The position numbers were made by a program, and so were the translations under genes. Source: a virus. Taken from it: DNA of 33,589 nucleotides. Under the pieces are notes generated by a model. The model did no database searches. It was not told where the DNA came from and was given only the letters and a program-made list of their open reading frames with translations. Positions 1-33,589 of the stretch are shown here, piece by piece; positions within the stretch are counted from its first letter, which is position 1; every line of letters starts with the position of its first letter. The stretch lies in the IMG/VR virus record IMGVR_UViG_3300027822_000009. The stretch is one strand, 5' to 3'.

Positions 1-127
1 AAATCAAATTAAACACCATGAAACAGAGGATATAATCCAACAGGATTCAGGAAGACCGGTTGACATAAATGCGTTAAAGGCATCGTCAAAAAAGATTAAC
101 TCATACGAAGGCGACTCTGTAGTAAAT
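1..127. repeat. Terminal direct repeat, copy 1. Exact 127-bp identity with 33463..33589; circular-closure overlap.
   Basis: Read directly: bases 1-127 (aaatcaaattaaacaccatg...ctctgtagtaaat) recur exactly at 33463-33589. The repeat lies inside a coding frame. Confidence 0.95.
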
Positions 128-346
128 AAAGAGCGGAATGACGCCTACAATAAAGACGCGGAATCTATACCAGAGAAACCAGAAGTTAGCGACCTAGATG
201 AAATGCAGGCAATAGTGGATAGCCTAGAGCTATCGGAAGAAGATAAAGAAATCCTTGAAGAGGGGAAGGAAGTTGCTTCGAAATTTGAGAGGATAAAAAA
301 ATCCATCGCTGAGGCTGTAGACTGCCTAGTAAGGAACCCAGTATGA
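2..346 (+). CDS. 3' part of the wrap-around CDS that starts at 32012. Internal virion/ejection-like protein, 598 aa once circularised.
   Basis: The frame of the 32012 ORF continues through the 127-bp repeat into frame 2 of the window start and stops at TGA 344-346. This makes an ATGA overlap with the next gene start at 343. Missing from the ORF track only because it crosses the window edge. Confidence 0.75.
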   Translation, partial: NQIKHHETEDIIQQDSGRPVDINALKASSKKINSYEGDSVVNKERNDAYNKDAESIPEKPEVSDLDEMQAIVDSLELSEEDKEILEEGKEVASKFERIKKSIAEAVDCLVRNPV

Positions 347-2883
347 GTAAATTTTGTGCCAAGCAAATAAGAAAATCAGCAGAGGGGATCATAAACTCTA
401 AGGATGCTGAGAGATTAATTGAGGAGCTGAGGAATACAGCTCAGGAGAAAGTTAAGTCATCCGCCACAACAATGGAAGACGCGCTTAGGCAAACAGGGAA
501 AGAGATGGTGGACGAGCTCTCAGTGGCTGAGCAATTTGAAAAATACAATCGACTTTTAAATGTTATAAAAAAAAATGATGCATTGACGCTTATCAATAGC
601 TTTAAAGACAAGACTCGGGGCCTGAACGCATTTTTAGATGGTGTCCAATCAAATATTAAAAACAGCAGGTTCTCCGTCGGAGCTCTTCAAAAATCAAACT
701 CCCAAAAGATGTTAAGCGATTTATTAGTTCGACTCCTAAAAGATGATTTACTAGATTCCTTTAAGAGCAGCGATATTGAAGAGTCCTTAGCTCAGGAAAT
801 GTTTGAGGCCGGCTCATCAAAAAATGAATCAGCCAAGGCTTTATCGTCAGTAGTAAGAGACACATTTAATAATGCAAGAAAACTCCTAAGAAGAGAAGGT
901 GTTCCAGTTGGGGATTTACCGGAATACATGGGCAGGCAGAGTCACAATCCAGAAAGACTTTTGCACGCAGCTGATTCAATATCTGAGCGCGTTAAGCTAA
1001 GGAGTGAGATTTTCAGCGCAACAAGAAGTTTTGCTGAAACTCGAGAGCGCCTTAAAGAAATAGCTTTCAACAAGTGGAAAAACTTTATAAACCCCAAGCT
1101 TGACTGGAGCCGTATTAAATATTTTGGGGATAAAGAAGAGTATCTAAAAGAAGTTCATGAGGGTCTGGTAAGCGGCATACACCTGACCGCATCTAAGGCA
1201 AATGAAACTCCGGGGGAATTTGTATTTAAAGGCCCAGGTAACTTGGCTAAGAAGCTGAGCCAGTCAAGAAAGCTGCATTTCAAAGATGGTTCATCATGGT
1301 TTGAGTATAACCAGAGATACGGCAGCGGTTCCGTCCAAGACTCTATTATAGGCAGCCTTAAAAGCACCGGTGAAAACCTAGGCCTCCTTCAGAAGATGGG
1401 AACCAATCCGGAGGCATTTCTAGATTCTTTAATTGAAGACGTATCGCAGTCAGAAAAATCAAATCCGAAACTCAAAAAATCTGTTAGATTTGCAAAAGAT
1501 GTTTTTGCAGAGCTGAACGGAGATACTCGAATAGTAGTAAGTAATTTATCAGCAAAAATAGGTCGAGCCATTAGGTCTAATAACGTCCTTGCTAAGCTAG
1601 GGTTAATAACACTGACCTCTATTGCTGACCTGGCGCCACGTGCGGCTTTAATGCGAGAGCATGGAATAGGTTTCCTGGACCGATACTCAGAAGGAGTCGC
1701 TGGACTCCTGAAGGGCCGTGGTGATAAGGAGCGGAAAATACTTGGCGCACTAATGGGCACCTATTCAGATTCGCATATTGGGAATATGAATGCTTACTTT
1801 GCCAACCCCGACACCCCCAGTGGCCACATGACTAAAGCTATGCAAACATTTTTCAAGCTGTCGGGTAATGAATGGTGGGACCAAGTTAGTCGCCAAAGCA
1901 TCGGCATGACCTTGTCAAAAAACTTAGCCCTTCATAAAGATGTGAGCTTCGAAGGACTGGAGTCAGGCGTTCAAAGAGCTTTAAGGATTTATGGTATAGA
2001 GGGAAAGGAGTGGGACTTATTCAGGAAGAATGGAGTAAAACCCCATGGCAATGAAATATTTATCACGCCTGACTCGGCACAGACCCTTTCAAAAGAGAAG
2101 ATAGCTGCTTACCTTGGCAAAAGCCCGGAAGAAGTAAGCCCATCCCTCCTGGATAGAACAAGGATTGACCTAGAAGACAGGCTAAGAACCTTCTTTATCG
2201 ACCAAACGGACTCTGCCAATGTTCAACCATCAGCTTCTGACCGGGCTCTAATTATTAGAGGGACTCAACCTGGCACTCTATGGGGTGAGTTTGCTCGCTA
2301 TGTTGGCCAGTTTAAATATTACTCTATCGCATTCACGAAGAGAGTGCTAGGTCGAGCTCTTGTAGGGGGTGGAGACCAAGGCGCCATAGACTCACTTATA
2401 AGTGGAAACGCTGACATCATGGGGTTGGTTGAGGTTATGATTAGCTCAACCGCGCTAGGGTATGTTGCAATGTCAGCGAAAGACATCGTTAAAAACAGAG
2501 AGCCGAGAAGTCCGAAGCTAGCCAGGACTTGGTTGGCCGCCTTCCTCCAGGGTGGTGGTGGCGCCATTTACGGTGACTTTTTGTTTGGAGAATATGACCG
2601 ATTTGGAAGAGACTTTACCAAGACTTTACTCGGGCCTTCGGCGGGAACCCTGGATGATGTGGCGAAGATATTAGCCCAAGTAAGAGGCTTAGATAACCCA
2701 AGTAATAGTACTCTGCATTTAGTAGAGAATAATACGCCTTTTATCAATTTATGGTTCACTCGAACTCTGCTAGACTATTTGTTTCTGGATAGGCTACAGG
2801 AAAGGGTTAGCCCAGGATATAAGCGAAGAATGAAGCATCGACTAGAGAAAGAGAATGGCCAGAAATTTTTATTTAATCCTTGA
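343..2883 (+). CDS. Large internal virion / DNA-ejection-like structural protein (846 aa)
   Basis: Long ORF with SD AAGGAA upstream, translationally coupled to both flanking genes. It sits between internal-protein genes and the tail fibre, as T7 gp15/gp16 do. Has a Gly-rich hydrophobic C-terminal segment (GGGGAIYGDFLFGEY). No catalytic motif recognised. Confidence 0.45.
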   Translation: MSKFCAKQIRKSAEGIINSKDAERLIEELRNTAQEKVKSSATTMEDALRQTGKEMVDELSVAEQFEKYNRLLNVIKKNDALTLINSFKDKTRGLNAFLDGVQSNIKNSRFSVGALQKSNSQKMLSDLLVRLLKDDLLDSFKSSDIEESLAQEMFEAGSSKNESAKALSSVVRDTFNNARKLLRREGVPVGDLPEYMGRQSHNPERLLHAADSISERVKLRSEIFSATRSFAETRERLKEIAFNKWKNFINPKLDWSRIKYFGDKEEYLKEVHEGLVSGIHLTASKANETPGEFVFKGPGNLAKKLSQSRKLHFKDGSSWFEYNQRYGSGSVQDSIIGSLKSTGENLGLLQKMGTNPEAFLDSLIEDVSQSEKSNPKLKKSVRFAKDVFAELNGDTRIVVSNLSAKIGRAIRSNNVLAKLGLITLTSIADLAPRAALMREHGIGFLDRYSEGVAGLLKGRGDKERKILGALMGTYSDSHIGNMNAYFANPDTPSGHMTKAMQTFFKLSGNEWWDQVSRQSIGMTLSKNLALHKDVSFEGLESGVQRALRIYGIEGKEWDLFRKNGVKPHGNEIFITPDSAQTLSKEKIAAYLGKSPEEVSPSLLDRTRIDLEDRLRTFFIDQTDSANVQPSASDRALIIRGTQPGTLWGEFARYVGQFKYYSIAFTKRVLGRALVGGGDQGAIDSLISGNADIMGLVEVMISSTALGYVAMSAKDIVKNREPRSPKLARTWLAAFLQGGGGAIYGDFLFGEYDRFGRDFTKTLLGPSAGTLDDVAKILAQVRGLDNPSNSTLHLVENNTPFINLWFTRTLLDYLFLDRLQERVSPGYKRRMKHRLEKENGQKFLFNP

Positions 2884-2894
2884 AGGAGAATGAC

Positions 2895-4757
2895 ATGGTG
2901 AGTTATGTTGTAAGCGACAATCTTCCTAGAAACCAGTATGTGGCTGCGGCTGCACAAACAGTTTTTACTTACGACTTTGTTATCAGCAAAGCATCCGATA
3001 TCTTAGTCTACCAAACACCCAGCGGGCAGACAGGAAATGATGCGGCAGATATTCTTATTTTAGACGTGCATTACAATGTTACTGGCGTAGGTATTTCAGG
3101 CGGTGGCACCGTTGTTCTGGTGAGTGGGGCGGCTGCTCTTGACAGAATCACTCTGCAAAGAGATGCGCCCGTAGAAAGAACATCAAACTTTAAGCCTGGC
3201 GGCTTTACTGCAGATGAAATAAATAATGACCTGAATAAGGAGATCATTTTCACCCAAGATAATGAAATGAGAATTTCCGAGCTATCTATTCGATACCAGG
3301 ACGCCTCCATTGTTGATAAAAGCAGAGACGTACATCTCCCCATCCTAGATGCCGAAGAATTCTGGCAAATGAACGCTACTGGTACAGGAATTACAAAGGC
3401 CAAGCTGGAGCCAAATGCAGATGTAAACACTCTGCGCTCTGAACTGGCATCTCAAGGCGTGGGAAGTGACGGCTCTCGTATTGTTGGGTTTGAGAGTGCT
3501 GCGGCAGGTTCCATCACGGCTCATGACCAGCTGGTCAAAGTGGATACATTTGGAGGGCAGATTGCCACCAACACGGCTAATATTGCCACCAATACAGCTA
3601 ACATTGCAACCAACACCAGTAATATTACAACTAACGCTACCAACATTACCGCCAACACGAATGCAATCGCCGGGCTCGAGATTGCCGAAAGTGATACCAA
3701 TCTTATTATTGGTGGTAACTTTAGCACAAACCCATTCCAAAGATTAACGACGGCCACAGGAAGTGGAGATATCTATGTGGCTGACAGGTTTGAAATGATT
3801 CAGGATGGGGCTGTAACTGGAAATACCTGCGCTAAGATTACGGACGCCCCTTCTTTTGGTGTTGCGAATTACCACACTCAGCACTCTTTAGGCCTTACAG
3901 TCGTAAATGCGATAGCTTCCCCGGCTACCAATGATTTCTTTGGGTACCGATATATTATAGAGGGGTTTGATTTTGCTGAGATATTTGAATCAACAGCGGT
4001 TCTTCAGTTTTATGTAAAATCTTCTACAGTCGGAATCCACTCTATAGGGTTTCAAAATTTCGATTCTGGAAGATTTTTAGTTAAAGAATATACAATCTCG
4101 GTCGCCAATACTTGGGAGAAAGTTACCATCTCAATTCCAACTATTGCAAACGTGGGGAATTGGAATATAGATAACGGGTCTGGCTTAAGAGTGTTTTTCT
4201 CTATGGCTTCAGGGCCCGATATAAGCACATCCACATTAGATGCATGGACAACAAGTGGCACCTCTATTATCTCTTCCACCAACCAGGTGAATGGAGTAGC
4301 ATCGGCGGCCAATATATTTAGGATAGCTTTAGTGTCGATAACGCCAGGGGATATAATTCCATCCACCTTCCCATACCGCAGTGTGGAGCAAGAAATTTCC
4401 TTATGCCAAAGATACTATGAGCAAAGTTATAACTTTGGTCAGCTGAGAGCTGCTACAGAAGTGGGCCAGGCTATTACCGAGGTGCATAATGGGACTGCAA
4501 ATAATAGACATATTTCTTTAACAATACCATATAAAACAGTCAAGCGCGCAACCCCCACGGTGAATGTAGCGAACCGTAGTGGCACCTTAGGTCAATGGGA
4601 GGAGACAACTTGGAGCCCACAAGCCCCAGCTGCAGGGCCTGTGACGCTTCGAGATGGGAACACGGCTGGGTTTAGCCTATCGGAAATAGGAGCAGCCTGG
4701 TTGATTAATAATGCCATTATTGGTGGCCATTGGTGGGCTCAAGCTGAACTTACATAG
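2895..4757 (+). CDS. Tail fibre / receptor-binding protein (620 aa)
   Basis: ATG at 2895 with SD GAAGGAG; the track start at 2880 is a TTG lying inside the SD. Five 7-aa repeats IATNTAN typical of phage fibre shafts, and a beta-rich C-terminal domain with a CQRYYE motif. Located after the internal virion genes. Confidence 0.75.
   Translation: MVSYVVSDNLPRNQYVAAAAQTVFTYDFVISKASDILVYQTPSGQTGNDAADILILDVHYNVTGVGISGGGTVVLVSGAAALDRITLQRDAPVERTSNFKPGGFTADEINNDLNKEIIFTQDNEMRISELSIRYQDASIVDKSRDVHLPILDAEEFWQMNATGTGITKAKLEPNADVNTLRSELASQGVGSDGSRIVGFESAAAGSITAHDQLVKVDTFGGQIATNTANIATNTANIATNTSNITTNATNITANTNAIAGLEIAESDTNLIIGGNFSTNPFQRLTTATGSGDIYVADRFEMIQDGAVTGNTCAKITDAPSFGVANYHTQHSLGLTVVNAIASPATNDFFGYRYIIEGFDFAEIFESTAVLQFYVKSSTVGIHSIGFQNFDSGRFLVKEYTISVANTWEKVTISIPTIANVGNWNIDNGSGLRVFFSMASGPDISTSTLDAWTTSGTSIISSTNQVNGVASAANIFRIALVSITPGDIIPSTFPYRSVEQEISLCQRYYEQSYNFGQLRAATEVGQAITEVHNGTANNRHISLTIPYKTVKRATPTVNVANRSGTLGQWEETTWSPQAPAAGPVTLRDGNTAGFSLSEIGAAWLINNAIIGGHWWAQAELT
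3561..3665 (+). repeat. Imperfect 21-nt x5 tandem repeat encoding the IATNTAN heptads of the fibre shaft
   Basis: Units at 3561, 3582, 3603, 3624 and 3645 encode IATNTAN, IATNTAN, IATNTSN, ITTNATN and ITANTNA. The stop-free repeat also creates three spurious overlapping ORFs in other frames. Confidence 0.9.
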
Positions 4758-4766
4758 GAGAATAAA

Positions 4767-5288
4767 ATGATTACATATCAAATTTCAGGAAGCGGCGTTA
4801 TCTATAAAGACAGCCAAAGTGGTGAGATTAAATATATCCCCAATGACTCAGCAAATTCAGACTGGCTGACCTACCAGAAATGGCTTGCCGAAGGCAACAC
4901 TCCAGACCCGGAATACACTTTAGACCAGCGTAAGGATATGCGCAAAGGTGACCTGATGAGTGTGATGATGCGATATATGGAGGGGGATATTTCTTATAAC
5001 GATAAGATATATTCCTCAAGCGGTGAAGAGCGAAACTGTATCAATACACTAATCGCCTCCGGGGACAGAGGAGAGCTGACCTTTCCTTTAAAGTGGAATG
5101 ATACCAGCATGGACCCTCAGGATTTAGTTCTTGACGATTTGAAGAAAATACAGAAAGGGGAAGCGCTATTGATTGAGGCATGCGCTGATAACTACGGAGC
5201 TCTCTACACTGTAATTGACGCATCAACTGACCCAGAGAGTGTGGATATTAATGCGGATTGGCCTACGGTCCCGTATGTAGTGGCTTAA
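4767..5288 (+). CDS. Tail-fibre-associated protein (possible fibre assembly/chaperone, DUF4376-like)
   Basis: SD AGGAG 5 nt upstream, immediately downstream of the fibre gene. The segment WLTYQKWLAEGNTPDPEY and the C-terminal half resemble fibre-accessory proteins. Assignment is from memory only. Confidence 0.35.
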   Translation: MITYQISGSGVIYKDSQSGEIKYIPNDSANSDWLTYQKWLAEGNTPDPEYTLDQRKDMRKGDLMSVMMRYMEGDISYNDKIYSSSGEERNCINTLIASGDRGELTFPLKWNDTSMDPQDLVLDDLKKIQKGEALLIEACADNYGALYTVIDASTDPESVDINADWPTVPYVVA

Positions 5289-5292
5289 ATGA

Positions 5293-5556
5293 ATGCGCTC
5301 AAGAGTCGACCTAAACCAGAAGAAGATAACAACACTCCTTAAGTCTGTGGGCGCCACGGTTCACGACCTTACGAATGTAGGGAGGGGGTGCCCAGACATC
5401 CTCGTTGGCTTCAGGGGTAAGAACCACTTGTTTGAAATAAAGCAAAATCGGACGTGCAAGTTAACTCCGCACCAGGAAGAATGGCATGCCGGATGGAAAG
5501 GCAACGCAAAGGTTGTATACTCCATTGAAGATGTCATCTACTACCTGGAGTTATAA
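5293..5556 (+). CDS. VRR-NUC / PD-(D/E)xK minimal nuclease (possible junction-resolving enzyme)
   Basis: Motif GRGCPDILVGFRGKNHLFEIKQ...KLTPHQEEW matches the G-x-PD...E-x-K core plus the downstream Q of VRR-NUC domains. 87 aa. Confidence 0.65.
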   Translation: MRSRVDLNQKKITTLLKSVGATVHDLTNVGRGCPDILVGFRGKNHLFEIKQNRTCKLTPHQEEWHAGWKGNAKVVYSIEDVIYYLEL

Positions 5557-6030
5557 ATGGGGATAAAAAAAACAGACCTTGTGGAGTGCGTGATTACACC
5601 AGCTCTTTTGGATGTGGAATTATTTTCTCAAAAAGCTGTGGACTTACTCCTTGGTACAGCAGCGCAAGAAAGCCACCTCGGTTATTACCTGAGGCAGATA
5701 TCAGGGCCAGCAAGTGGAATATATCAAATGGAGCCCAATACCTATAAGGATATTTGGGGGAACTATTTGTACTATAAGCCTGAGCTGGTCAAAAAAATAA
5801 AGATGTTCTACGGAGAACATGTCAGCAACAACTTTGAGAAGATAACTTACGACCTTCGTTACGCCACTGTAATGGCTAGAATACACTACCTTAGGGTCGC
5901 AGAAGCCCTCCCTGAGGTAGGAGATGTAGAAGGAATGGCCAATTACTGGAAAAAGTATTATAATACATATAAAGGAAAAGGGATCACTAGTGATTTTATT
6001 GATAACTACCAGAGTTTTATACAGGAGTAG
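5557..6030 (+). CDS. SLT-like lytic transglycosylase / endolysin candidate
   Basis: GTAAQESHLGYYLRQISGPASGIYQMEPNTYKDIW matches the E-S catalytic motif followed by G-x-x-Q-x-x-P-x-T of the SLT domain. Directly upstream of the holin. Confidence 0.6.
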   Translation: MGIKKTDLVECVITPALLDVELFSQKAVDLLLGTAAQESHLGYYLRQISGPASGIYQMEPNTYKDIWGNYLYYKPELVKKIKMFYGEHVSNNFEKITYDLRYATVMARIHYLRVAEALPEVGDVEGMANYWKKYYNTYKGKGITSDFIDNYQSFIQE

Positions 6031-6032
6031 TA

Positions 6033-6425
6033 ATGGGTATTTTTTCAAACATATTAAGCAAGCCGATTGTTGATGCAGTAGATGCTATTGGCAATGCTGC
6101 CGACAAGTTAGTTACTTCAGACGAAGAGCGAGCTAAGGCCGACGCCTTTATGGCGATGGTTAAACAGAAGCCCTATATCATGCAGGCTGAAATAAACAAG
6201 GTTAACGCAAAATTTCGAGGGTTCTACGACAATGGATGGCGCTCAACCTTAGGGTGGGTAGCGGCCCTTGGGCTTCTTCAGGACTGGGTAGCCCGCCCTT
6301 TCCTTGTGGCATGGGGCTTCCATATGCCCGACATTAACACTACGGAGCATATGACCCTGCTTAGCGCTCTGCTTGGTATTGGAGCTCTCAGCGCATTTAA
6401 AGAGATGAAGATAAAATCTAAATAA
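6033..6425 (+). CDS. Holin, GTA_holin_3TM-like
   Basis: The N-terminus MGIFSNILSKP...AIGNAADKLVTSDEERAKADA and hydrophobic segments after GWRS resemble the 3-TM holin family of gene transfer agents and phages. SD AGGAG upstream. Confidence 0.6.
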   Translation: MGIFSNILSKPIVDAVDAIGNAADKLVTSDEERAKADAFMAMVKQKPYIMQAEINKVNAKFRGFYDNGWRSTLGWVAALGLLQDWVARPFLVAWGFHMPDINTTEHMTLLSALLGIGALSAFKEMKIKSK

Positions 6426-7750
6426 TGGCAAACGTTATTCAGCTTCCTCACAGGTTTGAACCTCGCACTTATCAGTCAGCATTATTCCATGATTTCTTTG
6501 TAAAAGGATACAAGAGAATCGTCACTGTGGAGCACCGTCGAGCGGGAAAAGACAAGTGCTTCCTTAATCTTGCTGTAGCAGCAACGCAGATGAGAGTGGG
6601 AACATATGTTTATATGTTTCCCACGGCAACCCAGGCCAGGGATGTTATGTGGGATGGTATTGACCGCAACGGGATGAGATACCTGGACCACATACCTGAC
6701 CGTCTAGTCGCTAAGACAAATAACTCCAAGCTTTCAATAACATTTAAAAATGGCTCCATCCTAAAGTTTGGTGGAACTAATTATTACGACCGTGTCATGG
6801 GGACCAACCCCATAGGCTACATAAGCTCAGAAACTCAGCACCACAATCCACTGGCATGGGAATACGTGCGTCCCATTTTAGCTGAGAATGGGGGGTGGGC
6901 TATATTCAATGGGACACCTCGAGGACACAATCATTTTTACAAGCTGCTGACTCAGAATAAAAACAACCCAAAATGGTTGACTCGGGTTCTGACAGTAGAA
7001 GACACATTCAGAGACGCAGCCAAAACCATACCGGTCGTCACACAGGAAATAATAGATGAAGAACGAGCCAGTGGGATGTCGGAGGAGATTGTGCAGCAGG
7101 AATTCTACTGCTCATTTGAAGCCGCCCTCCCGGGAGCTTACTATGCAGCTCAAATTAAAAAAGCCTATGACGAACAAAGAGTGGGGGTATTTAAACCAGA
7201 GCCTAAATTAAAAACATACAGCTCTTGGGATTTGGGGATAGATGACTTTACGTCAATCTGGATAATACAGGTGAAAGGGTCGGAGATTAGGCTGGTTTCT
7301 TATTATGAAAACCGCAGGCAGCCCATGGACCACTATGCAAAATACATGCATGATTTCAAAAAAAAACACAAAGTTCATTTTGATATCCATTTCGCACCTC
7401 ACGATATAGAGGTGCAAGAATTAAGTTCAGGCTTAACCAGAAAACAGTATGCCGCTCGGTGTGGAATAAATTTTAGGACCGTTAAGAAAGCTTACATCAT
7501 TGACGGGATAGAGGCAGTTAGGGCTCTTTTTCAAAGGTTTCGTATTGACGCTGAAAATTGTGATTATGGAATGGAGTGTCTGAAGGAGTACCACTCTCAG
7601 TACGACCCCACAAAAAAAACTTATTCAGCTCCCGTGCACAACTGGGCTTCGCATGGAGCCGATGCGCTCCGGTACTTTGCCCTGGGTTGGCATGGCCTTA
7701 AAACTGTTGCAGGAGGGGTTAGAAAGATGAAAGATTGGGACCCCTACTAG
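6425..7750 (+). CDS. terL: Terminase large subunit
   Basis: 441 aa with a Walker-A-like RRAGKDKCF, an ATPase core (FNGTPRGHNHFY) and a C-terminal nuclease region (HGADALRYFALG). The start overlaps the holin stop (TAATG). Confidence 0.85.
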   Translation: MANVIQLPHRFEPRTYQSALFHDFFVKGYKRIVTVEHRRAGKDKCFLNLAVAATQMRVGTYVYMFPTATQARDVMWDGIDRNGMRYLDHIPDRLVAKTNNSKLSITFKNGSILKFGGTNYYDRVMGTNPIGYISSETQHHNPLAWEYVRPILAENGGWAIFNGTPRGHNHFYKLLTQNKNNPKWLTRVLTVEDTFRDAAKTIPVVTQEIIDEERASGMSEEIVQQEFYCSFEAALPGAYYAAQIKKAYDEQRVGVFKPEPKLKTYSSWDLGIDDFTSIWIIQVKGSEIRLVSYYENRRQPMDHYAKYMHDFKKKHKVHFDIHFAPHDIEVQELSSGLTRKQYAARCGINFRTVKKAYIIDGIEAVRALFQRFRIDAENCDYGMECLKEYHSQYDPTKKTYSAPVHNWASHGADALRYFALGWHGLKTVAGGVRKMKDWDPY

Positions 7751-8055
7751 ACGTGTAATTTTTTCTTGCAGTTACTTCTTATAATATGAACATCCGGAGG
7801 GGCTTCAAACCCCATAACCACAGTCTTTGTTTTTGAACTTATGTAGAAAAATTTCACACAGCCCTTAAAACAATAGGGTTCCGCATCTTTTTTATTTAAA
7901 ATAAATTTTTCCTTAAAGAAAAAGTAATCCCCAGACTTCTCGAATATTTTAAACTGAACTTTTTCATCCCCATTATAAGAGAGAGAGAGAGAGTAAATTC
8001 TCTCTCCCATATATAGAAGAACCTTTATCTCTTCTTTCAGAGTCAAGATTAGCAT
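7747..8055 (-). CDS. CsrA-like RNA-binding protein, atypically long (102 aa), with an insertion or internal duplication
   Basis: N-terminus MLILTLKEEIKVLL against E. coli CsrA MLILTRRVGETLMI. C-terminal KTVVMGFEAPPDVHIIRSN against NQVRIGVNAPKEVSVHREE, conserving G, AP, V and the R44-equivalent Arg. Last gene of the recombination operon. Confidence 0.5.
   Translation of the reverse strand: MLILTLKEEIKVLLYMGERIYSLSLSYNGDEKVQFKIFEKSGDYFFFKEKFILNKKDAEPYCFKGCVKFFYISSKTKTVVMGFEAPPDVHIIRSNCKKKLHV
7978..7993. repeat. (AG)8 / (CT)8 dinucleotide microsatellite inside the CsrA-like CDS
   Basis: Read directly: agagagagagagagag at 7978-7993, followed by taaatt and ctctctc (partial inverted repeat). Encodes SLSLS on the minus strand. 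Confidence 0.95.
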
Positions 8056-8056
8056 T

Positions 8057-8512
8057 TTAAATATCCAAAGGGTTATCTAAATCAAACCCATTACTGTCAA
8101 CTGGTGATAAAGGAGAGAAAGCCACTTCTTTTTCCCCGGGCCGATAGAATTTAACTTTAGGGGAAGGCGCGTATCCTTCTGACGCTTGCACAACAATCTC
8201 AACCATACCCTGCTGATTAAGGAAAGAACTCGGATCAATATGGCCTTCTGAAACACATAAAGAAGAATCCCCTACAGAGATGGCTAATTGCTTAAACTTC
8301 CATAATGCAGACATAGTCAGATAATCAAACACGAGGCCCCTATTTCCATCATCATCCTCGCATTGAAGTGTAAGTTTAATACAAGGGTTTCCGGACTGGG
8401 AAATATGATCAGCCGCTGATTTAACAGTAAAACTATAGGTACCATCACGCAAAGTGGATGTGGGTGAGACGGAACAATCAATCTTGTCAATATCAAATTT
8501 TGGGAACTGCAT
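8057..8512 (-). CDS. DUF669-like protein (ssDNA-binding-type partner of Sak4)
   Basis: The segment GTYSFTVKSAADHISQSGNPCIKLTLQCEDDDGN fits the DUF669 pattern. Canonical position directly downstream of an AAA_24 ATPase. SD GGAG upstream. Confidence 0.55.
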   Translation of the reverse strand: MQFPKFDIDKIDCSVSPTSTLRDGTYSFTVKSAADHISQSGNPCIKLTLQCEDDDGNRGLVFDYLTMSALWKFKQLAISVGDSSLCVSEGHIDPSSFLNQQGMVEIVVQASEGYAPSPKVKFYRPGEKEVAFSPLSPVDSNGFDLDNPLDI

Positions 8513-8522
8513 AATTTTCTCC

Positions 8523-9416
8523 TTAGTTTGCTAGTTCAGGATGCTTTTTAAATATAGCATCAATAATTTGGAGTCCGTTTTCTTCAGTTAAAGAAGAAAG
8601 TTTATCCACTTCAAATTTAGTAAGCCATCTTTGAACTTTATCAGCTGATATTTTCAAGGCTACAATTAAGTCGTGAATTTTTTTTCCGGTTACCTCGGAT
8701 ATCTGGATAGCTTTCTCGCACTCTTTTAGAAGGATCTCTTCTCCATATTTTTCAGCAATATCTTTAAACTCTAAGCTGATATCTTTCCCAACCGGGAAGG
8801 GTTCTTTGAACCTAGTCTTAGAAACATTCCCTACATGCCTCTTACCACGAAATTGAAGCTCAGCTTCAAAATCAAAAATATAACTTAAGGTCTCAATCCC
8901 TATCCCGCAAAAACCGATAGCTTCTAAGGTTTTTTTCCCGCTATAATCATCGGCAATCATTTTATATTTCATTTTCGCATGGGAAGTGATGATTATATTC
9001 ATATCAAGGCGCAGTAAAAGAAGACCTAAGTCAGTTAAATCTCCATTAGCAGCATGCTTATCCCTGCTAAACAAAGTTCCTATTTTTTCATCTTTGCCAT
9101 AACTTCTCTTGAGTCCCTCAAAAACTGGAGTGATAGAATCAATCACCAAAGTTTTAAACGGATGCTTTTCAAAAGTTAAAGACTTCACCTCATCCATTAT
9201 GTCATCGTAATCACAGGACTGGAAAATAGCCCCCTTATTTTTTGTTAGCAACTCGAGGTAATCCTTGTGTTCAGCTCCTTTTTCAGTGTCGATTATGTAT
9301 GGAGCCGGAAATTTAAGTGCCGTAGTAGTCTTACCTACACCAGGTTCTCCATACAATAATATCTTAGCCCTTTTTTCCCCGCATAATTCTGCAGGGTTTT
9401 TTCCCCGTAAAGCCAT
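8523..9416 (-). CDS. Sak4-like AAA_24 ATPase (RecA-fold recombination/annealing protein) with a C-terminal extension
   Basis: Walker A in KILLYGEPGVGKTTTALKFPAPYIIDTEKG and Walker B in LVIDSITPV. SD AAGGAG upstream. 297 aa, which I recall as longer than typical for this family. Confidence 0.75.
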   Translation of the reverse strand: MALRGKNPAELCGEKRAKILLYGEPGVGKTTTALKFPAPYIIDTEKGAEHKDYLELLTKNKGAIFQSCDYDDIMDEVKSLTFEKHPFKTLVIDSITPVFEGLKRSYGKDEKIGTLFSRDKHAANGDLTDLGLLLLRLDMNIIITSHAKMKYKMIADDYSGKKTLEAIGFCGIGIETLSYIFDFEAELQFRGKRHVGNVSKTRFKEPFPVGKDISLEFKDIAEKYGEEILLKECEKAIQISEVTGKKIHDLIVALKISADKVQRWLTKFEVDKLSSLTEENGLQIIDAIFKKHPELAN

Positions 9417-9430
9417 TACTTATCTCCTTT

Positions 9431-9574
9431 TTAATAATAAGTTGGTGTAACTGTTAACACCAGGTAAATGCTTTTTAAAAACCTCAGTATAATATTTTTC
9501 TTCTTAGGCTCAACTAAATAAAACCTGCCGTCAGAAGAAAAGCGTGACTGATGGTACTTGTAAATAAAACCCAT
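9431..9574 (-). CDS. Hypothetical mini-protein (47 aa)
   Basis: Manual translation MGFIYKYHQSRFSSDGRFYLVEPKKKNIILRFLKSIYLVLTVTPTYY. It fills the gap between neighbouring genes, and its stop abuts the SD of the Sak4-like gene. Below the ORF-track cutoff. Confidence 0.3.
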   Translation of the reverse strand: MGFIYKYHQSRFSSDGRFYLVEPKKKNIILRFLKSIYLVLTVTPTYY

Positions 9575-9587
9575 AATAATATCCTTA

Positions 9588-9764
9588 TTAAATAAATGGA
9601 TTGGTAAGTAAAGGTTCGGTTTTTAAATCCTGACAGCGACAGGTATAATCTTCATACCTTTGCTGCTCAGCTTCACTATAAAAACCAAAATACATATTAA
9701 GAATATGTCGCTGCTCGACATCAATGTCAGACATAAGTGTTTTAGGATGCTCGTAATATTCCAT
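9588..9764 (-). CDS. Hypothetical small protein (58 aa)
   Basis: Manual translation MEYYEHPKTLMSDIDVEQRHILNMYFGFYSEAEQQRYEDYTCRCQDLKTEPLLTNPFI. Strong SD GGAGGGAAGAC precedes the ATG at 9764. Confidence 0.5.
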   Translation of the reverse strand: MEYYEHPKTLMSDIDVEQRHILNMYFGFYSEAEQQRYEDYTCRCQDLKTEPLLTNPFI

Positions 9765-9826
9765 GTCTTCCCTCCTTTAGAAATGGAATGGTAATTATAC
9801 GAGCTAGAAAACGCTATGTATGTAGA

Positions 9827-10180
9827 CTATTTCTTCTTTAGTTGTGAGACTTTCTCCATACATCTCTCAGCCTTTGTATATAATTTCTGAAGTTCAGCAA
9901 GAATATCAAATATTTGAGCCGCTGCATCTTTTTTCAGGCGAACATTTTTATTGTCTTTTTTTAAAGTCGTACCCCCTGTGAATAACCAAAGAGGATCGCA
10001 CTTCAGGAAATCACACAGCGCCATAAAGCTGGGAACAGAAGGGCTAACCATGTCCCTCTCCCACTTAATGATAGTAGCCTTGGTAAGGCCGCCAATCTCA
10101 ACTCCAAGCTCGAGAGGGGTAAGCCCTAGGTTTTTTCTCGCCTTCGTAATCCTCTGTCCCATGGTCAATTTATCTTTCAA
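9827..10180 (-). CDS. XRE-family HTH transcriptional regulator (CI-like repressor)
   Basis: GQRITKARKNLGLTPLELGVEIGGLTKATIIKWERDMVSPS is a classic HTH_3 domain. Start chosen as TTG 10180, 7 nt after SD AGGAG; ATG 10162 is the alternative. The track start at 10204 lies within the promoter. Confidence 0.8.
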   Translation of the reverse strand: MKDKLTMGQRITKARKNLGLTPLELGVEIGGLTKATIIKWERDMVSPSVPSFMALCDFLKCDPLWLFTGGTTLKKDNKNVRLKKDAAAQIFDILAELQKLYTKAERCMEKVSQLKKK

Positions 10181-10197
10181 TGAGTAACTCCTGTGTA

Positions 10198-10225
10198 TTG
10201 ACAAAAAAAAACATAGTAATAGGAT
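10198..10225 (+). promoter_or_regulatory. Sigma70-type promoter toward the replication gene
   Basis: TTGACA (10198-10203), 16-nt spacer, TAGGAT (10220-10225). It overlaps the opposing promoter. Confidence 0.45.
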
Positions 10226-10241
10226 GGATACGAAGTGTCAA
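10213..10241 (-). promoter_or_regulatory. Sigma70-type promoter toward the XRE repressor operon
   Basis: On the minus strand: TTGACA (10241-10236), 17-nt spacer cttcgtatccatcctat, TACTAT (10218-10213). Confidence 0.5.
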
Positions 10242-10270
10242 CCTTTGTTATTCCGCTTAAGGAGAAAGCC

Positions 10271-11380
10271 ATGGAGTGTTACAGCCTAAAAGGGCGCGTC
10301 TTTGAAAGTCCGACTTTAATGGATTTAGAGAAGCTTTTCGCCTATCCATTTCGAATATTTTTCACCAACCTTCTCTGCTTCTCTGATAGCGAAGGTCGAT
10401 TCGAATGGAAAAAAGAAATCTTGATGGAGAAAATACTTCCCCTGGACGCTTCCAAATCTCTGGACACAATGGAGGCATTGAACGTTCTTCGTATGTACAG
10501 GATGATAATAATGTACTCTGAAAATGGGAATTATTACGGGCAGATATTAAATCTAAATGCATATATTGTGCAGTATGGACGCAAAAAAACCTCTAAAATA
10601 CCGGTTCCCAGACTAAAAAATGAGCTATCACGAGAAGAAAAACTACAATTAAATAACAAGAAAACTTTAGTTTTATCAGACGTGTACGAGTTTGCCTCTC
10701 GCAAGGCTATGAAAATAAAGAAGAAACACCTGTACAGATTCTATTTAATTATTCGAATTTTTATTTTCGGTGAAAAACATAGACTTACAAAAAAAATGAA
10801 TGACCAAAGTTTTCCTTTTATTCGTAAGAACAGAAGATGGGCAAAAGCTATAAGTAATATATATAATATATATATAAATAATATATATAATAATATTATA
10901 TATAATAATAATAATACTTACCCCCCAAATCGGGTTTTTGGAGATAAAGAGGACAAGGGAATGAGTTCGAATTGGAAAGAGGGGTTTGAGGCCTGGTGGA
11001 AGGCTTACCCTAAAAAATTAGAGAAAGCGAAATGCCGCCAGGTTTATCAAAAAATAAATCCGAGCGAAGAGTTAGCGCTTGTCATGCTAAAAGCTCTCAA
11101 GGCTCAGGTGCTAGAAGCCGGGCTTAAACAAAAATACGGCGCCTTTGTGCCAGAGTGGATTTATCCCGTGCGCTGGCTACAGCGAGAACGCTGGGAGGAT
11201 GCAGTGAATCTCGATGAAGCCTACTGGCGTTCAGAAAGTGGAAGAAATGAGAAAGCGCCTGTCTATGCCCCGGTAAAAGAATTTGAGCTGGAGGAGATGG
11301 AGGGGCGTCCTCAGCGAACAGCAGAAACTGAGAGGATAATTGCCGAAGCCAGGAAAATGGTGAAGAGCGCACCAAGATAG
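10271..11380 (+). CDS. Replication-organiser/initiator-like protein, two domains joined by an A/T-encoded low-complexity linker
   Basis: ATG 10271 with SD AAGGAG. The C-terminal domain carries the motif FEAWWKAYPKK...KAKC...WLQRERWED seen in phage replication-associated proteins. A possible internal start at 10961 would split it into two genes. Position is divergent from the repressor. Confidence 0.45.
   Translation: MECYSLKGRVFESPTLMDLEKLFAYPFRIFFTNLLCFSDSEGRFEWKKEILMEKILPLDASKSLDTMEALNVLRMYRMIIMYSENGNYYGQILNLNAYIVQYGRKKTSKIPVPRLKNELSREEKLQLNNKKTLVLSDVYEFASRKAMKIKKKHLYRFYLIIRIFIFGEKHRLTKKMNDQSFPFIRKNRRWAKAISNIYNIYINNIYNNIIYNNNNTYPPNRVFGDKEDKGMSSNWKEGFEAWWKAYPKKLEKAKCRQVYQKINPSEELALVMLKALKAQVLEAGLKQKYGAFVPEWIYPVRWLQRERWEDAVNLDEAYWRSESGRNEKAPVYAPVKEFELEEMEGRPQRTAETERIIAEARKMVKSAPR
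10855..10916. repeat. 62-nt uninterrupted A/T-only tract (TA/ATA-rich microsatellite-like); candidate DNA-unwinding element
   Basis: Read directly. The tract stays open only in the CDS frame (NIYNIYINNIYNNIIYNNNN). The other two forward frames hit TAA at 10855 and 10875. Confidence 0.9.
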
Positions 11381-11628
11381 GAGCTCAGCATGCCCTTATT
11401 TGGACTCTAAGGGGTGCTCACGCCTTTTTAACCGGCAAGATGATAAAAGACAAGGGTTTGTAGATTGGACGCCTTAGAGGCTCTTAGAATTGATTCTACG
11501 AGTGGCGGGGTTCATCCCCTAGGGGAGCTTTGAGTTGGGTTGATTGAAGTATAGGTTGCCTTTGAGGGGGAGTTGATTATAATTTCAGGCGGGGAAAGGA
11601 TCCTCTTGGATGGCACGGATGCTACCTT

Positions 11629-11652
11629 GGTGCATGGAACCTCCCATGCACC
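11629..11652 (-). terminator. Perfect 9-bp hairpin just downstream of the Cro-like gene; possible terminator or RNA-stabilising stem, no U-tract
   Basis: ggtgcatgg-aacctc-ccatgcacc, 12 nt beyond the stop codon at 11664-11666. Confidence 0.3.
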
Positions 11653-11663
11653 ACCCTCAATGA

Positions 11664-11924
11664 CTATCCTATTTCTGAGCTGAAAACAGATTTCAGTTTT
11701 GATATAAAAAAATCATCACGGTAGCTAGGCAGTAAATCTGTAGCCTTTATTTTGCTATTAGTCATTACTTGAATTTTAACGGCATTCTCAGGACTTGGTT
11801 TGCGCAAGCAATAAAGCCATTTGTAAACTGCCGTTTGAGACACATTGAGCTTATTAGCCATCTTTTGCTGAGTTCCAAAAATACTAATAGCTTCTTGTAT
11901 GTTGGGATTCAGTTTTTTTTTCAT
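11664..11924 (-). CDS. Cro/YdaS-like HTH DNA-binding protein
   Basis: FGTQQKMANKLNVSQTAVYKWLYCLRKPSPENAVKIQVMTNSKIKATDLLP fits the YdaS/Cro-type HTH pattern (sQ.aV..W ... p...a..ie..T.g.i....L.P). Its start overlaps the upstream gene stop. Confidence 0.7.
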   Translation of the reverse strand: MKKKLNPNIQEAISIFGTQQKMANKLNVSQTAVYKWLYCLRKPSPENAVKIQVMTNSKIKATDLLPSYRDDFFISKLKSVFSSEIG

Positions 11925-12163
11925 TTTTGCTTCTCGGCATCTTTCTTCCCGGGTTTAGAAGCTTTGACGGGTTTATCCTCTATAAATTCTTCAGAGAGAG
12001 GGCATGCGATAAATTTTAAAGGTTCACTGACATTGTTTTTAACATGAATTAGAGCATTTTCTAATGTTGGGAAGTGAAAGGTTGACTTGGCTGCGCCTTC
12101 TAAATCAACTCTAAATCTTTTTCCTTCTGGGTAGATGTAAGCACAAACAGTGTTAATTTTCAT
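11921..12163 (-). CDS. Hypothetical small protein (80 aa), first gene of the leftward two-gene operon
   Basis: ATG 12163 preceded by SD GGAGAAAATT. The track start at 12199 would run through the promoter/operator. No recognisable motif. Confidence 0.55.
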   Translation of the reverse strand: MKINTVCAYIYPEGKRFRVDLEGAAKSTFHFPTLENALIHVKNNVSEPLKFIACPLSEEFIEDKPVKASKPGKKDAEKQK

Positions 12164-12183
12164 AATTTTCTCCGGTAAATTAA

Positions 12184-12212
12184 TTGACATTACAACCATT
12201 GGTTGTAATAAT
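12184..12212 (+). promoter_or_regulatory. Near-consensus sigma70 promoter (rightward)
   Basis: TTGACA (12184-12189), 17-nt spacer, AATAAT (12207-12212). Confidence 0.6.
12189..12209. promoter_or_regulatory. Perfect palindromic operator ATTACAACC-ATT-GGTTGTAAT
   Basis: 9-3-9 inverted repeat filling the promoter spacer, about 27 nt upstream of the leftward gene start. Confidence 0.6.
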
Positions 12213-12341
12213 GAAAGCTAAGTATAGCAATGGCCACTTAGTTTGGGAATAACTATATGGCTACAGACGGGGTTGAGGAATGTTGGTTTTTTAAATACAA
12301 TGGCGTGAGATAAAAGTTATCACCCATCAGGAGGTGATATT

Positions 12342-12806
12342 ATGTTTTTTTATCGTAATTCTCGTTATGAAGAAGATTATTTTTCTTTCTTCATGAGAAA
12401 AAAAGGTTTTGAGGAAAGTGTCAGCAGGTATGGTGGTTTTGAAGTGGTATTTGTAAAAGGCGGCAACAAGGTTGAGGTTATTAAACCGCTTCCCGCGCCA
12501 TCAGCTCCCGTTCTAGATGATGAGGGTGTTCATCACCCTGAGCTAGAGGCAGCAAATGAACCGGCTTTTGAGGTCCTTAAAATAACTTGGAACTCTCCAG
12601 CTACTGAAAGACAGCTTGTAAAAGAATGGGCTTCTATTATTGAAGCGCGTTGGTTAACCTTGAAAGATTATGAAGAGTACGAGGTTGAAATAACTTCTAT
12701 TACTCCTCCTTCTTTGCGTGCCCCTTTGTATGATGAGTTAAGAAAAAAAGGTGTAAACGTTGCTGACAAGCAAGAGGTTGTGTTAGAGTTTCGTGCATGC
12801 AAGTAA
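12342..12806 (+). CDS. Hypothetical protein (154 aa), stand-alone transcription unit
   Basis: SD AGGAGG 7 nt upstream. Bounded by the 12184 promoter and the 12842 terminator. No recognisable motif. Confidence 0.6.
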   Translation: MFFYRNSRYEEDYFSFFMRKKGFEESVSRYGGFEVVFVKGGNKVEVIKPLPAPSAPVLDDEGVHHPELEAANEPAFEVLKITWNSPATERQLVKEWASIIEARWLTLKDYEEYEVEITSITPPSLRAPLYDELRKKGVNVADKQEVVLEFRACK

Positions 12807-12841
12807 GGTTCCCCAGACAGACCCACTTACTTGCTTGGTGT

Positions 12842-12879
12842 CCCCCTGGCTTTGACACCAGGCCAGGGGGGCTATTTTT
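12842..12879 (+). terminator. Rho-independent terminator
   Basis: ccccctggc (12842-12850) pairs with gccaggggg (12862-12870), followed by ctattttt. Confidence 0.7.
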
Positions 12880-13072
12880 AAAGCATCATATCCATCCATA
12901 TCGAGTAGGTCATATCCGCTCTAAATTTCAACTCTTCTATGAGAGCGTTTAGCCTCCTCATCCTTGAGCTGTTTCTACAGTACACAGTGCGGTCATACAT
13001 GCTCTTTAGTCTGCGAAACTGGTGGCGGGCACGATGGGTTTCTCTTAACATTTTGTTTGCTTGGTCGTTCAT
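12878..13072 (-). CDS. Hypothetical small Arg-rich basic protein (64 aa)
   Basis: Track ORF, third gene of a coupled leftward cassette; the upstream stop and this start form TGATATG. Confidence 0.5.
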   Translation of the reverse strand: MNDQANKMLRETHRARHQFRRLKSMYDRTVYCRNSSRMRRLNALIEELKFRADMTYSIWMDMML

Positions 13073-13073
13073 A

Positions 13074-13244
13074 TCAAGACTCCTTTATTGAAAAAGCTAA
13101 TTCGCCATACATCCCGGCTGCCGCTTGTTCAAGTTCCTTTATCTTTGTGCTAATTATTTTATCTTCAGCGATGGCTGGGTTCTGAAGGGTTTTATTGATA
13201 ACTTCAAAAAGAGTGGTAACTTCGTTGTATAGTTGTTCATTCAT
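13074..13244 (-). CDS. Hypothetical small acidic protein (56 aa)
   Basis: Manual translation MNEQLYNEVTTLFEVINKTLQNPAIAEDKIISTKIKELEQAAAGMYGELAFSIKES. ATGA overlap with the upstream gene. Below the track cutoff. Confidence 0.5.
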   Translation of the reverse strand: MNEQLYNEVTTLFEVINKTLQNPAIAEDKIISTKIKELEQAAAGMYGELAFSIKES

Positions 13245-13540
13245 TTTTCTTCTCCTGTAGAAGAGGTGTTATCTCTAATTGATTGGTGTACTGCAAGCGT
13301 GGAAACGGCCAACCTTCCTCTAACCTTGTTTAAATCTCTAGTGAAGCTTTTTATGGCAACAATGTTGCATAGTGTATTTTTAACGTTATCTTCAAGATAA
13401 GTAACCTTATGGAGAAGGATTTCTTGTATTTTAATAGCTTCCTCATTGGCTTTGTCAAGGCAGGAATACATATCCCTTAAGTCTTTCTGGAATATATGCA
13501 GGTCCCTTAGCAAGCTGTATTCAAATTTTGTTAAAGTCAT
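13241..13540 (-). CDS. Hypothetical helical protein (99 aa)
   Basis: ATG 13540 with SD AAGGAGA upstream; the track start at 13585 lacks an SD. First gene downstream of the leftward consensus promoter. Confidence 0.55.
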   Translation of the reverse strand: MTLTKFEYSLLRDLHIFQKDLRDMYSCLDKANEEAIKIQEILLHKVTYLEDNVKNTLCNIVAIKSFTRDLNKVRGRLAVSTLAVHQSIRDNTSSTGEEK

Positions 13541-13585
13541 AAATAATCTCCTTTTGATGTTTATGATGTCCTCAGTGACAAGCAA

Positions 13586-13614
13586 ATAATATACTCATGT
13601 TTACACGGTGTCAA
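13586..13614 (-). promoter_or_regulatory. Consensus sigma70 promoter (leftward)
   Basis: On the minus strand: TTGACA (13614-13609), 17-nt spacer ccgtgtaaacatgagta, TATTAT (13591-13586). Confidence 0.65.
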
Positions 13615-13657
13615 CAACAATACTGAAAGAAGTAAGAAATGCCCTCCTGTCTTTGTG

Positions 13658-13686
13658 TTGACAATGTGTATCCATGAGCATATTAT
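13658..13686 (+). promoter_or_regulatory. Consensus sigma70 promoter (rightward, early operon)
   Basis: TTGACA (13658-13663), 17-nt spacer atgtgtatccatgagca, TATTAT (13681-13686). Confidence 0.65.
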
Positions 13687-13727
13687 GAGGTGTCGATGGG
13701 GTGCTAATGTTTTTATGGAGGGACAAT

Positions 13728-14117
13728 ATGGGAAAGATGGACTGGGGATGCGACGCGGAGGAAAAAGGTCGAGGCCTTGTTAGGTACTGTGAGCTTTTAC
13801 TTTCTGTGAAGGTGGATGAAGAAGAAAAGGTTGAGTTAACTTTTAATTTTTACAAAGGTAGTAGTGGCAGGATTGATTTTTGTACTGTAGTGCATGGTCC
13901 CACCTCAGAAAGGCGCTTTCTAAAGGTGCAAATAAGCTTTGATTCCAGTGAAGGGGAAAGAGGCTGCTTATATGAGCTGGAGTTTCCGGAGAAGACGATT
14001 CGCGAGGAGCTTCCGGCGGCGATTTGGGGTTTAGGAAAGTGGTTTACATATCAAACAACGGAAGTCTGTATGGGCGACCATGATGAATGTGACGAATGTG
14101 ATAGTACAGTTCATTAA
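13728..14117 (+). CDS. Hypothetical acidic early protein with a Cys/His-rich C-terminus (129 aa)
   Basis: ATG 13728 with SD GGAGGG upstream. First gene after the early promoter. C-terminus is VCMGDHDECDECDSTVH. Confidence 0.6.
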   Translation: MGKMDWGCDAEEKGRGLVRYCELLLSVKVDEEEKVELTFNFYKGSSGRIDFCTVVHGPTSERRFLKVQISFDSSEGERGCLYELEFPEKTIREELPAAIWGLGKWFTYQTTEVCMGDHDECDECDSTVH

Positions 14118-14131
14118 TAAAGGAGAACGTT

Positions 14132-14296
14132 ATGCAAAAATATATGGCGACAATGTTGATTGCTATGGCAATAGGCGGTGTATATCGGGGGATATTTGGC
14201 TATCCTGATTATAAGAAGAAAAAAGAAGAGTCGGATAGAGAGAAGGAAGAGGCATGGGGTCCTAATCCAAGCTTGAAGAAGAAGGAGGGAGAATGA
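14132..14296 (+). CDS. Hypothetical single-TM mini-protein (54 aa)
   Basis: SD AGGAG upstream. Manual translation MQKYMATMLIAMAIGGVYRGIFGYPDYKKKKEESDREKEEAWGPNPSLKKKEGE. ATGA overlap with the next gene. Confidence 0.5.
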   Translation: MQKYMATMLIAMAIGGVYRGIFGYPDYKKKKEESDREKEEAWGPNPSLKKKEGE

Positions 14297-14496
14297 TTAG
14301 TAAAGCAGCTCTTTTTTTAATCGCGGCTTTGGCGTTTGTAAAGCTCGCTGGATTTGCCTCTATTGGTTGGTATGAGGTTTTTTTGCCTCTTATCGTTTTA
14401 TGCGTATGGTTGTTTTTTATGTTGGCTTTGATGGTGGTGTATTGCTTGGCCACAGGAAGCAGGCTTGAGCGGAAGTGGGGGCAGAGAAGAAATTGA
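14293..14496 (+). CDS. Hypothetical two-TM membrane protein (67 aa)
   Basis: SD GGAGGGAG upstream, with two hydrophobic stretches. Confidence 0.55.
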   Translation: MISKAALFLIAALAFVKLAGFASIGWYEVFLPLIVLCVWLFFMLALMVVYCLATGSRLERKWGQRRN

Positions 14497-14915
14497 GAGT
14501 GAGCATTAAGAATGTTAGTAAGAGAAGGCTGCTGGAGGAGTTTCATAGGAGGCTCGAATGGATACGGGCGGAGATTGAAATACAGGTTAAATGTGAGCCC
14601 TTGCTCTTGAGGGGGGTTCGAGATAAGGATGGAGTCTCAAGAGTGATTCGGTTGGAGGCGCCAGTAAAGTGTACATTAGATTTTGACCCTGCATCTGAGG
14701 AATATCAGTTAGTCGGCTGGACTTTTGTTCAGGATGCCTTGGTATCTAAAAAATTGGTAATGCCTATCTGTCACGAGGTTACTATTCTTGAAGAAATTAA
14801 ATATGCCGCTTATTTCATAGATAAAGTTCTGGCGGTTCGAAGGCGCTTAATGAGAGAGGTTCAGAAGATGGATTGGCCAGATATTTGTGTGGAGGGAACA
14901 GGGGGAGATGATTGA
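14475..14915 (+). CDS. Hypothetical protein
   Basis: Track ORF on the coding strand of the early operon. Start is uncertain: GTG 14475 or GTG 14499. Confidence 0.5.
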   Translation: MGAEKKLRVSIKNVSKRRLLEEFHRRLEWIRAEIEIQVKCEPLLLRGVRDKDGVSRVIRLEAPVKCTLDFDPASEEYQLVGWTFVQDALVSKKLVMPICHEVTILEEIKYAAYFIDKVLAVRRRLMREVQKMDWPDICVEGTGGDD

Positions 14916-15117
14916 GTTTGAGGTAAAAGGAAAGGTGTCAGACACCGAGTTTGTTGAGGTTAGATACACTAGTCGCAAAGAAGCTGGCAGTCCTGAGGTT
15001 TACTCTCGATGCCATAAACCATTTTATGCGCAGGAGCCTAGTTGGGAGCCTCCTGCTCCAGCGGAAATAGATTTCAGCGAGAGAGCTGTGGAGATTGTGT
15101 ACGGGGAGGATACCTGA
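14908..15117 (+). CDS. Hypothetical protein (69 aa)
   Basis: ATG 14908 after SD GGGGGAG, overlapping the upstream stop. Confidence 0.5.
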   Translation: MIEFEVKGKVSDTEFVEVRYTSRKEAGSPEVYSRCHKPFYAQEPSWEPPAPAEIDFSERAVEIVYGEDT

Positions 15118-15120
15118 TAG

Positions 15121-15528
15121 ATGTGTGATGAAAATCAAGATATAGAGGATGGGGTGCTGGAAGCACAAGTGCTCAGGGCGAACCTGGTTGGGGTGGTTTT
15201 TGATAGGGTTCAAATCGGGGCGAACCAGTTAGTTTTTATCGGTAAAGAATCTCTGGTTGCGATAGAGTCTGAGGACCTGGTGTCGGTGGAAGGGCGCGTG
15301 GAGAACCTAGAGAACACTAGCATCCTGGATGTTATGTGGCACCCCAGGAGAAATCTAAGGGGCTTGGTAAATAATTCAATGGGGGTACTGGTGATTGTTA
15401 GCTCCTTAGGAAGGTTGCGCACAGCCTGGGCAGATACGTGTTTTTGCGGGGGCTACTTAGAGATAACAGTTAAGCATCGCTGCAAGGAGTGTCGGTGCTA
15501 TACTATCCCCGGCGAAGGTTTAATCTAG
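15121..15528 (+). CDS. Hypothetical protein with a C-terminal Cys cluster (possible zinc ribbon)
   Basis: Track ORF. C-terminus is CFCGGYLEITVKHRCKECRCY. Confidence 0.5.
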   Translation: MCDENQDIEDGVLEAQVLRANLVGVVFDRVQIGANQLVFIGKESLVAIESEDLVSVEGRVENLENTSILDVMWHPRRNLRGLVNNSMGVLVIVSSLGRLRTAWADTCFCGGYLEITVKHRCKECRCYTIPGEGLI

Positions 15529-15565
15529 GAGGCTAGATAAACGGGATTTTGAGGAGAATTAATAC

Positions 15566-16030
15566 GTGCCGACAAATGAAAAAGAACCGCCCTTATGGAT
15601 AGGAAGAGTTACTGTCTTTGATGAGAATGGGAATATTGAGCTTCCTCAAGAGGGGCACGAGGATGATTATTGTAAATGGTCCCCTCTTGAAAGTTCTTCC
15701 TTTTTATGGGACCACCTTTTTGGGGGAGGGGGGAGTGGTGCGCGCTCGGAATTTATCCGTATAAAGAGAGGCTCTGAAAAAATAACTCTGTGCTGGCGGT
15801 TCGAAGATGTGGCGGCCTTGTCGAAGCCTGCCGAAAATCTAGGGTATGATTATATCTTTGTGGTAAAAATAGTGGATGAGGTAGCTCAGGAGAAGGGGGG
15901 GAGTTTTTATTTCTCATACTTCAGTTGTACAGAGCATTATCCGGATATAGAGAATAAAACTCGATTTGAATCTTTCTTTAGAAAGACTGTAGATTTCTTA
16001 TTGGAGAATGCAAACAATGCCGACACCTAA
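15566..16030 (+). CDS. Hypothetical protein (154 aa)
   Basis: GTG start 9 nt after SD GAGGAG. No recognisable motif. Confidence 0.5.
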   Translation: MPTNEKEPPLWIGRVTVFDENGNIELPQEGHEDDYCKWSPLESSSFLWDHLFGGGGSGARSEFIRIKRGSEKITLCWRFEDVAALSKPAENLGYDYIFVVKIVDEVAQEKGGSFYFSYFSCTEHYPDIENKTRFESFFRKTVDFLLENANNADT

Positions 16031-16544
16031 AAAATACAAAGAAACTTACCCCCAACTGTTGATAGACACCCTCTCAGCAGGTGATGGAATGGCTGAGTTT
16101 TGCTCTGAGGCCTCGATAGCAGCCTGTACGTTTTATGATTGGCTTAAGAAGTACAAAGAGTTTGATGCGGCTTATGGAATAGCTCGTATGAAGGGTTTAG
16201 CCTGGTGGGAGAGGAAAGCAAAGGGGAATCTAGATAATCCTAAGTTCAACGGGTTTATCTGGTCTCGTGTCATGCGCAACAGGCATCCGGATGTTTACAC
16301 AGACAAGGGGCGTAGGATTGAGGTTAAAAGATTGAAAGGCTTGCTAGCTAAGAACCCGAAAGCAACCCTAGATGAAAGAGCTGACGCCATTATGCATGAG
16401 TTAGCAGATGGAGAGATTACGGTTGAAGAAGCTGATAAGGCTATTAGCGTGATTAGAAGTCATGCTGAAATTAAGAAGGTCACTGAGCTTGAACAGATGG
16501 TAGAGGATATTACTGAGGCTTTGAAAAAGGATGGCAGGTTGTGA
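16008..16544 (+). CDS. Small-terminase-like HTH protein
   Basis: KKYKETYPQLLIDTLSAGDGMAEFCSEASIAACTFYDWLKKYKEFDAAYGIARMKGLAWWE...FNGFIWSRVMRNRH resembles the N-terminal HTH plus the W/F...MxN motif of many phage TerS proteins. The alternative start ATG 16017 has better SD spacing. Confidence 0.45.
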   Translation: MQTMPTPKKYKETYPQLLIDTLSAGDGMAEFCSEASIAACTFYDWLKKYKEFDAAYGIARMKGLAWWERKAKGNLDNPKFNGFIWSRVMRNRHPDVYTDKGRRIEVKRLKGLLAKNPKATLDERADAIMHELADGEITVEEADKAISVIRSHAEIKKVTELEQMVEDITEALKKDGRL

Positions 16545-17044
16545 TTGTTTATCCAGGTGATAGTGAGGACCCGGAAGAGAAAAAGAAAGAGTATTTTTCT
16601 CGTCTAAAGGCGCTAGAAGCTACGGAGCTTAAACTTGAGGGGTATCGGGTAATACGCCGGAATGAGGACTGTAAGAAGCGTTGGAGTGAGGGCTTTATCG
16701 AGAAAGCTTTCCAGTGGGTAACGGTTTATCCTGGGCACAGCCTTGTGACTGGGTATGCAGCGTGGTTTCAAGAGGTGGAAAGGCATCTGGAGAATCGCGC
16801 TTTTAATGACGATGACAGAGACTTGAAGGAGTTAAACAGATGGCTCTTAAAGAGTGGTATCTCGATTTACCCAAGCTTAAGGTGGATGTTTGTATGCTGG
16901 CCGGAATGGAACGCCCAGGTAGTAAAGTTGTGGGATAATAAATACGGGGACAGGTTTGTTGTTATGCCTACTGAGGTGGCGCTTCTTCATCGGGAGCGCT
17001 TGCTTGGGCTTATAGAGGGCGCTGAAAAGCCTGAAGGGCGCTAA
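16541..17044 (+). CDS. Hypothetical protein (167 aa)
   Basis: GTGA overlap with the upstream gene. Trp-rich, no recognisable motif. Confidence 0.5.
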   Translation: MIVYPGDSEDPEEKKKEYFSRLKALEATELKLEGYRVIRRNEDCKKRWSEGFIEKAFQWVTVYPGHSLVTGYAAWFQEVERHLENRAFNDDDRDLKELNRWLLKSGISIYPSLRWMFVCWPEWNAQVVKLWDNKYGDRFVVMPTEVALLHRERLLGLIEGAEKPEGR

Positions 17045-17057
17045 GGAGGGGGAAAAT

Positions 17058-17234
17058 ATGGATGAAGAATCTATTTCTAAGCTGCAGGAAGTTTACAACA
17101 CCCACAGAGAATGCTACTGGCTAACAGTGTGGGACCATAAGTTGCTATCTCCGGTTGAGCAAGAGCTGGTGGAAGGGTATAGGCGTCATGTCGATACCAG
17201 GTTTATAGAGCGGTTTTTACTGGAGGAGTCATAA
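17058..17234 (+). CDS. Hypothetical small protein (58 aa)
   Basis: SD GGAGGGGG upstream. Manual translation MDEESISKLQEVYNTHRECYWLTVWDHKLLSPVEQELVEGYRRHVDTRFIERFLLEES. Its stop overlaps the next start (TAATG). Confidence 0.5.
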   Translation: MDEESISKLQEVYNTHRECYWLTVWDHKLLSPVEQELVEGYRRHVDTRFIERFLLEES

Positions 17235-17575
17235 TGGAATGGGTTTACGCTTTATATGGATGGGGTGCCATAGTCGTGGTGTATCTTTTCTTTGATTTGG
17301 TGTCCACGCATCGAGACTGTGCTGAGATGAAAAGGCGCGAGGAACGGGATATGCAGCGCTCGCTGGAAGAGAGTAAAGCTCTCACCGAAAGAGCCAAGAA
17401 AGCCACGGACGATATTTTGAAATGCCAACTAAAAGCCCTCTTGCGTAAGCGGGAAAGAGAGTGGACGCGCTCACAAAGGCTCAAGCTAGTGAGGCCTCGC
17501 AGACATGAAAGACGAAGAAGGGCGCTGGCTAAGATGATAGCTCAGGAGCTGCATGAGTTGGGGGTGGAAGAATGA
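17234..17575 (+). CDS. Membrane-anchored coiled-coil protein with an Arg-rich tail (113 aa)
   Basis: N-terminal TM segment ALYGWGAIVVVYLFFDLV followed by a charged helical region. The topology resembles an i-spanin, but the gene lies far from the lysis cassette. Confidence 0.5.
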   Translation: MEWVYALYGWGAIVVVYLFFDLVSTHRDCAEMKRREERDMQRSLEESKALTERAKKATDDILKCQLKALLRKREREWTRSQRLKLVRPRRHERRRRALAKMIAQELHELGVEE

Positions 17576-18009
17576 AGAGAATCAAGATAGAGGTGAGGGA
17601 CGAAGACCGGGCAACGTGGGGAGATGACAGCGCTAATTGGGCGACTCTAAAGTTGCTCAAAAATAAAATGCAGGAGCTGATAGATGAAAGCAGGGTGATT
17701 CCAGATGATTGCCTTTTTAAGGTTCGGGTTGTAGAGAACTATTCGACAGTAGGATTTTACTTGGAGGGGGTAAAATGGGACGCCCCTATACACATCCCTA
17801 TAAACGAATACTTCGGAGAGGTCTACACTCAGGAGCAGCGGGTGGCTCGGAATAGAAGGTGGAGAGATTTGGTGCTGGAAGGGGTTAAAGAGGCGGTATG
17901 GCGCATAGAGGACTGTTTTACTTATCACGCCCGGATAAAAGAAGGGGTTGATTGCAGGCAAGAAGTATTTGATGAGGCTAAAGCTAAGAAGTGCAAGGAA
18001 GGTGAGTAG
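17572..18009 (+). CDS. Hypothetical protein (145 aa)
   Basis: ATGA overlap with the upstream gene. No recognisable motif. Confidence 0.5.
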   Translation: MKRIKIEVRDEDRATWGDDSANWATLKLLKNKMQELIDESRVIPDDCLFKVRVVENYSTVGFYLEGVKWDAPIHIPINEYFGEVYTQEQRVARNRRWRDLVLEGVKEAVWRIEDCFTYHARIKEGVDCRQEVFDEAKAKKCKEGE

Positions 18010-18343
18010 TGCAAAAATAAAAGTTGGCGATGCTCTTAAGAGGTATGAGGTTGCAACAAAGCTGGTAGTGATGGCTAGAGCAATAGAGCCCCTAGTGGAG
18101 AAATTCTATGGTTCAAAAAGCGTGTGGGAAGGGCTGTCTGGATGCGCGCTAAGCTTGCATGAATATAATACTTTAAAAGGCATTCTCGTGCTTGATTTCC
18201 GGTGGAAGGGTGCAACGTGGGTTACATCAACTTTTGTAGATGTAGAGGGTATTGCTTCAGGGTGCGAAATGATAAATGGGAATCTACCTGAAAAGCTAGC
18301 CGAGGCCTTAGTGAGAAGAGTGGAGGGAAGAGATGATGAGTAG
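17972..18343 (+). CDS. Hypothetical protein
   Basis: Track ORF 17948..18343 starts at a TTG. Plausible starts are ATG 17972 or GTG 18002, so the start is uncertain. Confidence 0.4.
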   Translation: MRLKLRSARKVSSAKIKVGDALKRYEVATKLVVMARAIEPLVEKFYGSKSVWEGLSGCALSLHEYNTLKGILVLDFRWKGATWVTSTFVDVEGIASGCEMINGNLPEKLAEALVRRVEGRDDE

Positions 18344-18656
18344 AGTAGCGATTGGTAATAATATTATGGATACGGACCCTGCCTGGGGTCCCGAGGTTAA
18401 GTTAAGACTTTCAACTATTTTGGAGGCTGAATTTAAAGCCGAGTTAGATAGTGGGGAAATGAAGAATATCGATATTGCCGCGTGGGAGAAAATATCGCCT
18501 GTCCGAGTCACCAGGCTTGCTCAAGTTAAAATGGAGGCGGCAGGGTCTGGCTGGGTTACAGCCATGCTTTATGATGAGTCAAATGAAGGCAGGGATTTTA
18601 TTCGCCCTCTCCGGAATAGGTTGAGGCAATTAAGAGGGGAGATAGAAGAAGAGTGA
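18333..18656 (+). CDS. Hypothetical protein (107 aa)
   Basis: SD GGAGGG 5 nt upstream, overlapping the upstream stop. Confidence 0.5.
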   Translation: MMSRVAIGNNIMDTDPAWGPEVKLRLSTILEAEFKAELDSGEMKNIDIAAWEKISPVRVTRLAQVKMEAAGSGWVTAMLYDESNEGRDFIRPLRNRLRQLRGEIEEE

Positions 18657-19063
18657 GTGTAAGCAGAGATGAAGCATGGGTCGAAAGACGCGTGAATAGG
18701 TTCATGGTGGGGTTGATTGGCCGGTTCCCGACTTATAAGCATATCGAATGGGTAATAGAGGACAACCTAAGTTTTGTGCCCACCCTTCTAGTTTGGTGGG
18801 TCAGGAGCCCCCATGGGATTGTTACCGACCCTTCCCGCGATAATATGATGCTACATACCGATGCAGAAGAAATAGCTGCGTCCCCTCGGGGGAGAAGAGA
18901 GATACTGGAAGAGATTGCCAAGCCATCCCCAATTCACCCTAGATTCTTCTTTATCCCTCAGATTAGGATGAAGGATTATTTAAAAACAGGGGGTAAATTC
19001 AAGATGAAGTACGGAATAGCAGGGATGTGCCGGACTGTGATTAGCCGGGGGAAAGGCGAATGA
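18653..19063 (+). CDS. Hypothetical protein (136 aa)
   Basis: GTGA overlap with the upstream gene. Confidence 0.5.
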   Translation: MSVSRDEAWVERRVNRFMVGLIGRFPTYKHIEWVIEDNLSFVPTLLVWWVRSPHGIVTDPSRDNMMLHTDAEEIAASPRGRREILEEIAKPSPIHPRFFFIPQIRMKDYLKTGGKFKMKYGIAGMCRTVISRGKGE

Positions 19064-19111
19064 GCGAGTTAACTAGAGAAAAGTTGATGAGCGCCCTTAA
19101 GGAGCATGAGG

Positions 19112-19417
19112 ATGAAAGTTAAAATACGAAGGGGTACTCCACGTCGTACTCGGGGGTACGTTAACAGGATTGCGAAAGGGCTTGAACAAAATCTTATACA
19201 AGCTAAAGTTAGAGAAGAAATAGAAAGTCCTAGGCTTACATTTTGCTGGTTCCTCAATCTTGATTATGCTCTTCAATTTGAGTTCACCTATAAACAGGAG
19301 GAGTGGACAACCAGGATTATGCTGGATTTCTTGAATCAAGAAATCCAGGTAGAACAGCTTATTGAGTATTTTTCTTCGAAAGTTATAAGCAAGGTGAAGG
19401 GAGAGGATGAAGAATGA
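19112..19417 (+). CDS. Hypothetical protein (101 aa)
   Basis: ATG 19112 lies 7 nt after SD AAGGAG; the track ATG at 19106 is too close to the SD. Confidence 0.5.
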   Translation: MKVKIRRGTPRRTRGYVNRIAKGLEQNLIQAKVREEIESPRLTFCWFLNLDYALQFEFTYKQEEWTTRIMLDFLNQEIQVEQLIEYFSSKVISKVKGEDEE

Positions 19418-19869
19418 TTATTAGCCAAATAGAGAAGATTTTAGATGTGGATGTGGATTGGGTATGGAATGAGAAGCTTAACCGGCATTGCTTGAGCTCT
19501 ACGTGGCTTTTGCTTAAGCCAAAAACCTCTGATAGTAAAGAGCTATTGAGCAAGACCAGGGTTAGGTTCTACCCTGATGGCTTTGTATCCATCTATACTA
19601 CGGGTATTAATTACTTTGGCAGCTCAAATATGTCCATGACCAAGCATCTTTTTGAGGAAAAGAATTTCACCGCAGATAATATAATATGGCGAAGAAGCAG
19701 GCATGGGAAAAGATTAATTATTGAGGACAAGATTGGCGGCCTTAAGGCTGAGATATTGGTTTTTAGGTCCGGGGCGCTTGCGTCAAGAGGCTTGGTGAGA
19801 TGGGTTGGAACTTGGGACTCGAAAGAAAGAGATTTTAAGTGGTACTGGAAGAAGGATTCTCACAAATGA
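19414..19869 (+). CDS. Hypothetical protein (151 aa)
   Basis: ATGA overlap with the upstream gene. Confidence 0.5.
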   Translation: MIISQIEKILDVDVDWVWNEKLNRHCLSSTWLLLKPKTSDSKELLSKTRVRFYPDGFVSIYTTGINYFGSSNMSMTKHLFEEKNFTADNIIWRRSRHGKRLIIEDKIGGLKAEILVFRSGALASRGLVRWVGTWDSKERDFKWYWKKDSHK

Positions 19870-20006
19870 ACCTCCAAAAGATTAGAAAAATGCACAAGCA
19901 AGTTATCCACCCTGAGGTGATAGAGTTCTTGATTGGGAATAAGAAGAAGGTGGCGTCGCTTAAGAGAAAGAAGAGTGATACGGTTTTTGTGGTTTTGGTT
20001 TTATGA
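19866..20006 (+). CDS. Hypothetical mini-protein (46 aa)
   Basis: ATGA overlap with the upstream gene. Manual translation MNLQKIRKMHKQVIHPEVIEFLIGNKKKVASLKRKKSDTVFVVLVL. It fills an otherwise empty gap. Confidence 0.35.
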   Translation: MNLQKIRKMHKQVIHPEVIEFLIGNKKKVASLKRKKSDTVFVVLVL

Positions 20007-20015
20007 GGGGGTAAT

Positions 20016-20426
20016 ATGTTTTCAGTGGTATGGGTAAAAAGTTCAGAGGCACTCGAAGGTTGGCCTGCGGGAAAAACTTTAATGTATCGGGCGCTAAGCA
20101 CAGCCTTAGAAATCCAGGTAAGAACAAGTGGAATAAAAGGGTTAAAAAAAGAAGAGCTCACCTGTTATGCCTTTTATATTTATTTTGAGCCTTTTCAGGT
20201 GCCCTGGTTTAGTTTTCGCCCTGAGCTGACTCATGTGGGGAAGGGTATAACTAGCATGCTAGACCTAAGTGATGAGGGCGTAGATTATAGCGGGGTTGAA
20301 GGCATGCAGGGTCCGGATAGGGTGCATCATGCCATTAAGGAGGCTGGCAAGGTTGTTTGTTTTTTAGAGGAAGAGATAGAGAGGAGGGGAAGAGTAAAAG
20401 GTGATAATATTATTGACTCTGATTAA
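20016..20426 (+). CDS. Hypothetical protein (136 aa)
   Basis: SD GAGGGGG upstream. Last gene of the early block. Confidence 0.5.
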   Translation: MFSVVWVKSSEALEGWPAGKTLMYRALSTALEIQVRTSGIKGLKKEELTCYAFYIYFEPFQVPWFSFRPELTHVGKGITSMLDLSDEGVDYSGVEGMQGPDRVHHAIKEAGKVVCFLEEEIERRGRVKGDNIIDSD

Positions 20427-20441
20427 TTATTGGTTTAAAGT
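20413..20441 (+). promoter_or_regulatory. Candidate promoter for the late operon
   Basis: TTGACT (20413-20418), 17-nt spacer, TAAAGT (20436-20441), at the early/late boundary. Confidence 0.3.
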
Positions 20442-20487
20442 TCGTACCCCGCCAATAGGGGTGGGTGTTAACTCACAAGGGTACTCC

Positions 20488-20739
20488 ATGTCTTCAATCG
20501 ATAATGTCTGCGCTTTAGCGGCAGGCCAAATTGCTCCAAGTATCTATGTTGTCTCAGCTGTAGGCGGCGTATTTTTTATTATGTGTTTAGCTGTAGCTAT
20601 ATGCTTAACAGTTGAACGGTTTCGTTCTAATTTATCATTAGTATTGTCTCTGGGCGGTGTAGCTCTGGCGGTCGCTTGTTTCACGCAGATTCTAGTGATG
20701 GCTGACACCTTGATGGCTATGTCTTCATTGGGCTGCTAA
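20488..20739 (+). CDS. Hypothetical membrane protein (83 aa, 2-3 TM)
   Basis: The ATG at 20488 is the first Met before the hydrophobic core. The track N-terminal extension from 20401 overlaps the upstream gene. Confidence 0.45.
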   Translation: MSSIDNVCALAAGQIAPSIYVVSAVGGVFFIMCLAVAICLTVERFRSNLSLVLSLGGVALAVACFTQILVMADTLMAMSSLGC

Positions 20740-20748
20740 GAGTAGAGC

Positions 20749-21186
20749 TTGAAGTACTGGGTAATATTCAGGTCAAGCTCTTTATGGCACCAGGCTTACT
20801 GTAAGCCTGGGTTCGGCCACTGCTTCCTCATTACAAAAGATGACTTCAACTGGACCCTTATCGACCCCGGCACGGACAGGCTTAATGTTAAAATATTAGA
20901 CTGTCCTGCCTCTTTTGATTTACCGAGTGGAATAATTCTCGAGTCTGAAAAAGAGGGGCAACCAATAAAGGTAGTTGAGGTAGATATTAATGAGGATAGA
21001 GGATACAAGCTCTATTTTCACTCTATATTCAGCCTCCCCTTCCTGAATTGCGTAAATATGGTCAAGTATGTACTTGGCTCACCTCTCAAGGGTTTGACTC
21101 CTTATAAATTATGGAAAGGTTTATTTGAATGCGAAAGGAAAAGCAAGTATCCTTATTCAATAACCAGGATTCAAACATTGAATTAG
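20749..21186 (+). CDS. Hypothetical protein with H-box/NC-like motifs (permuted NlpC/P60 / LRAT-like candidate)
   Basis: GHCFLI (His24) and, 77 residues later, LNCVNMVKYVLG (Cys101) resemble the H-box and NCEHFV motifs. TTG start. Confidence 0.3.
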   Translation: MKYWVIFRSSSLWHQAYCKPGFGHCFLITKDDFNWTLIDPGTDRLNVKILDCPASFDLPSGIILESEKEGQPIKVVEVDINEDRGYKLYFHSIFSLPFLNCVNMVKYVLGSPLKGLTPYKLWKGLFECERKSKYPYSITRIQTLN

Positions 21187-21195
21187 GAGATTCTT

Positions 21196-21438
21196 ATGGG
21201 TGATATTACCGGAAGCAGGGCTAGGAAAGATGCCAAGAGAGACAGGCGGGCTGCTCAGGCAGAGCTCGCAGATGCAAAGAGAGTCGAGAGCCAAAAAAAG
21301 AAAAAATTAGATTCAGAAAGAGTGAGGCTCCTTCGAGCTCGTTCTAGTCGTACGCCTTTGGATGTTATCGATTCCAAGACTACAGGCGGCGCGCAGCAAC
21401 AGATTCCAAATAGAACATTAAGCTCATTGCTAGGGTAG
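21196..21438 (+). CDS. Small basic protein upstream of the portal (80 aa)
   Basis: SD AGGAG upstream. Lys/Arg-rich coiled segment. Confidence 0.55.
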   Translation: MGDITGSRARKDAKRDRRAAQAELADAKRVESQKKKKLDSERVRLLRARSSRTPLDVIDSKTTGGAQQQIPNRTLSSLLG

Positions 21439-21441
21439 TAC

Positions 21442-22980
21442 ATGTTAGATAACAAGATTTTTGCTCGGTACGCCGAAGCTAAAGCCAGGGCTATGGAGTG
21501 GCGAAGCCTACTTGAAGATGCTTATCTTTTCTCTCAGCCGCACCGATACACCTTTGGCGTTATAACTCCAGGTCAAAGAGAAGAGGCTAGGGTATTCGAT
21601 ACCACCATGGTAAAGGCCGTTATAACTTTCGCATCCAAAATGCAATCTCTTTTAACTCCGGCAGGGGTGTGGTGGGTGAAGCTTATATCAGGAAAGGACA
21701 TCCCGGAGAACTTGCAACACGATATAAATAAGAAGTTAGAGGCGGCGACAAAGAGGATTTTTGAGTATATTCATGCTTCCAATTTTGACCTTGCTGTTAA
21801 CGAATCTTATTTTGACCTTGCTGTGGGTACAGCTGCAGTTACATGTGTTGAGGGTGATGATGAAAACCCTCTTATTTTCACGGTGGTTCCTATTGAAACT
21901 TTCTACCCTGAAGAGGGGCCGTTTGGAACGATTGAGACCGTGTGGAGAGATTTTAATCGCATCCCAATTAGGAATATAAAGTTTATGTGGCCCGGCGCCA
22001 AGCTTACTGCGGCGATGGAAGAGGCGGTTAGAGGAGATATCACGGCTGTTACTGAGCTGATTGAAGGGACTATATTTGACGAAAAGACCAAGATGTATAA
22101 GTTCATGTTGCTCACATCTGGCTCTAGAGATATTCTTTTAGAGGAGGAGTCTTCATCATCTCGTTGGATTGTTTATCGATGGTCCAAGAGGAGCACTGAA
22201 GTTCTAGGCAGGGGCCCGGTAATAAATGCTCTTCCATCTATGCTAAGCCTTAATGAGCTAGCTAGATTTGAATTTAAAAGTGGAGCGCTTAAGGTGGCCC
22301 CTCCATTGATGGCTTTTAATGATGGAGTATTAAATCCATTCAATGTAAAAGTCGAGCCCAATACTATAATCTCAGTAAATCAAACTGGCTCAGGTGGCTG
22401 GCCTTTGCAGCCTCTGCAGTTCGATAGTAATGTTAATTTTTCGTTGGAGCTGCGCGAGAACTTGATGAGCCAGGTTAATTCCCTCATGTTTGCAGACCCC
22501 TTGGGGCCCATTAACTCCCCAGCAAAAACAGCCACAGAAATATCTATTAGGAATCAAGCTCTCATCGAAGAGATTGGACCGGCTTTTGGGCGCCTTCAGG
22601 TGGAGTTCTTGCCGAAGATTATTGACCGCGTAGTGTTTATTCTTAAGAAGAAAGGATTATTCCCTGATATCAAGATAGATGGAAAACAAGTTGCCCTGTC
22701 CTACGAGTCTCCTATTAACCGCAGAGAGGAAGAAGCGGAGCTTTCAAGGTTCACGCGATACCTTGAGGTTATGCAGGCGGCTGTTGGCCCTGAACTCGCC
22801 CTTGGAGGGGTGAATGCAGCTCAACTTAGTGAGTGGGTAGGAGAGAAGTTGGGTGTAGACCCTATCTTGATAAAGGATGCAGCACAGGTTCAAGATACGA
22901 TTGACCAGGCACAGGCACAGGCGCAAGGAGAGCAGCCTGAGGAAGAAGAAGGCAACCCAGAGGAGGGTGATTTAGTATGA
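21442..22980 (+). CDS. Portal (head-to-tail connector) protein, T7 gp8 type
   Basis: 512 aa. The N-terminal pattern ARYAEAKARAMEWRSLLEDAYLFSQPHRYTF...VFDTTMVKAVITFASKMQSLLTPAGVWWVKL matches the podoviral Head-tail_con family. Acidic C-terminus. Located upstream of scaffold and capsid. Confidence 0.8.
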   Translation: MLDNKIFARYAEAKARAMEWRSLLEDAYLFSQPHRYTFGVITPGQREEARVFDTTMVKAVITFASKMQSLLTPAGVWWVKLISGKDIPENLQHDINKKLEAATKRIFEYIHASNFDLAVNESYFDLAVGTAAVTCVEGDDENPLIFTVVPIETFYPEEGPFGTIETVWRDFNRIPIRNIKFMWPGAKLTAAMEEAVRGDITAVTELIEGTIFDEKTKMYKFMLLTSGSRDILLEEESSSSRWIVYRWSKRSTEVLGRGPVINALPSMLSLNELARFEFKSGALKVAPPLMAFNDGVLNPFNVKVEPNTIISVNQTGSGGWPLQPLQFDSNVNFSLELRENLMSQVNSLMFADPLGPINSPAKTATEISIRNQALIEEIGPAFGRLQVEFLPKIIDRVVFILKKKGLFPDIKIDGKQVALSYESPINRREEEAELSRFTRYLEVMQAAVGPELALGGVNAAQLSEWVGEKLGVDPILIKDAAQVQDTIDQAQAQAQGEQPEEEEGNPEEGDLV

Positions 22981-23237
22981 CAAAAGAAAGTGAATACTCG
23001 AGTGAGTATAAGAGTGCAAACACGGATGCGGATGATAAAACGCTGCATTACGCGAGGTGCATTAAGAGGCTATTCTCTTCGGATGAAGGGAAGGCAGTCT
23101 TGGATTTGTGGAGAGAGAATTATTTGGAAGCCCCGGTTTTGCCAATCCATGAGAATGAAAATTTTGGGCGCACCCGAGAGGGTCAAAATACCCTGATTCG
23201 AGAGGTCTTACACCTACTTAAAGGAGATATATCATGA
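22977..23237 (+). CDS. Small conserved head-module protein (tentatively Bbp19-like)
   Basis: LFSSDEGKAVLDLWRENYL...GRTREGQNTLIREVLHLL recalls a small family found between portal and scaffold in BPP-1-type podophages. From memory only. Confidence 0.3.
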   Translation: MTKESEYSSEYKSANTDADDKTLHYARCIKRLFSSDEGKAVLDLWRENYLEAPVLPIHENENFGRTREGQNTLIREVLHLLKGDIS

Positions 23238-24040
23238 GTGAAAGCTTGATTTCTAGCGAAAACGGAGTATCATTAGAGTCTGGTGTGGTAGACGTCTCGA
23301 GTGCTCAATCCGAGAGCGCTGTAGGCTATGAAAGCGGGTCAGCACCCATTCAACCACCTTCATCAGACGTGCCTGATGCCGCACCTGCTAATCCTGATTT
23401 AGAGCTCTGGTTCATCGATGAAAATGTCCCAGGCACTGGCCCTAAGCCAGATTACTTATCTTCAAAATTCGGCTCACAAGCCGCTCAAGCAAAAGCATAT
23501 AAAGACGCAGAGCGAAAGCTCGGTTCTTTTTCTGGTGCTCCAGAGGAGTACAGCGTTGAATCCTTTGAGCAGAGAGAGGACTGGTCTTTTGATTCTTCTG
23601 ACCCTATGTTTCAGGACTTTCAGTCTTATGCAAAAGAACAAAACATGTCTCAAGATATCTTTGATGGAATTGTAAATAGATACATTGAAGGAAAAATATC
23701 CTCGCAGACCACTCCCGAGCACGAAATAGAGAAGCTAGGACCAGATGGCCAGGAGAAAATCAACACGGTCACATCCTGGATTAACAATAACTTTTCAAGT
23801 GAAGAGGCGGAGTCCTTAAAGTCCATGGCAACGTCGGCAGAGAAGGTTATGATGCTAGATAAACTGCGCAAATTAACCCGAGAATCTGGCCTTCCAAGCG
23901 CCAAGGAAGCCTCTCAATATCAAGAAAAGCTAAATGCACAGTATTTGGAGCAGCTAGTCCAAGACCCTCGCTACATGACAGACCCCGTGTTCCGGGCTGA
24001 AACCACTAAAAAGTTTGAGGCTCATTACGGAACAAATTAA
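23234..24040 (+). CDS. Capsid scaffolding protein candidate
   Basis: Acidic 268-aa protein predicted to be helical, positioned between portal and major capsid as T7 gp9 is. Confidence 0.55.
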   Translation: MSESLISSENGVSLESGVVDVSSAQSESAVGYESGSAPIQPPSSDVPDAAPANPDLELWFIDENVPGTGPKPDYLSSKFGSQAAQAKAYKDAERKLGSFSGAPEEYSVESFEQREDWSFDSSDPMFQDFQSYAKEQNMSQDIFDGIVNRYIEGKISSQTTPEHEIEKLGPDGQEKINTVTSWINNNFSSEEAESLKSMATSAEKVMMLDKLRKLTRESGLPSAKEASQYQEKLNAQYLEQLVQDPRYMTDPVFRAETTKKFEAHYGTN

Positions 24041-24054
24041 ATCAATTATAAATA

Positions 24055-24083
24055 TTGACATTTAAATTGATTTTGGATATATT
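24055..24083 (+). promoter_or_regulatory. Near-consensus sigma70 promoter upstream of the capsid gene
   Basis: TTGACA (24055-24060), 17-nt spacer, TATATT (24078-24083), followed by a leader of about 158 nt. Confidence 0.6.
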
Positions 24084-24247
24084 TAACGAAAGGTGTGGGT
24101 AGGGATTTTATCTCTATCCGCGCTGTTGCTTGGCCTGCCCTGAAAGACTGGACAGATAACTAAGCGTATTGTTTTCGGCCCTCCCTGTAATACTGGTTGT
24201 GACACCCGAATAAATTAGGTTTTTTAATTTATTTAGGAGTTACAATT

Positions 24248-25087
24248 ATGTCCAAGTTTTTAAAAGAAGTTGCAAGTATTGAGTTTTCGTCTTTGGTTAA
24301 AGCCATTTACCAGGCGAAAGGCTTTCACCTGCGCGACACCGTCCGAACAAAATCAGATGTACGAGGCAAGAGCATTAAATTCCCATTAATGGGCGAAGGT
24401 ATGGCTCAACAAAAAGCATCGCAAGATGATGTTAGCCCTATGAATATCACTTATGTACATAAAGAAGCTATTTTAACCAACTGGAATGCTGTCGAATACA
24501 CCGATATCTTTGACCAACAAGAAGTTGCTTTTGACGATAAGAGAGAGTTAGCAGAAGCGATTGCTATGGCGATTGGTCGTCGGAGTGATCAAATCCTTAT
24601 TGGCGCACTAGACTCATCAACTACCTCCAATCTTATTCCCGTAGGTGGCACTGGCTTTACGTTTGCAAAGCTTCGCGACATCAACAAGTTCCTAAATGCT
24701 AACGGTGTAGGACGAGAAGGTCGCACTATTGCGCTTACTGCTGGGGCAGAGGCTCAATTATTGGACCAAGAAAAAATTACAAGCAATGACTTTGTTAGTC
24801 AGATGGCTCTTAATAATGGCGGCTTGGATAACCTTAAGATATTTAACTTTATGTTTAAAGTTATTCCTACCATGGGAGAGGGTGGTTTGCCGGGCACTGA
24901 TACGGACCGCACATGCTTTGCATACGCGCACGACTCAGTAGGCTTTGCTACAGGTCTTAACTTTAGGACTGAAGTTAACTACATCCCTGAGAAACTATCT
25001 TGGCTCAGCGCTGGTATCTTCCAGGGTGGCGCTATTCCTGTAGACGACAAAGGTATCGTTAAAATTAGCATTGACGAAACTGTTTAA
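24248..25087 (+). CDS. Major capsid protein
   Basis: Positioned after the scaffold, with its own strong promoter, SD TAGGAG and a downstream terminator. 279 aa, with codon usage that looks typical of a highly expressed gene. Confidence 0.7.
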   Translation: MSKFLKEVASIEFSSLVKAIYQAKGFHLRDTVRTKSDVRGKSIKFPLMGEGMAQQKASQDDVSPMNITYVHKEAILTNWNAVEYTDIFDQQEVAFDDKRELAEAIAMAIGRRSDQILIGALDSSTTSNLIPVGGTGFTFAKLRDINKFLNANGVGREGRTIALTAGAEAQLLDQEKITSNDFVSQMALNNGGLDNLKIFNFMFKVIPTMGEGGLPGTDTDRTCFAYAHDSVGFATGLNFRTEVNYIPEKLSWLSAGIFQGGAIPVDDKGIVKISIDETV

Positions 25088-25103
25088 GAATATTGGTAAC
25101 GCG

Positions 25104-25133
25104 GTGGGAGAGTTTAGGCTCTCCCACATTTCT
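25104..25133 (+). terminator. Rho-independent (probably partial) terminator after the capsid gene
   Basis: gtgggagag-tttagg-ctctcccac followed by atttct. Confidence 0.6.
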
Positions 25134-25145
25134 GGAGAATAGAAA

Positions 25146-25772
25146 ATGGCATTTGAATTAAAAGGTTTAAATACAATATCATCAGGGATGAATACATTTG
25201 CCCCTACTACGTACGCTTACATTACAAATGATTCCGCCGCAACAGTCGAGTTGGCTAATTATTTTAACGCGGCTTATTTAAAATTTCGTGAGAATGACTT
25301 AATTCAATCCTCTTTAGATATGGCAGCCACGCCAGTATATAAATTCTTTAGAGTAGTAAGTTCCTCAATTAGCGGGGTTGTTGTTGAAGAAATAAGCTTT
25401 GGAGGCTTAGGTGCTTCTGGAATTATAACTTTAACTCAGCACATTAATAACACGCAGATTAGTGTAGCGACCCCAACTTCATTTAATATTTACCCTCCGA
25501 CAACCATTAGTGGTGTAGCTACTTTCACTTTACTAGGGGCTACATTTAACTACATCGAGCTTAGCGGCAGTCCTTTCGGAGTTTCATTCCTGGTAGGAGC
25601 AACTGTTGTTCATTCGCTTGACTTAACCTCAGTTGGACCCAACAACAAAGGGAGCTTCACAAGCTCTCAGCTTGTAGGGGCAAATGACCCTCTGGTCTTC
25701 AGGAATGACAGCCAGCCTCATCCAAGTGTTACTGGGCTTTACATTAACTGGATTTTACAACCAGCAAGCTAA
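25146..25772 (+). CDS. MAF-family paralog A (208 aa); capsid decoration/head-fibre candidate
   Basis: The N-terminal ~80 aa are shared with the next two genes, and the C-terminus NWILQPAS parallels NWVLTPLS in paralog B. Confidence 0.6.
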   Translation: MAFELKGLNTISSGMNTFAPTTYAYITNDSAATVELANYFNAAYLKFRENDLIQSSLDMAATPVYKFFRVVSSSISGVVVEEISFGGLGASGIITLTQHINNTQISVATPTSFNIYPPTTISGVATFTLLGATFNYIELSGSPFGVSFLVGATVVHSLDLTSVGPNNKGSFTSSQLVGANDPLVFRNDSQPHPSVTGLYINWILQPAS

Positions 25773-25781
25773 GGATTTATT

Positions 25782-26411
25782 ATGGCTTTTACACTTGAAA
25801 CATTTAACATGGTTTCTTCCGGAAAGAATACCGCCGCTCCTATGGTTTACGCCTACTCGAGTGTAGATGACCTAGCTGAAGTATCATCAAATAATTACTT
25901 CAACGATAAGGCGGTCACATTGAAGCGTGGCGACATTCTTGAGTGTATTACTTCTTTGGGTGTTATGCCTAGCTTGTACGCAGTATTAAAGGTGGTCTCA
26001 TCCTCATTTGGCTCGGTTACTACCAAGATTATTGGCAATGAGACTGCTAGTAGGCATGTAGTGGTTTACCAAACGATTGGTAACCATATGCTATCTCAAG
26101 CCCCACCTCAGACAGAGGGTATTTTCGCGCCTCAACTAGACCCATCAAACCCAACAAGCTACCAGATTGAGAGGATTGAGTATTCTTATTCTGGAGCGGC
26201 AGTCGGCCCTTTCCTTGTGTCCTTCAAAGAGGGCGCAAATACACTGCATACCGATAATTTAACTACCCATGGAACAGATGTAAAAGTTATTTTTTCGGTC
26301 CCCCCAATTTTCATTAGTTCGGACACGTTACTTGAGGTTACAAATGATACAAATACTCAAGCAGGAGTATTTTCAATCAAGGTTAACTGGGTATTGACCC
26401 CGCTAAGCTAG
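25782..26411 (+). CDS. MAF-family paralog B (209 aa)
   Basis: MAFTLETFNMVSSGKNTAAPMVYAY...NYFN...GDI...VVSSS aligns with paralog A along its full length. Confidence 0.6.
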   Translation: MAFTLETFNMVSSGKNTAAPMVYAYSSVDDLAEVSSNNYFNDKAVTLKRGDILECITSLGVMPSLYAVLKVVSSSFGSVTTKIIGNETASRHVVVYQTIGNHMLSQAPPQTEGIFAPQLDPSNPTSYQIERIEYSYSGAAVGPFLVSFKEGANTLHTDNLTTHGTDVKVIFSVPPIFISSDTLLEVTNDTNTQAGVFSIKVNWVLTPLS

Positions 26412-26446
26412 TCGGTTTTTTTTAATTCTCACAAGGAGAAAATATT

Positions 26447-26689
26447 ATGGCTTTTGATTTAAATGGTTTCAGTAACGGTAGCAACTCTCAGAAGGGCGCA
26501 CCTACCGCTCACACCTACAAAACAGAGGCAGATGCGATAGCTACTGTTGATGCTTCTGCATACTTCGACCAGGTTGCTCTTAGCCTCCTAATTGGGGACA
26601 CGATTTTCGTGGCAGCCTCCGATGCTAATAGTTTTCGTGTGGTAACAGCCACCACTCCTAATGTTACTGTGGCCGCGATTACTTTGTAA
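26447..26689 (+). CDS. MAF-family paralog C (80 aa, N-domain only)
   Basis: MAFDLNGFSNGSNSQKGAPTAHTY...AYFD...GDTI...FRVV corresponds to the shared N-domain only. Confidence 0.6.
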   Translation: MAFDLNGFSNGSNSQKGAPTAHTYKTEADAIATVDASAYFDQVALSLLIGDTIFVAASDANSFRVVTATTPNVTVAAITL

Positions 26690-27267
26690 TGGCATTTACA
26701 CGGATACAGATAATATCCAATGCAGTAACTTTGATAGGCAAAGGGGTGATAAACCAAACCACCTCTATTGGCCCTATTGGCCCTGCGGCAGAGCAAGCAT
26801 ACGACTTGCTCTATCCTTCTCTTTTATCCTCGGATAGCTGGAGATTTAATGTAAGGCTTCAGCAGTTAAGTAGGTTAGTATCGACCCCAATTATTGACGA
26901 CTGGAAGTATGTATTTCAGCTTCCTTCAGATTATTTAGCCTTGATTAGGCTGTATCCTCTCACCAATTATAATATCTACGAAGACAAGGTTTTTAGCAAT
27001 AATATTGACCTGACTGCGGAATACAGATTTTTAACACCTGAACATCTGCTGCCACCCACCTTTGTTGAATATTTTGTTTATGCGATTGCGGATTACTTAT
27101 CTCTTGGGGTTGCTCTTCAGGAATCTTATGCGGAAAAGATGGAGAAGAGAAAGGAATTAGCCTACCGAAGAGCTCTAGCTACCGATGGTTACTCTCATCC
27201 TAACCAGCCAATTGTTGATGCTCCTTTCATCGATGTGAGGTTTGGTTCGGGATACAATAGGGGATGA
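26689..27267 (+). CDS. Tail tubular protein A-like / adaptor
   Basis: 192 aa, directly upstream of a ~640-aa partner, mirroring T7 gp11/gp12 in size and order. Contains the motif IISNAVTLIGKG...SWRFN...W.Y.FQLPSDYL. Confidence 0.5.
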   Translation: MAFTRIQIISNAVTLIGKGVINQTTSIGPIGPAAEQAYDLLYPSLLSSDSWRFNVRLQQLSRLVSTPIIDDWKYVFQLPSDYLALIRLYPLTNYNIYEDKVFSNNIDLTAEYRFLTPEHLLPPTFVEYFVYAIADYLSLGVALQESYAEKMEKRKELAYRRALATDGYSHPNQPIVDAPFIDVRFGSGYNRG

Positions 27268-27271
27268 GCTC

Positions 27272-29200
27272 ATGGCTACCGTTGTTAGCATTCAATCTAA
27301 CTTTACTGCTGGGGAGCTCGATCCTCTTTTACATGGGCGGGTAAATTACGAGCCTTACTATAAAGGTGCCCAAAAAATAAGAAACTTTTTAACTGTTCCT
27401 CAAGGGGGGCTGCAAAGAAGGTTTGGATTATCCTTCATTCAAGATGTCTCTTCTTTTGGAATAACTTCTTTTTCTGATGTTGCTATGCATTCTTTTGAGC
27501 ATTCAGATGGTTCAGTTTATATTTTGCTTTTCGTACCCGGGTTTATTCGGATATATTTTGAAGATTCCTTGGTGGCCAACCTGGCTAGTCCCTATCTAGC
27601 CGCCGACATCCCGAACATTAACGTAACCCAAAGCATTGATCGCTTAATTATTGTAGATGGAACTAATCAACCAAGAGAACTGGTAAGAACAAGTGCGCAC
27701 GCAGGATGGACCTTAGGCGCACCATCTTTCCGATTCTTTCCTTCATATGATTTTAGGAACGATTATGATTCCGTTACTTTTACCCCCTCTGCTACTTCAG
27801 GGAATATTACTCTTACTTCATCAGGCCCCGTATTTGTTGCCGAGCATGTTGGTGGTCTTTATAGAGGAAATGGGGGTACAGTACGCATTACCGGCTTTAC
27901 TAGCGGAACTCAAGTCACCGGCTTCACGGTTACTGATTTCATTGATGGGGCAGCCATCCTGGGGACTCTTTCCTTCCTTGGTGAGGTTGCTTTTTCTGAT
28001 GGCAGAGGCTGGCCAAAAACTGTAACATTTTTCCAGAATAGACTTACGTTTGGAGGGACAATGTCACTTCCTAACGGCATATTCCTATCCGCTACAAATG
28101 ACTATTTCAATTTCAATACTTCGGTCACTAATGATGCAGATGCTATTTCAGTTATTATTCACGGGAGAAAAGGTAATAAAATTATTCATACAGTTGGCTA
28201 CACAAGCCTCCTTGTATTTACTACTCATGGGGAGCATTCAACCTCTCTAGTGCAGGAAGCACCTTTAACCCCATCCAATGCTTTTTTTGCTGAGCAAACG
28301 AGCAGAGGAATTGCAGACCCTGAGATTTCATTTATTGATAATCAAATTATTTATATCGATAAAGGTGGTAAAATTATTCGCAGTCTGGGTTATAATGCGG
28401 AGAAGGTTAAGTATGATGAGGTGGACATTAGTGTCTTATCTCCTCAGCTAATTAGAACTCCTCTTGATAGCTCGTCTTTTGAGAATACGGACAGAGACAA
28501 TGGGACATATTTGTTTTATCCAAATTCGGATGGAACTCTGGCAGTTTATCAAACCCTGCAAGAGCAGGGAGTAAGTGCGTGGACCTTGTGTACTACCGAT
28601 GGTGAATTTGGTAAAACCACAAGCATCAACAACGAAGTATATTTCGTGATAAAGAGAAACATAGATTCACAAGATGTGTTTTACCTGGAAAAATTAGACT
28701 TCAATAGGTTTACAGATAGTGCGTCTTACCAGGAGTTTGTTACTCCTGAAAGTGTTATAACAGGTCTCACTCATCTTGAAGGTAAAACGGTTAGCATCAT
28801 AGGGGATGGTTTGATTTTCAATGAGCAACAAGTTTCTGGTGGCCAAGTAACTCTTGAGAAAGAAGTTTCTACAGTAGAGGTGGGAATTAATTTTATCCCA
28901 GAGATGGTTCCTATGCCTCTTAATATACCTACTCAGCTTGGAAACAATCTATATCTACCAAAGAGGATAAAGACTGTTTTCCTTGATTACTTTAAGTCGT
29001 TAGGGCTTAAAGTTAATGGCGTGTTGGTCCCTTCTTTAGAGTTTGGTGATTCAACCAGCTTTAATCCCATTGAGCCAAAAACTGGTTTTTCAGAAGTCCC
29101 TCTTCTTCAGGGTTGGGACCCAAGAGAAAAAATTACAATTACACAGGACCAGCCTCTACCAGCAACTATTAGAGGCGTTGGATATGAGGTGGATATTTAA
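27272..29200 (+). CDS. Tail tubular protein B-like (nozzle)
   Basis: ATG at 27272. The N-terminal motif FTAGELDPLLHGRVNYEPYYKGAQKIRNFLTVPQGGLQRRFG is common in podoviral nozzle proteins. Confidence 0.55.
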   Translation: MATVVSIQSNFTAGELDPLLHGRVNYEPYYKGAQKIRNFLTVPQGGLQRRFGLSFIQDVSSFGITSFSDVAMHSFEHSDGSVYILLFVPGFIRIYFEDSLVANLASPYLAADIPNINVTQSIDRLIIVDGTNQPRELVRTSAHAGWTLGAPSFRFFPSYDFRNDYDSVTFTPSATSGNITLTSSGPVFVAEHVGGLYRGNGGTVRITGFTSGTQVTGFTVTDFIDGAAILGTLSFLGEVAFSDGRGWPKTVTFFQNRLTFGGTMSLPNGIFLSATNDYFNFNTSVTNDADAISVIIHGRKGNKIIHTVGYTSLLVFTTHGEHSTSLVQEAPLTPSNAFFAEQTSRGIADPEISFIDNQIIYIDKGGKIIRSLGYNAEKVKYDEVDISVLSPQLIRTPLDSSSFENTDRDNGTYLFYPNSDGTLAVYQTLQEQGVSAWTLCTTDGEFGKTTSINNEVYFVIKRNIDSQDVFYLEKLDFNRFTDSASYQEFVTPESVITGLTHLEGKTVSIIGDGLIFNEQQVSGGQVTLEKEVSTVEVGINFIPEMVPMPLNIPTQLGNNLYLPKRIKTVFLDYFKSLGLKVNGVLVPSLEFGDSTSFNPIEPKTGFSEVPLLQGWDPREKITITQDQPLPATIRGVGYEVDI

Positions 29201-29664
29201 TGGGTGACCCAGTAACAACAGCTTTCACAGTATTGGGTGGAGTATCCAAAGGTATCGGGGCTTTTCAGGCTAGACAGGGGGCAGCCCTCCAACGGTCAAG
29301 CTTAAGAACACGGAGAACCCAGGAAAAAGTGGCAGCTACTCAGCGCTCGATAAGGCGAATAGATAACCTTTCTCGAGTTCTTTCTTCCAATGTAGCTAGG
29401 GCCGGGGCTGGCGGGATTGAGATAACATCCCCTAGTTTTCGCTCAGTGCAGGCAAACGACTTTAATGCTTTTAACGAGGATGAAAAGGCGGATGCTTTAA
29501 ATACCAAGTTCAGAGAGAGCTTTATCAACCAGAAGATTAGCGCTGCAACGAGAAATGAAACCTCCACCTTAATAAATCTAGCGGGAGAATCATTATCTCA
29601 GGCCACACAATTTAGCACCGGACAGTCGGTATTTAAAAGTTCACTAGATGGAGGAACTAAATAA
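29200..29664 (+). CDS. Internal virion protein (gp14-like size, 154 aa)
   Basis: Positioned after the nozzle gene with a TAATG coupling. No catalytic motif recognised. Confidence 0.4.
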   Translation: MGDPVTTAFTVLGGVSKGIGAFQARQGAALQRSSLRTRRTQEKVAATQRSIRRIDNLSRVLSSNVARAGAGGIEITSPSFRSVQANDFNAFNEDEKADALNTKFRESFINQKISAATRNETSTLINLAGESLSQATQFSTGQSVFKSSLDGGTK

Positions 29665-32009
29665 TGCCAAGCTTACTTCAACTTCAAAGCCAGGTTGCCA
29701 TTCAACCCCAAGAATCAGATGCCCCGGTTAGTCAATCTTTTGCCAAATTAACATCAGCTTTAGATGGATTGAGTAATAAAGCATTTGTTTCAGGCCAATT
29801 AATACAAAAGAAAAGAGCCGTCGAGGATAAGCAAGCGCTACAAACCTCTAAAATAGCTGCCGGTATTGATATCCGAGACAACATAAACAGAATAAAGGAA
29901 GAGCATTTAGACCCTAAAAACTTTGGAACCCATAGCTTGGGGTCTTTTCAGAATGCCGCAGCCGGGTATTTAGAAGGCGTCATGCCTTCTATACAGCCGG
30001 AAAACCGGGCAGCCATCACCAATATCGCGTCTGCCTATGTGGAGGGCGGGAAAGAAGATATCAGACGCAGCCTGCGAAAGGTGGCAACCAGCCGGATGCA
30101 AGCGGATTTAGATGAAAGTTACTTTAAAAATAAGACAGATGCAGAAAATCAAGCTTTTGAAGGGGATGCAATATCAGCGGCGGGCATAAATGGTCAGGTT
30201 GTTCAGTCTTTAAACTTAGCCTTAGAATCTGGCCTTATAAGCTCATCAAAATTTACCGCCCTTAAAGAAGGTTTAAACAAATCCCTCCAAGAACAGACCT
30301 ATCTGGGTGATTTTCACCGAGCACTTGAGAACGACGAGGTCGACCAACCTTTAGTTGTTCAAGAGAAGTTTAAAAACGGTGATAAATATTTAAAAATCTT
30401 TGAAGACTCCAAGACAACTGGACTATCTCCCGAGGAAAAAGAGAGATTAACCATTAAGATGCGAGGTATTCTCCGCCAGAGAAAGCAATCTATCCGGGTC
30501 CGGGCTGATAAGATAAATGAAGTAATGAAAGATACGGTGGTTCAAATCCAAAATGGAGAGGCTCCCGAGGATGTGGAAGCGCGTATAGCAATGGTGGAGA
30601 TGGCAGCACCTCACAAAGCCGATAGATTCAGGCGTCAAGTAGAGGGGGCTAAAAAGTTTTGGACAACAGCAGAGGCTATTCGCTATGAGGGTATCGCCCA
30701 AAAAAACATAATGATAAACAGGGCCAGGGAAAGAATAGACCTAACGAGACCCGGAGCTGCTGAGCGTCTTAGTGAGTTTAATCAGATAGAGCAAGAAAAT
30801 AAAAAGCAAATAAAAGAATTTAAGAATAATCCAGCAGGATACACTTTCCCTTCGCCAGAAGTTCAGAATGCGATTAAATCATACAATGATTCAGGTATGC
30901 GAGGGGTCTTAAGTAAGGAAGAGGATGCTAAGCATTTAGCCCAGGTTACTGACCAAGCTTTGCTTGCCACACAAAAAAACATGGGTCTAACCCAGGATGA
31001 AGTAAGGGTGGTTCCAAATGATAGGGCGGCTTTTATTGCCCAGGAAATCAATGCCAGAACAAATGTTGCTGAGCAAGCAGCGATTATAAGAGCAGAGGCT
31101 GACAAGCACGGGAAGTATAGCTCTGTCGCCTTGAGGGATTTAAATAGAGCTGGAGCCCATCAAGCCTCTATGTTTTATAATTCCATGTTAAATAATGAGC
31201 AAGTTCTATCTTTAATTCCAGATGCTACCGACGCATGGTCTTTACCCACGGGTGACCTGGAGAAAGTCGTCAAAGACTCTGTAGACCTTAAATCCTTACG
31301 CTCTAGTGTGGCGGAAGACACTTCGGTATGGGAATCTACTCTTGGAAATGGAGCCACTGTCCCTGTGATAAATAACACCAGAGAGCAGCTTTACAAATTG
31401 TCACTCATTCTTGCAAGGAAAATGGGGAAGGGTGATGCATCAAAAAAGGCGACATCGGTAATAAATTCAAACTACGAGTACAGCTCTTATAACGGAAATA
31501 ACTTTAGGGTGCCGGTTAAGTCTCAAGTACCAATCTCTAGGATAGTAGCCATAGGGAAAGCATTCCAGGAAAGATTGCGAAACGTAGAGGGAGTCAGGAT
31601 TTTTGAAGGAGATGAGCTTGGTAAAAATCTAGAGCTAAGAGTTCCTCCGACTTATTTCCCCGAGCTTTCAGAAGGTGCTAGACAGATAACTTATCGCTCA
31701 GATTTGATGAGAAATTCGTTCTTTCAAAACAAGGCTGATGACTCAGGAATGTACCTGGCCGATGGCTCAGGTTCCCCAGTAAAGCTAAAGAATGGTGTTG
31801 ATTTTTCATTTTCATTCTCACAACTTGCTAACCCATCAAGTCCTATCAATAAGGTTTTGAACTTAAATGTTCAGACGGCTGCAGAGCAAGCATTTGAAGC
31901 TCAGAAACAAGGGGAAACTTTCTCTCAGGAGCAAAACAAGTCTTTATTTGATGTTAGTGATGAGAATGACATTAGGAAAATACTTGGTTTAGATGAGGAT
32001 GAAGAGTAG
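29664..32009 (+). CDS. Internal virion protein (gp15-like size, 781 aa)
   Basis: Long ORF predicted to be helical, assigned by position and size. Confidence 0.4.
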   Translation: MPSLLQLQSQVAIQPQESDAPVSQSFAKLTSALDGLSNKAFVSGQLIQKKRAVEDKQALQTSKIAAGIDIRDNINRIKEEHLDPKNFGTHSLGSFQNAAAGYLEGVMPSIQPENRAAITNIASAYVEGGKEDIRRSLRKVATSRMQADLDESYFKNKTDAENQAFEGDAISAAGINGQVVQSLNLALESGLISSSKFTALKEGLNKSLQEQTYLGDFHRALENDEVDQPLVVQEKFKNGDKYLKIFEDSKTTGLSPEEKERLTIKMRGILRQRKQSIRVRADKINEVMKDTVVQIQNGEAPEDVEARIAMVEMAAPHKADRFRRQVEGAKKFWTTAEAIRYEGIAQKNIMINRARERIDLTRPGAAERLSEFNQIEQENKKQIKEFKNNPAGYTFPSPEVQNAIKSYNDSGMRGVLSKEEDAKHLAQVTDQALLATQKNMGLTQDEVRVVPNDRAAFIAQEINARTNVAEQAAIIRAEADKHGKYSSVALRDLNRAGAHQASMFYNSMLNNEQVLSLIPDATDAWSLPTGDLEKVVKDSVDLKSLRSSVAEDTSVWESTLGNGATVPVINNTREQLYKLSLILARKMGKGDASKKATSVINSNYEYSSYNGNNFRVPVKSQVPISRIVAIGKAFQERLRNVEGVRIFEGDELGKNLELRVPPTYFPELSEGARQITYRSDLMRNSFFQNKADDSGMYLADGSGSPVKLKNGVDFSFSFSQLANPSSPINKVLNLNVQTAAEQAFEAQKQGETFSQEQNKSLFDVSDENDIRKILGLDEDEE

Positions 32010-32011
32010 AA

Positions 32012-33589
32012 ATGAGTGTAGAAAGTGAGACAGAAGGAAATCTAACTGGAATATACCTTCCAGAGAATACAACTAGAGATGTATCGGATTTTGAAACCGC
32101 ACCGACTACTGGTTTTTTTGATGGGCTCGGATTATCCGCGGCTGAAAGCCTTAGCTCCGGACCAACATTAAGCCTGTTGTCACAAGCCAATACTTTCTTA
32201 TCGCAAGACGCGAGACAGGGGAAAAAGTTAACCAAGGATGAGTGGGAGAAATCTGACTTATTCAGAGAAAGCCTTTCTTTTGATAAGCTAAAAACATCCG
32301 GTGATGGTGTCCCTGAAAGTGTTGCTCGCGCAGCTGCCCATAGATTAGACGTCAAAGAGGCAACCCAGGCTAGGCTCGGAAGAATGAACCCAGGCCTTCT
32401 TTCGGTAGCATCTAGATTTGCTGGCTCATCACTTGGTTTTGTTCTTGACCCTATTAACGTTGCAGCCTTTAAAGGCGCTAACTTTATGATGGGCAAAACA
32501 AACAGTTCTATTTTAGAGAAAATAGGTGAAACATCATTAGCAACCACCAGAAAAGCCGGGGTAGGTTTTAGTGAGTTTGCCTTGGCAACGATCCCCAGTG
32601 CTGCAGTAGAGTTTGAGAGTGACACAGTTTATGGTGAAGACCCTTCGGCAATAAATGCAATAGCCACCATCGGTTTGAACGCTGGTCTGGGAGGGTTAAT
32701 CAGGGGTAAGTTTGGCTTCCATCAGCCTATAACTAGAAAGTCTTATCGAGAAGCTGTTGAGACAGCTGCCAACCAAATGTCAGCTGGTAAAAGCGTTCAT
32801 GTTGATGAGATAATAAATAATGGATATCGAGATGCTCGCCTTAATGACAAGGGAGAGATAGAGAATATATCCCCTGAAGAGCGTGCGTCAATAGTTGCAA
32901 AGCAGTCAGAGAATAAAAAAACCATAGAATCACTTGAGAATGAAGAAGTTTCTATCAAGGATAAGGAAGCGTTCGATAAAAAGGTAAAAGGGATTGTCTC
33001 TGAAGACAAACCGCTTCATGCTAAGGATATAATAAAAAAAGGGAAAGAAATATTAGAGAAACCAGATTTTAAGCGGACCGCATCTGACCGTCTTTTTTTA
33101 AAAAAGCTACCATTAAACGATGAGATAAAAAAATCATTAACTATTTCCGGCACGCCAAAAGAGCTTAGGACTCCCCAGGACGAACAGTTTTTATCTGACA
33201 TGATTAACGGGAAGGAAGAGGAGTTTATAAACAAAAGAGTCTCAGAGCATAAAGAGTCGTCCGAGTTGATTGAAAAAGAGATTGGAGAAAAATCCCCGGA
33301 AGAAGCTCAAAGATTAAGCAAGGAACTCGATGGGTTTAACGAGAAAATTTCACACGCCGAAAACAGGCTGTTTGAGATAAAAGGGTCAAAAAAACCAACC
33401 AAAAGAATAACAGAGGTAAGAAAAGAGATATCAAAAAGAAAGAAAGAAAATAATATTTTAGAAAATCAAATTAAACACCATGAAACAGAGGATATAATCC
33501 AACAGGATTCAGGAAGACCGGTTGACATAAATGCGTTAAAGGCATCGTCAAAAAAGATTAACTCATACGAAGGCGACTCTGTAGTAAAT
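32012..33589 (+). CDS. 5' part of the wrap-around internal virion/ejection-like CDS (continues at 128..346)
   Basis: ATG 32012. The frame is open for 526 codons to the window end with no stop, so it is absent from the ORF track. It makes the antisense 217-aa ORF at 31972..32625 spurious. Confidence 0.7.
   Translation, partial: MSVESETEGNLTGIYLPENTTRDVSDFETAPTTGFFDGLGLSAAESLSSGPTLSLLSQANTFLSQDARQGKKLTKDEWEKSDLFRESLSFDKLKTSGDGVPESVARAAAHRLDVKEATQARLGRMNPGLLSVASRFAGSSLGFVLDPINVAAFKGANFMMGKTNSSILEKIGETSLATTRKAGVGFSEFALATIPSAAVEFESDTVYGEDPSAINAIATIGLNAGLGGLIRGKFGFHQPITRKSYREAVETAANQMSAGKSVHVDEIINNGYRDARLNDKGEIENISPEERASIVAKQSENKKTIESLENEEVSIKDKEAFDKKVKGIVSEDKPLHAKDIIKKGKEILEKPDFKRTASDRLFLKKLPLNDEIKKSLTISGTPKELRTPQDEQFLSDMINGKEEEFINKRVSEHKESSELIEKEIGEKSPEEAQRLSKELDGFNEKISHAENRLFEIKGSKKPTKRITEVRKEISKRKKENNILENQIKHHETEDIIQQDSGRPVDINALKASSKKINSYEGDSVVN
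33463..33589. repeat. Terminal direct repeat, copy 2 (identical to 1..127)
   Basis: Read directly from the sequence. Confidence 0.95.

Follow-up and report, generated by a model that had tools for sequence, protein, structure and literature searches.

We describe a phage protein that, judged from its sequence, is a very divergent member of the CsrA family. In the reading that we favour, at somewhat under an even chance, it is a two-module protein of the CsrA/RsmA lineage that would pack the strand-swapped CsrA dimer into a single chain and keep one RNA-binding surface intact. It is encoded on the minus strand of the window, i.e., the whole stretch of viral DNA that was analysed (33,589 nucleotides), by a 102-aa open reading frame at positions 7747-8055, with its ATG at 8055-8053 and its TAG at 7749-7747. 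A complete CsrA-like domain occupies residues 50-99 (7759-7908, minus strand), where K50 corresponds to M1 and R93 to R44 of CsrA, and it is preceded by an N-terminal module, residues 1-49 (7909-8055, minus strand), which resembles CsrA beta1-beta2 over about residues 1-19 (MLILT...GE).

The open reading frame is real in the sense that all three of the gene-calling sources return it identically, and its place at the end of an operon, as given in the initial annotation, is confirmed. In this early operon, a Sak4-like AAA_24 recombination ATPase (8523-9416, minus strand; E 7.9e-20; PHROG 124) is followed by an SSB-like DUF669 gene (8057-8512, minus strand; Pfam E 8.4e-5, above the cut-off) and this by the CsrA-like gene as the last one, with its ATG 1 nt downstream of the DUF669 stop. 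On its other side, the stop of the CsrA-like gene overlaps by 4 nt with the convergent gene for the large terminase (6425-7750, plus strand). The Sak4-like protein has no relative in IMG/VR and three distant relatives in metagenomes; in the only one of these with downstream sequence, DUF669 is followed by a 98-aa HTH-like gene and no CsrA. Among GenBank phages, a shared Sak4 is found in Akkermansia phages only. The closest terminase is found in a Vibrio phage, where the gene order differs, and no relative of the terminase was found among 185,579 reference genomes.

The C-terminal part of the protein aligns with CsrA as had been claimed. Pfam PF02599 matches residues 70-99 with model positions 21-50, and the position-for-position correspondence is present in GFEAPPDVHIIR (codons 82-93; 7777-7812, minus strand), the CsrA beta4-loop-beta5 element, in which G82, A85-P86, V89 and R93 are the equivalents of G33, A36-P37, V40 and R44. 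The 45 extra residues said to lie in between the two ends of a CsrA are, in contrast, a mis-parse, since CsrA residues 1-17, which span beta1-beta2, match residues 50-66 in a register that was fixed beforehand (p = 7e-4). This means that the C-terminal half is a complete domain and more than beta4-beta5. When K50 is replaced by M, the Pfam alignment covers model positions 1-50 out of 53.

All family profile matches fall under their curated cut-offs. PF02599 scores 21.1 bits (E 3e-4) against a gathering score of 27, NCBIfam PRK00568, with residues 52-98 aligned to positions 3-49, scores 16.9 bits against 106, and TIGR00202 scores 14.2 against 70.1; PHROG 9500, annotated as "CsrA-like regulator", aligns residues 53-99 with positions 4-50 at E 0.045. 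Direct comparison with real CsrA proteins adds to this. The best ungapped Smith-Waterman matches are to Helicobacter CsrAs (z 12-13), with the motif GFEAPPD identical in the Helicobacter anseris protein (P0199), tblastn aligns residues 51-93 with residues 2-44 of many viral CsrAs, and MAFFT places all of 88 CsrAs on residues 50-102. In the alignment of 89 sequences, L53, G82 and R93 stand on invariant columns and I52, E59, V79, A85 and P86 on nearly invariant ones. The whole beta1-beta5 core is colinear and ungapped, and the equivalents of L4, G33, A36-P37 and R44 are kept. The C-terminal helix is absent: only 3-9 residues follow beta5, the chain ends at residue 102, and no helix is predicted. 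The view of the protein as a phage CsrA of aberrant length is thus supported by three independent profile libraries together with the alignments to real CsrAs. The Helicobacter-type flavour of the domain is a weak hint to the host, biased by which CsrAs were compared; a protein of the lysis module (5557-6030) has relatives spread across Bacteroidia, Ignavibacteria, Desulfobacterota, Legionellales and Campylobacterota, and no tRNAs or Rfam matches were found.

At the true N terminus (codons 1-5; 8041-8055, minus strand) the protein does begin with MLILT, the hallmark of CsrA beta1. From the amino-acid composition of the same phage, the chance of LILT after Met is estimated at p ~3e-5, and that of the looser pattern L[IV]L[ST] at p ~1.3e-4. 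In this first beta1, R6 of CsrA is replaced by Leu. With the N half taken by itself, hhalign aligns residues 1-7 alone, a Helicobacter-type HMM aligns residues 1-13 at 2 bits, and Smith-Waterman comparison with the CsrA P0197 gives a score of 42 (z 5) over residues 1-36, which is the best of 240 scores and is driven by MLIL and KEE. Residues 20-49 are rich in beta structure and have no significant similarity to anything.

As to duplication, the second beta3-beta5 unit that had been proposed in SLSLSYNGDEKVQFKIFEKSGDYFFFKEK does not rise above chance, with a best fixed-register z of 2.2-2.6 before correction for about 14 registers. When the N half is compared with the C half, no significant similarity is seen (p = 0.5), and with neither test significant an internal repeat at the protein level was rejected as unproven. 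When each half is required to be recognisable as CsrA alone, as in a tandem CsrA, the C half is recognised and the N half only over residues 1-7 to 1-19. What stands of the proposed internal duplication is that the beta1-beta2 signature occurs twice, in residues 1-19 and in residues 50-66; its boundaries do not stand, and a CsrA origin of residues 20-49 is not borne out. Since these residues lack significant similarity both to CsrA and to the C half, duplication of the whole domain is not demonstrated. The extra unit is a module in front of an entire domain, and there is no insertion between beta1 and beta4. Most simply, the N-module would be the remnant of an internal duplication, the distal part of which has drifted beyond recognition.

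The protein is an orphan across the searched databases. A word-indexed search of 5.8 billion clustered proteins returned only the protein itself, a full HMMER search of 1.84 billion representatives returned itself and three long repeat proteins (Big_9/cadherin, DUF7467 and an NSD methyltransferase) that were dismissed as spurious, and no meaningful match came from tblastn of the whole protein against 50,697 phage genomes. Genes for CsrA as such are common in IMG/VR, where at least 422 relatives occur. The proteins from 80 sampled loci are mostly 51-74 aa long; none of the 80 has an N-terminal add-on, and no long or tandem viral CsrA is found among them. A DNA-pattern scan of IMG/VR for GFEAPPD found one canonical CsrA and no long form, a CsrA profile search put no two-domain protein on top among the 8000 candidates listed, and a literature search found no paper on a tandem, pseudo-dimeric or monomeric CsrA.

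AlphaFold2 predicts a single compact all-beta fold for the whole chain (pLDDT 86.7, pTM 0.77). All five models reach at least 84, and the blocks of the N half score 86-93, although the alignment used covered residues 50-102 only, so that the confidence for the N half, where alignment depth is nil, may be over-optimistic. The N-module is predicted to contain strands 2-6, 10-16, 19-27 and 32-41, while strands 44-54, 61-63, 67-75, 78-84 and 89-93 coincide with the positions of CsrA beta1-beta5. Since the continuous strand 44-54 spans both beta5 of the N-module and beta1 of the C-domain, nine strands cover the ten strand positions of a CsrA dimer, counted as two subunits of five strands each. Strand 2-6 is absent from the model made from the single sequence and is present only when the C-half alignment is supplied, which fits its pairing with the C-domain. 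The single-sequence model has a pLDDT of 66, and neither it nor its PDB search is informative; no helix appears in either model.

Foldseek against the PDB retrieved no CsrA chain and nothing significant, and a sequence search of the PDB gave only a chance similarity to Ig heavy chains. In BFVD, the best match is A0A6J5RUQ1, a 114-aa "Carbon storage regulator" from an uncultured Caudovirales phage (101 columns, E 8.6e-5), followed by several phage proteins of 81-106 aa with TM values of 0.6-0.74. The full-length predicted fold is alike in A0A6J5RUQ1, A0A6G5YD98 (96 aa), A0A2H4PHU8 (81 aa) and others, with 93-102 aligned columns, TM 0.58-0.74 and E from 8.6e-5 to 2e-3, but sequence identity is only 11-22%, and the likeness is one of predicted fold. 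From the models, a new architecture is plausible, and there may exist a wider, undescribed class of phage proteins of 80-115 aa that is seen only in predicted-structure databases.

To see how one chain could do the work of two, consider the canonical protein. As a rule, CsrA folds only when two identical chains swap strands to form a dimer, so that the beta2-beta3-beta4 sheet of each subunit is completed by beta1 and beta5 from its partner. Each RNA site likewise draws on both chains, taking beta1 from one and beta5 from the other, as is known from RsmE-RNA and CsrA mutagenesis work. The best-conserved parts of the phage protein, the N-terminal beta1 and the C-terminal beta4-beta5, are what we take to be the two halves of one such composite site. 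In the single-chain reading, the strands that a second subunit normally contributes would come from the N-module of the same chain. Judged solely from secondary structure and the established topology of CsrA, beta4 of the N-module (32-41) would form a hairpin directly with beta1 of the C-domain (within 44-54), MLILT at the N terminus would pair with beta4 of the C-domain, and VHIIR, as beta5 of that domain, with beta2 of the N-module. The outcome would be one canonical GGA-binding surface, made from MLILT and VHIIR, and one degenerate surface, and thereby a monovalent CsrA. That this is a naturally self-complemented CsrA, with a CsrA-derived N-module replacing the second subunit and with exactly one canonical RNA surface, we propose more tentatively, as possible rather than probable.

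The protein would be made early, together with the recombination genes, and would bind GGA-containing leaders, which would then be repressed or competed for without the two-site bridging that dimers perform. It would also be missing the part of the C terminus that is exploited by host antagonists. In this way a monovalent CsrA could take up single GGA sites, or vie with the CsrA of the host, and at the same time evade both sponge RNAs that engage two sites and antagonists that dock on the C-terminal region.

The same features can be read in other ways. The protein may be a strand-swapped homo- or hetero-oligomer with an appendage, so that a canonical dimer of two C-domains would act as a bivalent regulator and the N-module would be an accessory or an RsmN-like elaboration; variants of this are an exchange of strands with a second copy, in the open form of that architecture, and poisoned heterodimers with host CsrA, which is the dominant-negative mimic suggested in the initial annotation. 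The C-domain has a conservative beta1 (FILNKK, compared with LILTRR) and a beta5 (VHIIR) of its own, from which such a dimer could plausibly gain two RNA sites, and RsmN/RsmF show that an insertion after beta2 is compatible with the family. Furthermore, a chimera of residues 1-17 and 66-102 gives the best Pfam score (24.4 bits), and the characterised CsrA/Rsm proteins are all dimers (PMC13443453). However, a dimer leaves unexplained why an exact MLILT stands at the extreme N terminus when an internal beta1 is present as well. MAFFT, like four profile or pairwise methods, favours the placement of CsrA on one whole domain over its being split, the single chain folds compactly in AlphaFold2 (pTM 0.77), and no helix is predicted, in contrast to RsmN. 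We regard a dimer with an appendage as rather unlikely.

Another reading is that the gene is decaying or non-functional, a duplicated or fused CsrA that drifts and whose N half is meaningless read-through. Orphan status, profile scores below threshold, the loss of R6 and of the C-terminal helix, and a slippage-prone repeat within the frame would all agree with decay. Against it, the frame is intact, fits the gap between DUF669 and the terminase exactly and is coupled in translation to the gene before it, and the invariant CsrA residues are all kept; both halves have a confident and compact predicted fold, which is unusual in drifted sequence, and phage proteins of similar length share that fold. 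We regard decay as improbable. The repeat is a perfect (CT)8 tract at 7978-7993 (codons 21-26, Y-SLSLS; minus strand, (AG)8 on the plus strand), and the suggestion had been made that it is a phase-variation switch, by which slippage in replication turns the gene off and on in phage subpopulations. Its existence is borne out: no other dinucleotide run in the window reaches 6 units, and none that long arose in any of 100 dinucleotide-preserving shuffles, so a tract this perfect and unique is not expected by chance. The frameshift by one unit holds as well: at codons 21-26, one unit fewer or more brings in a premature stop, (CT)7 leaving 26 aa and (CT)9 leaving 53 aa. The tract has, however, other reasons to exist. 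It encodes a beta-strand of alternating S and L, and together with GGGAGAGAGA (7999-8008) it forms the arms of a 54-nt intragenic hairpin (7967-8020, minus strand; inverted repeat 7974-7988 / 7999-8013), the RNA fold of which has -21.2 kcal/mol (z -3.7) and is matched in stability by none of 200 shuffles. This hairpin, flagged as terminator-like with a CU-rich tail, offers an alternative explanation of the tract, namely as the arm complementary to a GA run. Eight dinucleotide units are also near the lower limit of what slips efficiently, and a switch would pay only if the off state brought some advantage, of which none is evident. The three available assemblies show no length variation, but they are 100% identical copies of one 33,462-bp circular genome and so uninformative on tract length. 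Of the readings considered here, the switch is the least probable.

CsrA is the textbook case of an obligate homodimer, the regulatory power of which is attributed to two sites that bridge paired GGA motifs. If the single-chain reading is true, a CsrA with one chain and one site is a ready-made in vivo test of what monovalent binding can achieve, an example of how a swapped dimer is turned into a monomer through duplication, and a phage route into the post-transcriptional control of the host in early infection. Phages often carry csrA genes, the roles of which are largely unstudied. Should the protein turn out to be an ordinary dimer carrying an appendage, it would only add another divergent CsrA to those of phages.

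In comparison with CsrA/RsmA proper (PF02599, and the Helicobacter/Campylobacterota type PRK00568), the phage protein shares the equivalents of L4, E10, V30, G33, A36, P37, V40 and R44, and its predicted strands 67-75, 78-84 and 89-93 match beta3-beta5. It differs in that CsrA starts with the domain, whereas here 49 residues come before a domain that begins at a Lys codon (AAA), and it does not fit the usual form of a single domain of about 55-100 aa with a C-terminal helix. CsrA-family genes are likewise carried by other phages and plasmids (the RsmM type of Pseudomonas aeruginosa phages, Vibrio phage csrA, PHROG 9500), also among early or accessory genes, and phage csrA alleles have been found in 30 of 2517 phage genomes (Sobrero & Valverde 2020, PMC7366521). 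These known alleles are canonical single domains, a few long ones of which carry non-CsrA tails at the C terminus; the Vibrio phage CsrA has 57 aa, compared with 102 aa in the present protein, where the extra module is N-terminal and the divergence far greater.

A rearranged CsrA-family architecture, without the C-terminal helix, is likewise found in RsmN/RsmF of Pseudomonas aeruginosa (4kji, 4k59), and in these PDB matches only beta3-beta5 align, with an offset. RsmN, which is a homodimer, has after beta2 one extra alpha-helix, about 20 residues long, while the phage protein has about 49 extra residues of beta-strand with a beta1-beta2 signature of their own and no predicted helix. The mark of the RsmN/RsmF subfamily, an alpha-helix between beta2 and beta3, is absent from both AlphaFold2 models, in which the extra residues form beta-strands. 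The nearest conceptual counterpart with a single functional surface is artificial and consists of two chains: in 2009, Mercante and co-workers reportedly engineered a heterodimeric CsrA in which one RNA surface was disabled. The phage protein would differ from it as a natural single chain, of putative monovalency.

The 102-aa CsrA-like protein is matched by CsrA profiles from three libraries, Pfam PF02599 (21.1 bits, where 27 would be required; E 3e-4), PHROG 9500 "CsrA-like regulator" (E 0.045) and NCBIfam PRK00568 (E 0.005), which agree on the register. Every one of these matches stays below its curated cut-off, and by curated score the protein would be placed outside the formal CsrA family. 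The direct comparison with CsrA is much stronger than the profiles. Residues 3-51 of Helicobacter CsrAs align ungapped with residues 52-100, with Smith-Waterman scores of 64-68, z values of 12-13 against shuffles and an identical GFEAPPD; in tblastn residues 51-93 match residues 2-44 of many viral CsrAs; and MAFFT places 88 of 88 diverse CsrAs on residues 50-102, with K50 opposite M1. In the MAFFT alignment the equivalents of the invariant L4, G33 and R44 are all kept, and so are most of the nearly invariant columns (I3, E10, V30, A36 and P37). The hallmark MLILT with which the protein begins, already pointed out in the initial annotation, has a chance of about 3e-5 from the phage composition, which rises to 1.3e-4 when the pattern is relaxed to L[IV]L[ST]. 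Since two independent, colinear pieces of evidence are at hand, the homology to CsrA, though remote, is secure.

The initial annotation had further parsed the protein as an N-terminal beta1, about 45 inserted residues and a C-terminal beta4-beta5. This parse is replaced here, because residues 50-66 (KFILNKKDAEPYCFKGC) match CsrA 1-17 (p 7e-4, in a register preset by the downstream ungapped alignment), with FILNKK as a conservative version of LILTRR, and the C-terminal half is, as aligned, a complete CsrA domain by itself. This domain opens with a Lys codon and is therefore not a separately translated gene. At the module junction (codons 48-49; 7900-7914, minus strand) there is an AAGGA, 7 nt upstream of the I52 ATT codon. 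It is pure speculation that this motif is an internal Shine-Dalgarno sequence, from which the CsrA domain would be translated alone with a non-canonical start codon, or else a GGA autoregulation site. The 102 residues also contain three cysteines in a phage proteome with 0.5% Cys, C62 and C66 (CFKGC) and C96 near H90 and H101 (7750-7872, minus strand). Within the CsrA-like domain they might bind a metal or form a disulfide.

In the N-terminal module, residues 1-49, the likeness to CsrA is confined to the start: hhalign aligns residues 1-7, a Helicobacter-type HMM residues 1-13, and the top pairwise alignment residues 1-36 (z 5), the latter being the best of 240 and driven by MLIL, KEE and G-E. 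The CsrA beta1-beta2 signature is thus present twice, which is suggestive of an internal duplication, a possibility already raised. Duplication of the whole domain is, however, not demonstrated by the sequence: residues 20-49 have no significant similarity to CsrA (best z 2.2-2.6, uncorrected), and the similarity between the two halves is not significant (p 0.5).

From the single sequence, AF2 gives a weak all-beta model with pLDDT 66. When it is supplied with an alignment of 89 sequences, whose CsrAs extend over residues 50-102 only, the whole chain is predicted with confidence (pLDDT 86.7, pTM 0.77, each of five models at least 84), and the first strand, MLILT, becomes ordered only when the C-terminal half is informed by the alignment in this way. 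The predicted strands are 2-6, 10-16, 19-27, 32-41, 44-54, 61-63, 67-75, 78-84 and 89-93, with no helix, and the positions of CsrA beta1-beta5 coincide with the final five elements.

To see what this may mean, consider the CsrA dimer, where the order of strands in the sheet is beta5'-beta2-beta3-beta4-beta1' and the RNA site is made by beta1 from one chain and beta5 from the other. Since a tight hairpin links predicted strands 32-41 and 44-54, beta4 of the N-terminal module would join beta1 of the C-terminal domain directly and mirror the beta4/beta1' pairing of the dimer. In that case MLILT might pair with beta4 of the C-terminal domain, and the C-terminal strand VHIIR with beta2 of the N-terminal module. 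A single chain would in this way close into a sandwich whose one canonical RNA surface is made by MLILT and by VHIIR with the R44 equivalent, while the second surface would be degenerate, because the N-terminal module has Phe at the R44 position. The same sequence could equally give an open, strand-swapped dimer. We infer that the single-chain sandwich is the most likely arrangement, and it accounts for the location of the two best-conserved segments at opposite ends of the protein. The protein would be expected to act as a GGA-binding translational regulator early in infection.

The gene (7747-8055, minus strand; 102 codons, ATG to TAG) is, as first annotated, the final one of a leftward early/recombination operon, because its ATG lies 1 base past the stop of the DUF669 gene (8057-8512, minus strand), which follows the gene for a Sak4-like AAA_24 ATPase (8523-9416, minus strand). 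It is convergent with the large terminase gene (6425-7750, plus strand), the two stop codons sharing the 4-nt CTAG at 7747-7750. As a simple scan gives no terminator-like site between the two operons, their transcripts would collide or overlap. The identical gene occurs in two further public assemblies, each 100% identical to the window. The window ends, 1-127 and 33463-33589, overlap by 127 bp, and these two assemblies, of 33,492 and 33,603 bp, cross the junction at 100% identity. It follows that the genome, of about 33,462 bp, is circular or terminally redundant, and that the window represents it in circularly permuted form.

Within the gene, the coding strand has a perfect (CT)8 at 7978-7993, the sole dinucleotide run of at least six units in the window, and no such run appears in dinucleotide-preserving shuffles; the repeat noted initially is thus real. 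With one unit more or one less the protein would be truncated, to 53 and 26 aa respectively, which provides the precondition for the proposed on/off switch. Phase variation through (CT)8 seems unlikely. The tract pairs with an upstream GA run, GGGAGAGAGA, in a stable 54-nt intragenic hairpin (7967-8020, minus strand; -21.2 kcal/mol, z -3.7) built on the inverted repeat 7974-7988/7999-8013. A simple scan classes the hairpin as a terminator-like site (8008 to 7983) whose tail is CU-rich, and within the gene it might cause attenuation of transcription or make ribosomes pause. At the protein level, the tract also codes for one face of a predicted strand, on which S and L alternate.

The rightward genes at 5293-7750 (plus strand) have an unusual order. 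A virion structural protein (343-2883; the PHROGs label is no more specific) lies ahead of the tail-fibre genes (PHROGs tail/tail fibre), and these are followed by a small endonuclease/resolvase-like gene (5293-5556), a PHROG 3108 protein (5557-6030), a holin (6033-6425) and, last in the operon, the large terminase. Further on, the replication-initiator-like ORF 10235-11380 (plus strand; PHROGs 16167/9474/270) contains a pure A+T tract of about 70 bp with 11-13-bp periodic repeats (10850-10918), translated as NIYNIYINNIYNNIIYNNNN. The tract resembles an origin unwinding element that lies within the initiator gene, as in lambda O.

Searches of 5.8 billion clustered proteins and of 1.84 billion representatives detect no homologue of the CsrA-like protein. 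The distant Sak4-DUF669 locus L004 has no syntenic counterpart; in this high-GC metagenomic operon (1828-2629) a 98-aa HTH-like gene takes its place, and small regulators of varying kind seem to occupy the position after DUF669. Foldseek finds nothing significant in the PDB, where CsrA is present only as single, splayed chains. Among the predicted viral structures of BFVD, a phage protein of 114 aa that bears the name "Carbon storage regulator" ranks first (101 aligned columns, E 8.6e-5), followed by unnamed phage proteins of 81-106 aa (TM 0.6-0.74). The BFVD set as a whole (A0A6J5RUQ1, A0A2H4PHU8, A0A6G5YEX0, A0A6G5YD98, A0A6J7WXS8, A0A2I7QK84 and A0A088F6N9; 81-114 aa, mostly unnamed) shares the full-length predicted fold of the present protein, with TM 0.56-0.74. 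These may be long, self-complemented CsrA-like proteins that form a phage class so far undescribed, and the upside of the present case would be moderate if this hinted class and the single-chain reading hold.

Phage-borne csrA alleles are already known from 30 of 2517 phage genomes (PMC7366521). Such genes are annotated in Pseudomonas and Vibrio phages, and they are common in IMG/VR, where at least 422 relatives occur. A literature search found no published account of a tandem, pseudo-dimeric or monomeric CsrA. The 80 viral CsrAs sampled are mostly 51-74 aa long, without a single case of an N-terminal module or second domain. Three viral CsrAs from IMG/VR (L047, L051 and L058, 94-133 aa) carry long extensions at the C-terminus, none of them a CsrA repeat, while the protein considered here has the opposite arrangement, with its extra module at the N-terminus.
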